NCBI GenBank assembly: GCA_963662335.2
Contig: CAXXVD010000002.1
Location: 672,001 to 736,000 of the forward strand
Length of the DNA: 64,000 nucleotides
Source of the DNA: Chloroflexota bacterium
GTDB taxonomy: Bacteria > Chloroflexota > UBA11872 > VXOZ01
Direction: 5' to 3'
Positions 1 to 64,000 of the stretch are shown piece after piece. The notes beneath the pieces were generated by a model. That model did not search any database. It had not been told where the DNA came from and saw only the letters and a list, made by a program, of their open reading frames with translations. Position numbers and translations under genes: made by a program. Each line of letters opens with the position of its first letter. The first letter of the stretch is position 1.

Positions 1-1
1 A

Positions 2-1690
2 TATCTGTGGGAAGCGGCGGAAAAGGTGGGCAAGCGGTCAATCGTCATCAATTGGCCCTCCTCCTGGCCGGCGCGCATGAAAGACGGCTGGCAGATTGCC
101 GGCTACGGCCTCTCCGTCAACGAGTGGCACGACCATCCCACCTTCCACCACGCCTACACCTTTTCCGGTGAGGCGCTCTTTGCCACCGATGACTACGTGG
201 AGGGTACGCTAATCGAAGTGGAAGACGCGGAGGATTGGCAGGATCTGGAAGCCGGCGTAGACTACCTGGAAGCCGAGTTGCCGTGGCGCTTCCGCTACCC
301 CAAGTACACCATGCAACCGCTCACGTGGCATCTGCTGCTGGAGGCGGACGCACAGGGCAACTTTACCACCGCCCACGTCTGCGAGCGGCGCGACCGGGCG
401 ACCGCCATGTGTTCGCTGCGGGTAGGCGAGTGGTCGGACTACATCGTCCGCGAGTTTGCGTGCGCGGAGTTGGGCAAGGCGGAGGCGGTCTTTCGCGTCA
501 AGCTGCTGGAACTATCCGCCGACGGCGAAACGGCCACGCTCTACGTGACCCCGCTCAGCCAACTCGACGGTTGGACCTATCCCAAGGGCTTAGATCGTGA
601 GATATTCGAGCAGGGCAATTGCCGCGGCTTGCCGGCGCCGTACCTCGGCCTGCGCACCTTCCGCATGGGGTGGTTCGACGCCGATACCTTCATCGAACTC
701 TGCGACATGAGCCACCAGTGGTTCGCCGACGCCGCGCGCTACCTGATGCGCGAAAGACCGTGGGACCTCTTCTTCATCCACATTCATACGCCCGACTACT
801 TCTACCACCTCTTTGCCAGCGAGGTAGACCCGGCGTTAAATGCGGACGCTGACAGCTTGGCGCACTGGCAAGAGGTTGAGGCGCGCTTGTACGAGAGCCT
901 GGACCGGGCATTTGCGGCTATAGCGGACGCCGCGCCCCGGCGGACGCTCTACGCCTACGTCTCCGATCATGGCGCGAAAGCCAACGGCTACAAGTGCAAT
1001 CCCGGCCAAGTCCTGATTGACGCCGGGCTAACGGCGCTGGCGGAAGAGGAAGACCCGGCGGCGGTGGCGCACTTTGCCATGTATACCGGGCGCAAGCGGG
1101 TGGATTGGTCGCGCACCCGCGCGGCGGCCAGCGGCTCTTCATATGTCTGGGTCAACCTGAAAGGCCGCGACCCGGAAGGCATCGTGGAGCCGGAAGACTA
1201 TGAGACTGTGCAGCAAGAGGTCATCAAGGCGCTCTACGACTATACCGATCCGGAGACCGGCCTCAAGCCCATCGGCTTCGCGTTTAAGAAGCAGAACGCC
1301 CGAATGCTGGATCTCTACGGCGAAGCCACCGGCGACGTGGTGTTCTGCTACGCCGACGAGTACGGCTCGCAACACGGGCCGCAGTTTCCGTCGGCTACCC
1401 AGGGCATGGGCGACCTGCGCGGCCTCTTCGCGCTCTCCGGGCCCGGCGTGAAGCGAGGCCACACGCTGGAACGCAACGTGAGCCTGAAAGACCTGGTACC
1501 CACCGTCTGCTACCTGCTGGGCTTGCCCGTGCCCGCCGACTGCGAGGGCGCGGTGGTCTACCAGGCGCTGGAAGACCCGGACGCGCCCCTGAATGAGCGC
1601 CTGCGCCTGCAACGCCACGTGGACGTCCTCTCCGGCGTGGCCGAATCGGAAGCGGCAATGACGCACACGTACCACAAAGCGGAGGGATGA
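2..1690 (+). CDS. Alkaline phosphatase superfamily / nucleotide pyrophosphatase-phosphodiesterase protein, 5'-truncated by window edge
   Basis: Frame is open from base 2 (YLWEAAEKVGKRSIVINWP). Motifs PDYFYH, VSDHG, VNLKGRDPEGIV and DLVPTVCYLLG are typical of the AlkP/NPP family. Confidence 0.8.
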   Translation, partial: YLWEAAEKVGKRSIVINWPSSWPARMKDGWQIAGYGLSVNEWHDHPTFHHAYTFSGEALFATDDYVEGTLIEVEDAEDWQDLEAGVDYLEAELPWRFRYPKYTMQPLTWHLLLEADAQGNFTTAHVCERRDRATAMCSLRVGEWSDYIVREFACAELGKAEAVFRVKLLELSADGETATLYVTPLSQLDGWTYPKGLDREIFEQGNCRGLPAPYLGLRTFRMGWFDADTFIELCDMSHQWFADAARYLMRERPWDLFFIHIHTPDYFYHLFASEVDPALNADADSLAHWQEVEARLYESLDRAFAAIADAAPRRTLYAYVSDHGAKANGYKCNPGQVLIDAGLTALAEEEDPAAVAHFAMYTGRKRVDWSRTRAAASGSSYVWVNLKGRDPEGIVEPEDYETVQQEVIKALYDYTDPETGLKPIGFAFKKQNARMLDLYGEATGDVVFCYADEYGSQHGPQFPSATQGMGDLRGLFALSGPGVKRGHTLERNVSLKDLVPTVCYLLGLPVPADCEGAVVYQALEDPDAPLNERLRLQRHVDVLSGVAESEAAMTHTYHKAEG

Positions 1691-1717
1691 CGGCCAGCGA
1701 GGGAGTTGGCCACGTTG

Positions 1718-3010
1718 CTATGCGCTCTCCGCTTGGGTCGTCGTCTCGGCTGCGTCCGGCAGTGGCCGGGCGAAGCGGCGTAATGCGCTCAGGGCGAGTA
1801 CGGTTGCCGCAATTGCGGCCGCGCCGGCTACGCCAAAGAGCGCCTCGAACGAGACCAGGTCCGCCAGCAGCCCGCCTACCGGCGTGAGCAAGATCAGGAT
1901 GCCGATGAGCGTATTGGTGAAGCCGAGATAGATGATGCGGTCTTCCGCCGGCGAGACCTCGATTGCCAGCACGGAAAACGTGATTTCCTGCCCGCCGGTG
2001 GCCATGCCGAGGCAGACGAAGAGGGCAATGAAGACCCCGCTCACCAGCGCCACGTCCGCTTGTGAAACGGTGAGCAGGTGCGCCGCCAGCGCTAACACCG
2101 GCGGCAGCACGCTGAGCACGGTGGTGGCTACCAGCAGCAGCCAACCGCCGCCGCGCGCGCCCAGCCAACCCCAGATGACGTTGCTGCCAATCACGCCGCC
2201 CATCAGCGCCACCGCGGACGACGCCACCACCCCTGCCGGCAACTGCAAGACCTTGGCGGCGTAGACCACGTAGAAAGGCATGGCGATGAAGGTGACCATC
2301 GCCAGCACCCGGATGATGAGGTACATGCGAAACGGCGGTTCGCGCAGCACGATCTCCCGGATGCGGCGCAGGTCTTCCCGCGCGGTGCGCTTGGGCAGGA
2401 CCGCCGGCCCTGCCGGTTCCTCAACGGCGCTGAACGAGGCGTAGCCGGCGCCGGTGAAGACCCACGTCAACACGAAGAGAATCCAGATCAGTTCGAGGCT
2501 GCCTTCCGAGCGTTCAAGCACCTGGCGCACGACCACGCCGGCCGCCAGCGCGCCAATGCCGCCAAAGAAGTTGCGCAGCGAGAAGAAGGTGGGCAACTGC
2601 CGCCGGGGCACGATGCGCCCCACCACGTCGAAGAACGCCAGACCCGTAAAGCCGCCGGACAACGAGGCGACTGCAGTCAGCCCGATGAGGGCCGGCAGCA
2701 CGATCTCGCCCCGCTCCGGCATGAGCAGGACTACGCCCGCCAGCAATGCCCAACAGCCGCTGCGCACCAGCGCGCTGCGCCGGTAGAACTTCAGCTTGCG
2801 CGGTTGGCGCTGCATGTAGTTGATCAACAGCAACTGGGGCAACGCCCAACCGCCCATCTGCAAGGCGGGCAGGATGCCGACGAGCAGGTTGGACGACGTA
2901 AGCTGGCTCACGTACCAGGGCAGGACGACGGTCGCGCTGGTGAACGCCATTCCCGTGACGTAGAAGACGCCGTTGAGGACGCCCAGGATGAAGTTGCGAC
3001 GGCCGGACAC
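1718..3010 (-). CDS. MFS transporter
   Basis: 430 aa with about 12 hydrophobic segments in two halves and a central hydrophilic loop. Confidence 0.8.
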   Translation of the reverse strand: MSGRRNFILGVLNGVFYVTGMAFTSATVVLPWYVSQLTSSNLLVGILPALQMGGWALPQLLLINYMQRQPRKLKFYRRSALVRSGCWALLAGVVLLMPERGEIVLPALIGLTAVASLSGGFTGLAFFDVVGRIVPRRQLPTFFSLRNFFGGIGALAAGVVVRQVLERSEGSLELIWILFVLTWVFTGAGYASFSAVEEPAGPAVLPKRTAREDLRRIREIVLREPPFRMYLIIRVLAMVTFIAMPFYVVYAAKVLQLPAGVVASSAVALMGGVIGSNVIWGWLGARGGGWLLLVATTVLSVLPPVLALAAHLLTVSQADVALVSGVFIALFVCLGMATGGQEITFSVLAIEVSPAEDRIIYLGFTNTLIGILILLTPVGGLLADLVSFEALFGVAGAAAIAATVLALSALRRFARPLPDAAETTTQAESA

Positions 3011-3115
3011 CTGATCTTGCTACTTTCGCTGGTTGCGCACTGCCGGCGCGGGCGGTGCGGTATAGGCGGCGTCGAGCACGATGCGCCGCGAAGCGGCCCT
3101 GGCGTTAGGCGGCGG

Positions 3116-4009
3116 TCAGGCATTGCGCACGATGGCGTCGGCCATGCGGCACACGCGCACCATGGGCCCCACGTCGTGCACCCGCACCAGATCGACCCCC
3201 TGCGCAATCGCCAGCGCCACCGTTGCCGCCGTGCCCTCCAGCCGCTCCGCCGCCGGCAGATCGAGGGTGAGGCCGATGAACGACTTGCGCGACGTGCCGA
3301 CTAGCACCGGCTGCCCCAGCGCCTGGAGCGCGCCGAGGTTGCGCATGAGCGCGAGATTCTGCTGGGGCGTCTTGCCAAAGCCGATGCCGGGATCGATGAT
3401 GACGTTCTCCGGCGCGATCCCGCCGGCGGTCGCGTGCGCGAGCGTCTCTTCCAGTTCCCGCGTCACGTCCCGCGCCACGTCACCGTAGGCCGCCGCGCCG
3501 TAGTAGCCGCCCAGGCCCGATTGCCGGGGCGTGGAACGGCGGTTGTGCATGAGCATGACCGGCACGTTGAGGGCGGCTACCGTGGCGGCCATGGCCGGAT
3601 CGCCGCGCAGCCCCCAGACGTCGTTGACCATGGCCGCGCCGGCCCGCACCGCCTCACGGGCCACGGCGGCCTTATACGTGTCGATCGAGAGGGGAATTTC
3701 CACCTCACGCCGTATCGCCTCGATTGCCGGCAGCACGCGGTCAAGTTCCGCTTGCAGGGGGACGGCGTCCGCGCCGGGCCGGGTCGATTCGCCCCCAATA
3801 TCGAGAATGTCCGCGCCTTCTTCAACGAACCGCGCCGCCTGCGCCGCGGCGCGGCGCGCGTCACCCCCAATGCCGTCGCCGGAGAATGAATCCGGCGTCA
3901 CGTTGATGATGCCGACCACGTAAGTGCGGTCTCCCCACCGCAGGGCGCCATCGCCGCACTGTGTCTCGCGCGGTTTTGCCGCGTGAGCCAACGGCGGGAA
4001 GCTCATCAT
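3116..4009 (-). CDS. folP: Dihydropteroate synthase
   Basis: GIINVTPDSFSGDG, DIGGESTRPGA, IDPGIGFGK, GTSRKSF and VRVHDV motifs. ATG at 4009 overlaps the upstream stop (ATGA). Confidence 0.95.
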   Translation of the reverse strand: MMSFPPLAHAAKPRETQCGDGALRWGDRTYVVGIINVTPDSFSGDGIGGDARRAAAQAARFVEEGADILDIGGESTRPGADAVPLQAELDRVLPAIEAIRREVEIPLSIDTYKAAVAREAVRAGAAMVNDVWGLRGDPAMAATVAALNVPVMLMHNRRSTPRQSGLGGYYGAAAYGDVARDVTRELEETLAHATAGGIAPENVIIDPGIGFGKTPQQNLALMRNLGALQALGQPVLVGTSRKSFIGLTLDLPAAERLEGTAATVALAIAQGVDLVRVHDVGPMVRVCRMADAIVRNA

Positions 4010-5586
4010 CCGCCCTCGGCCCCGGGGCGGATGGACGCAAACTGATAGCCGTGGATCAGCGTATCTCCCGGCGTGACGGACGCGACGTAGAGGATTACCC
4101 CGGGCCCCAGGCCCACGCGCTCGATTTGCGCTATTTGACCGCTGGTATTGCGCGCGAGATCCGGCAAGATCACCTGCGTAATTCCCTCCGGTATTGCCAA
4201 CTCCCGGCGCGTCTCCCAGTACGTAGTGTCTCCCGGATCGAAGAGCAGCCGGAAAGAATAGTCCGGCAGGTAGTACGCAAGCTGATGGGAGCGATCGAAC
4301 GCGACGATCAGCGTCTGCTCCGGCGCGTGGTTCAACGTGATGTACCGCACCTGCTTCGTCAGTATCTCGTCTATTTGACGTATCTCCTTGAACCGCCCCT
4401 GTCCGTCCGCGAAGAGGAAGAGCAGCGCATTGGAGACGGCAATCACCGTGGCGAGCGCAAGGGTGATGCCCAGCGAGACGCGATGCGGCGTGAGGGCGGT
4501 CGTCACCATACCGCGCTGCGTCATGAGAAAGCGGTACGCTTGTTCGCAGTCGCGGGCCAAGCCGCGCATGGCCAAAACCGCGTAGATGACCAAGCCCGGG
4601 AGAAACGAGAGCACGTAACCGGGATTGCCAATGTAGACCAGCACGTAGAAGAGTACGGGCACGAGCATCCACAGCAGAAGCAGCCGCGTGCGCGCGTCGC
4701 GCACGATCTGCTGCGGCGAAAAGTAGCGCCCGACGAAGTAGATTATCGGCAAGAGGGCTAAGCCGACGCCGTTGTAGAGAAACGCGACCAGCGTGCGCAT
4801 GTTGTCGAGCACGCTCCGGAGGTACGACAGCATTCCGCCGGATTGTCCCGCCCAGAAGCGGTAGTTCTCGGCGGATGCCTGCCAATACGCTTCCCAGCCG
4901 CCGGAGAGTTGCGCCATGGGAATCGCCCACGCCAGCACGACCGCGGCCAGCACGCCAAGTCCGCCCAACAGACTCCCCAGGCTGCGCCCCCACCAGGCGT
5001 AGACCCACACCGGCACGAGGAAGAGCAGCAGGTCCGGCCGGAAGCCCGCGCCCAGGCCCAGCGCCAAGGCGGCCGGCACGATCAGGTTGCGCGACCCCAG
5101 TTTCGTCTCGGCCAACAGCAGTACCACCAGCGTGCTGAACAGGGCGAGAAAGGCGTAGGGATACGCCACTTCGCCGTGGGACCAGAAGTTGCTGCTGGTG
5201 GCCAGCAGCAACGCGCTGATGACGGCGGTCTGCATGCCGTAGAGCCGCCAGGCCAGCAGGAAGAGACACCACACCGCCAACCCGCTGGCGGCCATGGAGA
5301 GCAGCACGTAGCTCAGGTTGGCGTCCACGCCCAGGCCGTAGAGCAGCTTGGCGCTGGCGACGTAGAGCGGATAGCCGGGCGGCTGCGGCTGGTGAAAGGC
5401 GACGTTGTACGCTTCCAGGGCGAAGGCGTAGCTGGCGGAATCCCACGCAAAGAGCGTCTCGCTTCGGAAAGGAATGCGGCTGAGGGCCGTGGCCGCGCCG
5501 AAACCGAGGCCAAGCAGCCACGCCAGCCGGCTCCACGCGGTAAGCCCCTGGCGCGATCCAGCCGTTATCCGTGCCGTCTGTTCCAT
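4006..5586 (-). CDS. GT-C fold integral membrane glycosyltransferase (PMT/ArnT-like)
   Basis: N-terminal TM followed by WDSASY...HQPQPPGYPLY loop, many TM helices and a C-terminal soluble domain. Start chosen at MEQTAR. Confidence 0.7.
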   Translation of the reverse strand: MEQTARITAGSRQGLTAWSRLAWLLGLGFGAATALSRIPFRSETLFAWDSASYAFALEAYNVAFHQPQPPGYPLYVASAKLLYGLGVDANLSYVLLSMAASGLAVWCLFLLAWRLYGMQTAVISALLLATSSNFWSHGEVAYPYAFLALFSTLVVLLLAETKLGSRNLIVPAALALGLGAGFRPDLLLFLVPVWVYAWWGRSLGSLLGGLGVLAAVVLAWAIPMAQLSGGWEAYWQASAENYRFWAGQSGGMLSYLRSVLDNMRTLVAFLYNGVGLALLPIIYFVGRYFSPQQIVRDARTRLLLLWMLVPVLFYVLVYIGNPGYVLSFLPGLVIYAVLAMRGLARDCEQAYRFLMTQRGMVTTALTPHRVSLGITLALATVIAVSNALLFLFADGQGRFKEIRQIDEILTKQVRYITLNHAPEQTLIVAFDRSHQLAYYLPDYSFRLLFDPGDTTYWETRRELAIPEGITQVILPDLARNTSGQIAQIERVGLGPGVILYVASVTPGDTLIHGYQFASIRPGAEGG

Positions 5587-5738
5587 AAGCGCTAGCGCTC
5601 GGCAATCGTGAAGGTGGGAAAAACGCGCGCAGCCGCGCCTGCAAGACACCAGTTCCTAATTCTAGCCCTGCCGCAAGCCGCGACGCAAGCCCCGTTGCAA
5701 CCCGCGCCGCAAGCGCGCAAAAGAGAGCGCACCGCATT

Positions 5739-6075
5739 CCGTTCGGACTGAGCCTACGTTCTCCGTTCGGACTGAGCTCATCTCTTCCATTCGCGTTAAG
5801 CCCATCTCTTCCGTTCGCGCTGAGCCTGTCGAAACGCGAACGAAAGAGGCTCCCTGCGGCGGCACAACCGGTAGCGCGGGGGCTTGTCCCCCGCCGGAGC
5901 CATTGAAACTGACGCGAAAAGGGTTGACCTAGCAACTTCGCAGGTTTAAAACCTGCGCTACCGGGAACTTTGGACGCGAGTTTTGCCGTCGTTCTGTTTA
6001 ATGCGACAGCATTAGGGCTTGTCCCCCGCCTCCGCGCTCTGCTCCCTCTCACTGGGGAGAGGGCCGGGGTGAGAG
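5739..6075. repeat. Cluster of palindromic intergenic repeats (GTAG-type REP doublet plus other families)
   Basis: Degenerate ccgttcg(g/c)(a/g)ctgagc tandem units. GTAGCGCGGGGGCTTGTCCCCCGC at 5871 is paired with GCAGGTTTAAAACCTGCGCTAC. ccctctc...gagaggg hairpin near 6044. Confidence 0.8.
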
Positions 6076-6110
6076 GAATTCTCGCGGCCCTGGGTCTTTG
6101 CCCCCCGCCT

Positions 6111-6137
6111 TGTTAGCATGACAAACTCATGCTAGCA
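6111..6137. promoter_or_regulatory. Inverted repeat, putative antitoxin autoregulatory operator
   Basis: TGTTAGCATGA-caaac-TCATGCTAGCA (11-bp arms, 1 mismatch) ends 7 bp upstream of the RHH antitoxin ATG. Confidence 0.55.
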
Positions 6138-6144
6138 TCATGCC

Positions 6145-6378
6145 ATGGCGAACCTACAGGTAGAGAACATACCGGACGAACTGCACGAGCGCCTGCGCCG
6201 CTGCGCCCGGGAGCGCAATTGCACCCTGAGCGCGGCCGTCCTCGCCGCGTTGGAGCGCGAGTTGGCCCGCTGGGAGTGGCGCGCGCGTCTGGCAGAGCGC
6301 CCGCCTACCGACCTCGGCGTGCCGGCGGCAACGCTGCTGCGCGAAGCGCGCGCCGAGCGCGAATTCAGGGCCGAGTGA
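6145..6378 (+). CDS. FitA/VapB-like ribbon-helix-helix antitoxin
   Basis: MANLQVENIPDELHERLRRCARERNCTLSAAV fits the FitA-like RHH pattern. 77 aa. Confidence 0.8.
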   Translation: MANLQVENIPDELHERLRRCARERNCTLSAAVLAALERELARWEWRARLAERPPTDLGVPAATLLREARAEREFRAE

Positions 6379-6491
6379 CGCGCTGCATTGTCCCCGCCCG
6401 CGCCTACGACACGCCCCTCCTCACTACCGACGCCCGCCTGGCCCGCGCCCCCGGCCTGGAAATCGCGGTACAATACGTGCGCACGGGATAG
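6375..6491 (+). pseudogene. Internally deleted VapC/PIN toxin remnant
   Basis: GTGA-coupled 38-aa ORF whose tail ARAYDTPLLTTDARLARAP matches the C-terminal PIN motif. The N-terminal and central catalytic segments are absent. Confidence 0.65.
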
Positions 6492-6627
6492 CCGCACTCG
6501 TCCCGCAGCGCGCACGTGCTCACGGCTTTTCCTTGCTCAATAGCGGAAATTGAAGCGCGGGGCTCCGGTAGCGTAGGTTTGTAACCTGCGCTCTGCCCCG
6601 CGTTGCCGGAGCGCGTGGACAGGGCAC

Positions 6628-9600
6628 ATGGCCGCATCCAAACTCATCACCGCCGTTGAGACCTACTTTGCCGCGCTGCGGCAGGTGCGCGCTTCCGGCG
6701 GGGCTACCGACGAGCGCTCGCTCTATCCGCCGCTGGCCGCATTGTTGGACGCTGTCGGCGCCACGCTCAAGCCTAAGATCTTTTGCGTGAGCGACATGAC
6801 CGACCAAGGGGCCGGGCATCCCGATTTTGGTCTCTATGTGAAAAAGCGGTCGTCCGGCTCACGTTCGTCAGCGGCCCCGAAACCCAACGGCAGCGACGTG
6901 CCCGAACGCGGCGTGGTCGAAGTCAAGCCCCTGCACGACGACGCCTGGCTCACCGCCGCCAGCGACCAGGTCAGCCGCTACTGGCAGCGCTACCGCCTGG
7001 TGCTGGTCACCAACTGCCGCGACTTCGTGCTGCTGGGCGAGGACGCGCAGGGCCGTCCCGCCAAATTGGAGACCTTCCGGCTGGCGGCGGACGCCGACGA
7101 ATTCACGCAAAAGCTGCAAAAGCCCCGCGCCTTTGCCCGTGACGTGGGCGCCGGACTGGGCGAATACCTCTGCCGGGCGCTTGCGCACCGGGCGGCGCTG
7201 GCCGAGCCGCGCGACCTCGCGTGGCTGCTGGCCTCCTACGCCCGCGACGGCCTGGCGCGGGTTGAGGCGGCCGGTGACGCGCCATCTCTGACGGCGGTGC
7301 GCGAGGCGCTTGAGGAGGCGCTGGGCGTCCGCTTCGAGGGCAATAGAGGCGCGGCCTTCTTCCGTTCCACGCTGGTGCAGACGCTCTTCTACGGCGTCTT
7401 TTCCGCCTGGGTGCTCTGGTCGCGGGCACTGCCGCCGCCGGTGGGCGCGTTCGATTGGCGCACCGCCGTCTGGCACCTGCGCGCGCCGGTGTTGCGGGCG
7501 CTCTTCCAGCAGCTTTCCGATCCCGGCCGCCTGCAACCGCTGGGCCTCGTCGAGGTGCTGGACTGGACCGCCGCCGCGCTCGACCGGGTAGACCGGCAGA
7601 CGTTTTTCACCCGCTTCAGCGAGGGCGAGGCCGTGCCCTACTTCTACGAGCCGTTCCTGGAAGCCTTCGATCCCGCCCTGCGCAAGCAACTGGGCGTCTG
7701 GTACACGCCCGCCGAGGTGGTGCGCTACATGGTGGCGCGGGTGGATAAGGCGCTCAAGGACGACCTGGGCATCAGCGACGGCCTGGCGGCGGAAAACGTC
7801 TACGTGCTGGATCCCTGCTGCGGCACCGGCGCGTTTCTGGCGGAAACGCTGCGGCGCATCGCCGAGAACCTCCGGAGCCGCGGTCTGGGCGCGCTGGCGG
7901 GCGTGAAAGTGAAGGAAGCGGCCAAGGCGCGGGTCTTCGGTTTCGAGATCATGCCCGCGCCGTTCGTGGTCGCCCATCTCCAGGTTGGCCTGACCCTGCA
8001 AGCCCTGGACGCGCCCCTGGCGGACGACGCGCCGGGACTCGCAGGCGCGGACGACCAGGAGCGTCCCGGCATCTTCCTCACCAACGCCCTCACCGGCTGG
8101 GAACCCAAGACCCAGAAGCCGCTGCCGTTTCCCGAGTTGGAGCAGGAGCGCGAGCGCGCCGAACGGGTGAAGCGCGACGCGCCGATCCTGGTGGTGCTGG
8201 GCAATCCGCCCTACAACGGCTTCGCCGGCATGGCTGTGGACGAGGAGCGGGAACTCTCCACCGCCTACCGCGCCGCCAAGCGCGTGCGCCGCCCGGAAGG
8301 CCAGGGGCTGAACGACCTCTACGTCCGCTTCTTCCGCATGGCCGAACGCCGCATCGCCGAGAAAACCGGCCAGGGCGTCGTCTGCTTCATCTCCAACTAC
8401 TCCTGGCTCGACGGCCTCTCCTTCACCGGCATGAGAGAACGCTACCTGGAGGCGTTCGACGCCATCCGCATCGACAATCTGCACGGCGACCGCATCATTT
8501 CGGAATATGCGCCCGACGGACGCACCAGCGAAACGGTCTTCTCTATTAGAGGAAAGTCGCCAGGCATCAAGATTGGCACGAGCATCACGTTGCTAACCAA
8601 GAGACCTGGCTCGAAACCGAAAGGAAAGCACATCCTGTACCGCGACTTTGACCAAGCGCGCGCGGACGAAAGAAGGCAGGCGCTGCTGGACAGCCTGAAT
8701 GCCCCCACGATGGATTCAGGATACGCCAACTTGGAACCCGATCTGCGGCTTGGCTTGCCGTTCAAGCCAATGGCGGTGAGTGATGATTGGTTCGACTGGC
8801 CTGCGCTAATTGACCTGTTCCCTACTTCTTATCCGGGAGTCAAAACCAGCCGTGACTCATTTCTCGTTGACATCGATCTCGACCGGCTGAGGGCGCGTGT
8901 AGCGGATTACTTCGACGCGGAACTGGGCCATGAGGAAATTGCGCGGCTCTATCCAGGCGTGATGCGCAGTACGGCGGGATTCAATGCTCACGCTGTCCGC
9001 AATGCGCTACTTGACCGCGGCGGGCCACTTGCAAGCGGATTCATCCGCTACGCCTACCGCCCCTTCGACACCCGCTGGCTTTACTGCGAAACGGAAAGCA
9101 GGTTGCTGGATCGGCCACGCTCAGAGTTCGGCCCGCATGTGTTCGAGGGGAACGTGTGGTTTGAAGCGAGAGAAAGAGAAGCACAGGAAGAGTTTTCGCG
9201 TGGAACACTGATTCGAAATCTTGCAGACAACTTTGGAAACGGACTTTCTAGTTTCTTCCCCGCTTGGCTCCGCGAAACCGGCCTCGGAGCCGACGAGTCT
9301 AGCGTACAACGTGTCCCCAATCTTTCACCTGCCGCACAGCGCTACCTTCAGCGGCTCAACTTGGGTGTGGAAGGCCTTTTCTACCATGTGCTCGCCGTGC
9401 TCCACGACCCCGCCTACCGCGCGGCCAACGCCGGCGCCCTGCGCATGGAGTGGCCGCGCATCCCCCTGCCCGGTTGGCCCGAACTCAGCGCAGCCGACCC
9501 CGCCGTCACTCCGGCGAAAGCCGGAATCCAGGAGCCTGCGGACACCGCACAACCGGACACTTCCGCCGTAGCCTCCGTCGTTCCCGTGAAAACGGGAACC

Positions 9601-10137
9601 CATCCCTCCGAAGCGGCGCAAACCCTCGCGGCCTCCGCCGCTCGCGGCCGCCAACTGGCCGCGCTCCTCGACTCCGACACCCCCGTGCCCGGCGTCACCA
9701 CCGGCGACCTACGGCCCGAAATCAGCGCCATCGCCGTACCCGCCACCACCGGCAACCGCAACATGACCGCCGCCGACTTCGCCCTCACCGCCGGCTGGGG
9801 CCACTTCGGCAGCGCCCAAGCCGTCATGCCCGGCCAAGGCAAAGCCACCGAACGCCCCTACACCCCCGCCGAGCGCGAGGCCCTCGGCAACTCCGTCACT
9901 ATCCTCGGCGAGACCACCTACGACATCCACCTCAACGACCGCGCCTACTGGCAAAACGTCCCCGCCAACGTCTGGCGCTACAAACTCGGCGGCTACCAAG
10001 TCCTCAAGAAATGGCTTTCCTACCGCGAACAACCCGTCCTAGGCCGCCCCCTGAAGCCGGAAGAAGTGCAACACTTCACCGACACCGCCCGCCGGATTGC
10101 CGCTATACTAGACTTAGCAAGTTCTGACGTTTTGTAA
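6628..10137 (+). CDS. Single-polypeptide restriction-modification enzyme (Type IIG-like; N6-adenine MTase with Type ISP-like C-terminal specificity domain, no helicase)
   Basis: N-terminal PD-(D/E)xK-like GHPDFG...VVEVK...LVTN. MTase motifs GVWYTP, VLDPCCGTG and GNPPY. C-terminal YAYRPFD and WRYKLGGYQVLKKWLSYRE. Confidence 0.85.
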   Translation: MAASKLITAVETYFAALRQVRASGGATDERSLYPPLAALLDAVGATLKPKIFCVSDMTDQGAGHPDFGLYVKKRSSGSRSSAAPKPNGSDVPERGVVEVKPLHDDAWLTAASDQVSRYWQRYRLVLVTNCRDFVLLGEDAQGRPAKLETFRLAADADEFTQKLQKPRAFARDVGAGLGEYLCRALAHRAALAEPRDLAWLLASYARDGLARVEAAGDAPSLTAVREALEEALGVRFEGNRGAAFFRSTLVQTLFYGVFSAWVLWSRALPPPVGAFDWRTAVWHLRAPVLRALFQQLSDPGRLQPLGLVEVLDWTAAALDRVDRQTFFTRFSEGEAVPYFYEPFLEAFDPALRKQLGVWYTPAEVVRYMVARVDKALKDDLGISDGLAAENVYVLDPCCGTGAFLAETLRRIAENLRSRGLGALAGVKVKEAAKARVFGFEIMPAPFVVAHLQVGLTLQALDAPLADDAPGLAGADDQERPGIFLTNALTGWEPKTQKPLPFPELEQERERAERVKRDAPILVVLGNPPYNGFAGMAVDEERELSTAYRAAKRVRRPEGQGLNDLYVRFFRMAERRIAEKTGQGVVCFISNYSWLDGLSFTGMRERYLEAFDAIRIDNLHGDRIISEYAPDGRTSETVFSIRGKSPGIKIGTSITLLTKRPGSKPKGKHILYRDFDQARADERRQALLDSLNAPTMDSGYANLEPDLRLGLPFKPMAVSDDWFDWPALIDLFPTSYPGVKTSRDSFLVDIDLDRLRARVADYFDAELGHEEIARLYPGVMRSTAGFNAHAVRNALLDRGGPLASGFIRYAYRPFDTRWLYCETESRLLDRPRSEFGPHVFEGNVWFEAREREAQEEFSRGTLIRNLADNFGNGLSSFFPAWLRETGLGADESSVQRVPNLSPAAQRYLQRLNLGVEGLFYHVLAVLHDPAYRAANAGALRMEWPRIPLPGWPELSAADPAVTPAKAGIQEPADTAQPDTSAVASVVPVKTGTHPSEAAQTLAASAARGRQLAALLDSDTPVPGVTTGDLRPEISAIAVPATTGNRNMTAADFALTAGWGHFGSAQAVMPGQGKATERPYTPAEREALGNSVTILGETTYDIHLNDRAYWQNVPANVWRYKLGGYQVLKKWLSYREQPVLGRPLKPEEVQHFTDTARRIAAILDLASSDVL

Positions 10138-10161
10138 GACGGCATATATGGATGCTAGCCA

Positions 10162-10620
10162 ATGAGAAGCTCTGACAAACTCGCGGTATTCTTTTTGATC
10201 GGTCTATCAATCCTGTTGATGTGCTTTCTTGTGTACGCCGCAATTGAACGCACGCTGACCCCAGTTGAGATCATTGCGCTACAGATCATTACACTCTTGG
10301 CAGGAGTCGGAGGATCGTATCTCTTTGGCCGACAATCGGCTCGTGATGCCGGCAGAGAGATGATTGAACCACACGCGCGCTCCGCATTTCGGCGTCTCAC
10401 TTCTCTGTATGAGGGTCTATCGCGCGTGGCAAGGGTCATAGAGGAACCCGATGTTGATGCGGTGAAGTTAAAGGTAGTCAAGGCAATCGTGGCCGAACAG
10501 ATTTCCACGGCCAATGATGCGCTTGCAGATTGGGAAGACGTGGTGCCAGAGTCTGTGGCAGAGTTGACGAGAAAGTTCCGTCGTGCGCCTGAAGAGCGGG
10601 AGGAGCTTAGAAATGGCTGA
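10162..10620 (+). CDS. Hypothetical protein with two N-terminal TM helices
   Basis: 152-aa ORF with two hydrophobic segments then a helical soluble region. Lower GC than core genes. Confidence 0.65.
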   Translation: MRSSDKLAVFFLIGLSILLMCFLVYAAIERTLTPVEIIALQIITLLAGVGGSYLFGRQSARDAGREMIEPHARSAFRRLTSLYEGLSRVARVIEEPDVDAVKLKVVKAIVAEQISTANDALADWEDVVPESVAELTRKFRRAPEEREELRNG

Positions 10621-11077
10621 GATGATTCGCGGGAAAGTTGCGCGCGTCCTCAATTCGCGGGAAGCCGCATTGAACGTGGGGTCCAATGAAGGCGTTTGGA
10701 AAGGCATGCTCTTTGACATACTTGATCCGGCGGGTGACGTAATTAAGGATCCTGACACAGGAGAGTCGTTAGGGTCTATCGAACGTCCAAAAGTGAGAGT
10801 AAAGGTCACGAGAGTACAGGAGAGACTGTCTCTAGTATGTACATACAAGACTGAAAGAGTGAACTTAGGCGGAGTTGGCCCGCCACCACCTTCAGATTAT
10901 TCCTTACTGCTTATGCCACCCAAGTGGGTAACTAAGTACGAGACGCTCAAGACGGAAGAGAAGACCTGGGAAGACCTCGACGAAGAAGCTAGCTACGTGA
11001 AGGTGGGCGACCCGGTGATCCAGGTGCAGCAAGCTGAAGAGGAAGTAGAGGAAGAGATGGAACTGAGCGCTACTTGA
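10613..11077 (+). CDS. Hypothetical beta-rich protein (FlgT C-terminal-like)
   Basis: Start overlaps the upstream stop, with AGGAG RBS. Sequence GKVARVLNSREAALNVGSNEGV...IKDPDTGESLG...VKVGDPV. Confidence 0.6.
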   Translation: MAEMIRGKVARVLNSREAALNVGSNEGVWKGMLFDILDPAGDVIKDPDTGESLGSIERPKVRVKVTRVQERLSLVCTYKTERVNLGGVGPPPPSDYSLLLMPPKWVTKYETLKTEEKTWEDLDEEASYVKVGDPVIQVQQAEEEVEEEMELSAT

Positions 11078-11189
11078 CACCACACAGAGCGCCTGCAAGA
11101 CTGCCACTTTCGAACCACTTGGACTATAGTGTTGCCCCCTTCGGCGCCAGCCAGGCAGCCTTCGACGTGCTCGGCAATCGCCACGCCGC

Positions 11190-11345
11190 CAAGTACGGTT
11201 CTCCTACTGCGAACACACAATCCTCAACTGCCCCTTCAGAACGGTAGTCGTGCAACACTTCACCGACACCGTCAGGCGCATCGGGGCTATACTAGAGATG
11301 GGTTGTTCAACGGACTCTTACAAGCTCACAAAGAAACAAGGCTAG
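11190..11345 (+). pseudogene. Relic 3' end of a second copy of the RM gene
   Basis: 22-bp identity GTGCAACACTTCACCGACACCG (11250-11271 vs 10066-10087). Translates SYCEHTILNCPFRTVVVQHFTDTVRRIGAILE vs SYREQPVLGRPLKPEEVQHFTDTARRIAAILD. Confidence 0.75.
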
Positions 11346-11349
11346 AACT

Positions 11350-12177
11350 ATGCGCGTTTTCATCAGTCACTGCAGTCTCGACGAAGAGGTGACTGAAGTC
11401 CTTGTCGATCTTCTTCGACAGGCATTGAATCTGAGAAGTGAAGACATACGATGTACTAGCCTTGACGGTTACCGCCTGCCTGGTGGTGCAATTACGAGCG
11501 AGGCCCTTCGGAAAGAGGTGAACGAAGCGGCTTTGGTCATCGGGCTAATAACCCCCAATTCTATCAAGTCGGCCTACGTACTCTTTGAGCTAGGCGCGCG
11601 CTGGGGCATGGAGAAAGATATGATTCCTCTACTTGCTTCCGGCACGAAACCAGAAAACCTGGAAGGACCGCTTAAGGACATCAATGCGCTGGACTGTTCC
11701 GAAGATGGCCAGGTCCATCAGTTGATAGAAGATGCGGCGAAGTATCTGAAGTGCCAACCAGATTCTGCGAGTTCGTATTCAAGTCCAATTAAGAAGCTAA
11801 TGGGCGCATCATCAAAGGTCTTGCACAGCGGAATGCACGTCGTTACCAATAGCGAAGATCAATTGGCCCAGTCACCATCGACTAATCCTGAGGTTCCAGC
11901 ACTCACGGAGGAAGCTAAGCTTCTATTGATCAAAGCCTCCAATGACAGGCACGGAAGAATTCTAAAAGTTACGACCCAAGGCGGTACGCGAGTCTCTACT
12001 GATGGAGAAGAGTTCACGGATGGCAGCCCTCGCTCAGAAGCCTTATGGGAAGGGGCACTTGCGCAACTCGTTGAATACAGTCTTATTGAAGATACGGGGA
12101 GTGGACAGGTGTTCAAATTGACACACGAAGGGTACACTGCCGCTGACAAGATTAAGGCAGCCGGGAGCCCTGACTGA
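11350..12177 (+). CDS. TIR domain-containing protein with C-terminal winged-helix-like domain
   Basis: MRVFISH start, SAYVLFELGARWG (TIR catalytic Glu position) and IPLL. A low-complexity linker precedes a second domain. Confidence 0.8.
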   Translation: MRVFISHCSLDEEVTEVLVDLLRQALNLRSEDIRCTSLDGYRLPGGAITSEALRKEVNEAALVIGLITPNSIKSAYVLFELGARWGMEKDMIPLLASGTKPENLEGPLKDINALDCSEDGQVHQLIEDAAKYLKCQPDSASSYSSPIKKLMGASSKVLHSGMHVVTNSEDQLAQSPSTNPEVPALTEEAKLLLIKASNDRHGRILKVTTQGGTRVSTDGEEFTDGSPRSEALWEGALAQLVEYSLIEDTGSGQVFKLTHEGYTAADKIKAAGSPD

Positions 12178-12328
12178 TGCTGTCTCCGCGTTGCTACCCA
12201 TGTTAGTTGGCAGTTTGGACCTGTATTGCGAAACGTTATTGCGCATCCGTGCTGTCCCAAAGGCGTGTAAAGAGGATGGTGAGCATTACGATGGTGTACG
12301 TACAGGTAGTGCTTGCATAGAGGTGAAG

Positions 12329-12544
12329 ATGGAAACTTACGAGTTTGTGGGCATCATCGTGACGATAGTGATATCGGCGCTGGGCCTGGTGTGGCGCTTC
12401 GAGACCCGAATTTCGGGCGTTGAGAACCGGCTTGAGAACCGTATCTCTGATGTTGAAAACCGCTTGGGCGAGCGCATATCTCGCATCGAAGGGCTGCTGG
12501 AGGGCTACTTCATGCAGGCGCGGGATACACGAGAGCCGGACTAG
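12329..12544 (+). CDS. Small membrane-anchored coiled-coil protein
   Basis: GAGGTG RBS, N-terminal TM and repeated RISGVENRLENRISDVENRLGERISRIEG. Confidence 0.6.
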   Translation: METYEFVGIIVTIVISALGLVWRFETRISGVENRLENRISDVENRLGERISRIEGLLEGYFMQARDTREPD

Positions 12545-12626
12545 GGCGAACGCCGACAGTCGTCTGCGCTAGGCGCGAGAACGACAGCTTTAGTGAGGAA
12601 CTGCTTCAATAGGAAGTGCCAGAACT

Positions 12627-12658
12627 TGATTAAGCACCGCCCCGGCGGTGCTTAATCA
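12627..12658. terminator. Perfect hairpin between convergent genes
   Basis: TGATTAAGCACCGCC-cc-GGCGGTGCTTAATCA. Confidence 0.6.
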
Positions 12659-12790
12659 CTTTGCGGCAGTAAAAAAGCGATCCTTGAGCGAAATGACACG
12701 ACCATCGGCGTCATCGATGCGCACGACCTTGTAGGAGCGCCTCAGCAGGTCATCGAGGGGCGTCGCCGATAGGGTCTTAGGGCGACCCAA
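12656..12790 (-). pseudogene. C-terminal relic paralogous to the 13326-13631 protein
   Basis: Translates ...LLRRSYKVVRIDDADGRVISLKDRFFTAAK* vs EDRHYKVFRISDVDERVKSIKDRPLDPAE*. Confidence 0.7.
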
Positions 12791-12859
12791 GGGACTACGC
12801 CCAATCTAACTCCCCCCTATTGAAGAATGGCGGCATAGTGGCAAGGACATATTCTTGGT

Positions 12860-13315
12860 TCAGAATTCTCGCAGGCTGTTGAAGTTTACCGCCGCAGCGG
12901 GCTCTTTGCTTGCCGCTTGTCGGTATAGGTCGAGGTCCACGGTAAGCAGTGGAGCCTCTGGCGAAACGACTTCCAGGAGAGCGGCGTCAGTGATTCCTAG
13001 TCGCCTGAACGCCGGGTTCTTGGCGGCAACAGTAGCTGCGACAGCCACTTCCTTGCTTCCATGGATTAAATGCTGTAGTTGGGCGATTAGGCGGGAGCGT
13101 TCCGGGTCTTTGTGCTGCGCGAGCAGATTAGAGGTCTCAGTGAGCGTGTGGGGTGTCACGAATACCTGCTCGACGCCAGCCACTAAGCGGGCTAGCGTGT
13201 CGTAGTCTCTTGCTGTGAATCGGCGCAATCGCTTGTGTTTGGCGATTATGTCTTTACCAGACCTGCCAACGATGAGAAGCAATAGAAGGTTCGAATCGAC
13301 GAATAGACCTGCCAT
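12860..13315 (-). CDS. PIN domain protein (VapC-like)
   Basis: LFVDSNLL, LTETSNL, LGITDAAL and LLTVDLDL acidic PIN motifs. Confidence 0.85.
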   Translation of the reverse strand: MAGLFVDSNLLLLLIVGRSGKDIIAKHKRLRRFTARDYDTLARLVAGVEQVFVTPHTLTETSNLLAQHKDPERSRLIAQLQHLIHGSKEVAVAATVAAKNPAFRRLGITDAALLEVVSPEAPLLTVDLDLYRQAASKEPAAAVNFNSLREF

Positions 13316-13325
13316 TTGCCTTTGG

Positions 13326-13631
13326 TCACTCTGCGGGATCCAGGGGACGATCCTTGATAGACTTTACGCGTTCATCGACATCGCTGATGCGAAAGACTTT
13401 GTAATGCCGATCTTCTGGCGGCTTGCCGCCAAGTGCTGGGGGTATTGGGCTTGTTTCCCAGGACCGCGCGAAACTGATGGTGATTATCCACTCCTCGTAC
13501 TCGTCATCGAAATCGACCTCCTCAAGGCCGACGTAGCTGATCGGTTCGCCAGTGAAGAGTTCCAAGAGATGCTGTTTCGCTGAATTCACCGCTTCTCTAA
13601 CGTCCACTTTGGCCTCCTTCATGTTGTTCAC
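13326..13631 (-). CDS. Hypothetical protein, putative partner/antitoxin of the PIN gene
   Basis: 101 aa, ends 10 bp upstream of the PIN start. Contains VGLEEVDFD...WIITISF...YKVFRI. Confidence 0.65.
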   Translation of the reverse strand: MNNMKEAKVDVREAVNSAKQHLLELFTGEPISYVGLEEVDFDDEYEEWIITISFARSWETSPIPPALGGKPPEDRHYKVFRISDVDERVKSIKDRPLDPAE

Positions 13632-13725
13632 ATAAGGCCATTATAGCGTCATATGCCAAGTAGTAGGAACAGTGAAGCACAGTGGCCGGACTCCTGCTCA
13701 TGCGCATCCGGTCTGCGTAGGGATG

Positions 13726-13866
13726 TCACTTCCTCTTTGGCGGCGGCGGCTTGGTTGCATGCCTGGGTTTGGGCGGGTTGGCAGCGTCGCCTGCCTTAGT
13801 CGACTTTGGGGGCTTGCAATTGGACTTGCCGCGTCTACTTGGCGCGAGGTTTGGTTCTTTAGTCAT
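13726..13866 (-). CDS. Small Pro/Lys-rich peptide (46 aa)
   Basis: Hand translation MTKEPNLAPSRRGKSNCKPPKSTKAGDAANPPKPRHATKPPPPKRK*, with AGGAG upstream. Below the ORF track cutoff. Confidence 0.3.
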   Translation of the reverse strand: MTKEPNLAPSRRGKSNCKPPKSTKAGDAANPPKPRHATKPPPPKRK

Positions 13867-14087
13867 CGTCTAGTCCCCGCTCCTACCACGGTTCAATGGC
13901 AATCCTCAATGTCGTTAGTAAAGGCACTTCCATTCAATGCTTCTCTCCATGCCATTCGTGCTTGGCTGCCGTAACCGAATGCAGTATAGCAAGCTACCGG
14001 CGCCTTCGAGACACTTTGCGATGGTTCACTTAAGCGCAAAAGCACGCTGGACGCAGCGTGCGTGGGTGCGTGCTCTTGCGTTTTCTA

Positions 14088-14162
14088 TGGTGGCGGGGGT
14101 GAGAATCGAACTCACAACCTAGGGCTTATGAGTCCCCCGCTCTACCATTGAGCTACCCCGCC
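14088..14162 (-). tRNA. tRNA-Met (CAT), elongator type, CCA encoded
   Basis: GGCGGGGTAGCTCAATGGTAGAGCGGGGGACTCATAAGCCCTAGGTTGTGAGTTCGATTCTCACCCCCGCCACCA folds as a cloverleaf. Confidence 0.9.
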
Positions 14163-14217
14163 GGGTTGTGCGTCTACCGGGCCAGCCGGTGGGGACTCGG
14201 CGGCTGGCATTGACAAG

Positions 14218-14290
14218 TGGGCCCACCTGGATTCGAACCAGGGACCTTCTCCTTATGAGGGAGCAGCTCTAACCGCTGAGCTATGGGCCC
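14218..14290 (-). tRNA. tRNA with CAT anticodon, probably tRNA-Ile2 (lysidine-modified)
   Basis: GGGCCCATAGCTCAGCGGTTAGAGCTGCTCCCTCATAAGGAGAAGGTCCCTGGTTCGAATCCAGGTGGGCCCA. Ile-like acceptor stem, CCA not encoded. Confidence 0.85.
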
Positions 14291-14541
14291 GTGCCGCGCG
14301 GCGCCGCCACGCGACTCTCTTGCATTATACGGAGCGATTGCCGCCAGCGTCAATTGGGCCGGCGGCGGGCGCGGCCTTTGCCAGACCCGCTGCCACGCGC
14401 CTACGCCCGGCGCAGCGCGCGTGGTACCATGCTGCCAAGCGTTCGGCCCTTGCCGCCGGTTGTGTTTACCGTGAGCGCTCAGTCCACTCCATCACTCAAG
14501 AGGGCGGACCGGAAGGCCCCGCGGCGACGCGAAACGAAGAG

Positions 14542-14565
14542 GCGGGGGACAAGCCCCCGCGCTAC
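14542..14565 (-). repeat. GTAG-type REP
   Basis: gcgggggacaagcccccgcgctac, same family as 5871. Confidence 0.8.
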
Positions 14566-14621
14566 AGCACTTTAGATGCATCGCACAATCCGCGTGAATT
14601 GCAATAGAGGGAGACGTCTCG

Positions 14622-15578
14622 ATGGCACGATTCCTTACCGAAGCGCACGTGCGGCAACTTTTGTCCATGGACGAAGCATTGGCGCAGGTGGAGTCCTGCT
14701 TTCGCGCGTTGGGCGCGGGGCAGGCGCGCAACCAACCGCGCCGCCGCCTGCGGTTGCCGGGGGGCATGTTGCACGTGATGTTCGCCGGGGATCGGGAACT
14801 GGGCGTCTTTGGGCAGAAGGCGTACACCACCACGCCGGGCGGCGCGCGCTTTCTGGTAACGCTCTACAGCGCGGCGGACGGGCGGCCGCTGGCGGTGCTG
14901 GAGGCCGGTCTGCTGGGCGCGATTCGCACCGGCGCCGCCAGCGGCATTGCCACGAAATACCTGGCGCGCCCAGACGCCGCAGTGCTGGGCGTGCTGGGCA
15001 CGGGACTCCAAGCGCCGACGCAGATGCAGGCGGTGTGCGCCGTGCGGCCCATTACGGAGGCGCTGGTCTACAGCCGCAACCCTGAGCGGCGCGCGGCGTT
15101 CGCGCGGGAGATGACGGAATTGCTCGGCATTCCGGTGGCAGCGGCGAGCAGCGCGCAGGAGGCGGCGGAGTCCGCCGACGTGGTGGCGGCGATTACGAGC
15201 AGCAAGCGGCCCGTCTTGGCCGGCGCGTGGCTCAAGCCCGGCGCGCACCTGAACGCCGCCGGCAACAACATGCTGGTGGAGCGCGAGGTGGATACGGATG
15301 TCTTCCGGCGCGCCTGGCTCGTCACGACCGATTCGCTGGAGGGGGCGAAGATCGAGTGCGGCGACCTGCTGGCTGCGGTGGACGTTGGCATCGTGCAATG
15401 GGAAGACGTGATTGAAATCGGCCAGGTGGCGGCGGGACGGCATCCGGTCGCGCACCGTCCGGCCGACGCGATCACGGTCTACGAATCCCAGGGTATCGCC
15501 GCGGAAGACCTCTACGCCGCCGTGCACGTGCTGCGCAAGGCCGAGGCGGCGGGGATTGGCGAGGAATTGCCGTTCTAG
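14622..15578 (+). CDS. Ornithine cyclodeaminase / mu-crystallin family protein
   Basis: IRTGAASGIATKYLAR, GTGLQA Rossmann motif and ESQGIAAED. Confidence 0.9.
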   Translation: MARFLTEAHVRQLLSMDEALAQVESCFRALGAGQARNQPRRRLRLPGGMLHVMFAGDRELGVFGQKAYTTTPGGARFLVTLYSAADGRPLAVLEAGLLGAIRTGAASGIATKYLARPDAAVLGVLGTGLQAPTQMQAVCAVRPITEALVYSRNPERRAAFAREMTELLGIPVAAASSAQEAAESADVVAAITSSKRPVLAGAWLKPGAHLNAAGNNMLVEREVDTDVFRRAWLVTTDSLEGAKIECGDLLAAVDVGIVQWEDVIEIGQVAAGRHPVAHRPADAITVYESQGIAAEDLYAAVHVLRKAEAAGIGEELPF

Positions 15579-15623
15579 CGCGGAATGAATTTGGGCGTGC
15601 TGCCGGAGAGCGCAATCGTTTCG

Positions 15624-15823
15624 CGCAAAGATGCGGGGGACAAGCCCCCGCGCTACGGGCAGACAAGACGGTTTTCGCCTCCTGCCAGTCAACGCAGTCG
15701 CTCCGCGCGAAGATGCGGGGGACAAGCCCCCGCGCTACGGGCAGACAAGACGGTTTTCGCCTCCTGCCAGTCAACGCAGTCGCTCCGCGCAAAGATGCGG
15801 GGGACAAGCCCCCGCGCTACGGG
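15624..15823. repeat. Tandem 82-bp units containing three GTAG REPs
   Basis: ATGCGGGGGACAAGCCCCCGCGCTACGGG at 15631, 15713 and 15795 with near-identical linkers. Confidence 0.9.
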
Positions 15824-15866
15824 CGGCCTAGGGGGTCTCGTCAATCGGCTCTCTGCGCCCAACCCG

Positions 15867-16418
15867 CTAGAGACCCAAGTCTTCTGAGATTCCTTGCAGC
15901 GCCGCCAGGTTCAGGGCCGCGAATTCCGGCAGGGTAAAGCCTATTCCGCTGCACGTCTCGATCTCCTCGCGCTTGGCGGAAGCGGCGAAGGCTTTTTCCT
16001 TGTACTTGCGCATGACGAATTTCGGCGTCACCGAGGCCAGTTTCTTATCGGGGCGCACCAGGGCGCAGGCGATGATGAGGCCGGAGAGGTTATCGCAGGC
16101 GTAGAGCGCCTTGTCCATCAGGCTTTCGCGGGGCACGCCGTGCTCGTCGCTGTGGGCGCGCACGGCGTGGATGACGCGGGGATCGCAGTTTCGCTCTTCC
16201 AGAAGCTTTGCCATCAGCAGCGTGTGCTGGGCCGGATCTTTCTCGGTGGCTTCGTAGTCGGCGTCGTGCATCAGGCCCGCCAAGCCCCACAGGTCTTCAT
16301 CCTCGCCAAAGTGCCGCGCCAGGCCCCGCATACACGCCTCCACCGCCAGGCAGTGCTTCACGAGATTCTTGTTCTTGAGGAGTTCATGAACGAGTTCCAT
16401 GCCTTCTTCACGAGTCAT
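15867..16418 (-). CDS. HD (HDIG) domain phosphohydrolase
   Basis: KHCLAVEACM, GLMHDADYE and ALYACDNLSGLI. Confidence 0.85.
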   Translation of the reverse strand: MTREEGMELVHELLKNKNLVKHCLAVEACMRGLARHFGEDEDLWGLAGLMHDADYEATEKDPAQHTLLMAKLLEERNCDPRVIHAVRAHSDEHGVPRESLMDKALYACDNLSGLIIACALVRPDKKLASVTPKFVMRKYKEKAFAASAKREEIETCSGIGFTLPEFAALNLAALQGISEDLGL

Positions 16419-16659
16419 CGTTTGCGTGCTCCCGCTGTAATGCGTGCCTACCGCTCAGAAAACACCGGAGAAATCCCACTCGTAGTATAGCAAGCGGGAG
16501 CCAACGGCACAGCGATTCGCGCCTGCGCCCATTTGCAGGGAGACGCGCACAGGTGGAGAGCGCGCGGCTATTGGCCGCACCCTGGCGGCAACTGGCAAGA
16601 ATCCCGCTTTCGTTCTACAGTGAATAAGAGGGAGAACGCGCGCAATTGGAGGAATACGT

Positions 16660-17400
16660 GTGAATGCACGCAGAGTCTTGCGCCTGTCACGCCGCGTGCT
16701 CTGGCAAAAGGCGCTCATAGTCCCGCTGACGGCCGTGCTTGCGGCCTGCGGCGCGCTGGGACGGCAAACGGATAGCGAACGAGCGGCCGCGGCGCAAGGC
16801 ACGGAAGCGGCCCGGGCCACGGCCGCGCCGCCGGCTCGGAGTGAAGCGGAGCGGCCCGCAGAACAGGCGCAGGCCGCGCCCCAGGCGGCAAGTTCGACTG
16901 ATTTGCCGGCCACGCCGGCGTGCGACGACGGCGACGACCCCACACCGCCCCAGACCGCCGGCCCGTTCTACACGCCCAACACGCCGCTGCGCGCGTCATT
17001 GCTGGAACCCGGCCTGGCCGGCACGCGGCTGCTGCTCACCGGCCACGTGGTTTCCACGGCATGCGCGCCAATCGCGGGCGCATTGCTCGACTTCTGGCAC
17101 ACGGACAACGCCGGCGACTATGACAACGAGGGCTATACGTTTCGCGGCCACCAGTTCGCCGACGGCGCGGGGCGCTTCACACTGGAGACGATCGTGCCGG
17201 GCATCTATCCCGGCCGCACGCGCCACATCCACGTGCGGGTGCAAGCGCCAAACCAACCAATTCTCATTACCCAACTCTACTTCCCCGGCGAATCGGGCAA
17301 CCAGGGCGACGACATCTTCAATCCCGCGCTGCTGGTAACGCTGGCGGATGCGGCGAACGGCAAAGAGGCCCAGTTCACCTTCGTGCTGGATGTGCCGTGA
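16660..17400 (+). CDS. Intradiol ring-cleavage dioxygenase family lipoprotein
   Basis: Lipobox LAAC, TAGPFY, DFWHTDNAGDYD and YPGRTRHIHVRV. Confidence 0.85.
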   Translation: MNARRVLRLSRRVLWQKALIVPLTAVLAACGALGRQTDSERAAAAQGTEAARATAAPPARSEAERPAEQAQAAPQAASSTDLPATPACDDGDDPTPPQTAGPFYTPNTPLRASLLEPGLAGTRLLLTGHVVSTACAPIAGALLDFWHTDNAGDYDNEGYTFRGHQFADGAGRFTLETIVPGIYPGRTRHIHVRVQAPNQPILITQLYFPGESGNQGDDIFNPALLVTLADAANGKEAQFTFVLDVP

Positions 17401-17585
17401 ACGCGGCAGTCTTGCTCCGCCGCCCACGCGCGCCGCGCATTCCAGGAGCGTGCTTGCGGCGCCAATGTGTCCGCCCCCCCCCCCCCCGTGTGCCGGTCAC
17501 GCCAATTGCGGTGCTATACTGTAGAGAGAGGCGCATCGAGTTCATTCAGCCACGCAGCGTAGTCTTGGCGCGGAGGAGTCTTCGG

Positions 17586-18182
17586 ATGTTGGGTCGAGTC
17601 GTCGCAGTCCTTGCCGTTTTCGCAGCGGTCATCGCGCTGACCGCGTGCAGCGCCGCAGCGACCCAGACGCAAACGCAGCCCGCGGCGCCGTCGCTGCCGG
17701 GCCTGGATGCCATCTCCCGGGAGGCGGAGCCGGGCCTCTACACCAAGGCGTTCGTGGCAGAGGCAATTCGACGCTACGACACCGAGGGGCGGGACGCCGC
17801 CATTGCCTTCTACAACACGCCGGAGAGCATGGACGGCGAGTGGTACCTCTTCATCATCGGCGAGGACGCCGAGGTGCTGGCGCACACCGCTATTCCGGAT
17901 AACGTGGGCCTGTTCGTCAGGGATCCCCTGGGCATCGACGCCAACGGCTATGACTTCGGCGCCGCGATGCTCGCCGCCACCGAGCAAGGAATCTGGGTGC
18001 GGTACGTCTATGAGAACCCGGCGAGGGGCGGCTTCCTGGAAACCAAGCACGCCTGGGTGGTCAAGCACGACGGCCTTATCTTCGGCTCCGGCTGGTACCA
18101 GGTGGAACGCTACGACGCCCCGCCGTTGCAGAGACCGCAGGAAGAGAGCGATAGGGTGATAGCAGAGCAGTTGCATCGCTGA
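17586..18182 (+). CDS. Stand-alone Cache-domain lipoprotein
   Basis: Lipobox LTAC. WYLFIIG, GIWVRYVYENP, KHAWVVKHDGLIFGSGWY match single Cache domains. Confidence 0.7.
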   Translation: MLGRVVAVLAVFAAVIALTACSAAATQTQTQPAAPSLPGLDAISREAEPGLYTKAFVAEAIRRYDTEGRDAAIAFYNTPESMDGEWYLFIIGEDAEVLAHTAIPDNVGLFVRDPLGIDANGYDFGAAMLAATEQGIWVRYVYENPARGGFLETKHAWVVKHDGLIFGSGWYQVERYDAPPLQRPQEESDRVIAEQLHR

Positions 18183-18261
18183 GGACGCACTTCCGCCCGC
18201 GGGCGCTTGGCCAATGGGCGCGCTGGCATCGCATTGAGACCCCCGCTGGAGTTACGGCTCG

Positions 18262-19800
18262 ATGAGCATGAATTCGGAGTCTACAGTGGCCTTTGCGCCG
18301 TTTCGCGACCAGCTTGAAGCGGCGTTTGCGCAGTTTGCAGCGCGGGCGGCGCTGACGTATCGGGGTGAGACGTGGACGTATGCGGAGGTGGACGCGCGCA
18401 CGCGGGCGGCGGCGGCGCACTTGCGGGCGCGGGGCTTGCGGGCCGGGGAGCGGGTGATCCTCTATACGGCGGACAAGCGGGCGCTGCTGCTGGCGCATCT
18501 GGGGGCGATACGGGCCGGCGGGGTCTCGCTGCCGCTCAACTTCAAGTTCACGCCCAGCGAGATGCGGTACTACGCCCAGGACAGCGGCGCGGCGCTGGCG
18601 GTTGGGGGCGACGCCGAACTGCCGATCTTGCAGGCGCTGGTTGACAACGAAGAAACGCCGTTGCGGGGTGTGCTGCGCGCCGACGAATTTCTCGCGCTGG
18701 AACCGCAGCCTACCGCCCCGCTGCCGGACTCTAGCGCGGACGATTGGGCGCTGCTGCTCTACTCCTCCGGCACCACCGGCCAGCCCAAGGGCGTGGTGCA
18801 CACCCATGCCAATCTGGGCGCGGCGGTGCGGTCGCTGGCCGATTGCTGGGCGTTCACGCCGGACGACGCGCTGGTGAACGTGCTGCCATTCTTCCACATC
18901 CACGGGCTTTCGTTCGCCAGCCACGTGAACTTCCTCACCGGCGCGCACATGCTCATGGCCGACCAGTTCCACCCGGTGCGCACCCTGGACCTCATCGACC
19001 GGGCCACGGTCTTCATGGCCATTCCGCCCATGTACTACCAGTTCTTGGGGCGGCCGGAGTTTCGGGAGCGCGCCAAAGGGTGGTCGCACGTGCGGCTCTT
19101 CACGTGCGGTTCCGCGCCCATTCGTCCCGAAGTCCTACCAGAGTTGGAAGGAATTCTAAAGAGTCCGCTGATCAACAGGTACGGCATGACCGAGAGCCAC
19201 GTGATTGCCAGCCTGCCTATCGACCGGCCCAGCGTGCAAGGCTCAGTGGGGCTGCCGCTGGACGGCATCGAGATGACCATGGTGGAGGACGGCTCTACTA
19301 CCAAGGAAGGCCGCGCCGTGGGCGAGGTGCACGTGAAAGGCCCGGTGATCTTCTCCCACTACCTCAACCGGCCGGAGGCGACGGCAGAGGCCTTTGCCCA
19401 CCAGGGCTACTTTGCCACCGGCGATCTGGGTTTCTTGGATGACCAGGGGTACTTGACGCTGATTGGGAGAAAAGTTGACCTCATCATCACCAAGGGCTTC
19501 AACGTCTACCCGCCCATGGTGGAGCGCGTGCTGAACGATTGCCCCGGCGTGAAGGAATCCGCCGTGTTCGGCCTGCCCGACGACCTGCGCGGCGAGAAGG
19601 TGGTAGCCGTGGTAGTGCAAGACCCCGACGCCAGTGTTGCGGCCACGCCCCGCAACATCCGCGACTTCTGCCGCGAACGCAGCGTGGACTACCAGGTGCC
19701 GAGCGACGTGCACTTCGTGGACGAACTACCGCGCAATACGATGGGCAAGGTGCTGAAACGCGAACTGCGGGACGGCCTGCTGGCTGATGCCGGGGCGTAA
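18262..19800 (+). CDS. AMP-binding acyl-CoA synthetase (MatB-like)
   Basis: YSSGTTGQPKG, RYGMTE, FATGDLG and PRNTMGKV. Confidence 0.9.
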   Translation: MSMNSESTVAFAPFRDQLEAAFAQFAARAALTYRGETWTYAEVDARTRAAAAHLRARGLRAGERVILYTADKRALLLAHLGAIRAGGVSLPLNFKFTPSEMRYYAQDSGAALAVGGDAELPILQALVDNEETPLRGVLRADEFLALEPQPTAPLPDSSADDWALLLYSSGTTGQPKGVVHTHANLGAAVRSLADCWAFTPDDALVNVLPFFHIHGLSFASHVNFLTGAHMLMADQFHPVRTLDLIDRATVFMAIPPMYYQFLGRPEFRERAKGWSHVRLFTCGSAPIRPEVLPELEGILKSPLINRYGMTESHVIASLPIDRPSVQGSVGLPLDGIEMTMVEDGSTTKEGRAVGEVHVKGPVIFSHYLNRPEATAEAFAHQGYFATGDLGFLDDQGYLTLIGRKVDLIITKGFNVYPPMVERVLNDCPGVKESAVFGLPDDLRGEKVVAVVVQDPDASVAATPRNIRDFCRERSVDYQVPSDVHFVDELPRNTMGKVLKRELRDGLLADAGA

Positions 19801-19830
19801 CAAGAGTGAACGGCTAGCGGTTGCGCCGAT

Positions 19831-20145
19831 GTAGCGCGGGGGCTTGTCCCCCGCCTCTTTTTTCGGACACCGGACGCAGTTGCAGAACCACCCGACCTCT
19901 ACCCATTGCCGCCTATGCAGGCTACACTAGAAAGGCGGGCTTTCCGCCGGCACTGGGGCACGCGCCGCACGGAGGATGGATTCCGGCTTTCGCCGGAATG
20001 ACGATAGCCTTGCCCGGGCCACTCGAAGTAACAAGATTGGTGGGCGCTATTTCCGTCACTCCCGCGAACGCGGGAGTCCAGTGGCGTGGCGAAGATGGAT
20101 TCCCGCGTGCGCGGGAATGACGGGCCAAGAAGCGGGAATGACGGA
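19831..20145. repeat. REP cluster (GTAG REP plus dRS3-like GTCATTCCC-N-GGGAAT hairpins)
   Basis: GTAG REP at 19831. tggattccggctttcgccggaatgacg, gtcactcccgcgaacgcgggagtcca and tggattcccgcgtgcgcgggaatgacg. Confidence 0.8.
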
Positions 20146-20187
20146 GCAAGAGGCGGAGATGACGAATTATAGAGATCGACAAGACCC

Positions 20188-22563
20188 ATGAATCCCAAGA
20201 CCCTCGAACTGCTCGAATTTCCCAAGATCCGCGCGCTCCTCGTCGAGCACGCGCATTTCTCTGCCAGCAAGGCGTTGGCGGAGGAACTCATGCCGGCCAC
20301 GGAACCGGAGGCGGTGGAGGCGCTGCTGGAGGAGACCGCCGAGGCGCGGGAGTTGCTGCGGTTGCATCCGAACTTCACCATTGGCCCGGCGCATGACGTG
20401 CGCGGGTTGGTGGACTATGCCGCGCGCGGCGGCGTGCTGGACGCGGCCGGATTGCTGGCGGTGGCGGACACCGTGCGCAGCGGGCGCATGACGCGGGAGA
20501 TGCTGGTGCGGCGGGCCGAGGCGTTCCCGCGGCTCAGCCGCCTGGCGCGGGAGATCATGCGCTGCGATCCCTTGCAGGGGGCGATCGAGCAGGCGATTGG
20601 GCCCGACGGCGACGTGCTGGATAGCGCCAGTCCGCTGCTGCGCTCGCTGCGCCTAGAGGTGCGCGCGGTGCACAACCAACTGCTGGACCGCATGCAGGTC
20701 CTGGTGCGCCTGCCGGAGTACCTCACCTACCTGCAAGACCCGATCGTCACGCTGCGGGCGGAGCGTTACGTGCTGCCGGTGAAGTCCGAGTTTCGCGGGC
20801 GCGTCAAGGGCATCGTGCACGATGAGTCGGCCAGCGGCGCGACCGTGTTCGTGGAGCCGCTGGACGTGGTGGAGATCAACAACCGCTGGCGCAGCGCCCA
20901 ACGCGAGGAGCAGCGGGAGGTTGACCGCATCCTGCGGGCGCTCTCGTCCGAGGTGGGCGTCTACCAGCAGGAACTCAGCGACAACGTGGGCACGCTGGCC
21001 GAGATTGACATAATCCTGGCCAAGGCGCGCTACGCGGATACCATCAAGGCCGAGCAGCCGGACGTCGTTGCCGGCTACCGCTTCTCGTTCCGGCAGGCCA
21101 AGCATCCGCTGCTCACGGGCAAGGTCGTGCCCATCGACGTCTACCTGGGGCACGACCCGCAGCGGGAGCGGTCACGGCCCTTCTACGTGCTCGTCATCAC
21201 CGGCCCGAACACCGGCGGCAAGACCGTGGCGCTCAAGACCGTCGGCTTGCTCACGCTCATGGGCCAGTGCGGGCTGCACCTGCCGGCGGCGCTCGGCTCG
21301 CGCTTGGCGGTGTTTAGCCAGGTGCACGCCGACATTGGCGACGAACAGAGCATCGAGCAGAGTCTCTCCACCTTTTCGTCCCACCTTTCCAAGATCATTC
21401 CAATTTTGGATGAAGCCGACGAGCGCTCGCTGGTGCTCTTCGACGAACTTGGCGCGGGCACGGATCCCCAGGAAGGCTCGGCGCTGGCGCAGGCCATTTT
21501 GCTCTACCTGCGCGATAAGCGCGTGCCGACGGTGGCGACGAGCCACTTCTCGGCGGTGAAGGCGCTGGCGCACGTGGAGGATGCGATGCAGAACGCCAGC
21601 GTGGAGTTCGACGTGGAACGGCTCGCGCCGACGTACGTGCTGTCAATCGGCACGCCGGGCACCAGCCACGCGCTGCAAATTGCCGGGCGTCTCGGCCTGA
21701 ACCCGGCGATCGCGGCCCAGGCGGAGGCGCGGTTTAGTCCCACCGAGCAGGCGGTGGACGCGCTGATGGTAGCCCTGCGCGACGAGACGGAGCAACTGAA
21801 GGCGGAGCGCGAACACCTGGCAAACGACCGCGCCGCGGTGGAAGCTGAGCGCGACGCGCTGGCGGCGCGGGTGCGCGCGATGGAGGAGGCGGTAGCGGCG
21901 CAGAAGACGGCGGCGTGGGACGCGGCCACTGATGAAGCGGCGGAACTGCTGGAGGAAATCCAGGCGCTGGCGCGCCAGGCAAAGGTGTTTGCCGCGCCGA
22001 CGAACCCGGACCGTAAGTTGCTGGAGCGCGCGGCGGGACAAGCCCGTGAACGGCAGCGTGAGATGCGCGCCCGCGCGCGCGAGACGCGCCAACTGCCGGA
22101 GCCCGCGTCGCTTGCCGTGGGCGACGCGGTGCGCGTGCGCGGCTGGGAACTGCCGGGGGAGGTGCTGGCGGCGCCGGACGCACGCGGCCTGGTGGCGGTG
22201 CAGGTCGGCCAGATAAAGACCCGCGTGCCGCTGGCCGAGACTACGCTGCTGGAGGCGCGGGAGCGCGCGGCCGCGCCGGACCGGGGGCGGGGAGACGTGG
22301 CGCCGGCCCCGCCGGTGGCGCCGATTGAAATAGATATTCGCGGCAACCGCGCCGAGGAGAGCCGGGACACGGTGGACCGCTACCTGGACCAGGCGCTCCA
22401 CGGCGGCCTGAAGAGCGTGCGCATCATCCACGGCAAGGGCACCGGCGCGCTGCGCGCCGCCGTGCACGAGATGCTGCGGGAACATCCGCTGGTACGCCGC
22501 TTCCGCACCGCCCCGGCGCGGGAGGGCGGCGACGGGGCTACCGTGGTGGAGCTTGCGCAGTAA
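20188..22563 (+). CDS. mutS2: Endonuclease MutS2
   Basis: LELLEFPKI, ITGPNTGGKT, DIGDEQSIEQSLSTFS, DELGAGTDP and C-terminal Smr domain IIHGKGTG. Confidence 0.95.
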   Translation: MNPKTLELLEFPKIRALLVEHAHFSASKALAEELMPATEPEAVEALLEETAEARELLRLHPNFTIGPAHDVRGLVDYAARGGVLDAAGLLAVADTVRSGRMTREMLVRRAEAFPRLSRLAREIMRCDPLQGAIEQAIGPDGDVLDSASPLLRSLRLEVRAVHNQLLDRMQVLVRLPEYLTYLQDPIVTLRAERYVLPVKSEFRGRVKGIVHDESASGATVFVEPLDVVEINNRWRSAQREEQREVDRILRALSSEVGVYQQELSDNVGTLAEIDIILAKARYADTIKAEQPDVVAGYRFSFRQAKHPLLTGKVVPIDVYLGHDPQRERSRPFYVLVITGPNTGGKTVALKTVGLLTLMGQCGLHLPAALGSRLAVFSQVHADIGDEQSIEQSLSTFSSHLSKIIPILDEADERSLVLFDELGAGTDPQEGSALAQAILLYLRDKRVPTVATSHFSAVKALAHVEDAMQNASVEFDVERLAPTYVLSIGTPGTSHALQIAGRLGLNPAIAAQAEARFSPTEQAVDALMVALRDETEQLKAEREHLANDRAAVEAERDALAARVRAMEEAVAAQKTAAWDAATDEAAELLEEIQALARQAKVFAAPTNPDRKLLERAAGQARERQREMRARARETRQLPEPASLAVGDAVRVRGWELPGEVLAAPDARGLVAVQVGQIKTRVPLAETTLLEARERAAAPDRGRGDVAPAPPVAPIEIDIRGNRAEESRDTVDRYLDQALHGGLKSVRIIHGKGTGALRAAVHEMLREHPLVRRFRTAPAREGGDGATVVELAQ

Positions 22564-22624
22564 TCACCGACGACCTGCACAGCAAGGATAGCGCCCCGCT
22601 CTAACTGTCATCGCCATGAAAACA

Positions 22625-22858
22625 GCGAGACTGAGCCGTTCGCCCTGAGCTTGTCGAAGGGTGAACGGCGGCTTGAGCGATTAGCAACTCCGCACGCACA
22701 TCTCTCCGTTCATACTTCGACAAGCTCAGCACGAACGGAGAGATGTGCGTGCACTTTTTATTTCCTTGGTGGCCGTCGCACGGCCATCGTCATGCCCGCG
22801 AAAGCGGGAATCCATCTTCGTGGGGCGAGACGTGGATTCCCGCTTTCGCGGGCATGAC
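22625..22858. repeat. ccgttcgccctgagc...gaacgg element plus inverted dRS3-like pair
   Basis: The ~125-bp element recurs nearly identically at 59594-59738. Followed by gtcatgcccgcgaaagcgggaatcca...tggattcccgctttcgcgggcatgac. Confidence 0.8.
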
Positions 22859-22992
22859 GAAGCGTGCGCCGCCGTTTTGCTGGCAACTGCCCCCCCCCCG
22901 ATTAAAGAAACACCGCCGCGGTCAAAAGAGCGCGGCGGTTGAAACAGGCATGAAGACGAAGAAGATTATCGAGTCTGGGGCTATTTCTGGGG

Positions 22993-23196
22993 TTATTGGA
23001 CGAAGATCTCGAAGTTCACGTCCTCTTCACGGCTGAGGAAGCGTTGCGCCACGCGGCGAACCAGGGAGATGCTATCGTGGCCCAGCAGCGCGCCGAGCAC
23101 CGAACCGAGCACCAGGCCGCAGAGCGCGCCCAGGGCGATACCCCACACGAAGTGGCCGTCTTCCGCCGCGAGTTTCGTAGGTAGCATAGCATTCAT
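22993..23196 (-). CDS. Small hypothetical membrane protein
   Basis: 67 aa with one Gly-rich TM. GAAGGG RBS. Confidence 0.55.
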   Translation of the reverse strand: MNAMLPTKLAAEDGHFVWGIALGALCGLVLGSVLGALLGHDSISLVRRVAQRFLSREEDVNFEIFVQ

Positions 23197-23271
23197 CCCT
23201 TCGTCCCAGTCGCGATCCAGCCGCAGCGGGCGGGCCGGTCGCTCTGCGCGCGTCGGGCGCGGCAGTGCGGC

Positions 23272-23616
23272 TCACTGCACCCGCAGGATGGTCGTTGCCT
23301 GCGACCAGAGGCGCTCCAGGTGATAGTACTCGCGCATGTCGCTGGAGAAGACGTGCACCATCACGTCGCCATAGTCGAGCACAACCCAGCCGCCCTCGCC
23401 TTTGCCTTCGCTGCGCAGGGGCGTTTCGTCCCGCTCGCCCAGCGCGGCTTCGATATATTCCACAATCGCCCGCAACTGCGGCGTGGACTCCGCCGAACAC
23501 AGCACGAAGAAGTCGGCCACCACGGTCTGACGCCGGATATCAAGCAGAGCGATATCCGCGCCGCCGTGTTCGGCCATCACGTCAACTGCGAGTTTCGCCT
23601 TCTCTAAGCCGTCCAT
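23272..23616 (-). CDS. rsfS: Ribosome silencing factor
   Basis: ADFFVLCS, WVVLDYGDVMVHVF and REYYHLERLW. Lies downstream of nadD. Confidence 0.92.
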   Translation of the reverse strand: MDGLEKAKLAVDVMAEHGGADIALLDIRRQTVVADFFVLCSAESTPQLRAIVEYIEAALGERDETPLRSEGKGEGGWVVLDYGDVMVHVFSSDMREYYHLERLWSQATTILRVQ

Positions 23617-23699
23617 CGGCACCATTATAGCACAAACCGGCCGGGTCTCGACAACGGGCGCGGGCATTTCCCATTCCCGCGTGCGAGAGCGATAGCATT

Positions 23700-23852
23700 C
23701 CCTCTCCAGAAGGGGAGAGGATTAGGGTGAGGGGGAGCCCTCAATGTTGTCGCATTAGCGTAGCGCGGGGGCTTGTCCCCCGCCGGAGCCGTTGAAACTG
23801 ACAGGTAAAGGATTGACCAAAACAGCTTCGCAGGTTGCAAACCTGCGCTACC
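23700..23852. repeat. REP doublet, second copy of the 5871-5961 element
   Basis: GTAGCGCGGGGGCTTGTCCCCCGCCGGAGCC.TTGAAACTGAC...GCAGGTTGCAAACCTGCGCTAC. Confidence 0.8.
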
Positions 23853-23889
23853 GGAAGTGGGGAGGCCGCAAGGCGCGGCGGCCGGGGGC

Positions 23890-24486
23890 TCAGCGGCGGT
23901 AGAGCGCATGGGTGTGGATGTAGTCAACTACCGGCGGCGGCGTGAGGTCGCGGAGCGATTGGCCGGCGGCGGCGCGGCGGCGAATTTCGCTGGCGGAGAT
24001 GTTCACCGCGGGAATCTCCTGCACGGTGATGCGCGCCCGCGCCGCCGGGGACAGGCTTTGCAGGGCGTCGGCGCTTGCGCCCCCCGCGCCCGGGCGGGTC
24101 AGAGCCACGAGCGGGACCGCCGCCAGGAGTTGTTCCGGCGCGCGCCAGCGGGGCAAGTCGGCAAGTTGGTCGGCGCCGATGAGGAAGACCAGCGCGTCAT
24201 TGGGAAAGGCGCGCCGGAGCGCCGCCACCGTATCCAGCGCGTAGCTGGGCGGCGGGCGCGCTACGTCCACGGTGGAGAGCGCAAAAGCCGGATTGCCGGC
24301 GATTGCCAGGCGCGCCATCTCCAGCCGCTGCCCGGTGGTTGCCGCCGCGGCGGGCTTGAGGGGTGAACGGTTGGCCGGCACGAAGAGCACCCGGTCCAGG
24401 CGCTGCCCGGCCCGCGCCTGCGCGGCCGCGCGCAAGTGCCCGTAGTGGATGGGATCGAACGTGCCGCCCAGGATGCCTATGCGCAT
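23890..24486 (-). CDS. nadD: Nicotinate-nucleotide adenylyltransferase
   Basis: GILGGTFDPIHYGHL, FLIGAD and ISASEIR. Confidence 0.95.
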   Translation of the reverse strand: MRIGILGGTFDPIHYGHLRAAAQARAGQRLDRVLFVPANRSPLKPAAAATTGQRLEMARLAIAGNPAFALSTVDVARPPPSYALDTVAALRRAFPNDALVFLIGADQLADLPRWRAPEQLLAAVPLVALTRPGAGGASADALQSLSPAARARITVQEIPAVNISASEIRRRAAAGQSLRDLTPPPVVDYIHTHALYRR

Positions 24487-24546
24487 TGACGGTGTGCCGC
24501 TTCAGCCGCGCGGGCGACCACTTTCCCTCAGCCCGGCCCTCTCCCC

Positions 24547-24711
24547 AGTTGACAGGGGTATGTATACAATAGCCGGCTAAGCGTGTCATTCCGAACGGAG
24601 CGTAGCGGAGAGAGGAATCTAGAGCGCAGCCTTACAAAACCGGCATCTTTAGATTCCGCGAACAGGGTTCGACGCTGCGCTCGGAATGACATCTACATGC
24701 CCCTGTCAGCC
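24547..24711. mobile_element. MITE-like element with terminal inverted repeats and 7-bp target duplication
   Basis: Ends AGTTGACAGGGGTATGTA...TACATGCCCCTGTCAGCC. Flanked by TCTCCCC at 24540-24546 and 24712-24718. Inverted homologue at 63342-63521. Confidence 0.65.
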
Positions 24712-24759
24712 TCTCCCCGGGGAGAGGAAGTCAACTCGCTTCGACCAGAGTCCGGTGAG

Positions 24760-25013
24760 CGGCCGCAGAGCGGGGGACAAGCCCCCGCTCTCGCTTCAAT
24801 CAAAGCCGTGTGAGCTGGCCGCAGAGCGGGGGACAAGCCCCCGCGCTACGTTAATGCGACAGCATTGGGGACAAGCCCCCGCTCTCGCTTCAATCAAAGC
24901 CGTGCGAACTGGCCGCAGAGCGGGGGACAAGCCCCCGCGCTACGATTGAGATGCCCCCTTGCCCACGAGATTCCTCGCTGCCCACGAGATTCCTCGCTGC
25001 GCTCGGAATGACA
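24760..25013. repeat. Cluster of four GTAG-family REP units and gtcattccgagcg-type half elements
   Basis: Repeated ggccgcagagcgggggacaagcccccgc and ctcgcttcaatcaaagccgtg linkers. Confidence 0.8.
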
Positions 25014-25030
25014 GAAGATGCCGATACTGC

Positions 25031-27469
25031 TTATTCGCTGCAGAACTCCAACTCTAGCTGGTCCAGGTCGCTGTACTGGACGTCTTGCAGCCCGACCGGT
25101 ATGCAGCCGGTGAACTGGTTGCCGCTCAGGTCCAACTTGCTCAGGGACGGTAGGTCGCCCAACGCGGCGGGGATGTCGCCGCTCAGTTGGTTTTCGCCCA
25201 GGTCCAGGGTCTGCAAGTTGGCCAGGTTGCCCAGTTCAGGCGGAATGCTGCCGGAAAGCTGGTTTTCGTCCAGGTCCAGCCACTCCAGGTTCGTCAGGTT
25301 GCCGAACTCGGCCGGGATGCTGCCGGTGAGCAGATTCTCGTTGAAGTCCATCTCCCGCAGCCGGATCAAGTTGCCCAGTTCCGGCGGCAGGCTGCCGGAG
25401 AATTGGTTCTCATCCATGTCCAACTCGCGCAGTTTGGCCAGATTGCCCAACGTCGCCGGCAGTTCGCCGGAGAGTTGGTTGTGGCGCATGTCCATTGACC
25501 GCAGGTTGGTCAGGTTGCCCAATTCCGGCGGCAGGCTGCCGGTCAATTGGTTGTTCCAGAGGCCGATGATCTGCAGGTTCTCCAGATTGCCCAACTCGAC
25601 CGGAATGCTGCCGGTCAACTGGTTATGGCCCAGGTCCAGCACGGTCAGGCGGGCCATGTCCCCAAGCTCCGCCGGAATTGCGCCGGACAGGTGGTTGTGG
25701 GAGAGGTCGATTTCGCTCAGGCTCGTGAGGCTGCCAAGCGCGGCGGGAATTGCGCCGCTTAGCCGGTTGTCGCTGAGGTCCAGCGTCTCCAGCTTGCCGG
25801 CTTTGCTCAACGCCGCCGGAATACTGCCGGTCAGTTGGTTGGACGCCAGCGAAATCACCTCCAGGTAGACGAGTTCGCCCAATTCCACCGGTATCTCGCC
25901 GCTCAGACGGTTGTGCGAAAGGTTGAACGTGCGCACGAAGGAGAAGTTGCTCAACTCAACCGGAATGGCGCCGGTCAGCCGGTTGTGGGAGAGGTTGAAG
26001 TACCGCAGGTGGACAAGCTTGCCCAGTTCCGGCGGAATCTCACCGCTCAGGCGGTTGCCGTCCAGGTACAGCCACGAGAGGTTCGGGATGTCGGCCAAGG
26101 CTGCCGGAATGGGGCCGGTCAACTGGTTGCCGGAAAGGCCCAGCGCCCAGAGGTTGACCAGATTGCCCAGTTCCGGCGGAATCTCGCCGGTCACGCCGGT
26201 GCCGGAGAGCCATAGCTCTTGGAGTTCGGTGAGATTGCCCAACTCCGGCGGTATCTCGCCGGTCAGGTGGTTATTGTCCAGGTCCAGTTCGCGCAGTTCG
26301 GTCAGGTTGCCCAGCACCGGCGGAATCTGGCCCGTAAGCCGGTTGTTCCAGAGCGACAACGTGCGCAACTTGGAGAGGGCGCTCAACTCCACCGGTATGG
26401 GGCCGGTCAGGCGGTTGAAGGCCAGGTGCAGCGTCGCCAGGTTGGAAAGGCCGCTCAACTCGGCCGGAATCTCGCCGGTCAGCTTGTTGAAGGAGAGCAC
26501 CAGCGAGCGCAACTCGGCAAGTTCACTCAACTCCACCGGTATGCCGCCGGTGAGTTTGTTGTAGGAAAGCGAGAGCGAACTCAGGCTCTCAAGGCCGCTC
26601 AACTCCACCGGAATCTCACCGCTCAAGTCGTTGCGTGAAAGCGATAGCGAACTGAGGTTGGCCAGGTTGCCCAACGCCGGCGGTATCGCGCCCGTCAACC
26701 GGTTTTGCGAGAGCGACAGGGATTGGAGATGGGCCAGGTCGCCCAACGCGGCGGGCAGTGTGCCGGCCAGGCCGTGTTCGGATAGGCTCAGTCCGGTCAC
26801 GCGCTGCAAGGAATTGAGACGCACGCCGTCCCACTCGCTGACATCGAGGTCGTCGGCCCAATTGAGCGCCGTGCCGTCGCCGACCAACTGGTCTCTCAGC
26901 TCCAAGAGCGTGGCGTGCTCATTCTCGGCGCAGTAGGGCAGGCCCAGGTCGGCCGCGTCGCCGTAGGAGACGGCGCTGAACTCATCCGGCAGGCAGCCGG
27001 TGAGTTGGTTGCCGCTTAGCGTAATCCAGTTCAGGTTGGCCAGGTTGCCCAACTCCAGCGGAATCTCGCCGGTCAGGTGGTTGCCGGAAAGCCAGAGCCG
27101 CTCCAGGCCGGCAAGGTCGCCCAAGGCCGCCGGTATCGTGCCGCGCAGATCGAGATTGCGGAGATCGATGCGGGTTACGCGCTTCGTCTCCGGGTCGATG
27201 GTGACGCCGAGCCACTCGGTAATGGGCGTGTCGGCATTCCAGTTGAGGTTCGCGCCGCCTTCGCCGCGCAGGGCGTCTCCGACCCCGCCGGCCAGAACCG
27301 CGCAATCTTCGGCGCTAACGTCTTCGGTGCACGGCGACTGGTAGGCGGCCGCCGTCAGCAAGAAGGCCCCGCCCAGGCAGAGCAACGCGACCCGCGTGCC
27401 CAACGACGCGTGTCGGGCAAGGAGTCTGAGGGCGTGTGCAGGATACGAAAGAAGCCGCTGCGACATCAT
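25031..27469 (-). CDS. Secreted leucine-rich repeat protein, plant-type 24-residue LRRs
   Basis: AGGAGG RBS and signal-like N-terminus. More than 20 repeats of LxxLxLxxNxLTGxIPxELGNLxx in two blocks, each with a W..GV cap and GCLP/GCIP end. Confidence 0.9.
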   Translation of the reverse strand: MMSQRLLSYPAHALRLLARHASLGTRVALLCLGGAFLLTAAAYQSPCTEDVSAEDCAVLAGGVGDALRGEGGANLNWNADTPITEWLGVTIDPETKRVTRIDLRNLDLRGTIPAALGDLAGLERLWLSGNHLTGEIPLELGNLANLNWITLSGNQLTGCLPDEFSAVSYGDAADLGLPYCAENEHATLLELRDQLVGDGTALNWADDLDVSEWDGVRLNSLQRVTGLSLSEHGLAGTLPAALGDLAHLQSLSLSQNRLTGAIPPALGNLANLSSLSLSRNDLSGEIPVELSGLESLSSLSLSYNKLTGGIPVELSELAELRSLVLSFNKLTGEIPAELSGLSNLATLHLAFNRLTGPIPVELSALSKLRTLSLWNNRLTGQIPPVLGNLTELRELDLDNNHLTGEIPPELGNLTELQELWLSGTGVTGEIPPELGNLVNLWALGLSGNQLTGPIPAALADIPNLSWLYLDGNRLSGEIPPELGKLVHLRYFNLSHNRLTGAIPVELSNFSFVRTFNLSHNRLSGEIPVELGELVYLEVISLASNQLTGSIPAALSKAGKLETLDLSDNRLSGAIPAALGSLTSLSEIDLSHNHLSGAIPAELGDMARLTVLDLGHNQLTGSIPVELGNLENLQIIGLWNNQLTGSLPPELGNLTNLRSMDMRHNQLSGELPATLGNLAKLRELDMDENQFSGSLPPELGNLIRLREMDFNENLLTGSIPAEFGNLTNLEWLDLDENQLSGSIPPELGNLANLQTLDLGENQLSGDIPAALGDLPSLSKLDLSGNQFTGCIPVGLQDVQYSDLDQLELEFCSE

Positions 27470-27552
27470 TGTCCTCCTTAGCGACTGATGGAGAATAACA
27501 CTTAAAGGGATGCGATACCGCCGGTTGCGCGCGCGCTCAGGCCGTTGGGGCG

Positions 27553-27954
27553 CTAGAAGCGGCGGCGCGTACGCCACGCGCGCTGGAGGCGCTCCATGAA
27601 ACCCGGCGCTTGGTCGGTCATCTGCCGGCCGCGCCACGTCTTCGCGGGCCGCTGCCGGTTGCCGCGAAAAGCGAGGAAGAGGGCCGCGCCGAGGCAGCCC
27701 GCGGCGGCAATGCCGAGCAGCGGGGCCGCCAGCGGAAACGTGAGGCGGAAGATGTTGCCCAGCACCAGCGCGGCGAGACCCAGCAGCAGCAACGTGCCGC
27801 TCGGGCCAAAGCGATCGAAAACGGCGTAGAAGGCGCGCCGCAGCGAGGGCGGCGTGCGGCGGGGCCGCTGCCGCTCTTCGGGCACGTAGACCTCAATGCC
27901 GTCGAGCAGCCGCCGCACCTCTTGCTCATCGCGTTTGGACATACGCTGCGGCAT
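27553..27954 (-). CDS. Hypothetical membrane protein
   Basis: 133 aa with two TM helices and a C-terminal KTWRGR motif. Confidence 0.6.
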   Translation of the reverse strand: MPQRMSKRDEQEVRRLLDGIEVYVPEERQRPRRTPPSLRRAFYAVFDRFGPSGTLLLLGLAALVLGNIFRLTFPLAAPLLGIAAAGCLGAALFLAFRGNRQRPAKTWRGRQMTDQAPGFMERLQRAWRTRRRF

Positions 27955-28026
27955 TTTCGTTACTCCTCGGTACTGCTGCTCTCTCTATTATTCGCTAAGG
28001 CGGCGGCGGCGTCAATCGCGCGGCCG

Positions 28027-28281
28027 CTATTTTTGGGTCTGGCCGCGGATGATGCGCTCGGTGACGTACCAGACCGCCAACCAGATGACGCCGCCCACGC
28101 CGAGCACCAGGCCCAAGACCAGGGCGTTTTCCGACGACCAGCCAAAGATGAGGCGCGCGCCAAGCGCGAAGAGGTAGAACCACGCCGCGATCTTCAGGCT
28201 GCGCGAAAGCCGCGTGCGGAACTCCACCCAGAGCACCAGCGCCAGGCTGAGGGCCGTGAGAAGCCAGATGAGTTGGCGCAT
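28027..28281 (-). CDS. Small hypothetical membrane protein
   Basis: 84 aa, three hydrophobic segments, coupled to the upstream gene. Confidence 0.6.
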   Translation of the reverse strand: MRQLIWLLTALSLALVLWVEFRTRLSRSLKIAAWFYLFALGARLIFGWSSENALVLGLVLGVGGVIWLAVWYVTERIIRGQTQK

Positions 28282-29027
28282 CAGTCACTGTACCCCCGCA
28301 GCGTGTCGAACGGCCCGGCCGGATACGTGCCGCGCAACAGGCGCAACGTCTCCAAGCCTTTCTGCGTATCGCTGGCCAGGCGCTCCGGCAGCGAGGTAGC
28401 CACCCGCTGCTTGAAGAGCCAGTAGTGAAACTCTTTCCACTCGGTGAGCGTCATGACGCCGCTGCGGTCGCGTTCCCGCGCGGCGCTGAACTCCTGCAAG
28501 AGTTCGTGCTCGTTCCTGCCGTAGAGACGGGTGTAGGGGTTTTCCGGGTCGCGGGAGTCCCGCGTAACGCCATAGTTCGTGGCCTTGAGTATCTCGTCTT
28601 CCACCGCGTGCAGCAGCACCTCTTCCAGCGTTACGCCGTAGAAGTAGTTGAGGTACGCGCGGTACTTCTCCTCGCCCAGCAGGTGGGCGAAGTCTCTATC
28701 CGCATACGTGTAGGGCGGCCGGGCATAGAAGAAGAGCGCGTTGTATTCCGCCGGCGGCAGGAGATGCCGGCAGTCCCAGCACATGCGCTCCATGACGAGC
28801 AGCAGGTCGAGCGCTTCGCCGCCGATCAGGTAGCGAAAGTAGCGCCCGCCGTAACACTCTTCAGCCCGGCTCCAGAGATGGACCGCGCCCAACAGCGCGC
28901 GATACCAATGCTCGCCTTCCCCCAGCGCGGCGGCAAAGGCCCGCACGGCCGGGGTGTGGTCGGTGGCTAGGGCTGATTCGGGGTGCTGCTGCAGCACCTG
29001 CTGTTGCGGTGTGACGAGGGTCGGCAT
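28281..29027 (-). CDS. Conserved hypothetical protein (resembles a Chloroflexota-associated family)
   Basis: HWYRALLGAVHLW...YLIGGEALD...KYRAYLNYFYGVTLEE...YWLFKQR...ASDTQKGL. Family recalled from memory, unverified. Confidence 0.65.
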   Translation of the reverse strand: MPTLVTPQQQVLQQHPESALATDHTPAVRAFAAALGEGEHWYRALLGAVHLWSRAEECYGGRYFRYLIGGEALDLLLVMERMCWDCRHLLPPAEYNALFFYARPPYTYADRDFAHLLGEEKYRAYLNYFYGVTLEEVLLHAVEDEILKATNYGVTRDSRDPENPYTRLYGRNEHELLQEFSAARERDRSGVMTLTEWKEFHYWLFKQRVATSLPERLASDTQKGLETLRLLRGTYPAGPFDTLRGYSD

Positions 29028-29439
29028 GGCAACTACTCTCGTGCGCCGTGACGCGCGTTCCCACACGCCCATTATACTCACCACAGGGGGCGGATGCCTA
29101 CTGCGGACGTTTTAGGATGTCCAATCACTGGAGACCCCGTTTGTGCGGGACAGCCGGCAGTTGCGGGACTCCTTGCCACGATTTGCGACGATGGGGCGCG
29201 GCAAAGACCCTCCAGGGGAGCAGGTCTCCTTCTGTCATTCCGAGCGGAGCGAAGAATCTCAGGCCGCGCCGGGAAACCTCGTTCCACAAACGGAGGCGCT
29301 GAAAGGGCAACTTACGCCACGCAAGAGGCGACGGGCGAAACACCCTCTCGGTCGGTTTGGGACTGCTTTCCACATAAGAGACTTGGTATCATGGAGTGGA
29401 AAACGCTATAGTTGTGGACTGCATCACGAGTAGCGAGGA

Positions 29440-29745
29440 GTGGCGGCGTTCGTGCCGGTATATCGTCTGGACTACACCAATACGGAAAGCGCCCCGCAGC
29501 GAATCACGGTGAACGGCGATACGGTCGCGCACCGCATTCCCCCCGGCGGCAGGAAGTCGGTGCCGATGGAGGTCGACGACGCCGTCGTGATTTGGGAACT
29601 GACCGGCCAGGATGACGCGGCGCCGCAGTTTGTCGGCACGGTGATCGGGCAGTCCGGCGGCATCTTCCTGGAGTTGCGCCCCGCTGACGACCCGGCCGCC
29701 GAACCGCAGCGCATTCGCTTGCAGACCCGCCGCCGCTTGCTCTAG
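29440..29745 (+). CDS. Hypothetical protein
   Basis: 101-aa ORF with GC-rich codon usage and GAGGA upstream. Confidence 0.5.
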   Translation: MAAFVPVYRLDYTNTESAPQRITVNGDTVAHRIPPGGRKSVPMEVDDAVVIWELTGQDDAAPQFVGTVIGQSGGIFLELRPADDPAAEPQRIRLQTRRRLL

Positions 29746-29858
29746 CGCAGACAGACACGCCGCTTAGCAGGCGAGCCCGTCCGGCAACGCGCGCAGATTA
29801 CAGGACATCGTATGCCAAAGATACTATGGGCGCTTCGGCGAGTTTGCGCGGAGCAAAC

Positions 29859-30434
29859 TCAAGCCCCTGTTGCGGTAAGATGAAGAATCTCAAGACTGCT
29901 CGGTGAAGCGCCCGCTACGCGCTTGAAGTCGGAATCAGCAGTGACGAATGTCCCCGCGTGCGCCTCTGCCAGGGCGAGGTGAAGCGCGTCGTCCGGCGTA
30001 AGGTCGAGATCGCGCATGTAGCGGATTGCCGCCGCCGTCAATGGTGGCGTAAAGGTTGCGCTGACCGGTACCACGTCCACCTGATGCCCGGCTTCTCGCC
30101 AAACGTGGATTGCACGCGCGACGCCTTCGATCCAGTCGCCGTGCTTCTCGAAGGAAGCGCCTTTCCATTTACGAAATGTGCTTCTTGTGAAACGGGCGCC
30201 GTGCGGTTGCTCATCGAGCGTGGGGTAGGACTCCCGGAACATTCCCCACCAGGCTTCTTGCAATGAAATCATGGAAACCAAGATAGGCGCGCCAGTGATA
30301 AGCAACTCCCCGACCACATCCTTGCAACGCTTGTAGAGGTGGTGGCTACTTGCTACGTAGCCGACAAGCACATTGGCGTCCAAGTAGACGGGTGACTGAA
30401 ACGTGTAACCTGGTTGCCAGCGCGTGACGAGCAT
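29859..30434 (-). CDS. PIN domain protein
   Basis: VYLDANVL, ISLQEA, PDDALHLA and FVTADSDF. Confidence 0.85.
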   Translation of the reverse strand: MLVTRWQPGYTFQSPVYLDANVLVGYVASSHHLYKRCKDVVGELLITGAPILVSMISLQEAWWGMFRESYPTLDEQPHGARFTRSTFRKWKGASFEKHGDWIEGVARAIHVWREAGHQVDVVPVSATFTPPLTAAAIRYMRDLDLTPDDALHLALAEAHAGTFVTADSDFKRVAGASPSSLEILHLTATGA

Positions 30435-30435
30435 T

Positions 30436-30810
30436 CTAGTAGTCCGGCGGTGTGGTCAATTCCACCACGTCGAGTTCAGGTGAACCGGGGACGACACCCA
30501 TGTACCGCACGAACGCCGTGAACAACTTGGGCGACATCCGCTGTCGATAGTAATCGAGGTCGAATTCACCGAACCGCCGCTGGTACTCTGACTTCTTCAC
30601 ATAGTAATCCGGGGCAACCTTGATCCACGGCTCACCCCCCGGTACATCCTGGGCAGACCCACTTTCCTGAATTGCACTGCCCGGCATTGCTCCATTCAGC
30701 CAGTCCGTGTCCTGGGATTTGGTAGCCTTGGCAGTAAAGAGGCTGTTTGAAGTCTCTCTTCGATAGGCCGGCGCCCTATCTATCTGCAAGACAGAGTCCG
30801 TTGACATCAC
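30436..30810 (-). CDS. Hypothetical protein, middle gene of a three-gene cassette
   Basis: Overlaps the upstream stop (GTGA) and ends 1 bp before the PIN start. Confidence 0.6.
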   Translation of the reverse strand: MMSTDSVLQIDRAPAYRRETSNSLFTAKATKSQDTDWLNGAMPGSAIQESGSAQDVPGGEPWIKVAPDYYVKKSEYQRRFGEFDLDYYRQRMSPKLFTAFVRYMGVVPGSPELDVVELTTPPDY

Positions 30811-31484
30811 ACACCTGCTCTAACGCTAATGTCGGAGCGCACAAGTTGTACCGTAGATTCCGTCCATGCTTGCGCCTCTTCAAGCACACTCTGCAACTCT
30901 TGAGGACTAAAGTGCGTTTCGACGTTCCAACTGGAACTAAGGCCAAGAAAGAGAAAACTCCCTGGCAAGTCATCGAGAGACCAACGCAAGTACTTTTCCT
31001 GCAGTTGCCTGTGCGCCATTGGACCGAGTTCGACGTTCTTTACTCTGTGACCTTCGTCAATCTCAAGCCTAACTCCGATGTCTGTAGCTAGGCGCGCGAG
31101 TTCAGTAGGTTGCAGATAGGCTTCTCGAGTAAGCGTACGCAATTCATCGAAGGATAGTTCAAAGGGTTCTACATAGGCAGAGTTCATTTCAACCTTTTGC
31201 GCGACTGGCAAGTGAGAAACGGCATGAAATCTGGAGAACGTATCTAAGGCGTTCCGTATCGCAGCCTCGCTCGTAGCATTCCCTTCTTGCTCGAATGACA
31301 CCTCACGCATGTTGAGTCCTACGCGCTGCCGGCGATCTTCATGCTCGAAGTAGTGCGGTTCGCCCTTCAGTTCGAAGTTCTCGTCGGCGCTCGCTACACG
31401 AAATAAGTCGCGCACCTCCAACCAGGGATGCAACGCTTCCGCAAACTCCAACCGGATGATTGTCTTGACAAGTCTTGCGGCCAT
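30807..31484 (-). CDS. Hypothetical protein, TIGR04255-like
   Basis: LVKTIIRLEF N-terminus, YFEHEDRRQRVGLNMREVSFE and alternating beta/alpha pattern. Resemblance judged by eye. Confidence 0.5.
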   Translation of the reverse strand: MAARLVKTIIRLEFAEALHPWLEVRDLFRVASADENFELKGEPHYFEHEDRRQRVGLNMREVSFEQEGNATSEAAIRNALDTFSRFHAVSHLPVAQKVEMNSAYVEPFELSFDELRTLTREAYLQPTELARLATDIGVRLEIDEGHRVKNVELGPMAHRQLQEKYLRWSLDDLPGSFLFLGLSSSWNVETHFSPQELQSVLEEAQAWTESTVQLVRSDISVRAGV

Positions 31485-31658
31485 TTCCCCGTCGCAATCG
31501 CCAACTCATGATATTCAAGTGCGGCGCACTTGGGCAATGCAAGCCTTAGGCCAACTATGTTAGTACGAAGTGGTCTGTAGGACAAGCGCGAGGCCGGACG
31601 AGGCCGAGCAACTTGCAGGCGGAAGCTGCGACGAACCTGGCGTGCTTCTCTCCAAGAA

Positions 31659-33014
31659 CTAGGATGTCGGCGTGGCTTGGGCCGAGTTGAGTTGCATCTG
31701 GATGGCGTTGTGGGTGTCGGTAGCGGCCTGGTGGGCGGTGGCTTGGCCGGTGAGGACGGGGAAGACGAGGGAGGCGAGGACGAGAAAGGCGAGCCATTCG
31801 GGCGCGTCGGCGTCGATGTACTGGCTCTGCTCCATACTCTCCACCAGCACGAGCGAGTCATTGACCGTAAGCGTCCGGTGGATAGTGCGCAACTCCTCCG
31901 CGCTGGTGCGCAGGGCCGGCAGGCTGAGGCTGCGGGACGCGGCTTGCGCCAGCGGGTAGAGCGCCTCGTAGGCGGCGTCCGGCCGGTTGCTTTCCTCCGC
32001 GATGCCCACCATGTGCTCCACCAGCCCCCACGTAGCCGCGTCCCGGCTGCGCGGCAGCGTGACCAGTTCCAACGCTGCCCGGCCGGTGCCGCGCCAGAAG
32101 GGTTCCGCTCGCACAAGGCTGCCCGACATCGCGATCTGGCCGGAGAGCAGCATCTCCTGGGCTTTGTTCGTGAGGTTGAGCGTGAGGTTGTCCGCGCGGT
32201 AGTCCACCAACTCGAAGGGCGGCGCCACTTCATGGTTCAGGATGAGGTCCGCTTGAAACTGCAACGCGGCGATAACGCCCGGGTGCGTAACCTCCCAGTT
32301 GCGGTCCTGGAAGAGCGTGCTCCCTTCCTGCCAGGCCAGGGCAAAGAACGGCGGCACGAGCGGCGCTTGCAGAAAGCCCCACACGCGCGGCGTGCCGGTG
32401 GCGTCGTTGAGCGAGCGCGCCAGCGCGAGGAAGTCCGTCCAGCGCCAGGTGGCCTCCGGCAGGGGCGTGTTCGTCTGCGTGAAGAGCGCCGGGTTATAGA
32501 GCAGCGTGCAGACGGCCGCGGAGAGCGGCAGCGCGTGCAGCGTTCCCCGGTACGCGCCGCTGCTCAGGACGTGGGGCCAGTAGCGTTCGGTGGAAAAGTC
32601 CATGTCGCGGCGGGTGTATTCGGTCAGGGAGCGCGTCACGCCTTGTGAAGCCAGCGTCGGCAGCGCGAACTGGTCCATCCAGACCAAATCGGGCCTGGTG
32701 CCCGCCGCCACCAGATTCGTCACCGCTTCCGAATACGTCTGGCCGCCGGTAGGCCGCAGCGCCACCGCCTCCACCACATGCGCCGCGGCAAAGATTGCTT
32801 CTTCCAGCACTGCCCCCATGGCGCGGGTCTGGCCGCCGGAGGCGTCGGGCATGAGGAGGGTCAGCGGTGTCGCGGGCTCGGCTGTGGGCGGAGTCTGGGC
32901 GGCCTCTTCCGCATCGGAATCATCCGATCTGAAAGGCCCGCACGCCTGCAACAGCGGCGCAAATGCCGCCGCAGAAACGAAGGGCGCCGCGCGAAGCAGC
33001 TTCCGTCGCGTCAC
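31659..33014 (-). CDS. ABC transporter sugar-type substrate-binding lipoprotein (Tat)
   Basis: TRRKLL twin-arginine, LQAC lipobox, PDLVWMD and LLYNPALF. Confidence 0.8.
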   Translation of the reverse strand: MTRRKLLRAAPFVSAAAFAPLLQACGPFRSDDSDAEEAAQTPPTAEPATPLTLLMPDASGGQTRAMGAVLEEAIFAAAHVVEAVALRPTGGQTYSEAVTNLVAAGTRPDLVWMDQFALPTLASQGVTRSLTEYTRRDMDFSTERYWPHVLSSGAYRGTLHALPLSAAVCTLLYNPALFTQTNTPLPEATWRWTDFLALARSLNDATGTPRVWGFLQAPLVPPFFALAWQEGSTLFQDRNWEVTHPGVIAALQFQADLILNHEVAPPFELVDYRADNLTLNLTNKAQEMLLSGQIAMSGSLVRAEPFWRGTGRAALELVTLPRSRDAATWGLVEHMVGIAEESNRPDAAYEALYPLAQAASRSLSLPALRTSAEELRTIHRTLTVNDSLVLVESMEQSQYIDADAPEWLAFLVLASLVFPVLTGQATAHQAATDTHNAIQMQLNSAQATPTS

Positions 33015-33334
33015 TGTGGCCTTGCCTCCATGCAGCCCGGGTACGCTCTTTGCGTCGCAGCGGTCTCGTTCAAACGTGCGCGGCGCACGCGCGGCAATCC
33101 GGTTGCGCGCCGCTTCCGCTCAAACCGGAGATTGCTCCATGCTCTCTAGTATGCGGGAGAAAGCTGGGAATTTCCTGAGATTCTGAGGGAAAACTGTGTA
33201 TTTGGGTGCTTAAGTCACGTCGCGTTGCACGCTTGACCGCCCAAAGCAGCGCGCTGCCCCAGGCAGGGAAGCGGCGCACTGTTCTTTCGCATTCTATCAT
33301 GCGGGCAACGGCGGGCGCAGGCCAGGCAACGCGG

Positions 33335-34597
33335 TCAAAGCTCGCGGGCGCCGATGTCGCTGCGGGAGTAGGCGTTCTCAAACGAGACGCGCGCGAGGTT
33401 GTCGTAGGCGCGGGCGCGGGCGTGGGGCACGTTGGCGGCTTGCCCGACGGTCAGCAACACCCGGCCGCCGGCGGTGACGACCGTGTCGTCTGACAAGGCG
33501 GTACCGGCGTGGAAGAGCAACGCGTCGTCATCCAGCGTATCCAGTCCCGCTATGGGATGGCCGGTGGTATAGGAACCGGGATAGCCGCCGGAAGCAAGCA
33601 CCACGCCGCAGGTAGCGGCCGGATCCCAGGTCACGTCCGTCTCCGCCAGCCTGCCATCCACCGCGGCCTGAAACACCGCAACCAGGTCGGCCTGCAAGCG
33701 CGGCAGGATGAGTTGCGCCTCCGGATCGCCGAAACGCACGTTGAACTCCACGATGCGCGGGCCGTCGTGGGTGAGCATCAGTTGCCCGTAGAGCACACCG
33801 GCGTAGGGGCGGCCTTCCTGCGCCATGAGCGTGATTGTGCGCGCCATGATGTCGTGGTGGATGTAGTCAAGGGTCTCCGGGTCCACGAACGGAGCCGGCG
33901 AATAGCCGCCCATGCCGCCGGTATTGGGGCCGGCATCGCCGTCGAACGCGCGCTTGTAGTCGCAGGCGGTGGCCAGCGGCGTGATGCGCGCGCCGTCGGC
34001 AAAGGCGAAGACCGAAATTTCCGTGCCGCGCAGGCACTCCTCGATGACGATGCGGTCGCCGGATGCGCCAAAGGCCCGGTCTGACATGATGGTGTCCAGC
34101 GCCCGCATAGCCTCCGCGCGCGAAGAGCAGACGAAGACGCCCTTGCCGGCGGTCAGGCCGTCGGGCTTGAGCACGATTTCCCGGTCCGGCGCTTGCTCGA
34201 TGTAGGCGGCCGCCGCGTTCCGCTCGTTGAAAATGGCAAAGCCGGCCGTGGGCAGGCCGTGCCGCCGCATGAACTCCTTGGCCCAGACCTTGCTCCACTC
34301 CAGTTTAGCCGCCGCCTGCGTGGGGCCGAATGCGCGCTGGCCGCAGGCTTGTAGTGCGTCAACTGCGCCGAGTGCCAGGGGGTCGTCTTGGGCCACCACC
34401 GTGAGGTCGATGGCGTTTTGCCGCACCCAGGCGACGAGAGAATCGATGTCGGTCGCCGCAATGGGCACGTTCTCTCCCAGAGCCGCCGTGCCGGCGTTAC
34501 CGGGGGCAACGAAGAGGGTCGGCTGGAGGGGACTCTGGGCGCATTTCCAGGCAATGGCGTGCTCACGTCCGCCCCCGCCGACAATCAGAATGCGCAT
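33335..34597 (-). CDS. purD: Phosphoribosylamine--glycine ligase
   Basis: GGGGREHA, LEWSK, DGLTAGKGV, GPNTGGMG and EFNVRFGDPE. Confidence 0.97.
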   Translation of the reverse strand: MRILIVGGGGREHAIAWKCAQSPLQPTLFVAPGNAGTAALGENVPIAATDIDSLVAWVRQNAIDLTVVAQDDPLALGAVDALQACGQRAFGPTQAAAKLEWSKVWAKEFMRRHGLPTAGFAIFNERNAAAAYIEQAPDREIVLKPDGLTAGKGVFVCSSRAEAMRALDTIMSDRAFGASGDRIVIEECLRGTEISVFAFADGARITPLATACDYKRAFDGDAGPNTGGMGGYSPAPFVDPETLDYIHHDIMARTITLMAQEGRPYAGVLYGQLMLTHDGPRIVEFNVRFGDPEAQLILPRLQADLVAVFQAAVDGRLAETDVTWDPAATCGVVLASGGYPGSYTTGHPIAGLDTLDDDALLFHAGTALSDDTVVTAGGRVLLTVGQAANVPHARARAYDNLARVSFENAYSRSDIGAREL

Positions 34598-34604
34598 AAC
34601 CCGC

Positions 34605-34988
34605 TTACTCCAGCGCTAGCTGACCCGCGCGAAAGTCGATGGTCAAGCGCCTGCCGCGCAGGAAGTCCAGGCCCAAGACCCCGTCAATGGCGGCGCGGGA
34701 CGGCAGCGTGTGGCAGAGCACGGGCACGTTCGTTAGCGCTTTCCCCAACGCTTCGAGCCTATCAATCTTCAGCAAGGGCACTGAAATCGCACCGCTGCCA
34801 GTGATAATGCGCGTCCGTCTATCTGACTCGGCAGGCTCGTAGCCGAGATGGAGCGCAATTTGCCGGCTAATGACCGTCCTCGTAGCGCCGGTGTCTAACC
34901 CCAGACGGACGGTTTCAGGGCGTTTGCCAAGATAGAGAGTGGCAGGAACGACGATGAGACTGCCGCGCGGATCGAAGCTGTAGGTCAT
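34605..34988 (-). CDS. Retropepsin-like aspartic protease (P3)
   Basis: LDTGATRT and IDGVLGLDFL. ATGA-coupled to the upstream gene. Confidence 0.85.
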   Translation of the reverse strand: MTYSFDPRGSLIVVPATLYLGKRPETVRLGLDTGATRTVISRQIALHLGYEPAESDRRTRIITGSGAISVPLLKIDRLEALGKALTNVPVLCHTLPSRAAIDGVLGLDFLRGRRLTIDFRAGQLALE

Positions 34989-35236
34989 AGGAGGAATTCT
35001 ACATCGTTCGGCAACTCGCCAAAGTACCACACGGCAACGTGACTCGGTTCACGGCCCTCCTCGCGCAGACGCCTCAGCGCGCCATAGACGGCGACCCGGT
35101 CCTCATCGTGGGCGAGCACAACGCCGCGTATCACCTCGCTCATGGGTGTCAGGTCCGGTTCGCCGATCAGCACCCACTCGCCGCCATAGGCCGCTTCCAT
35201 CTCGGCGTAGGTCATGACGGTTGCTTGTGTTTTCAT
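34985..35236 (-). CDS. DUF5678-like small protein (A5)
   Basis: MTYAEMEAAYGGEWVLIG...GVVLAHD...DVEFLL. Confidence 0.75.
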   Translation of the reverse strand: MKTQATVMTYAEMEAAYGGEWVLIGEPDLTPMSEVIRGVVLAHDEDRVAVYGALRRLREEGREPSHVAVWYFGELPNDVEFLL

Positions 35237-35284
35237 AGTATGGTCGCTCCTCGATTGGGTTTCTGCGCGGATTCAACGGGAAAC

Positions 35285-35536
35285 TCATAGTAGGAATTCA
35301 ACGTCATTCGGCCTCTCACCGATGAAGTGGACGGCAATATCGCTAGGCGCGCGTCCCTGCGCTTGCAGTTGCCACAGCGCCTCGTAGACGGCGATCCGGT
35401 CCTGGTCGTGCGCAAGCACGACGCCGCGTATTATCTGAAGCATCGGCGTCAAGTCTGGATCGCCAACCAGCACCCACTCGCGGTCAAAGGCCGCTTCCAT
35501 CTCGGCGTAGGTCATAACGGTTGCTTGCGTCTTCAT
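35285..35536 (-). CDS. DUF5678-like small protein (A4)
   Basis: MKTQATVMTYAEMEAAFDREWVLVG...NDVEFLL with AAGGAG RBS. Confidence 0.75.
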   Translation of the reverse strand: MKTQATVMTYAEMEAAFDREWVLVGDPDLTPMLQIIRGVVLAHDQDRIAVYEALWQLQAQGRAPSDIAVHFIGERPNDVEFLL

Positions 35537-35667
35537 GGTATGGCCGCTCCTTATGCGCTCCCTGCGATAGTAGCAGAGATTCTGCTCTACTGTGGGCTTG
35601 GGTGGCCCACGAGCCAGCAATGGCCCCTGGATGCCGAACGCCGCTTTTGCAGCTGCCATAGGCCCAT

Positions 35668-36051
35668 TCAATCCAGCGAAAGTAGACCCGCGCGAAAGTC
35701 GATGGTCAAGCGGCCGCCACGTAGGAAATCTAACCCTAACACGCCGTCGATGGCAGTTTGCGAAGGGAGGGTGTGGCAGAGAATGCGCGCGTCGGTTGCT
35801 TCCTTGCCGAGCGCCTCGATCTTCTCAATCTCCAGCATGGGTACGGACAAAGCGCCGCTCCCCGTGAGGATTCGGGCCCGGTCGCGCGCACGAGACGGCT
35901 CGTAGCCCAAGGAAATTGCGACTGAACTGCTTATCAGCGTGCGCGTAGCGCCGGTGTCCAGCGCCAGTCGCAAGACCTCAACACGACCGCCGCGGTAGAG
36001 CCGGGCCGGAACGACGATGAGATGGGCGCGTGGATTGAAACGGAACGTCAT
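35668..36051 (-). CDS. Retropepsin-like aspartic protease (P2)
   Basis: LDTGATRT, ILTGSG flap and IDGVLGLDFL. Confidence 0.85.
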   Translation of the reverse strand: MTFRFNPRAHLIVVPARLYRGGRVEVLRLALDTGATRTLISSSVAISLGYEPSRARDRARILTGSGALSVPMLEIEKIEALGKEATDARILCHTLPSQTAIDGVLGLDFLRGGRLTIDFRAGLLSLD

Positions 36052-36299
36052 AGGAGGAAATCAACATCATCCGGCGCCTCGCCAAAGTACCACACGGCGA
36101 ATTCATTGGGCGCAATTCCGGCTTCTTGCAAGCGCCACAGCGCCTCATACACGGCTTCCCGGTTCCCGTCATGGGCGAGCACGGCGCCGCTGATGATCTC
36201 CAGCATAGGAGTGAGATCCGGCTCGCCAACCAGCACCCACTCGCCGTCGTAGGCCGCTTCCATTTCGGCGTAGGTCATGACGGTTGCTTGGGTCTTCAT
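36048..36299 (-). CDS. DUF5678-like small protein (A3)
   Basis: MKTQATVMTYAEMEAAYDGEWVLVG...DDVDFLL. Confidence 0.75.
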   Translation of the reverse strand: MKTQATVMTYAEMEAAYDGEWVLVGEPDLTPMLEIISGAVLAHDGNREAVYEALWRLQEAGIAPNEFAVWYFGEAPDDVDFLL

Positions 36300-36434
36300 G
36301 GTACGGTCGCTCCTTACTTCCTCAACTAGGATTGCAGCGGTTGCTGCTGTCGCCCGTAACTTCCAATTGTAGTCCAAGAATTGTGTCGGGCACGATCATA
36401 GGGCCTATGCGGAGGGTTAGTGGTTTCAGTCAAT

Positions 36435-36671
36435 CTACAACACGAAGTGCAAGTCTGCCGGCGGCGCGCCGATGTAGAGAATTGCGACGCGACTGAGATC
36501 GCGCTGAGCTGCTTCGCGGTACACTGCTTCCCGGCTCTTGCTGTGGGCCAACACGGTGCCGCGAATTATCCCGTTCATGTCGGTGAGTTCGGGGTCGTCG
36601 ATCAGCACCCACTCGCCGTCATAGGCCGCTTCCATCTCAGCGTAAGTCATCATGGTTGATTGCGTCTTCAT
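36435..36671 (-). CDS. DUF5678-like small protein (A2)
   Basis: MTYAEMEAAYDGEWVLID...LAHSKSREAVY...DLHFVL. Confidence 0.75.
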   Translation of the reverse strand: MKTQSTMMTYAEMEAAYDGEWVLIDDPELTDMNGIIRGTVLAHSKSREAVYREAAQRDLSRVAILYIGAPPADLHFVL

Positions 36672-36745
36672 TCAATCGTGCTCCTTATGTCCTCGTTTGG
36701 ATGATAGCAGACAGTCCACCATTTGTGCGGCTGCCATTGGGCCAT

Positions 36746-37129
36746 TCAATCTAGCGAAAGTGCGCCTGCGCGAAAGTCGATGAGCAGCCTTCCCCCGCGC
36801 AGGAAATCCAATCCCAACACGCCGTCTATGGCAGTGCGAGGCGGTAGCGTATGGCACAGAATCGAAAAGTCGGATTCCGCTTTTCCCAAGGCGTGGACGC
36901 TCGCTAGGCTTACCTCCAGCACCGACTCTAGGCCGCTGCCAGTAGTTATCTCCGCCGGTGTTCCTTCCTCGTCTAGTTGGCATCCAACATATTCGAGCGC
37001 ACTGCGCTTGACTACTGTTGCGGTAGCTCCGGTGTCAAGAGCGAGTTCGACTGTTACTTCTCGTTGCGGCCCGTAGAGGGTGACAGGTACGACGATTAGG
37101 CCGTCGCGGGGGTTGAAAGAGTAGGCCAT
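36746..37129 (-). CDS. Retropepsin-like aspartic protease (P1)
   Basis: LDTGATAT, ITTGSG and IDGVLGLDFL. Confidence 0.85.
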   Translation of the reverse strand: MAYSFNPRDGLIVVPVTLYGPQREVTVELALDTGATATVVKRSALEYVGCQLDEEGTPAEITTGSGLESVLEVSLASVHALGKAESDFSILCHTLPPRTAIDGVLGLDFLRGGRLLIDFRAGALSLD

Positions 37130-37130
37130 T

Positions 37131-37367
37131 CTACAAGAGAAAGTCTACGTCTGTCGGGCGGGCGCCCATGTAGAGAATGGCCGCCCGCTTTTGGCTGCGC
37201 CTCATTGCTTCGCGGTACACGGCATCCTGGCTCTTGCTATGGAAGAGCACCGTGCCTCGGCGCACCTCATTCATCGCCGAAAGCTCGGGTTCGCCAATCA
37301 GTACCCACTCGCCGTCGTAGGCGGCTTCCATCTCAGCGTAGGTCATTACGGCCGTTTCTGTCGCCAT
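37131..37367 (-). CDS. DUF5678-like small protein (A1)
   Basis: MATETAVMTYAEMEAAYDGEWVLIG...TDVDFLL with GGAGG RBS. Confidence 0.75.
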   Translation of the reverse strand: MATETAVMTYAEMEAAYDGEWVLIGEPELSAMNEVRRGTVLFHSKSQDAVYREAMRRSQKRAAILYMGARPTDVDFLL

Positions 37368-37664
37368 GGCGGATTTCCTCCTTCGTGTAGTCTCGTTAAT
37401 GCTATCAGATAGGACGCGGCGCGTGCGCGCCGGCCGCCAAAATTGGAAAGCCGTGCGCTCCGGGCGCAGATTGACTGGTCTGTGCAACACTAATAGCGCT
37501 CGCCGGATTGAGCCTGGCACACACGCGCCGCGGCCACGGGACCGGCCGCCGCTTTGCTATACTGGCCGGGTGGAATAGCCGCGCCCGTGCGGCCCGACGC
37601 CGGTCCAAGTAACGGAACACCGGGTCCCCCCGCACCGGCTATGAAGAACAAGAGGAGACGAACC

Positions 37665-38705
37665 ATGCGCATCCAAAGCAACTTACGTGTGCTACTGGCG
37701 GCAATCGCGGCCGTTGTCTTGGCCGTGGGCTGTATGCAGGCGCCGCCGCGGGACCAGGATGAGCCGGCGGCGCAGCCGGAAGCCATCATCTTCAACGACC
37801 TCAACTGGGATAGCGCCCGCGTGCAGAACCGCATCGCGCAGTACATCGTGGAAAAGGGCTACGGCTACGCCACCGGCGTGGTGGCCGGGCCGTCGGTGCC
37901 GTTGCTGGAGGGTCTCCGGCGGGGCGAGAGCCACGTGACGATGGAAGTCTGGCTGCCAAACCAGAGTGAGGCCTGGGAAGCGGCGGTGGCGGCGGGAGAA
38001 GCGGCGGCCGTGGGCGAGAGCCTGCAAGGCATCGCGCAGGCCACGTTCATGATCCCGGCGTATCTCCAGGAAGCATATCCGGAGCTAGACAGTGTTGAGG
38101 ACTTGAAAGAGGAGCAATATCGAGCACTGTTCGCCACTGCGGAGAGCGAGGGCAAGATTCGCCTGCTAACCTGTCCGCCCGGCTGGGCCTGCGAGGCCGT
38201 GAACGCGGCGAAAGTGGCGGGCTACGGGCTGAGCGACCACGTGCAGATCGTCGTGCCGGAATCCGATGCGGCATTGAACGATGAGGTGTTTGCCCGCTAC
38301 GCGGCCGGCGAACCGTGGCTTGGCTACCTTTCCGGTGAAATGCCCGCCGCGCTCAAGTTGGACATGGTCGCGCTGCAAGAACCGCCCTACAGCGACGAGT
38401 GCTGGGCCTCGACCAAGGCCTGCGCGTATGAGGATACGACGCTGGTGATTGGGGTCGGCGCCGCCCTGCTTAGCGACGCGCCGGACGTGGTGGCCGTGCT
38501 GCAAAACTGGGACCTGAGCATCGAGCGCTACCGCGCCGTGGCGGTCTGGCAGATCGACAACGAGGCCAGTGTGGAGGAGACCGCTCTCTGGTGGCTGCAA
38601 AACAACGGTGACGTTTGGCGCGAATGGGTCACGGCGGAAGCGGCAACCGCCATCCAGGCCGCCTTGGACGCCGGCGAGCGCGCGGACGGCTGGCCGGCGG
38701 AGTAG
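37665..38705 (+). CDS. Glycine betaine/proline ABC substrate-binding lipoprotein (ProX/OpuAC family)
   Basis: AVGC lipobox, LNWDS, MEVWLPN and CPPGWAC. Confidence 0.85.
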   Translation: MRIQSNLRVLLAAIAAVVLAVGCMQAPPRDQDEPAAQPEAIIFNDLNWDSARVQNRIAQYIVEKGYGYATGVVAGPSVPLLEGLRRGESHVTMEVWLPNQSEAWEAAVAAGEAAAVGESLQGIAQATFMIPAYLQEAYPELDSVEDLKEEQYRALFATAESEGKIRLLTCPPGWACEAVNAAKVAGYGLSDHVQIVVPESDAALNDEVFARYAAGEPWLGYLSGEMPAALKLDMVALQEPPYSDECWASTKACAYEDTTLVIGVGAALLSDAPDVVAVLQNWDLSIERYRAVAVWQIDNEASVEETALWWLQNNGDVWREWVTAEAATAIQAALDAGERADGWPAE

Positions 38706-38842
38706 CCCGGCATTCCCTCTCCTGGGGAGAGGGTTAGAGCGAGGGGGATTGAGCAGAAGCAAGCGTGTTGACAACATTGCTGCGCTACCGCTATAACAGG
38801 GAATGACGTACAGTCTTGCCAGACCACAGGAGGGATAGCGAA

Positions 38843-40216
38843 ATGCGACAGCGTGTGACCCGACGAGGATTCTTGTATGGCGCGGCGCTGGTCGGCGGCG
38901 GCGCGCTGGCGGCGGCGTGCGGACAAGCGGCGCCGGCCGCCGAGCAGGCGGAGGCCGCCCCGGAGCAGGCCGACGCGCCCAAAGCCGAAACCGAAGCGCC
39001 CAGCGGCCCGCAAGGCGAGGCGCTCTACTGGCACCGCGGCTTCTTCGACTTCGAGCCGTGGGCCAAGGAGTTTGCGGAGCTGAACCCCGGCTTGACGCTC
39101 AACGCCGTGGGTGAAGCCGACCGCCTGAACAAATTCGTCGCGGCCGTGGCGGCGGGCAGCCCGCCCGACGCCGTGGACGTAGGCGACTGGCAGACCGTAG
39201 AGCTTGGCGTCACGGACATTTCGCAGCCGCTGAACAACTACTACAAGGCGTCCGGCGTGCTCAACCTCGCCGAGTTTTGGCCCAGCGTGCTCAGCTACCT
39301 CAACGACGCGCCCACGGGCAACATGTACGGCGCGCCCTACGCGCCCGACCTGCGCGTGATGTACATCCACGGGGACACCTATCTGGAAGTGGGACTTGAC
39401 CCGGAAAATCCCCCAACGAGTTGGGCCGACTTCGACACCGCCATCATCCAGACCACCAAGTTCGACGGCGAGACCCTGGTGCGCGCCGGCTGCCCGCCCT
39501 TCTGGGGCAGCGGCGGCACGGGCCTGTGGCTGCTGCTGCTGTGGCAGTTGGGCGGCGACGTGATGGCCGACGACTGGTCCGCGGTTACCATCAATAGCCA
39601 GGAAGCGGTGCGCGCGTTGGACTGGCTGAAGAACATCCACGAGGTGCAGGGCGGTTGGGACGCGATTGCGCAACTGCGCGGCGACGGCCTGCACCGCAAC
39701 AGCCACCTGGCCGAGGCGCGCGCCGTGCACTACTACGCCACCTTTGCCGAGCGCGGCCAGTGGTTCAAGGAGAACGCCCCGGACTTGAACTTCGGCTTCA
39801 CGCCGTGGCCCAAACCGGAAGGCGGCCTGGACGCCAACCTGGGCGGCAACCACACGGCCACGTTTGCCATCAACGCGCCGAACCCGGACGCGATGTTCGC
39901 CTATTTCGAGTACTTCTTGAGCGCCGACACCAACCTGCGCTTTGCCAAGCAGTACGACCGGGTGCCGGTGCGCGAGGCGACCACCTCCTCGCCGGATTAC
40001 ACGGAGAATGACCCGTTCCGCGAACTGATCGCCCAGCAGATGCCGTTCCGCCACTTCTACTATTCCGGGCCGGGCGGCACCGAGGCGCGCAGACACGCGG
40101 TGGGCTTCGTGCCGGACGTGATGGCGGGCACTATCACCGCGCCGGAGGCGCTGGCAGCCGCTGAAAAGTCAATCACGGAACTGCTGGCCGGCTGGAACGA
40201 ACGGCTGGGCCGGTAG
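38843..40216 (+). CDS. ABC transporter sugar-type substrate-binding lipoprotein (Tat)
   Basis: TRRGFL, AAAC lipobox, AAGSPPD and PPTSWADF. Confidence 0.85.
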   Translation: MRQRVTRRGFLYGAALVGGGALAAACGQAAPAAEQAEAAPEQADAPKAETEAPSGPQGEALYWHRGFFDFEPWAKEFAELNPGLTLNAVGEADRLNKFVAAVAAGSPPDAVDVGDWQTVELGVTDISQPLNNYYKASGVLNLAEFWPSVLSYLNDAPTGNMYGAPYAPDLRVMYIHGDTYLEVGLDPENPPTSWADFDTAIIQTTKFDGETLVRAGCPPFWGSGGTGLWLLLLWQLGGDVMADDWSAVTINSQEAVRALDWLKNIHEVQGGWDAIAQLRGDGLHRNSHLAEARAVHYYATFAERGQWFKENAPDLNFGFTPWPKPEGGLDANLGGNHTATFAINAPNPDAMFAYFEYFLSADTNLRFAKQYDRVPVREATTSSPDYTENDPFRELIAQQMPFRHFYYSGPGGTEARRHAVGFVPDVMAGTITAPEALAAAEKSITELLAGWNERLGR

Positions 40217-40266
40217 CGACCGGGCCGGACGTTCGTCTGCGGCCAAAGCGCGCGTAGAACAGAACC

Positions 40267-40425
40267 GTAGGGGCAGCCCTTGTGGCTGCCCCTATTGCAC
40301 TAGGCCTTGTGCCAGGAATCCAAGAGGGCAGCCACAAGGGCTGCCCCTACTTCACTAGGCCTTGTGCCAAGGCGCCAAGACGGGCAGCCACAAGGGCTGC
40401 CCCTACCGCACTGCACTAGGCCTGT
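40267..40425. repeat. Three GTAG-type REPs (GTAGGGGCAGCCCTTGTGGCTGCCC) between convergent genes
   Basis: One forward and two reverse copies with cactaggcct linkers. Confidence 0.85.
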
Positions 40426-40431
40426 CGCGCG

Positions 40432-40848
40432 CTATGAGAACGACACGCACGCGGCGCCCACCGCGCGCAGCACCGTTTCCTGGCCGAAGCGGGTCTCGTA
40501 TGCCTGCGAAATCTCGTCGGTCAAGCGCATGCCTTCTTCACCGGGCGGCGCGAGTATGATCAGCACCTTAGTGCGCTCGCGTTGGACGACGCCGGCGGAG
40601 TCCCGCCACTGGCCGGCGCCGTCGACCACGGTCAGCCCATCGGGAAATCTGGGCGTGACCGTGTCCGCCAGGAAGGCGGCCCAGGCTTCGTCGCTCACCA
40701 CCTCCACGCCGGCGCTGCTGCGCCCGAAGAAGAGCCGGTATTCGGTAAAGGCGTCCGTGCCCTCCGGGCAGGCGGACACCGGGTACGCGCCGCACCCCGC
40801 GAGCAGGAAGACGGCGATCAACACCAGGGCGGATTGCAATGTACGCAC
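40432..40848 (-). CDS. DUF3574 family lipoprotein
   Basis: LAGC lipobox, LFFGR, VTPRFPDGLTVVDGAGQWR and FGQETV. Confidence 0.85.
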   Translation of the reverse strand: MRTLQSALVLIAVFLLAGCGAYPVSACPEGTDAFTEYRLFFGRSSAGVEVVSDEAWAAFLADTVTPRFPDGLTVVDGAGQWRDSAGVVQRERTKVLIILAPPGEEGMRLTDEISQAYETRFGQETVLRAVGAACVSFS

Positions 40849-41072
40849 AAGCCATTCTCCAATGCATTCGCTGCCGGCTCGGTCCGACACTGGGGCACAA
40901 TCACCGACCGTAGGACGGTTCTAGACGCGCATCGTGCCCGGTATCGCGGGCGCGCGGTTCACAAAGCGCGCATGAAATTCCGTAGTGACCGCAGGCGGCC
41001 GGGCGTATCGCCGCGACGCTGTTCGATTCCCTAATACGAAAGTCCGCAATTGTGCCTGCACACAGTATACTA

Positions 41073-41160
41073 CGGCTTCAGCCGCCGCCTTCGGCTCCAG
41101 CCGCCGCCTTCGGCTCCAGCCGCCGCCTTCGGCTCCAGCCGCCGCCTTCGGCTCTAGCCG
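41073..41160. repeat. 19-bp tandem repeat, about 4.6 copies
   Basis: Unit CGGCTCCAGCCGCCGCCTT. Each unit contains the mini-hairpin CGGCT-nn-AGCCG. Confidence 0.9.
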
Positions 41161-41295
41161 ACGCACGCGGGCGCGGTCGGTTAGGCTATAATGACGCCGT
41201 CAGGGATGGCGGCAGCGGCGCGCGCGAGCCGAACCGGCCGTCGCGATCGCATCGATTGGCAGATAGAGATTTACGCCTGAGGGGAACCGGCGACA

Positions 41296-43050
41296 ATGGC
41301 CGTAGCCGAACAGAGCGTCCCACTGAGCGCCGTCGTCGTGCGTGTGTTCAGCCCCGAATTCCTATCCAGTCTCATCGACCGTGTCCTGGCGCATCGCGCC
41401 CGGGCGTCCGGCGGCGTGCGCAAGGGACTGGACGCGGCAATCGACGAGAGCATCGAGTTGCGCGGCTTTAGCAAGCATCCCAGCAAGGCGCAGCCGGCGC
41501 GGCTCAAGGAGCCCCTGGTCGTGCAGGTGATGAAAGGCAACGACAGGCTTACCGGCGAGGTGCTGCGGACGTGGGCGGAATCGCACAAGGAACTGCAGGC
41601 GCGCGTGGAGGGCCACTTGAAGAGCCTGGGCGCGCCGGTGGACGGCCCCAACCGGCGGGACGGCGTCTTCAACGCCATCTGGACGCGGGCGGAGTGGAGT
41701 GAAGCGGTTGGCACGCTCTCCGATGTAGACCCCAGTATCGATTCTGACGACGTCGGCATGATGGTGTGCTACGTGTCCGGCATGGCAGTAGCGCCCGCGG
41801 TGACGTCTCCCTTGCTCTCCTCCTGCCTCGACCGACTGGAGGAACTGCCGGCCAGCGCCCCGGATTGGGAAGAGATCGACGCCTTCGTACGCAGTGTCCG
41901 GGAGTTGGAGAAGGACGTTGCTATCGAACGGGCCGAGTTCTTCGCCGAGAGATTTCACGATACCCTCGACAACATACAGACGAACTTCGCGGACGAATTG
42001 GAGTACTTGGAAGTGGACGTCGGCGCGTGGGCGGGACAGGCCGCCGGTAGCTCGGTCGCCGTCGTCGTCGCGTTGGACGTGGTGGAGGAGTTAAGGCTCA
42101 GCCTCTTGGAATACTGCAACATTCGCCCGCAAGCCGCGACCAAGAAGGAAGAGGAGACGCGGGCCAAGGCGCGGGCGGAGCGCGAGGCAGCCATCTTCGC
42201 GCTCGTCGCCAAGTGGGAACGCACACTTGCAAACGCTGAAGCAAACGGCAATAGCGAAGCCGCCGGGACTGCCGGCCAGAACGATGCGCCGGCAGACGCG
42301 GAGGCTGGCGCAACGAACGGCCAAGACGCCGCGGCCCAGAGCGCGCCGGCGCCGCAAACGCGGGAAGAACAGGAAGAGCACGAGGCCCTGCGCGCCGACC
42401 TGGAGCGGCTGGAAGGCGAGCGCGGGTGGTTCCGGGATGAGATCGACCGGCTGCAAACGGAGCGGGACCGGCTGGCCCAGGCGAACACGGGTCTGGCAGC
42501 GGAGAAAGAGTCGCTGGGCGCCGAGATCGGCGATTTGCGGGCCAAGTTCGCGCAGAGCCGGGACCTGGGCAAGTATTGGCGGCGCTTCTACACGGCGTTC
42601 GCACAGGTGGGCAACGTCGATGAGGCGGTTGCGCGCGCGGAGGAACTCTTCCCCAAGCAACTGCTGTTCGCGCTCAATTCCAAGTCGAACAGAGATATCC
42701 CGTTCCAGAAGCCGGCCGAGGCGCTGGCCGCATTTGTGTGGCTTGCCACGGACTACCATCACGTGCGCTGGGTGAAGCCCGGCGAGGATCCGGGCTTCGA
42801 CGAACGCCTGCGGAAATTCTGTCCCGGCTGGAAGTACCGGCCGCATCAGTCGAACGTTACCAAGCAACAGTTCGCGGATTGGTACACGACCAGGTACGAG
42901 GGCCGGCCCTACGAAATCGGCGAGCACTTGACCAAGGGCAACAGCCGCAACCCGCAGAATACGATCCGGATCGCGTTCGCCTGGGACGACGAACGCAGCC
43001 AGGTAGTCGTGGGCTACGTGGGCCTGCACCAGCGGAACCGCGGCTCCTGA
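41296..43050 (+). CDS. Hypothetical coiled-coil protein with C-terminal putative RelE-like nuclease domain
   Basis: Helical N-terminus, coiled coil, then EHLTKGNSRNPQNTIRIAFAWDDERSQVVVGYVGLHQRN. Confidence 0.6.
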   Translation: MAVAEQSVPLSAVVVRVFSPEFLSSLIDRVLAHRARASGGVRKGLDAAIDESIELRGFSKHPSKAQPARLKEPLVVQVMKGNDRLTGEVLRTWAESHKELQARVEGHLKSLGAPVDGPNRRDGVFNAIWTRAEWSEAVGTLSDVDPSIDSDDVGMMVCYVSGMAVAPAVTSPLLSSCLDRLEELPASAPDWEEIDAFVRSVRELEKDVAIERAEFFAERFHDTLDNIQTNFADELEYLEVDVGAWAGQAAGSSVAVVVALDVVEELRLSLLEYCNIRPQAATKKEEETRAKARAEREAAIFALVAKWERTLANAEANGNSEAAGTAGQNDAPADAEAGATNGQDAAAQSAPAPQTREEQEEHEALRADLERLEGERGWFRDEIDRLQTERDRLAQANTGLAAEKESLGAEIGDLRAKFAQSRDLGKYWRRFYTAFAQVGNVDEAVARAEELFPKQLLFALNSKSNRDIPFQKPAEALAAFVWLATDYHHVRWVKPGEDPGFDERLRKFCPGWKYRPHQSNVTKQQFADWYTTRYEGRPYEIGEHLTKGNSRNPQNTIRIAFAWDDERSQVVVGYVGLHQRNRGS

Positions 43051-43218
43051 AACGGGTTGCGCGGGCGCGAACGGCGCCGAGCCGGGTCACGCGCAGGCCG
43101 TTCGCGCTACGAGAGATAGAGCGGCGGAGCGCGTCAATCCCGTGACACGGGGCGGGAATGACGGTTAGGTGCTTGACCAGGCGGTTTGTAGCGCGGCCAA
43201 TAGGAGAGAGCGACCCGT

Positions 43219-45174
43219 ATGTCAGCGCAGTCCGGCGGCAGTTCCGCCGTGCCTGAGCCACGAATCTTCGATGATTCCAGCGTTTGGATCCGGGGCATCA
43301 CCCGCGCCTGGCAGATGTTGCCGCCGGTGGACGTGCGCGCCGCCATTACGCCCAGCGTGGTCGAGGCGGGCAGCGGCCACACCTTCGTCTTGACCCTCAC
43401 TGTGGGCCCCGGGCTCACATTGGCCGCGGGCGCGCACGTGACGGTGGAAATCCCGGAGTGCTGGGACTGCCATCTGGGCAACTGCTTTCGCCGCGGCGTG
43501 CGCACGCTGGGCAACCGCGGCCAGGTGCAAGCCGGCTACGGCGCGTACGTGGACGCGGCGTGTTCGAATCCCGACGTGCAACTCGCTTACGCCGCTTCCT
43601 GGGGCCGCCATCTGGATCTTCTCGACATTGTAGTGCAGGCAGGCGCGCTGCAGCCGGGCGACGAGGTCAATGTGACCATGGGCGCGCCGGACGGCAACCT
43701 GTTGCAGGCGCAGAAGTTCGCCCAGACCGCCGTGTTCAGCATTGCCGTGGACGTGGACGGCAGCGGCGCATACCGGCAAATCGCCGCGTTCCCGACCGTG
43801 CAGGTGATTGGCGCGCAGGCGGCGGACCGCTTCCGCGTCTTTGCGCCGGCCGTCGTCCGGCCGGGCGAGACGTTCGACGTGCGGGTGCTGCCGGTGGACA
43901 TCTACAGCTTCAATCCGGCGAGCGGCTACGCGGGCGAGGCGCGGGTCTTTGCATCGGACGGCCTTGCGACCCAAGAGCGCGTGCGCATAGACAGTGCCGC
44001 GCAGCCACATGGTGAAACACTGACCGTTACCGCGTCTGCGACGAAGTCGGCCAAGACGAGCGGCGCACACACCCTCAGCGTCTTCGATCCCCAGGCGGGA
44101 ATATCCGGCAAGAGCAATCCCATCGGCGTCGGCTTTCTGCCGGACCGGGGTATCTACTTTGGCGAGATGCACAGCCAAATGTGGCACAGCATGGGCACCG
44201 GGACCACGGCGGAGTTCTTCACCTGGGGACGTGACGTAGCCGGCCTGGACTTCTGCGCGCCCGCCAATCACTACAACTGGCGTTTCGAGGTCACGGACGA
44301 CATTTGGCAGGACCTCGTGGCCGACTGCAACCGCTTCAACACGCCCGGCCGCTTTGTGACCCTGGTCAGCTACGAGTGGGGCGGCGTGAGCGGCAGCGGG
44401 CACAAGAACATCTACTACCGGGGCGACAGCGGCCCGTTCCACTATTGGTACCGGCGCCAGCACCGCAATCCCGACGCGCTCTGGGAAGACATGGCGGAGC
44501 GCGGCCTAGAGGCGCTCACCGTGCCCCACCATCCCAAGGCGGCCGGCGGCGTGGACTGGCGCTTCCGCAACGACCGCTACCAACGGCTGGTGGAGATTTG
44601 TTCCAAGTGGGACGTTGCGGAAGAGGCCGGGCCGCGCAGCGTGCAGGCGGCGTTGGCAATGGGACACCGCCTGGGCTTCGTGGGCGGCACCGACAGCCAC
44701 TACGGCCTGGCCAATCAGGGCAGTTACCACGTGAACGACGGCAACGGCCTGGCCTGCGTCGTGGCGCCGGCGCTGACGCGCGAGGCCATCTGGCAGGCGC
44801 TCTCCGACCGCCGCTGCTACGCCACCACCGGCGACCGCATCCTACTGGACTTCACCAGCGACGGCCGGCCCATGGGCAGCGACATCACCGCCGACCTAGA
44901 GGGTGTCGGCCCGCGCCGCCTGCGGATGCGCGCGGCGGGCACGGCGCCGATAACGCGCGTGGAAGTCATCCGCAACAATCAGCCGGTCTTCAGCGCCGAC
45001 CCGCATAGCGACGTGTGGGAAGATGAGTGGACCGACACCGCCGACCTGTCCGCCGCCGCCTTCGCGCCCACGTTCCCGGACGACCGCCCGTTCGTCTACT
45101 ACTACCTGCGTGTGTTCCAGGCCAACCGCCAACGCGCCTGGAGCAGCCCGGTCTGGTACACCCAAACGGAGTGA
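43219..45174 (+). CDS. PHP-fold metallohydrolase (DUF3604 / CehA-McbA-like)
   Basis: YFGEMHSQ, LDFCAPANH, YEWG, GHKNI, PHHP, GFVGGTDSH and RAWSSPVW. Confidence 0.8.
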   Translation: MSAQSGGSSAVPEPRIFDDSSVWIRGITRAWQMLPPVDVRAAITPSVVEAGSGHTFVLTLTVGPGLTLAAGAHVTVEIPECWDCHLGNCFRRGVRTLGNRGQVQAGYGAYVDAACSNPDVQLAYAASWGRHLDLLDIVVQAGALQPGDEVNVTMGAPDGNLLQAQKFAQTAVFSIAVDVDGSGAYRQIAAFPTVQVIGAQAADRFRVFAPAVVRPGETFDVRVLPVDIYSFNPASGYAGEARVFASDGLATQERVRIDSAAQPHGETLTVTASATKSAKTSGAHTLSVFDPQAGISGKSNPIGVGFLPDRGIYFGEMHSQMWHSMGTGTTAEFFTWGRDVAGLDFCAPANHYNWRFEVTDDIWQDLVADCNRFNTPGRFVTLVSYEWGGVSGSGHKNIYYRGDSGPFHYWYRRQHRNPDALWEDMAERGLEALTVPHHPKAAGGVDWRFRNDRYQRLVEICSKWDVAEEAGPRSVQAALAMGHRLGFVGGTDSHYGLANQGSYHVNDGNGLACVVAPALTREAIWQALSDRRCYATTGDRILLDFTSDGRPMGSDITADLEGVGPRRLRMRAAGTAPITRVEVIRNNQPVFSADPHSDVWEDEWTDTADLSAAAFAPTFPDDRPFVYYYLRVFQANRQRAWSSPVWYTQTE

Positions 45175-45240
45175 GCGCACATGTTGGCTTTGCAGCGAGC
45201 GTTTACTCATTGAACGCGAAGTTACTAGAGGGCACAGTGT

Positions 45241-46122
45241 ATGAGCCGGCGAGCGTTGCGCAAGCAGCTAATCGTGGCCATCGAGGCGGGGGACATGTCC
45301 CGTGTGGCCGAAATCGCCGCAATTGATGCCGGTATCGTCAACGCGGCGAATGCCCACGGCCACGTGCCGTTGGGCGCGGCCATCGGCACGGGCTGCCTGG
45401 AGCGCGTGAAGTTGCTTGTTGCCCTGGGCGCGGATCCGCGCCATGCCTACCACGGGCGGACTCTGCTGGACGCGGCGGCGTATGGCGGCCACGCGGACAT
45501 TCTCCGGTATCTCATTGCAATCGGCCTCCGGCCTACTATCCAACACGCCGCGGCCATTGGCGACATTCCCTTGCTGGAGCGGCTGCTCGGCGCAACGCCG
45601 GCGCTGCGCGAGCCGGCGGCGGCCGGCGGCCGCTGGCGGCTCGCGCCGCTGCACGCGGCGGCAATAGGGGGCAGCCGGGCCGCCGTAGCGTACTTGCTGG
45701 CGCGCGGCGTGCCCGTTGACGCGGAGAACCACAACGGCCACACCGCGTTGGCTCTCTGCGTGGAGCATCCAACGGCGGAAGTCCGCGCGGCCATTGCGCA
45801 ACTGCTGCTTGCCGGCGGCGCGGACGCCAATGCCAAAGGCGGTCATCACAGCGGTACGGTGCTCCACCGGGCAGTCGTAAACGGTGACTCTGACGTGGCG
45901 CGCCTGCTGCTGGAACACGGGGCTGACCCAGACCGCCAAGATTGGTCGGGCAAGACGCCGCTCCACCATGCGGTTGCCAGGAATCGCCACCTGGTTGCGC
46001 TGTTGCTGGCGCACGCGCCGGACCTGGCGTTGCAGTCCCGCGACGGAGAGACGGCCGCGCAGTACGCGCGGCGCTTGCGCAAGCGGGCGAGCGTGCGCTT
46101 GCTGGAAGAGGCGCGCGCCTGA
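45241..46122 (+). CDS. Ankyrin repeat protein
   Basis: Repeated G.TPLH.A / LL..GAD.N motifs (GKTPLHHAV, GTVLHRAV, GHTALAL). Confidence 0.9.
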   Translation: MSRRALRKQLIVAIEAGDMSRVAEIAAIDAGIVNAANAHGHVPLGAAIGTGCLERVKLLVALGADPRHAYHGRTLLDAAAYGGHADILRYLIAIGLRPTIQHAAAIGDIPLLERLLGATPALREPAAAGGRWRLAPLHAAAIGGSRAAVAYLLARGVPVDAENHNGHTALALCVEHPTAEVRAAIAQLLLAGGADANAKGGHHSGTVLHRAVVNGDSDVARLLLEHGADPDRQDWSGKTPLHHAVARNRHLVALLLAHAPDLALQSRDGETAAQYARRLRKRASVRLLEEARA

Positions 46123-46301
46123 CCGCGCCGCGAACGAATGCGCGTCCCGCGTGCGGCCGCGGGCGCACACCGGGCGCCGGAGACTCCTTCGAGGCGCGGC
46201 GAGCGCTTTCGCCGCGCGGGGCGGTGTGGTAGAATGCGCGTGGTCGTTCGGACCGTATTCCGCCGCTCGTTGTTCCCGCTGGCATTGGAGTGTAGATTGG
46301 C

Positions 46302-46994
46302 GTGGAGATTACCTGGTACGGCAACGGATGTTTCCGCTTGCGCAGCCAGTCAGGGACGGTAATCACCGACCCATATCCGCCCACCCCCGCGCTCCGCCTC
46401 CCCAAGCTCACCGCCGACATCGTCACCCTGAGCGAAGCCGCGCTGCGGGACGCCGCGCAGCACATCGCCCCGCGCAAAGACCGCGGCCCCATGCTCCTCT
46501 CCGGGCCGGGCGAGTACGAGATCGGCGGCGCCTTCATCTGGGGTGTGCCCATGAACGGCCGCGGCGAGAGTCCCGCGGCCGGTGCGCCGCCCACGGCCCA
46601 GCGGCCGGTCACCGCCTTCGTCTTCGAGATGGATGGGGTGACGATTTGCCACCTGGGACTGCCGGAACAGACGCCCTCCGCGGCGCAGATCGAGGCGCTC
46701 GGCGACGTGGATCTGCTGCTCCTGCCGGTGGGCGGGCCGGGGCGAATTGGCGTACAGGCGGTGTCTGACCTGGCCAGCGAACTGGAGCCGAAGGCGCTAT
46801 TGCCCATGTACTACAGCCTGCCGGACGCTCCCAACGAGCGCTTCCACGGACTGGAGCGGCTGGCCCGCGAACTTGGGCAGAAGGAGTTGCCGCAACCGGA
46901 AGCCACGTTCAATACCCGCCGCCGGGGCGGAATGGGCCAGAACACGTTGGCGGTGCTCGAGTGCCGTGCGCAGACGGGGGCGAAAGCGGGTTAG
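46302..46994 (+). CDS. MBL-fold hydrolase-like protein (Lactamase_B_3 type), metal motif degenerate
   Basis: ITWYGNGCF, ITDPY, GPGEYEIGG, ICHLG, DLLLLPVGG and LPMYY. Confidence 0.75.
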   Translation: MEITWYGNGCFRLRSQSGTVITDPYPPTPALRLPKLTADIVTLSEAALRDAAQHIAPRKDRGPMLLSGPGEYEIGGAFIWGVPMNGRGESPAAGAPPTAQRPVTAFVFEMDGVTICHLGLPEQTPSAAQIEALGDVDLLLLPVGGPGRIGVQAVSDLASELEPKALLPMYYSLPDAPNERFHGLERLARELGQKELPQPEATFNTRRRGGMGQNTLAVLECRAQTGAKAG

Positions 46995-47019
46995 GCGTTG
47001 GCCGGGAGTGAGTGAATTG

Positions 47020-48756
47020 ATGACGGAAACCAGGCGCGGGCAGAGAAAGCACATCTTCGTTACCGGCGGCGTCGTCTCCTCAGTGGGCAAAGGCGTGGCC
47101 GTGGCCGCCATCGGACGTCTGCTCAAGAGCCGGGGCATTCGCGTCTCCATTCAGAAGCTCGACCCCTACTTCAACGTTGACCCCGGCACCATGAGTCCCT
47201 ACCAGCACGGCGAGGTGTTCGTGACAGAAGACGGCGCGGAGACCGACCTGGACTTGGGCCACTACGAGCGCTTCATCGACGAGCACCTCACGCGCGAGAG
47301 CAACGTGACCGCGGGCCAGGTGTTCGAGCACGTGATCGAGAAGGAGCGGCGCGGCGACTTTCTCGGCGGCACCGTGCAGATGATCCCCCACGTGACGGGC
47401 GAGATTCGCGAACGCATCTTGCGCGTGGGGGAGGCCTCCGACGCCGAGGTGGTGATCGTGGAAGTGGGCGGCACGGTCGGTGACATCGAGAGCCAGCCGT
47501 TCATCGAGAGCATCCGCCAACTGCGGCGTAACCTGGGACGGGAGAACGTGTTCTACATCCACGTCACCCTGCTGCCGCACATCGCTTCCACCGGCGAACT
47601 CAAGACGAAACCCACCCAGCACAGCGTGCAGGAACTGCGGCGGCTGGGCATTCAACCGGACATGATCATCTGCCGCTCCGACGACGAAATGCCGCCGGAA
47701 CTGCGGGAGAAGATCGCGCTCTTCTGCGACGTGGACGAACCGGCGGTGATTCCGCTGGTGACGTTTTCCTCCATCTACGAAGTGCCGTTGTACTTAGAGA
47801 AGATTGGCGTCGGCGCGGTGCTGGCGCAGGCGTTGCGCTTAGCGGAGCGGACGCCGGACCTGGCGGTCTGGGAAGAGATCGTGGCGCACGTAAATGGGGA
47901 AGAGAACCGGCCGTTGCGCGTGGCCGTCGTGGGCAAGTACACCCAGTTGCCGGACGCCTACCTAAGCGTGGTGGAGGCGCTGCGGCACGCCTGCATCGCC
48001 CAGCGGGGGCGCCTGGACCTGAAGTGGGTGAACGCCGAGGACGTGGAAGCCGATGGGCCGGAGGCCCACCTGAACGACGCGCGCGGCATCGTGGTGCCGG
48101 GCGGCTTCGGGCCGCGCGGCATCGAGGGCAAGATTGCGGCGGCGCGCTTCGCGCGCGAAAAGAAGATTCCCTACCTGGGCCTCTGCCTCGGTTTGCAAGT
48201 TGCCGTTATCGAGTTCGCCCGCGCGGTGATGGGCGCGGCGGCCAACAGCACCGAGTTCGATCCGGGGACGCCGCTGCCGGTGATAGACCAGATGGAGAGC
48301 CAGCGCGGCATTACCCAGAAAGGCGGCACCATGCGGCTGGGCGCGTATCCCTGCGCACTGGAACCCGGCACGTTGGCGGCTGAGGCGTACGGCGAATCCC
48401 TGGTGCACGAGCGCCACCGCCACCGCTGGGAGGTGAACGACCGCTACAAAGACGTCTTGGCAGAGCACGGCTTCCGCGTGAGCGGCGTCTGGCCGGAAGG
48501 CGGCCTGGCCGAAATCATGGAGCGCACGGACCACCCGTTCTTCCTGGGCAGCCAGTTCCACCCGGAGTTCAAGTCCCGCCCCAACCGCCCCCACCCGCTC
48601 TTCGCGGCCTTCGTCCAGGCGGCCAAGCGGGTGCACCTGGAAGGCGACCAGGAAGCGCTGCCCATCGGCGCGAGCGATGAGATGCCCGCCCCGCCACCGG
48701 AACTCGACCCAGAGGGCGAGGAGTATCCCGTTCCCAGCGGGCGGTTTCAAGGGTAG
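47020..48756 (+). CDS. pyrG: CTP synthase
   Basis: [42 protein letters not shown] and QFHPEF. Confidence 0.97.
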
Positions 48757-48782
48757 TCTCAAAAGGCATAGCGAGGCAGGAG

Positions 48783-49808
48783 ATGGATAAACTTGGCGTA
48801 GCCGTTATCGGTCTTGGCGTCGGGCGCAGTCACTTGCGCGCGTATCGGCAGATACCCGGTGTGCGGCCGGTGATCGTGTGTGATACGGATGAGGAGCGCT
48901 TGGCGGAGGCGCGGCAGGAGTGCGACGGAATAGCGACAACGCGCGACGTGGACGCGGCGGTTAGTCGCGACGACGTGCACGTGGTTTCGATCTGCACGCC
49001 GGACCACCTGCATTACGAGCACTGCCTGGCGGCGCTGGCGCACGGCAAGCACATCCTGTGCGAGAAGCCCATGACCGTCAGCGAGCCGCACGCCTGGGAC
49101 CTCGTGCGGCGGGTCGCGGAAGCGGACGTGCGCTTCGGCGTGGGCAACGTGAACCGTTTCGTACCGCAATTTGCGGCGCTCAGCCAGTTTGTGCGGGAGG
49201 GACGGCTGGGCGAACTCTTCTTCGTGGAAAGCGACTATATTCACGACATGCGCAACGTCTACAAGCGCACGCCGTGGCGGGCCGATAGCACGAATCCCCA
49301 GAACGCCTGGTACGGCGGCGGGGTGCATCCCATGGACCTGGTGCGCTGGGTGGCCGGCGACGTGGCGGAGATTACGCTCTACGCCAATAAGTGCGCCAGC
49401 GCGCCGGAATTTCCCCTGCCGGACACCTACATCAGCATCCTGAAGTTTGAGAACGGCTGCCTGGGCAAAGTGTGGGAGACCTCCGCCATCCGCCGCGTGC
49501 CGGGGCACGTGGTGAACTTCAACGCCTACGGCGCGGAAGGCACCATGCTTACCAATACGCTGGAGATGGAAGCGAAACTCTGGCTGAACTGGGGCGTGGC
49601 GGGACAGGCCGATGCCCAGATTTTGCCCTTCCGGCGCACTATCGGCCATCCGGTGTTGGACGAACTCACGCACCTGGTGGATTGCATCCGCAGCGGCGCG
49701 ACGCCGCTGGTAGACGCGCTGGAAGGCGCCAAGACCGTGGCCACCCTGGCCGCGGGCCTGCGCTCGCTGGAGAGCGGCAAGCCGGAGCAAGTGAATTCCG
49801 GGCCGTGA
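48783..49808 (+). CDS. Gfo/Idh/MocA family oxidoreductase
   Basis: VIGLG, ICTPDHLH, HILCEKP and GGVHPMD. Confidence 0.9.
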   Translation: MDKLGVAVIGLGVGRSHLRAYRQIPGVRPVIVCDTDEERLAEARQECDGIATTRDVDAAVSRDDVHVVSICTPDHLHYEHCLAALAHGKHILCEKPMTVSEPHAWDLVRRVAEADVRFGVGNVNRFVPQFAALSQFVREGRLGELFFVESDYIHDMRNVYKRTPWRADSTNPQNAWYGGGVHPMDLVRWVAGDVAEITLYANKCASAPEFPLPDTYISILKFENGCLGKVWETSAIRRVPGHVVNFNAYGAEGTMLTNTLEMEAKLWLNWGVAGQADAQILPFRRTIGHPVLDELTHLVDCIRSGATPLVDALEGAKTVATLAAGLRSLESGKPEQVNSGP

Positions 49809-49837
49809 TTTTGTTTTCGTGAAGGGGCGCAAACAGG

Positions 49838-49867
49838 TGTAGGGGCACGACATGTCGTGCCCCTACA
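49838..49867. repeat. Perfect 30-bp GTAG...CTAC palindrome between convergent genes
   Basis: TGTAGGGGCACGACATGTCGTGCCCCTACA. Related copy at 51234-51261. Confidence 0.8.
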
Positions 49868-49901
49868 CAATTGCCCGTTACTAGAGGTGTTGCCCTAACG
49901 G

Positions 49902-51185
49902 CTAGACCAGCGTCTGGGTGGCCACCTTCCACAGCGCCTGTGCCACGTCGGCGCAGTCGGCCTCGGTGTAGTTGGGCGCGATGGCGATGAGCACGGCGCG
50001 GGCCATGATGGCTTCCGTGCGCGGACAGAGGCCGGGGCCGTAGGTTTGGGTGAGCGCGCCCACCGCCGGCCGGTAGTTTTGCAGCGCCTCGCTGGTGTAG
50101 ACCGGCTTGCCGCCGTAGACGTGCCGCGCCGGGATGCCCTCCGCGCGCAGCGCCCGCACGAACGGCCCGGTGTGGGCCGGATCGTCCAGCAGCAGGCCGA
50201 GGGCCACACCGGCCACGCCGTTGGGATCAGGCAAGTGGCGCGGCGTCACGCCGGGCAGTCCTTGGATCTCCGCTTTGATAATGTCGTGGGCGCGCCGCAT
50301 GTGGGCGATGATGCCCGGCAACTTGCGCATCTGCGCCAGCGCCAGCGCCCCGGCCAGTTCGCCCATGCGGTAGACCTCGCCCGGAAAGGCGTCGAGTTGG
50401 GCGGGCGGGTAGACGGTGAGGTCGCCCATGGTGTCGTCCGGCGCGCTCGTTTCGACGGCGTGGCGGCCAAAACGATAATTGCCGTGGTCGTGGTAGCGCA
50501 CGGCGCGCTCGAACATTGCCGGGTCGCTGGTGGTGACGATGCCGCCCTCGCCCGCGGTGATGATCTTGTTCACCTGCAGGCTGAACGCGCCCACGTCGCC
50601 CCACGCGCCGATGGGCTTCTGCTTGTACGCCGTGCCGGCCGATTGCGCGCAATCCTCGAGCACGCCCAGGCCGTGCCGCCGCGCGACGTCCATGATGTCG
50701 TCCATTGCCGCGGCCACGCCGCTGGTGTGCACCGGCATGATGGCGCGGGTGCGGGAGGTGATGCGATTCTCAATGTCGTCGGCAGCGAGCGTGAGGGATT
50801 CGTCAACGTCGGCGAAGACCGGAATCGCGTGGTGCGCCGCGACCGTGCCGGGCGAGGCAATGAAGGTGAGCGCCGGCACGATGACCTCATCGCCGGGCGC
50901 GATGTCCAGCGCCTTCAGACCGACTTTCAGGGCGGCGGTGCCGGAGGTCACGCCCAGCGCGTAGGACGTGCCCATCATGCGCGCCGCTTCGCGCTCCAGG
51001 GCCGCTACTTTGTCCGGCTCGTTGACGCCGTAGAAGCGGAACGGCGCGCGCTTTTCCAGCACTTCGAGGACGAGTTCACGCTCCTCGTCGCCGATGAGCC
51101 GCGCGCCGGGATAGCCGGTCTCCAACGGCGTCTTGCGCACCGGCTCGCCGCCGTCTACTGCCAGGCGCTCGATTGTCGTTGCCAT
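49902..51185 (-). CDS. DegT/DnrJ/EryC1/StrS aminotransferase
   Basis: TSGTAAL, GDEVIVPALTF, EDCAQS and FSLQVNKIITAGEGG. Confidence 0.9.
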   Translation of the reverse strand: MATTIERLAVDGGEPVRKTPLETGYPGARLIGDEERELVLEVLEKRAPFRFYGVNEPDKVAALEREAARMMGTSYALGVTSGTAALKVGLKALDIAPGDEVIVPALTFIASPGTVAAHHAIPVFADVDESLTLAADDIENRITSRTRAIMPVHTSGVAAAMDDIMDVARRHGLGVLEDCAQSAGTAYKQKPIGAWGDVGAFSLQVNKIITAGEGGIVTTSDPAMFERAVRYHDHGNYRFGRHAVETSAPDDTMGDLTVYPPAQLDAFPGEVYRMGELAGALALAQMRKLPGIIAHMRRAHDIIKAEIQGLPGVTPRHLPDPNGVAGVALGLLLDDPAHTGPFVRALRAEGIPARHVYGGKPVYTSEALQNYRPAVGALTQTYGPGLCPRTEAIMARAVLIAIAPNYTEADCADVAQALWKVATQTLV

Positions 51186-51359
51186 GGTCTGATTCTCCTG
51201 TCCGTCGGTTGCAGGAACCGCTATGTTTTCACCGTAGAGCCACGATATATCGTGCCTCTACACCGCTTTCTGATCCAGCTTCTCCCCTTCCCCACCTGGA
51301 TTCCGGCGGAAGCCGGAGTGACGCACTCGCCTACCGACTAGATTGAGAAAGGGAGAGAC

Positions 51360-52214
51360 CTACCGCTTCTTCGTATGCAGATGCTTTTCCTTCAAGATAA
51401 CCTTCTCCGCCGTGCCGCCCATGATGGCCGTGCGCTTTTCCTCGCTCATCGGGAAATTGCGCAGGAACTCGACCTGCGGCAGCGGTTGCCAGGGGTGGAG
51501 GTAGTCGGTGCCGAGCATCAGCTTCTGCCAGTTGCGGTCGATGAAACCGGGCGTAAAGTCCGGGTCGCGGGAGATGGCGTTGAAGCCGGAACCGGCGGAG
51601 AGGTCGCCGTACATGTTGGGATATTCCTGCAGGAGGCGTTCCGTGCTGCCGCCGGGCGTCACCTTGCCCGGGGGATAGCCGATGCGGCTGGCGCGTTTGA
51701 AGTCCGCGGAAATTTCCGCCCACCACGCCGGGCCGTGGCCCATGAAGACGGTGTTCGGGCACTGTTTCAGCACGCGCTCCATGCCCGGTTGGCCGTCCTC
51801 GTCGGTGCAGAGGTTCAGGTCCAGGTGCAGCATAACCGGCAGGTCGAACTCGCCGGCCATTGAGAAGAGTTCGATGGCGCGCGGGTCGTCGATCGCCAGG
51901 CCGTTCTTGTGCTCGCCAAAGCCCATGATGCCGCGCGCGACCATCCGCTCCAGCAGCATGCGTTTGTTCACGGCAGCCCGCGGATCGATGACGCCAAACG
52001 GGATGAACCGCTCCGGAAACCGCTTCCAGTCTTCCAACGCCTCCGCCGTGAGGAAGTACTCCGGAAAGGACTCCGGACTTTCCAGCGGCAGCAGCACGGA
52101 CATGTCCACGCCCATCTTGTCCATGCGGTTCACCATCTGTTCCGCCGTCATGGTGAGGGCGTTGCCCATGCTCCAGCGTCCGCGGCACGTGTGCGTGTGT
52201 ACGTCGATAACCAT
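51360..52214 (-). CDS. Amidohydrolase family protein (Amidohydro_2)
   Basis: IDVHTH, GFGEHK, FMGHGP, DLSAGSG and MLGTDY. Confidence 0.85.
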   Translation of the reverse strand: MVIDVHTHTCRGRWSMGNALTMTAEQMVNRMDKMGVDMSVLLPLESPESFPEYFLTAEALEDWKRFPERFIPFGVIDPRAAVNKRMLLERMVARGIMGFGEHKNGLAIDDPRAIELFSMAGEFDLPVMLHLDLNLCTDEDGQPGMERVLKQCPNTVFMGHGPAWWAEISADFKRASRIGYPPGKVTPGGSTERLLQEYPNMYGDLSAGSGFNAISRDPDFTPGFIDRNWQKLMLGTDYLHPWQPLPQVEFLRNFPMSEEKRTAIMGGTAEKVILKEKHLHTKKR

Positions 52215-52330
52215 AGTGTGCGTGTACCTCCCGGTGGTCTGACTGCGTGCTCCCTGAAAGCGGTTGTTGACGTTGTTAGGAGTATACCGTATCCGGCACA
52301 ATGGCAGGGGCGTGAAACCTGGCGAGGAGA

Positions 52331-53413
52331 ATGCACATCGTGAACAAATTCGTTCTACCAACCCCGGCGCTCTGTATCGACATGGCGGCGGTCGGCCACA
52401 ACCTGCGCGCGATGCAGGACTTCGCCGACGGGGCCGGCGTGGACCTGCGCCCCCACGCCAAGACCCACAAGCACCCGTTCTTTGCGCACATGCAACTCGC
52501 CCAGGGCGCAGTGGGCGTCTGCGTGGCGAAACTGAGCGAAGCGGCGGTGATGGTGCAGGGCGGCGTCAAGGACATTCTCGTCACCAATGAAATCGCCGAT
52601 CCGCGCAAGTTGCGCCAACTGGCGGCCTTGGCGCACTACGCCACAATCACGCTGGCGGTGGATAGCCTGCCGTGCGCCGCGGACGCCGCGCGCGCCGCCA
52701 TGGACGCGGGCAGCACGCTGCGGCTGCTCATCGAGGTGGATAGCGGCTCGGAACGCTGCGGCACGGCGCCCGGCGAACCGACACTGGAACTGGCGCGGGG
52801 CATCATGGAACTGGAAAGCGTGGAATTCGCCGGCGTGATGGGCTATGAGGGCCACTGCATGTTCATCGAAGACGCGGACGAGCGCCGGCGGATGGCGCAG
52901 GCGGACCAGGAAAAGCTGGTAGGGAGCGCCGAACTCATCCGCGCCAGCGGCATCCCGGTGCAGACGGTCTCCGCCGCCGGCACCGGCACCTACGACGTTA
53001 CCGGCCGCTACCCCGGCATCACCGAGATCCAGCCGGGTTCCTACATCTTCATGGACGGGCGCTACCGCCCGCTGCGGCCGGAGTTTCGCTGCGCGCTCTC
53101 GGTGGTCTGCACGGTGATCAGCCGTCCCACGCCGGAGCGGGTGGTGGTGGACGTGGGCATGAAGTCGCTGACTAACGATTTCGGGATGCCGGACGTGCTG
53201 AGCATTCCCAATTGCGAGTTCTACCGCGAAGGCGAGGAAAACGCCTGCATCCGCCTAGCCGACACCAACCACCCTATCCGCCCCGGCGACCCGGTGGAAC
53301 TCCTGCCCATGCACGGCGATACGACGATTGCCGTGCACGATGAGTACCACCTCTGCCACGGCGAGGAGGTGGTGATGACGCTGCCGATACTGGGACGGGG
53401 GAAGTTTATCTGA
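52331..53413 (+). CDS. DSD1 / D-threonine aldolase-like fold-III PLP enzyme
   Basis: LPTPAL, LRPHAKTHK, MGYEGH, GTGTY and EIQPGSYIFMD. Confidence 0.85.
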   Translation: MHIVNKFVLPTPALCIDMAAVGHNLRAMQDFADGAGVDLRPHAKTHKHPFFAHMQLAQGAVGVCVAKLSEAAVMVQGGVKDILVTNEIADPRKLRQLAALAHYATITLAVDSLPCAADAARAAMDAGSTLRLLIEVDSGSERCGTAPGEPTLELARGIMELESVEFAGVMGYEGHCMFIEDADERRRMAQADQEKLVGSAELIRASGIPVQTVSAAGTGTYDVTGRYPGITEIQPGSYIFMDGRYRPLRPEFRCALSVVCTVISRPTPERVVVDVGMKSLTNDFGMPDVLSIPNCEFYREGEENACIRLADTNHPIRPGDPVELLPMHGDTTIAVHDEYHLCHGEEVVMTLPILGRGKFI

Positions 53414-53552
53414 TGTGCTGGACAAACGGCGTAAGCCTGAGAATTCCTTGCCTGATTGGAGGTTAGATGCGTAGCTAACGCCTAAGGGGTGTGCAAAGAG
53501 CCGTATGGTAGAATAGTACTATCAAAGCGTGTATTGGCAAGGGGATAGCATC

Positions 53553-54017
53553 ATGGAGCACGACGCCAGAAGCGTGGCGAACGAATTGCTTCGCCGAGCC
53601 AAAGACGACGGCAGCCCGATAACCCACTTGAAGGTCATGAAGTTGGTCTACTTCTGCCATGCGTGGATGCTGGGCCTCTATCATGAACCGCTGCAATTTC
53701 AACCGGTTGAAGCATGGCGGTACGGCCCAGTGGTGCGAGACGTGTACCGCAGTCTACGGCGGTATGGCGGCGAGCCGATCAACCGCCCGATCAGCATTGC
53801 GGATGAAGAGTACACCCCTACCCAGAAGGATCTCATGGATCAAGTCTGGGAAGTCTACGGCAAATACACCGCCAGACAGTTGTCCGCCATAACCCATGCT
53901 CCTGGGACGCCATGGCACCAGGTCTGGCATCAATGGGGAAAGAGCGCCGTCATACCCGATCCTATGATTGAGGACTATTACGCAGACCTCTATGAGCAAT
54001 CGACAAGAGAGCCATGA
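53553..54017 (+). CDS. Panacea (DUF4065, SocA-like) antitoxin
   Basis: VANELL, ITHLKVMKLVYF, EAWRYGPVV and LSAITHAPGTPW. Confidence 0.9.
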   Translation: MEHDARSVANELLRRAKDDGSPITHLKVMKLVYFCHAWMLGLYHEPLQFQPVEAWRYGPVVRDVYRSLRRYGGEPINRPISIADEEYTPTQKDLMDQVWEVYGKYTARQLSAITHAPGTPWHQVWHQWGKSAVIPDPMIEDYYADLYEQSTREP

Positions 54018-54376
54018 GCAGACAGGTCCCGGATGCGCGGCAGCCGCCAACGGAAACCGACGAGCCTCGCGCGGAAGAGGATTCCTTTGGTAGAGGTTCG
54101 ATCGAGGAAAGACTGGAAGCCGGCGAATTCCGGCGCTCGGAGAGACTGAGAGACGCGCTAAACGACGGCATCGTCTACGTCGCGCTCGTAGCGCCGTACT
54201 TCCTCGCAATAATCGGCGCAGTGCTCATGGTTGTGATGCTGTGGCATTACATTGGCCGTGAAGAATGGGCGTGGATGACGCCGCAGCAAGTTGACAAGGT
54301 GGAAGCGGTGTTCGGCGGCGGCATTCTGTCGGCGCTCTTCATCATGCTTAGAGACTATGTTGGTCGGAGAAAGTAG
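54014..54376 (+). CDS. Two-TM membrane protein, putative toxin partner of the Panacea antitoxin
   Basis: ATGA overlap with the antitoxin. Acidic N-terminus and two hydrophobic helices. Confidence 0.65.
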   Translation: MSRQVPDARQPPTETDEPRAEEDSFGRGSIEERLEAGEFRRSERLRDALNDGIVYVALVAPYFLAIIGAVLMVVMLWHYIGREEWAWMTPQQVDKVEAVFGGGILSALFIMLRDYVGRRK

Positions 54377-54542
54377 CCCGCGGGCGTTAACTACCATGGC
54401 CAGCGCTCTGGTTCTTGCTTGCTTCTGCTAGCGGCTGAATCCTCATATCGGTATTGTCTTTAGAAGCGTCCCATCGTTCGGGTGTTGCTTGCGTTCAATT
54501 GGCCCTTGATGTCTGAGGTGACAATCATATGTGAGGTACATC

Positions 54543-54767
54543 ATGGGTGAAGTGCCCACGTATAGAGAAATCCAGGAATGCGCTGCTCAAGAGCTTTGCA
54601 TTAAACTATCCTCTGTCAAGACATGCTGCATTGCGAAGGTAATGCGTGAGTTGGGTCTACCCATGCGAAGCGCTTGGAATTCTAGTCCAGACAGAGATGC
54701 TTTAAGGTGCCCACCCCGCTACATTGAGGCGATAAGGAGCTGCATCGTAGCTCGGCTCGGGTCGTGA
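54543..54767 (+). CDS. Small hypothetical protein (TY.EIQ...IA.V..ELGL...N...CP motif)
   Basis: 74-aa ORF resembling a small domain I recall at the C-terminus of some mobile-element RNA methyltransferases. Unverified. Confidence 0.55.
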   Translation: MGEVPTYREIQECAAQELCIKLSSVKTCCIAKVMRELGLPMRSAWNSSPDRDALRCPPRYIEAIRSCIVARLGS

Positions 54768-54976
54768 AGTCGACACATAGTAGTGTTTACGGTGTGCCTT
54801 CTTGGAGACATTCTTGGAACTCGAATGACTTACTGCTCAAACTCAAAGCAATAGATCGGGAATTCGAGTAGTAACTAACAGGTAATTGTTGTACTTTAAC
54901 TTGAAAAATGACACAAAATGTGGTATAAGGTGTGCAAGAGTATAAGTCGAGAGTAACAACTCCAAAGTGAGGCGAT

Positions 54977-56020
54977 TTGGTGGTACGAAACGTACAGTCC
55001 CTTCTTCGTCGACCAGTGACTGCCGCCATTCTTTCTGCCGATGCTGTCCATGGCGCGCTGGAGCGGCCTTTCCGCAAGCCGGCAATCGCTGAAGGCACTG
55101 GTACCGGTATCGTCAAAATCGAAGGTCTTACTCCTGCGGCTGAGGCGCCCGAGGTTCAGCAGTACATCCGCGCCGGTGCTTTGCAGTTCTGGGTAGCAGG
55201 CACGTTTGCGAACAATTGGCTTAGCAACCTTGATTTCAATTCGCTGCCGGCTAATCTGATCGACTATTACCAACGCGCAGGCACGCGCGGCGAGTATCGG
55301 GGCTTAGCAGGAGCGGAGGCGGTATGGGGGACGATTCCGCACTCTATACGCATGGCTGGGCCGGGAGCGCTGCAGGAATTTCGCAGCGGACGCGACTGGA
55401 GCCACATTGTGCCGCGGAGCCTGGGAGGGAGTGATAGCGCCAGCAACGGCATCTTCGAAGAGAGGAGTATCAACCAGGCCAGAGGCGCAGCGACGATGAC
55501 GAGCGAGGAGATTGGCCTGGCGCGGCAGGCGCTGCAAACTGAGGCAGTTCGCCATGCGGTAACGCAAACAGCTTCGGTCATGGTTTCTGCGGCCCTCGCT
55601 GCAGCCGTGGTAGAGGGCGTTTTCGCCCTAATGGAGGAAGGCTTACGCTTCTACGATGGAGAGATAAGCAGGGCCGAAATGCATTCGCGGGTGTGGAAGC
55701 GTTTAAGAAAGCGAGTTGCGCTCGCTGTTGTCATTTCGGGGCTTGTCGCAGGAATGGCAATTGTCTTTCCTTGGTTCACGCCGATATTAGGCGCTTTGGC
55801 GATACCAATGGCCGTAGCAAGCTTCGTTTTGTTGGGACATCGATTCTATAGCTTGAGCATGGAATGGAAGCAGAGAATGGGACTTGAGCCGGTTTTGACA
55901 GCTTGGCATCAAACCAAGGATATTCCTGATAGGGCATGGCAAGAGGCAAAGATTGTTTCGATCGAGACATGGCAAGGCGCAAATGGACTTTCAAAGCGGA
56001 CAGTGGAGTGGGTTGGATGA
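54977..56020 (+). CDS. Hypothetical protein with HNH-like motif and C-terminal TM helices
   Basis: DWSHIVPRSLGGSDSASNGIFEERSINQARG followed by a hydrophobic C-terminal half. Start uncertain. Confidence 0.6.
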   Translation: MVVRNVQSLLRRPVTAAILSADAVHGALERPFRKPAIAEGTGTGIVKIEGLTPAAEAPEVQQYIRAGALQFWVAGTFANNWLSNLDFNSLPANLIDYYQRAGTRGEYRGLAGAEAVWGTIPHSIRMAGPGALQEFRSGRDWSHIVPRSLGGSDSASNGIFEERSINQARGAATMTSEEIGLARQALQTEAVRHAVTQTASVMVSAALAAAVVEGVFALMEEGLRFYDGEISRAEMHSRVWKRLRKRVALAVVISGLVAGMAIVFPWFTPILGALAIPMAVASFVLLGHRFYSLSMEWKQRMGLEPVLTAWHQTKDIPDRAWQEAKIVSIETWQGANGLSKRTVEWVG

Positions 56021-56042
56021 GCCAGCGCGAAAGCGTACGCGA

Positions 56043-56639
56043 GTGACGATTCAGAACGGTCATCTGCCCGTGGTTGTTGGCATCACCGCCGCCAGCGGTG
56101 CGGCGTTGACCGAGCGCTGCGTGACGTGGCTGGCGGCGCACGGTGTGCCGCTCTACGTCACGTGCAGCAACAACGGCCGGCTGGTCTGGCGGCAGGAATT
56201 GGACGAGACGCTGGAAGACGCCGCCGCGCGCTGGCGGGAACAGGGCGACGTGACGCTGGTGGACGTGGGTGACGAGGCGGCCTTGATTGCCAGCGGCAGC
56301 CTGCTCACGGCCGGCATGATCATCGTGCCGTGCAGCACCGGCTCGGCGGCGGCCATTGCCAACGGCGTCTGCACGAACGTGCTGCACCGCGCGGCGGAAG
56401 TGACCCTCAAGGAGAAGCGCCCGCTGGTGCTGGTCCCGCGCGAATCGCCCCTCTCGGCCATCCACCTCGAATCCTGGCTCAAGCTCGCCCGGCTGGGCGT
56501 CGCCATCGTGCCGCCCATGCTCACCTTCTACAACCACCCCCAGAACATCCAGGACATGGTGGACTTCAGCGCTGGCCGGGCGCTGACGCTGCTGGGCTTT
56601 CCAGACGCCCTGCCGGAGCGCCTGCGCTACCGGCGGTAA
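56043..56639 (+). CDS. ubiX: Flavin prenyltransferase UbiX
   Basis: VVGITAASG, IASGS, IVPCS, RAAEVTLKEKRPLVLVPRESP and TFYNHP. Confidence 0.9.
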   Translation: MTIQNGHLPVVVGITAASGAALTERCVTWLAAHGVPLYVTCSNNGRLVWRQELDETLEDAAARWREQGDVTLVDVGDEAALIASGSLLTAGMIIVPCSTGSAAAIANGVCTNVLHRAAEVTLKEKRPLVLVPRESPLSAIHLESWLKLARLGVAIVPPMLTFYNHPQNIQDMVDFSAGRALTLLGFPDALPERLRYRR

Positions 56640-56797
56640 CACGTGTGGCGCAAGCCTTTGGGGCGAAAGATAGGCCGGGCGCGCGATTCTCCTCGCAGCC
56701 ATGCGACCTAATGCGGCCAACGACACATTTGTGCTTTCGTTCACAAGTGCGGTATCCTGCACGCATATCTACGCAGTCAAAAGGAGGATTGGGCAAC

Positions 56798-57796
56798 GTG
56801 GGTCTCACACGAAGAACACTACTGCGCGGCGCGGCGGCCGGCGCGCTGGCGCTCCCGATTCTGGCGGCCTGCGGCCAGGTTACGGTAACGACGGACGAGG
56901 CGGAAGCGCCGGCGGCCCCGGCTGAACCGGCAAAGATTCGCATCGGCGACCTGCCGCTCATCGACATGCTGCCGGTCTACGTGGCGGAACAGGAAGGCCT
57001 GTTCCCCGAAAACCTGGAAGTGGAACTGGTGCCGTTTTCCAGCGCCCTTGAGCGCGACACGGCCTATACCTCCAAGCAGGTTGACGGCGTGCTCAACGAC
57101 TTCGTCTCCGCCACCGCCCTGAACCGCGACCAGGACTTCACCCGCAACGTGCGCGTGATTCTGCGCTCCACGCCGCAACTCTCGCTGTTTGCGCTCCTGG
57201 CGAGCAAAGAATCCGACATCGAGAAGATCGAGGACGTCAAGGGCAAGCAGATCGCCATCTCGCCGAACACCATCATCGAGTACGTGCTGGACCGCATGCT
57301 CGGCACGGTGGGCATGGGGCATGACGACGTGGAGAAACTGGCCGTGCCCAGCATTCCGCTGCGCCTGGAGATGCTGAACCAGAGCAACGTGACCGCCGCC
57401 GTGCTGCCGGAGCCGCTGGTCAGCTTCAGCATGTTGCAGGGCGGCTCGCGCCTGATTCGGGATGACGCCGAGACGCAATTCGGCGCGTCGCTGCTCTCCT
57501 TCCGCAGCGACGTCATCGCCAACCACGAGGACGTCGTGCGCGGCTTCATGGACGGCTTCGAGGCCGGCGTCAACCGCATCAACGCCAACCCGGGCGCCTA
57601 CCAGGACCTGATGGAAGCGCGCGGCCGCATTCCGCCGCCGCTGTTTGGCACGTTTTCCGTGCCCACGTTCCCCGCCGCTGCGGTGGTGCCGCAGGCGGAA
57701 TTCGAGGCGGTGGGCGAGTGGGCGGTGGAGCGCGGCCTGCTGCAAGCGGCGATACCCTACGAAAACCTGGTGGATACGCGCTTCTTGCCGGGATAG
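56798..57796 (+). CDS. ABC substrate-binding lipoprotein, SsuA/NMT1-like (Tat)
   Basis: AAGGAGG RBS, TRRTLL, LAAC, PVYVAEQEGLF and VLPEPL. Confidence 0.8.
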   Translation: MGLTRRTLLRGAAAGALALPILAACGQVTVTTDEAEAPAAPAEPAKIRIGDLPLIDMLPVYVAEQEGLFPENLEVELVPFSSALERDTAYTSKQVDGVLNDFVSATALNRDQDFTRNVRVILRSTPQLSLFALLASKESDIEKIEDVKGKQIAISPNTIIEYVLDRMLGTVGMGHDDVEKLAVPSIPLRLEMLNQSNVTAAVLPEPLVSFSMLQGGSRLIRDDAETQFGASLLSFRSDVIANHEDVVRGFMDGFEAGVNRINANPGAYQDLMEARGRIPPPLFGTFSVPTFPAAAVVPQAEFEAVGEWAVERGLLQAAIPYENLVDTRFLPG

Positions 57797-57906
57797 CCGC
57801 CGCTGCCGGGACGCGCGGCAATGGATGCCTGCCTGTGGCGACGAGGCTAGCACTGAGCGCCAGTTGTGAGCATGGTTCGAGGCCGTTGTATGACCGGAGC
57901 GAGTGA

Positions 57907-58722
57907 ATGAGCGTGCAGCCCCAGGCCGCGCCACAGGCGAGAGTTGCCGAGACCGGGGCCGCTGCCGTCACGCCCCGCGCGGAACTGCGTGAAGTTACCT
58001 TCGCCTACCGCCCCGGCCAGCCCATCTTTGGCGGGTTTTCCTGGCAAATCGCGCCCGGCGAGGCCTGGGCCGTCATCGGCCCCTCCGGCTGCGGCAAGTC
58101 CACGCTGCTCTACCTGCTCACCGGCCTGCGCCAACCTGAGGGGGGCAGCGTGCGGGTGGACGGCAGCCAGGTGGGCGCGCCGCGCCCCAGCAGCGCGACG
58201 GGCTTGATCTTGCAAGACTACGGCCTGCTGCCGTGGGCGACGGTGTGGGACAACGTGCGGCTCGGCCTGCAATTGCGCGGCGCGCCGCGGGCGCGGCAGG
58301 AGGAACAAGTAACCTACTGGCTGGAGCGGCTCGACATCGCGGCGCTGCGCGACCATTATCCGGCGCAACTCTCCGGCGGCCAACGGCAGCGCGCGGCGAT
58401 CGCGCGCACGCTCGTCTTCCAGCCGAACCTGCTGCTGATGGACGAGCCGTTCAACTCGCTCGACGCCCTCACCCGCGAGCGCTTGCAGCACGTGGTGCTG
58501 GAGTTGATCGTGGAGCACGGCCTCACCACGGTGCTGGTGACCCACAGCATCGAGGAAGCGGTTTTCCTCGGCCAACGGGTGCTGGTGCTCACGCAACCGC
58601 CGGCCGCGAGCGCGCACGTCTTCGAAAACCGCCACGACGCCCCCCACGCCTACCGGGCGGAGCCGGCCTTTCTGACCCAGTGCACGGCGTTGCGGGGGCT
58701 GCTGGCCGGGTCTGGCGAATAG
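57907..58722 (+). CDS. ABC ATP-binding protein, SsuB/TauB-like
   Basis: GPSGCGKST, LSGGQRQR, LLMDEPF and VTHSIEEA. Confidence 0.9.
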   Translation: MSVQPQAAPQARVAETGAAAVTPRAELREVTFAYRPGQPIFGGFSWQIAPGEAWAVIGPSGCGKSTLLYLLTGLRQPEGGSVRVDGSQVGAPRPSSATGLILQDYGLLPWATVWDNVRLGLQLRGAPRARQEEQVTYWLERLDIAALRDHYPAQLSGGQRQRAAIARTLVFQPNLLLMDEPFNSLDALTRERLQHVVLELIVEHGLTTVLVTHSIEEAVFLGQRVLVLTQPPAASAHVFENRHDAPHAYRAEPAFLTQCTALRGLLAGSGE

Positions 58723-58744
58723 GAGTAGGCCGCGTCCGCACTAC

Positions 58745-59557
58745 ATGAGCACGATTCCGCACTACATCATGAGCAAGGATAACCCGCAGCTCAAACGGGC
58801 GCGGGCGCTGCTGCAATCGGCGCGGCGGCGGCGAGAGGAACGGGCGTTCGTCGTGGAAGGCGTGCGCCTGGTGGAGGAGGCCCTGGCCGCCGGGCGCGTG
58901 ACGACGCTCTACGCCTGTCCCGAGTTGCTGTCCGCCCACGCCCGCACGCGGGCCTTCCTGGACGGCGTGCCCGCTGCGGGCGGCTTCAACCTCATCCACG
59001 TTGCGCCGGACATCTTTGGCGGCTTGACGGATACCGCCGCGCCCCAGGGTGTGGCGGCGGTGTGCGCCATGCCGGAAGAAAGCGCGCTCGCGCCCACCGC
59101 TACCCTGGCGGTGCTGCTGGACGGCGTACAAGACCCGGGAAATGCGGGCATGATCGTGCGCGCCGCCGCGGCCGCCAACGCCGACGGCGTGCTCTTTGGC
59201 CCCGGCAGCGTCGACCCATACAATCCCAAGACGCTGCGCGGGGCCATGGGCGCGCACTTTCGCACCACGCTGCTCGATCTCCGCAACGAGGATGAGGCGC
59301 GCGCGGCCGCGGGCATGTTTCCGCAACGGGTCGCGGCGGCGGCGCGGGACGGCGCCCGCTACGATACGCTCGCTTGGACCGCGCCGACCCTGCTGATCGT
59401 CGGCGCGGAAGCCCACGGCCCCGGCGACCTCGGCAGCAGCCTGCAAACCGCTGCCGCGTCGATTCCGCTTGCCAGAGGAGTCGAGTCCCTCAACGTAGGC
59501 ATGGCCGCGGGCATCCTGCTCTTCGAGGCCGTCCGCCAGCGGCAGACCGCCACGTAG
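58745..59557 (+). CDS. TrmH/SpoU family RNA methyltransferase
   Basis: FVVEGVRL, VQDPGNAGMIVR, GAEAHG and VESLNV. Confidence 0.9.
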   Translation: MSTIPHYIMSKDNPQLKRARALLQSARRRREERAFVVEGVRLVEEALAAGRVTTLYACPELLSAHARTRAFLDGVPAAGGFNLIHVAPDIFGGLTDTAAPQGVAAVCAMPEESALAPTATLAVLLDGVQDPGNAGMIVRAAAAANADGVLFGPGSVDPYNPKTLRGAMGAHFRTTLLDLRNEDEARAAAGMFPQRVAAAARDGARYDTLAWTAPTLLIVGAEAHGPGDLGSSLQTAAASIPLARGVESLNVGMAAGILLFEAVRQRQTAT

Positions 59558-59593
59558 CCCAAAACGGCGCAATGCCGTCATTGCTCTGAAAGT

Positions 59594-60016
59594 AGCGAGA
59601 ACGAGCCGTTCGCCCTGAGCGTCGTCGAAGGGTGAACGGCGGATTGAGGGTGTAGCAACTCCGAACGCACATCTTTCCGTTCATACTTCGACAAGGGCTT
59701 CGCGCAGCCCTCAGCACGAACGGAAAGATGTGCGTTCGTTCTCATTCCCTCGTGTAGCCGGCGGGCGGCCATGGCGCTATTTTCAGAGTAGTGACGGTCG
59801 GGAGGACGATTGTGCCTGTCATTCCGAGCGCAGCGAGGAATCTAGAGTCGCTACGTCTATCTACCCGCCGGCCGCAGCCGCATAGATTCCTCACTCCGCT
59901 GCGCTTCGTGCGGAATGACAGTGGGTGGCGCTGCGCTTCGTGCGGAATGACGGTGGGCGGCGCTGCGGTTCGTGCGGAATGACGGTGGGTGTCGCTACGC
60001 TCCGTTCGGAATGACA
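59594..60016. repeat. Composite repeat region (ccgttcgccctgagc element; gtcattccgagcg hairpin with tandem half-copies)
   Basis: 59594-59738 matches 22625-22752. tgtcattccgagcgcagcgaggaatct...agattcctcactccgctgcgcttcgtgcggaatgac plus three further cggaatgac units. Confidence 0.8.
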
Positions 60017-60035
60017 TTTACGTGCCGGGCACTGG

Positions 60036-61037
60036 TCAAGCATCGATGTGGGCAGCGTGCGCATCATCAGGGGCGAAAGAGGCGAGCACCGCGTCCCAGG
60101 CCGTCTCCGATGCCAGCACGCCCAGCACGTACTCGTTCAGGCCCGTTTCCTGGGGAATCTCGTGCGTGGTCACGGCGTAGAGCACGTCGCCGTCGGAGAT
60201 GGTGTGCAGCGGCTCGATGGCGCGCGCCATGGACGTGTGGACGTGGCGGGCCAGTTGGCGCTGCGACCAGCCGCCGAGGCTCTGGTTCGTGACGACGACG
60301 GTGAGAGTCGTGTTGCCGTGCGGCGGCAGACCGGCGTCGGCCACCCGCGCCCGCTCGCCCGTGCGCGGATCGAGAGAGCCCCGCGCCACGCGCCCCTGGC
60401 GGTCGACGATTGCGCCTACCGCGTTCACTACCGTGAAGACGGCCACTTTCACGCCGTCCATTTCGCGGAACGCGCCGCCCTGCCCGGCAGACTCGCTCCG
60501 AAACGGCTGCTGCAGCCACTTGCCCACGGTCGCCGAGCGGCCGGCGCCGCGCGGACCGAGCGGAAAGACGCCCGGACGGGCCGCCCGCAACGCCGCGCGT
60601 CCCAGCGCCTTGTCCGGGTAGACGGCGTTGTCACGCGGGCCGAAATCGTAGATGATCGCGCCGGAGACCAGGGCGATGTTGCCCCAATGCGGCGAGTATT
60701 CTCGCTGGGCGAGCAATTCCGCCGCCACGCCCGCGGCCGCCTCCAGGCCGTAGAATGAGCCGCCGGCCAGGCAGACGGCGTCCAGGCGGCCCTCGCCGTT
60801 CTGCAGCGCCTCGGTGTAGAGCGTGGCGTGCGCGCCGCCGCGAATGTCCACGGCCCCGGTGGCCCCGTGAGCGAAACTGAACACCGTGCAGCCGGTAGGG
60901 CCTGCCGCGTACTCGGCAACGCCGATTTCCAGATGTGGAAAGTCGAACGTGAGCGCCGGGCCGCTGAATTCGGTCTGGGGCGTGAGCGCGAGCGTGTCGT
61001 TGGAGGGCGGCGGCTCACCCGTCTGCGAATCTGCCAT
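60036..61037 (-). CDS. Peptidase S58 / DmpA (P1 family)
   Basis: PTGCTVF, VDIRGG, LAGGSFYGL, VVNAVG, GNTTL autoprocessing site and HTISDGDVLY. Confidence 0.85.
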   Translation of the reverse strand: MADSQTGEPPPSNDTLALTPQTEFSGPALTFDFPHLEIGVAEYAAGPTGCTVFSFAHGATGAVDIRGGAHATLYTEALQNGEGRLDAVCLAGGSFYGLEAAAGVAAELLAQREYSPHWGNIALVSGAIIYDFGPRDNAVYPDKALGRAALRAARPGVFPLGPRGAGRSATVGKWLQQPFRSESAGQGGAFREMDGVKVAVFTVVNAVGAIVDRQGRVARGSLDPRTGERARVADAGLPPHGNTTLTVVVTNQSLGGWSQRQLARHVHTSMARAIEPLHTISDGDVLYAVTTHEIPQETGLNEYVLGVLASETAWDAVLASFAPDDAHAAHIDA

Positions 61038-61122
61038 CCGTTACTTTCCTTTTACGCCCACCCGCCGGATGCGGCGGCGCGCGTCTCGTTCTGCAATGCG
61101 CGTGGAGGGCGCGCGCAGGCGC

Positions 61123-62238
61123 TTATTCCGCCGCGAACCGATCCGGAGAATAGGGTTCAAGCGGCGCGAGGTCGCCGCTGCGGAGCGCAGCGCACATCAG
61201 GCGCGCGGTGGCCGGGGCCTGCAAGATGCCGTTGCGGTGGTGGCCGGCGGCGATCCACAGTCCCGGACGGCTGGCGACCGGTCCGAGCAGGGGCAATCCA
61301 TCGGGCGGCGCGGGCCGCAAGCCCGCGCTCAAGTGGCTGATTCGCGCGTCCTTCAGATCGGGCGCGATCCTGCGCAGGATCCTGTAGAGGGATGCCACGC
61401 CACTAGCGGTGTTCTCGCGCGCAAACCCGGCGACTTCCTCCGTGGCCCCCACGACGATGCGGCCGTCCTGTTTGGGCGCCAGGTAGCCGCCCGCGCCAAA
61501 GACGACCCGCCGCAGCGGACGGTCGTAGGTTTCCAGCACCATCACCTGGCCGCGGATTGGCCGCAGGGGCAGCGCAAGTCCCAGGTGGTCGCCGAGCAGG
61601 CGGCTCCACGCGCCGGCGGCAATGACGACCTGGTCCGCGCGCGCCGGGCCGGCGGGAGTCTGCACGCCGGTAACGCGGTCGCCGTCCGTGAGAAAGCCGT
61701 GGATCGGCGTGTATTCGTGCAGTTGCACGCCCTGGGCGACGGCCGCCAGCGCGAGGGCGTGCATGAGTTGCGGCGCGTACACGTGGGCGTCGTCCGGGAA
61801 GAGCAGTCCGCCGCGCGCTTTGGCCGAAAGCAGCGGCTCGATTTCGCGCGCGGCCGCGGCGTCGAGCCAGGCCACGCGCTGCCCCTGCACGGCAAGTTCC
61901 CGGGCCCGGTGTTCCAGGAAGAGCGCCTGCGTGTCGCCAAAGACGACGGTGAGCGCGCCGGACCGGGTGTACGTGGCGTCCAGGCCGGTGGCGGCTTCCA
62001 GTTCAGCCGCAAAGTCGGGATAGAGCCGGGCCGACTGCGCGCCCAGGCTGGCAGACCCGCCCCTGCTCGGCCCTTCCACGCCGGAACCGAGAATGCCGGC
62101 CGCGGCGATGCGCGCCTGGCCGCCCACGCGCTCTTGCTCGAACACGGCCACGCTCACGCCGGCCTTGGCCAGTTCGTAGGCCAACGCGCAGCCGATGATG
62201 CCGCCGCCGACAATGGCGACGTCAGTGGAATTGGACAT
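61123..62238 (-). CDS. thiO: Glycine oxidase
   Basis: IVGGGIIG, AAAGIL, PIRGQ, GLRP and GHHRNGIL. Thiamine operon context. Confidence 0.9.
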   Translation of the reverse strand: MSNSTDVAIVGGGIIGCALAYELAKAGVSVAVFEQERVGGQARIAAAGILGSGVEGPSRGGSASLGAQSARLYPDFAAELEAATGLDATYTRSGALTVVFGDTQALFLEHRARELAVQGQRVAWLDAAAAREIEPLLSAKARGGLLFPDDAHVYAPQLMHALALAAVAQGVQLHEYTPIHGFLTDGDRVTGVQTPAGPARADQVVIAAGAWSRLLGDHLGLALPLRPIRGQVMVLETYDRPLRRVVFGAGGYLAPKQDGRIVVGATEEVAGFARENTASGVASLYRILRRIAPDLKDARISHLSAGLRPAPPDGLPLLGPVASRPGLWIAAGHHRNGILQAPATARLMCAALRSGDLAPLEPYSPDRFAAE

Positions 62239-62286
62239 CGTATCCTTGCCCTCACCTCTACCGTAAGGATAGCACGACGGAATCCG

Positions 62287-62565
62287 TCATTGCTTTACAT
62301 GCGCGCAGGCCGCGCCGCCGCCGACCATGCGGACGATCTCCACCGCGTCGCCCGCGCGCAGGACCACGTCCGGGTGCGCGGCGCGGCGGATTACCTGGCG
62401 GTTCACGGCAACGGCCACGTACCGCGCCGGCACGTTATTCTCCGCCAGGAATACGGCCAGTGTCGTGCCGGCGGGCAGGCGGCGGGTCTCCCCGTTCACC
62501 GTCACGCGGACGTGGGCCGGCGCGGCGTCTTGGGCGACCTCAGCCGCCTCTTCTTTCGCGTTCAT
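62287..62565 (-). CDS. thiS: Sulfur carrier protein ThiS, C-terminally extended
   Basis: VTVNGE, VAVAVNRQVI and GDAVEIVRMVGGG followed by AACAHVKQ*. Confidence 0.85.
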   Translation of the reverse strand: MNAKEEAAEVAQDAAPAHVRVTVNGETRRLPAGTTLAVFLAENNVPARYVAVAVNRQVIRRAAHPDVVLRAGDAVEIVRMVGGGAACAHVKQ

Positions 62566-63278
62566 TGGGCTTGCGCCTGTGAGTGTGCGGCGAGCGCTTC
62601 CCTGAGCGCCCGCGCCGCGGCGGTCGTATCCGGGGCCGCGAGCAGGGCGCTGATTACCGCCACGCCGTGCGCGCCGGCCGCCATCACGTCCGCCGCGTTG
62701 CGCGCCGTGATGCCGCCGACGCCGATTACGGGAATTTCAATTTTCGCCCGCGCGCCGCGCACCAGCTGCGGGCCGGCCGGCGCGCGCCCCGGCTTGGAGT
62801 CCGTGGCGTAGAGCGTGCCGACGTGCACGTAGTCCGCGCCTTGCAGCGCAGCCAGCACGGCGCGCCTCACGCTGTGCACTGAACACCCCAGCAGCATGTC
62901 CTCCCCCACCAACTCACGGGCAGACTCTACCGGCAGGCCGTTGGCCGGCAGGTGCACGCCGTCCGCCCCCACGGCCAGGGCAACGTCCACGCGGTCGTTG
63001 ACGATGAAGAGCGCGCGGCCTTGAGTGACGCGCCGAAGATTTGAAGCCATATGCCAGAGTTCGCCCGCGGGCAATCCCTTTTCCCGCAATTGCACCACGT
63101 TCACGCCACCGTCGAGGCCCGCACGCACGCGCTCCAAGAGCAGCCGCACAGACTCCGGCTTCGCCAATTCGCGCCTGCTAAGACCCGTGACTGCCGGGAC
63201 TGCCGGCAGCGCGCTCTCGTCCGGCGGCTCCAGGCGCGTGATGAGCGTGAGGCAGGGATATGGCAGTTGGGGTTTCAT
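62562..63278 (-). CDS. thiE: Thiamine-phosphate synthase
   Basis: VQLREK, IVNDRVD, ADGVHL, GCSVHS, TDSKPG and GVGGI. Confidence 0.92.
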   Translation of the reverse strand: MKPQLPYPCLTLITRLEPPDESALPAVPAVTGLSRRELAKPESVRLLLERVRAGLDGGVNVVQLREKGLPAGELWHMASNLRRVTQGRALFIVNDRVDVALAVGADGVHLPANGLPVESARELVGEDMLLGCSVHSVRRAVLAALQGADYVHVGTLYATDSKPGRAPAGPQLVRGARAKIEIPVIGVGGITARNAADVMAAGAHGVAVISALLAAPDTTAAARALREALAAHSQAQAQ

Positions 63279-63341
63279 GCTGGGTGGAAGTGCGTGCGCT
63301 CGCGCCGTTTCGCCCTCACCCTAGCCCTCTCCCCCAGGATA

Positions 63342-63521
63342 GGCTAACAGGGTGTATGCAAATGTCATTCCGAGCGCAGCGTCGAACCCTGTTCGCGGAA
63401 TCTAAAGATGCTGATTTTGCGCCGCAGTGCGCTAGATTCCTCACTCCGCTGCGCTGCGTTCGGAATGACAGGTGAAGCCGATTACAAGTGAAGTCGATTA
63501 TAGAATACATACCTCTCAGCC
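63342..63521. mobile_element. Second copy of the MITE-like element (inverted)
   Basis: Ends GGCTAACAGGGTGTATG...ATACATACCTCTCAGCC. Flanks CAGGATA / CAGGAGA. Interior is homologous to 24584-24691. Confidence 0.6.
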
Positions 63522-63578
63522 CAGGAGAGGGAACACGAGATTGGGGCATGGCCGCGCGCCATGATGGGTCTCACGGGA

Positions 63579-64000
63579 CTATGCGTGGACGACGCCCGCC
63601 ACTGGGCTGCTGGGGCTGGCGAACTTCTGCTGCGCGATGCGTCCGGCCAGATAGGCCTTGCGGCCGGCCTCCACGCCCAGGCGGAAGCCTTCCGCCATGA
63701 GCGCCGGGTCTGCCGCGCGGGCGATGGCCGTGTTGATGAGCACGGCGTCGGCGCCGATTTCCAGCGAGAGCGCCGCTTCCGACGGCACGCCCAAGCCGGC
63801 GTCCACTACCACCGGCACGTTGGCCCGCTCGACGATGAGTTCGATCTCTTCCCGCGTAAAGATGCCCTGGCCGGAGCCGATCGGCGAACCGAGCGGCATC
63901 ACGGTGGCGCAGCCCACGTCTTCCAGGCGGCGCGCCAGAATCGGGTCGGCGTGGATGTAGGGCAGCACGACGAACCCGTCTTTCACCAGGGCCTCGGCGG
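63579..64000 (-). CDS. thiG: Thiazole synthase, 5' part outside window
   Basis: [32 protein letters not shown] and ASPSSP. Confidence 0.95.

Follow-up and report, generated by a model that had tools for sequence, protein, structure and literature searches.

Retropepsin-like proteases of bacteria have been described in several settings. APRc of Rickettsia, a single-domain protein of the clan AA fold with one catalytic aspartate, is membrane-anchored. RloA of Pseudomonas aeruginosa is reported to be secreted and the Rlo proteases to work jointly with products of their own operon (PMC12239564), and RimB of Pseudomonas is reported as a cytoplasmic retropepsin-like enzyme that acts on a specific substrate in a complex with RimA and RimK (PMC11957791). 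A two-gene arrangement containing a retropepsin-like component B of ~127 aa has been catalogued as PDC-M08; PDC systems are predicted phage-defence candidates chosen by their embedding in BREX, DISARM or type I restriction-modification loci (bioRxiv 10.1101/2024.01.29.577857). In type II toxin-antitoxin modules, a small gene precedes an enzyme gene with a 4-nt overlap, the small protein covers the active site of the enzyme, distribution across phyla is patchy, and the enzyme is often lost while the small gene is kept. No aspartic protease is known to us among the characterised type II toxins, and a narrow full-text search returned no paper on one.

The locus described here shares features with each of these systems. 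It occupies positions 34605-37367, on the minus strand, of a 64-kb stretch of Chloroflexota DNA (the window), and consists of three retropepsin-like proteases (P) and five small partners (A) in the order A1-P1-A2-A3-P2-A4-A5-P3, followed by purD:

A1, 37131..37367, minus strand: 78-aa partner, 78-type; 1-nt gap to P1; AAGGAGG ribosome-binding site upstream
P1, 36746..37129, minus strand: 127-aa retropepsin-like aspartic protease; subtype paired with 78-type A; pI 4.6
A2, 36435..36671, minus strand: 78-aa partner, 78-type; no protease directly 3'
A3, 36048..36299, minus strand: 83-aa partner, 83-type; ATGA overlap with P2
P2, 35668..36051, minus strand: 127-aa retropepsin-like protease; subtype paired with 83-type A; pI 10
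A4, 35285..35536, minus strand: 83-aa partner, 83-type; no intact protease 3'
A5, 34985..35236, minus strand: 83-aa partner, 83-type; ATGA overlap with P3
P3, 34605..34988, minus strand: 127-aa retropepsin-like protease; subtype paired with 83-type A; pI 10
purD, 33335..34597, minus strand: phosphoribosylamine-glycine ligase with GARS_N/A/C domains; starts 7 nt past the P3 stop

An initial sequence-only reading of this DNA had described eight co-oriented genes, a tight coupling of every protease to an upstream partner, and no broken copy. All eight genes do lie on the minus strand, and all three pairs are coupled, A3/P2 and A5/P3 by an ATGA overlap and A1/P1 across a single nucleotide. The eight genes are likewise intact, but the spacers that follow A2 and A4 resemble relics of two more P genes. 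An AAGGAG-like site precedes every A gene (5/5) and none of the three P genes. Two co-oriented, translationally coupled small genes are a hallmark of type II toxin-antitoxin systems, and the array displays it. Purpose-built HMMs found no further A or P copies in the window.

Inspection of the regions 5' of the A genes revealed a recurrent promoter-like motif:

TCTGATAGCAT, 37399..37409, minus strand: 31 nt 5' of the A1 start codon; fits an extended -10 element, TGnTAnnAT
TCTGCTATCAT, 36701..36711, minus strand: 29 nt 5' of the A2 start codon
TCTGCTACTAT, 35567..35577, minus strand: 30 nt 5' of the A4 start codon

The pattern TCTGNTANYAT occurs three times in the window, each time 5' of an A gene, where 0.23 sites are expected and 0 of 100 shuffled sequences contain three or more; as the motif was first spotted by eye and counted afterwards, this count is partly circular. 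The same motif stands 5' of the first A gene in 14 of 14 syntenic relatives. The motif may act as a promoter, and its positions appear to define three units, A1-P1, A2-A3-P2 and A4-A5-P3. A scan of the array for consensus promoters and terminators gave nothing useful, and no terminator-like site was found between 33200 and 37700; the array and purD are probably co-transcribed.

Profile, motifs and predicted fold together assign P to the retropepsin-like clan AA aspartic proteases. The proposal of three proteases with intact motifs withstood comparison with Pfam, in which PF13975 and PF13650 score 37.2 and 36.0 bits for P1, 42.6 and 40.6 for P2, and 47.9 and 51.8 for P3 (E 1e-8 to 1e-13), above the curated cut-offs of 28.2 and 24.3 bits, respectively. 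By the NCBIfam models, membership extends neither to TIGR02281 (best 35.6 bits, cut-off 57.95) nor to TIGR03698 (at most 17.7 bits, cut-off 57.35). DTGA and DGVLGLDFL are found alike in P1, P2 and P3, and DTGA is retained in 31 of 34 aligned P proteins. The predicted structure of P (pLDDT 94.5) finds APRc as its top PDB match (5c9f, E 5e-7, TM 0.75) with HIV-1 protease next, and 253 PDB entries match at E<=0.001, HIV-1 protease in most of them. By sequence profile, the nearest solved relative is the retroviral-protease-like domain of Ddi1 (4z2z, 2i1a, E 2.6e-4).

These relatives differ from P in context. RimB and RloA resemble it in being retropepsin-like and in having partners encoded in the same operon, but the partners of RimB are, in the cited account, RimA and RimK, whereas that of P is a DUF5678-like protein. 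Whereas RloA is described as secreted and APRc is anchored in the membrane, P1-P3 (127 aa each) show no obvious N-terminal signal or membrane segment when judged by eye from sequence. Eukaryotic Ddi1 is a multidomain shuttle protein, and nothing marks A as ubiquitin-like, its model having no PDB neighbour.

A further likeness is to PDC-M08. P1-P3 match the PADLOC PDC-M08B models PDLC04402 and PDLC04405 at E 1e-10 to 1e-13 over positions ~4-123 of 127-128, and the two-gene organisation is shared. The systems diverge in that the window holds a tandem array with orphan A genes, and in that 0 of its 5 A copies match PDC-M08A at E<=1; elsewhere in the A family, 5 of 67 members match the PDC-M08A model PDLC04400 (best 7.9e-5). 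The flanks of the array are OpuAC and purD, with no BREX, DISARM or restriction-modification genes embedding it.

The partners had been called DUF5678-like, and a weak, distant relationship is indeed detectable, but no window copy exceeds the PF18929 (DUF5678) cut-off of 23.2 bits: A2 alone among the five matches, at 12.6 bits (E=0.12), and A1, A3, A4 and A5 have no match at E<=10. Individual PF18929 matches occur in 7 of 38 A-family members (best E 5.9e-6), and the Atlas clusters nearest to A carry the automatic name 'putative DUF5678' (score 0.96). Searching 1.84 billion representatives with an A-family profile yields 1177 of them at E<=0.001, and 8 of the 150 representatives listed are A-A fusions; full-text searches found no paper on the function of the A family, or on toxicity, inhibition or defence by any member. 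The two partner subtypes proposed from the sequence are well founded, A1/A2 at 78 aa and A3/A4/A5 at 83 aa being separated by a 5-residue insertion and falling into clades with support of 100/100. Across the copies the N-terminus is constant and the middle variable. Structure prediction yields a compact domain (pLDDT 92.1) that has no fold neighbour at E<=0.001 either in the PDB or among viral models, and sequence-profile comparison with the PDB gives short, spurious TPR matches only. No DNA-binding domain is apparent in A from Pfam, from PDB fold neighbours or from a convincing PDB sequence relative, so nothing points to autoregulation of the classical type II kind; in lacking a known DNA-binding fold, A is unlike type II antitoxins.

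The pairing of A with P is conserved elsewhere, as a survey suggested by the sequence-only reading established. A search with an A-family alignment brought in 62 loci, from Chloroflexota, Binatia, Acidobacteriota, Planctomycetota, Verrucomicrobiota, Bacteroidota, Proteobacteria and others, and the counts that follow refer to 67 A genes in the 61 loci outside the window. A full P gene follows 40 of the 67 A genes and a partial or split one 10; 16 have no P after them and one lies at a contig end. Among the 40 full pairs, 29 have the 4-nt overlap. Intact A genes stand next to P genes that are frameshifted or truncated at loci L024, L034, L056, L015, L023 and L049, and tiny P relics lie 3' of A at L031, L038 and L004. 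Such apparent decay of P beside a retained A is typical of toxin loss, and together with the gene order, the 4-nt overlap and a distribution that is patchy across phyla (with 1 to 3 pairs among close relatives), it is a likeness to type II toxin-antitoxin modules. The subtypes also appear to be matched: rows of the P tree 'with 78-type A' (6) and 'with 83-type A' (14) form clades supported at 100/100 each, as do the A clades.

The genomic setting points to a module that seems less mobile than most toxin-antitoxin modules. The P3/purD junction is kept in 14 relatives, which indicates a single, stably inherited chromosomal site, and tblastn found no match for P1 or A2 in plasmid collections, nor for P3 in phage collections. 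In other phyla the neighbours are mostly housekeeping genes, for example panC-panD, hydantoinase B-A and PPDK-SDR; the nearest neighbour is of toxin-antitoxin or defence type in 7 of 46 loci outside the purD group (PemK, PhdYeFM, PIN, DUF2442, TIR, GmrSD, HNH-EVE).

How the array reached its present form can be partly reconstructed. A stretch of about 25 bp conserved 3' of P1 and P2, noted at the outset, proved to be 22 of 26 nt identical:

26-nt shared sequence, copy 1, 36723..36748, minus strand: 3' of the P1 stop codon
26-nt shared sequence, copy 2, 35645..35670, minus strand: 3' of the P2 stop codon

A duplication scar is a likelier reading of this sequence than a signal. The equivalent spacer in relatives is a relic of the purD 5' end: such relics are present in the spacers of L002, L003, L005 and L004 (score reached in 0 of 1000 shuffles each). 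The window spacers after P1 and P2 have no significant match to the purD 5' end, and when compared with the spacers of relatives, only P2-to-A4 against L002 stands out (10 of 1000 shuffles). Relatives show tandem duplication beside purD to be the way in which the array grows. The description of an expanding array thus captures half of the history, growth by tandem duplication, but proteases are being lost as well. Candidate remnants of lost proteases lie in two spacers:

Possible P 5'-end relic after A2, 36375..36437, minus strand: start-codon position ATT; suggestive only
Possible P relic after A4, first ~12 codons, 35252..35288, minus strand: ATGA overlap with the A4 stop kept

Anchored alignment of the A2 spacer to the A1/P1 junction gives a score reached in 8 of 1000 shuffles, and that of the A4 spacer to the A3/P2 junction one reached in 20 of 1000; translation of the A4 spacer starts MSFPLNPR, resembling P N-termini. 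When the A2-A3 and A4-A5 spacers are aligned locally to the P genes, no significant match emerges, the scores being reached in 76 to 218 of 300 shuffles. A relative, L004, offers a clear parallel to an A gene with a deleted P. A2 and A4, which had been taken for two extra uncoupled partners, do lack an intact P, but they are unlikely to be added sensors and are more likely the remnants of two former pairs from which the protease was deleted.

Neutral evolution of the copies, raised earlier as a possibility, is not borne out. In 13 of 13 paralogue pairs dN/dS is 0.18-0.37, indicating that all A and P copies are under purifying selection. A2 has the longest terminal branch in the A tree (0.41), and its dN/dS values with the remaining A copies are 0.23-0.35. 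Purifying selection extends to the orphan A genes, and this could mean a separate role for A.

Binding of A to P, which the sequence-only reading had put forward, was examined by modelling A together with two P copies. The complex model scores 0.87 against 0.02 for the best of three controls, a mark that 116 of 157 solved complexes attain but only 2 of 215 mismatched pairs; the partner has a pLDDT of at least 85, and the runs have at least 83% of their contacts in common. The modelled interface involves residues 59-66 and 70-78 of A, and residues 32 and 34-35 of both P copies together with flap residues 59-64. In this model, whose score refers to the binding of A to P, A spans the active-site cleft of the P dimer and contacts both catalytic aspartates; the predicted covering of an enzyme active site by the small protein would be a further likeness to type II systems. 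A substrate would show the tail-in-cleft geometry no less than an inhibitor. The modelled interface is not significantly enriched in subtype-discriminating columns, either in P (9/21 vs 41/106, p=0.45) or in A (6/9 vs 23/64, p=0.08).

We favour, with a probability of roughly 0.45, the reading in which a two-gene, toxin-antitoxin-like protease/inhibitor module is repeated in tandem at this locus. P would act in the cytoplasm as a homodimeric retropepsin-like aspartic endopeptidase, each monomer contributing one catalytic aspartate (D32), and A would be a small acidic alpha/beta protein translated from its own strong ribosome-binding site, with P, which lacks such a site, presumably translated by coupling to A. 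As modelled, A rests with its body on one P monomer and with its hydrophobic C-terminal tail in the inter-monomer cleft, against both catalytic aspartates and both flap tips; the tail would therefore hold P inactive, with A acting as a pseudo-substrate. Inhibition, toxicity and trigger are what we infer: should A disappear, as it might under stress, translation shut-off or infection, unbound P would cleave cellular or viral proteins and growth would stop. On this reading the A-P unit was duplicated in tandem at the purD junction and then split into the matched 78-type and 83-type, after which two of five proteases would have been lost, leaving A2 and A4. These would now be the first genes of units A2-A3-P2 and A4-A5-P3, giving two A genes per P gene. 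Weighing against this reading are the lack of a recognisable DNA-binding fold in A, the low mobility of the module, its mostly housekeeping neighbourhoods with OpuAC and purD as flanks here, a modelled tail position that would suit a substrate too, the non-enrichment of subtype columns in the interface, and the selection on orphan A genes.

It is possible, if on balance rather unlikely, that P is instead a regulatory or housekeeping protease without toxicity and that A is its dedicated substrate, adaptor or activator, P trimming the C-terminal tail of A or A bringing P to a specific target. The modelled tail in the cleft is equally expected of a substrate, and RimB, acting in complex with RimA and RimK, and the Rlo proteases, acting with operon partners, provide precedents (PMC11957791; PMC12239564). 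The vertical stability of the module in or beside housekeeping operons (purD; panC-panD, hydantoinase B-A, PPDK-SDR) and the purifying selection on orphan A genes agree with such a role, and the A-A fusions hint at a function centred on A. The patchy phyletic distribution, the variation from 1 to 3 pairs among close relatives, and the match of P to PDC-M08B weigh the other way, as does the frequent deletion or frameshifting of P with A kept, which is unusual for a housekeeping enzyme. That same PDC-M08B match, with the PDC-M08A matches of 5 of 67 A-family members, would be expected of an anti-phage abortive-infection system of the PDC-M08 kind, in which A is a sensor or guard removed or titrated by a phage factor, freed P cleaves phage or host proteins, and multiple A and P variants broaden recognition. 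PDC systems were chosen for embedding in defence loci (bioRxiv 10.1101/2024.01.29.577857), and the diversified subtypes and other defence-type genes in the window are compatible with defence. We nevertheless judge this improbable: PDC-M08 is itself a predicted candidate, none of the window A copies matches PDC-M08A, the array is not embedded in a defence system, defence or toxin-antitoxin neighbours are found in only the 7 of 46 other loci, and the modelled interface shows no enrichment of variable columns.

Very improbable, in our view, is that the genes are functionless, decaying duplicates of a selfish cassette, or a RiPP-like system whose precursor peptides would be encoded by the A genes, with P as the leader peptidase. 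The apparent deletion of two proteases would suit the former, and the constant N-terminus and variable middle of A, with a weak match of A5 to an NCBIfam RiPP peptide model (E 0.04), the latter; eight intact genes with dN/dS of 0.18-0.37 argue against decay, and no modifying-enzyme gene adjoins the array. The precursor/leader-peptidase assignment was rejected outright, as A is a compact domain rather than a leader-core peptide and the A5 match reaches 14.2 bits against a 28-bit cut-off.

If P is a toxin checked by A, as the protease/inhibitor reading proposes, the range of effectors in toxin-antitoxin and defence systems would widen to include aspartic proteases, and A would be a natural protein inhibitor occupying a retropepsin cleft. 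A bolder extension, which we regard as doubtful, is that retropepsin-like toxins form a widespread toxin-antitoxin or abortive-infection class in which a DUF5678-like antitoxin of new fold threads its C-terminal tail through the cleft, and arrays hold several matched inhibitor/protease specificities plus orphan inhibitors; this would be a bacterial counterpart of protein-based inhibition of retroviral proteases. The locus offers a natural test set of two matched subtypes, three proteases and five partners, to which can be added relatives with between one and two and a half pairs at this site, and it appears to display both the formation and the erosion of an array, by tandem duplication carrying a piece of purD and then by protease deletion. 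The defence-type genes elsewhere in the window encode a Type ISP restriction-modification enzyme, a TIR protein, a PIN protein and a Panacea antitoxin.

A tandem array of eight co-oriented genes, comprising three retropepsin-like proteases (P1-P3) and five small partners (A1-A5), is present as the sequence-only reading had proposed, and it lies on the minus strand:

34605-37367, minus strand: A1-P1-A2-A3-P2-A4-A5-P3, in order of transcription

The P proteins are each 127 aa long, have the motifs DTGA and DGVLGLDFL in common, and are 56% identical to P1; the partners comprise a 78-aa type (A1 and A2) and an 83-aa type (A3, A4 and A5), with 51-65% identity to A1. The expected tight coupling of protease to partner is present: an ATGA overlap joins A3 to P2 and A5 to P3, a gap of 1 nt separates A1 from P1, and an AAGGAG-like ribosome-binding site stands before every A gene and before no P gene. 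HMMs built from the array genes detect no further A or P copies within the 64-kb window. The G+C content of the array (0.57-0.61) lies below that of its flanks (~0.65).

Profile searches bear out the retropepsin-like assignment of the proteases, since P1-P3 exceed the curated Pfam cut-offs of the retropepsin-like families PF13975 and PF13650; all three fall under the cut-offs of both NCBIfam clan AA subfamilies. The predicted P2 structure (pLDDT 94.5) has as its nearest PDB neighbor a retropepsin-like protease of Rickettsia conorii (5c9f; E 5e-7, TM 0.75), followed by HIV-1 protease, and Ddi1 protease domains are the closest solved relatives of P by sequence profile (E 2.6e-4). Of 34 aligned P proteins, 31 keep DTGA; the other three carry DTDA, NTGA and DTGE. 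In a PADLOC search, P1-P3 match component B of the phage-defence candidate PDC-M08 (PDC-M08B, E 1e-10 to 1e-13).

The description of the partners as DUF5678-like holds only loosely: seven of 38 family members individually match PF18929 (DUF5678; best E 5.9e-6), but among the five window copies A2 alone touches the profile, at E 0.12. PADLOC likewise matches PDC-M08A in 5 of 67 A-family members and in none of the window copies. The predicted A structure (pLDDT 92.1) has a core of beta-alpha-beta-beta-alpha-beta topology and, behind it, an extended tail, most often terminating in FLL, VVL or similar; it has no structural neighbor at E<=0.001 in the PDB or among viral models. By profile, the family numbers 1177 cluster representatives at E<=0.001 and 406 at E<=1e-10. 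Eight of 150 listed representatives (P0070, P0071, P0073, P0076, P0077, P0109, P0164 and P0171) hold two A domains in one chain of 160-207 aa, which suggests that A could act as a dimer. These double-A chains recall the A2-A3 and A4-A5 gene tandems.

A locus scan seeded on A, covering a single genome for each species, gave 62 loci (L001-L062) from Chloroflexota, Binatia, Acidobacteriota, Planctomycetota, Verrucomicrobiota, Armatimonadota, Bacteroidota, Proteobacteria and others. The array-derived HMMs identify 67 A genes in 61 of these loci (none in L062), and the pairing with P recurs widely:

What lies 3' of the 67 A genes, in a scan that counts P only where an A gene is present
Full-length P, same strand: 40
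Partial or split P: 10
No P: 16
Contig end: 1

A 4-nt overlap joins 29 of the 40 full pairs. In several loci with a partial or missing P, the protease has eroded next to an A that stays intact: L024, L034 and L056 have P broken into two ORFs, L015, L023 and L049 retain short fragments of it, and L031 and L038 retain tiny N-terminal relics.

We predicted a complex of two P1 copies and one A1 copy, with a separate alignment for each. The median score was 0.87, the best of three controls reaching 0.02; 116 of 157 solved complexes and 2 of 215 mismatched pairs attain 0.87, a calibration that is only rough for our own alignments and a three-chain job. The partner is modelled at a pLDDT of at least 85, and the three runs agree on at least 83% of contacts. 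The predicted interface comprises A residues 27-35, 47-55, 59-66 and the tail (68-78), a broad surface of the first P copy that includes residues 32 and 34-35, and only residues 32, 34-37, 39, 59-64, 91, 93 and 104 of the second. This second copy is thus contacted only at the catalytic motif, the flap tip (TGSG hairpin) and nearby cleft residues, an arrangement in which the body of A would sit on one P monomer and its hydrophobic C-terminal tail would lie in the dimer's active-site cleft. The model supports A-P binding, and its tail-in-cleft geometry would suit an inhibitor or a substrate alike. Subtype-specific columns are not enriched in the modelled interface (P p=0.45; A p=0.08).

Neutral decay, in which the copies would simply be eroding, is unlikely, and so is a RiPP system. 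In all 13 paralogue pairs dN/dS was 0.18-0.37, with dS of 0.74-2.4, near saturation; by these rates the duplications date far back, and all copies, orphan A genes included, have been under constraint. Among Chloroflexota copies, the P tree separates the clade of proteases that follow 78-type A (6 rows) from the clade of those that follow 83-type A (14 rows), and the A tree separates the 78-type (8 rows) from the 83-type (16 rows), each split with 100/100 support. Because subtype labels are shared by kin, the matched clades point to two old pair lineages and fall short of proof of co-evolution.

In all 14 close, syntenic Chloroflexota relatives (L001-L014), whose purD proteins are 83-89% identical to that of the window, the module occupies the same site, with a solute-binding protein gene on one side and purD on the other, and in 13 of these purD starts ~7-10 nt past the last P. 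The relatives are arranged as follows:

Module composition in the purD group
L007-L014: one 83-type pair
L001: one 78-type pair
L002, L003, L005: a 78-type pair, then an 83-type pair
L004: A-P-A-A-P
L006: A, then a 703-aa ORF where P would stand, separating A from purD

The array of the window is the largest seen. The L006 ORF (4230-6338) contains a P-loop-like GPNEAGKT motif.

A relic of ~70 nt of the 5' end of purD remains in the spacer after the internal P of L002, L003, L005 and L004, with an alignment score reached by 0 of 1000 shuffles in each; new units thus form when a segment made up of A, P and the beginning of purD is duplicated in tandem. In the window, the conserved ~25-bp sequence described after P1 and P2 is indeed present (22 of 26 nt identical); a purD origin is not demonstrable for it, and only one comparison with the relatives' spacers stands out (10/1000 shuffles). 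The sequences after the uncoupled partners A2 and A4 resemble the beginning of a P gene. Behind A4, the ATGA overlap persists and leads into ~12 codons starting MSFPLNPR; after A2, the junction resembles that of A1/P1, with ATT at the start codon position. Position-anchored alignments of these spacers are matched by 20/1000 (A4) and 8/1000 (A2) shuffles, local alignments to P genes are not significant, and the resemblance is suggestive of remnants of deleted P genes. In L004, the orphan A gene has behind it an unmistakable P relic of 28 codons. The most economical history of the array is five pairs, two of which then lost the protease.

The motif TCTG-N-TA-N-Y-AT lies 29-31 nt upstream of the A1, A2 and A4 start codons; it also precedes the first A gene of 14/14 relatives and the internal A genes of L002, L003 and L005. 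It occurs three times in the window against 0.23 expected (0/100 shuffles reach 3), a count that is partly circular, the pattern having been derived from the sites counted. The motif fits an extended -10 promoter and would set three units: A1-P1, A2-A3-P2 and A4-A5-P3 with purD. No terminator-like site was found from A1 to the end of purD, so transcription probably reads through from the array into purD.

For the 46 loci outside the purD group, we compared the ORF nearest to the cassette on either side (87 ORFs) with Pfam. These neighbors are mostly housekeeping genes, and contexts recur by lineage. In Acidobacteriota (L020, L021, L024 and L034), the cassette is flanked by a PPDK-like gene and an SDR gene; in Planctomycetota (L027, L030 and L032), it stands upstream of panD, and L032 also has panC upstream; in L018, genes for hydantoinase B and hydantoinase A enclose it, L015 having only the downstream hydantoinase A. 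This repeated siting inside housekeeping gene pairs parallels the position directly upstream of purD in the window. Toxin-antitoxin or defence-type neighbors occur at 7 of 46 loci: PemK, PhdYeFM, PIN, DUF2442 (a family linked to toxin-antitoxin systems), TIR-LRR, GmrSD and HNH-EVE. In L053 (3938-4345), an A gene is cut off after about residue 52 and continues in frame into a C-terminal part that, by eye, resembles a RelE/ParE-type toxin; a PIN gene lies directly upstream.

We consider a toxin-antitoxin-like protease/inhibitor module the best-supported reading of the locus, tentatively and at a probability of about 0.45. A would be produced in excess and would block the cleft of the P dimer, and loss of A would let P act. 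This reading is favored by translational coupling, by a distribution that is conserved yet patchy, by copy number that varies among relatives, by repeated loss of P while A is kept, by the predicted binding and by the PDC-M08 link. Against it, A has no recognizable DNA-binding fold, inheritance beside purD is stable and vertical, the neighbors are mostly housekeeping, and the module is absent from the plasmid and phage collections searched (tblastn: no plasmid match for P1 or A2, no phage match for P3). The main rival, a non-toxic regulatory protease for which A would be a dedicated substrate or adaptor, appears less probable; its precedents are RimB (PMC11957791) and the Rlo proteases (PMC12239564).

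A dedicated anti-phage role, as a special case of the toxin-antitoxin-like reading, seems improbable. The A-P gene pair does fall in a family already catalogued as a defence candidate (PDC-M08), although the window partners are too divergent for the PDC-M08A model. The PDC systems are 145 candidate phage defence systems, selected because they sit within BREX, DISARM or type I restriction-modification loci (bioRxiv 10.1101/2024.01.29.577857). Full-text searches returned only unrelated work for DUF5678, and no paper that names PDC-M08, joins retropepsin-like proteases with bacterial toxin-antitoxin systems, or joins gag-asp_proteas with antitoxin. The literature searched describes no function for any A-P family member, and no tandem array that combines matched subtypes with orphan partners and scars of duplication.

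Elsewhere in the window lie several further features:

53529-54017, plus strand: SocA/Panacea-domain antitoxin gene, in a low-G+C patch (0.52-0.59)
54014-54376, plus strand: 120-aa ORF, no Pfam match, overlapping the SocA/Panacea gene by 4 nt
29859-30434, minus strand: PIN-domain protein gene in a lower-G+C stretch, directly downstream of the next ORF
30436-30810, minus strand: 124-aa ORF, no Pfam match, directly upstream of the PIN gene
6628-10137, plus strand: Type ISP restriction-modification enzyme, 1169 aa (Type_ISP_C, N6_Mtase)
11350-12177, plus strand, and 12860-13315, minus strand: TIR-domain protein and unannotated small ORFs, in a low-G+C stretch (0.52-0.55)
14088-14162 and 14217-14290, minus strand: two tandem tRNA-Met genes, at the end of that stretch

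The genes at 53529-54376 are a candidate Panacea-type toxin-antitoxin pair, and those at 29859-30810 a possible VapBC-like pair. The low-G+C stretch with the TIR protein comes after the Type ISP enzyme and stops at the tRNA-Met pair; the arrangement resembles a defence island next to a tRNA site.
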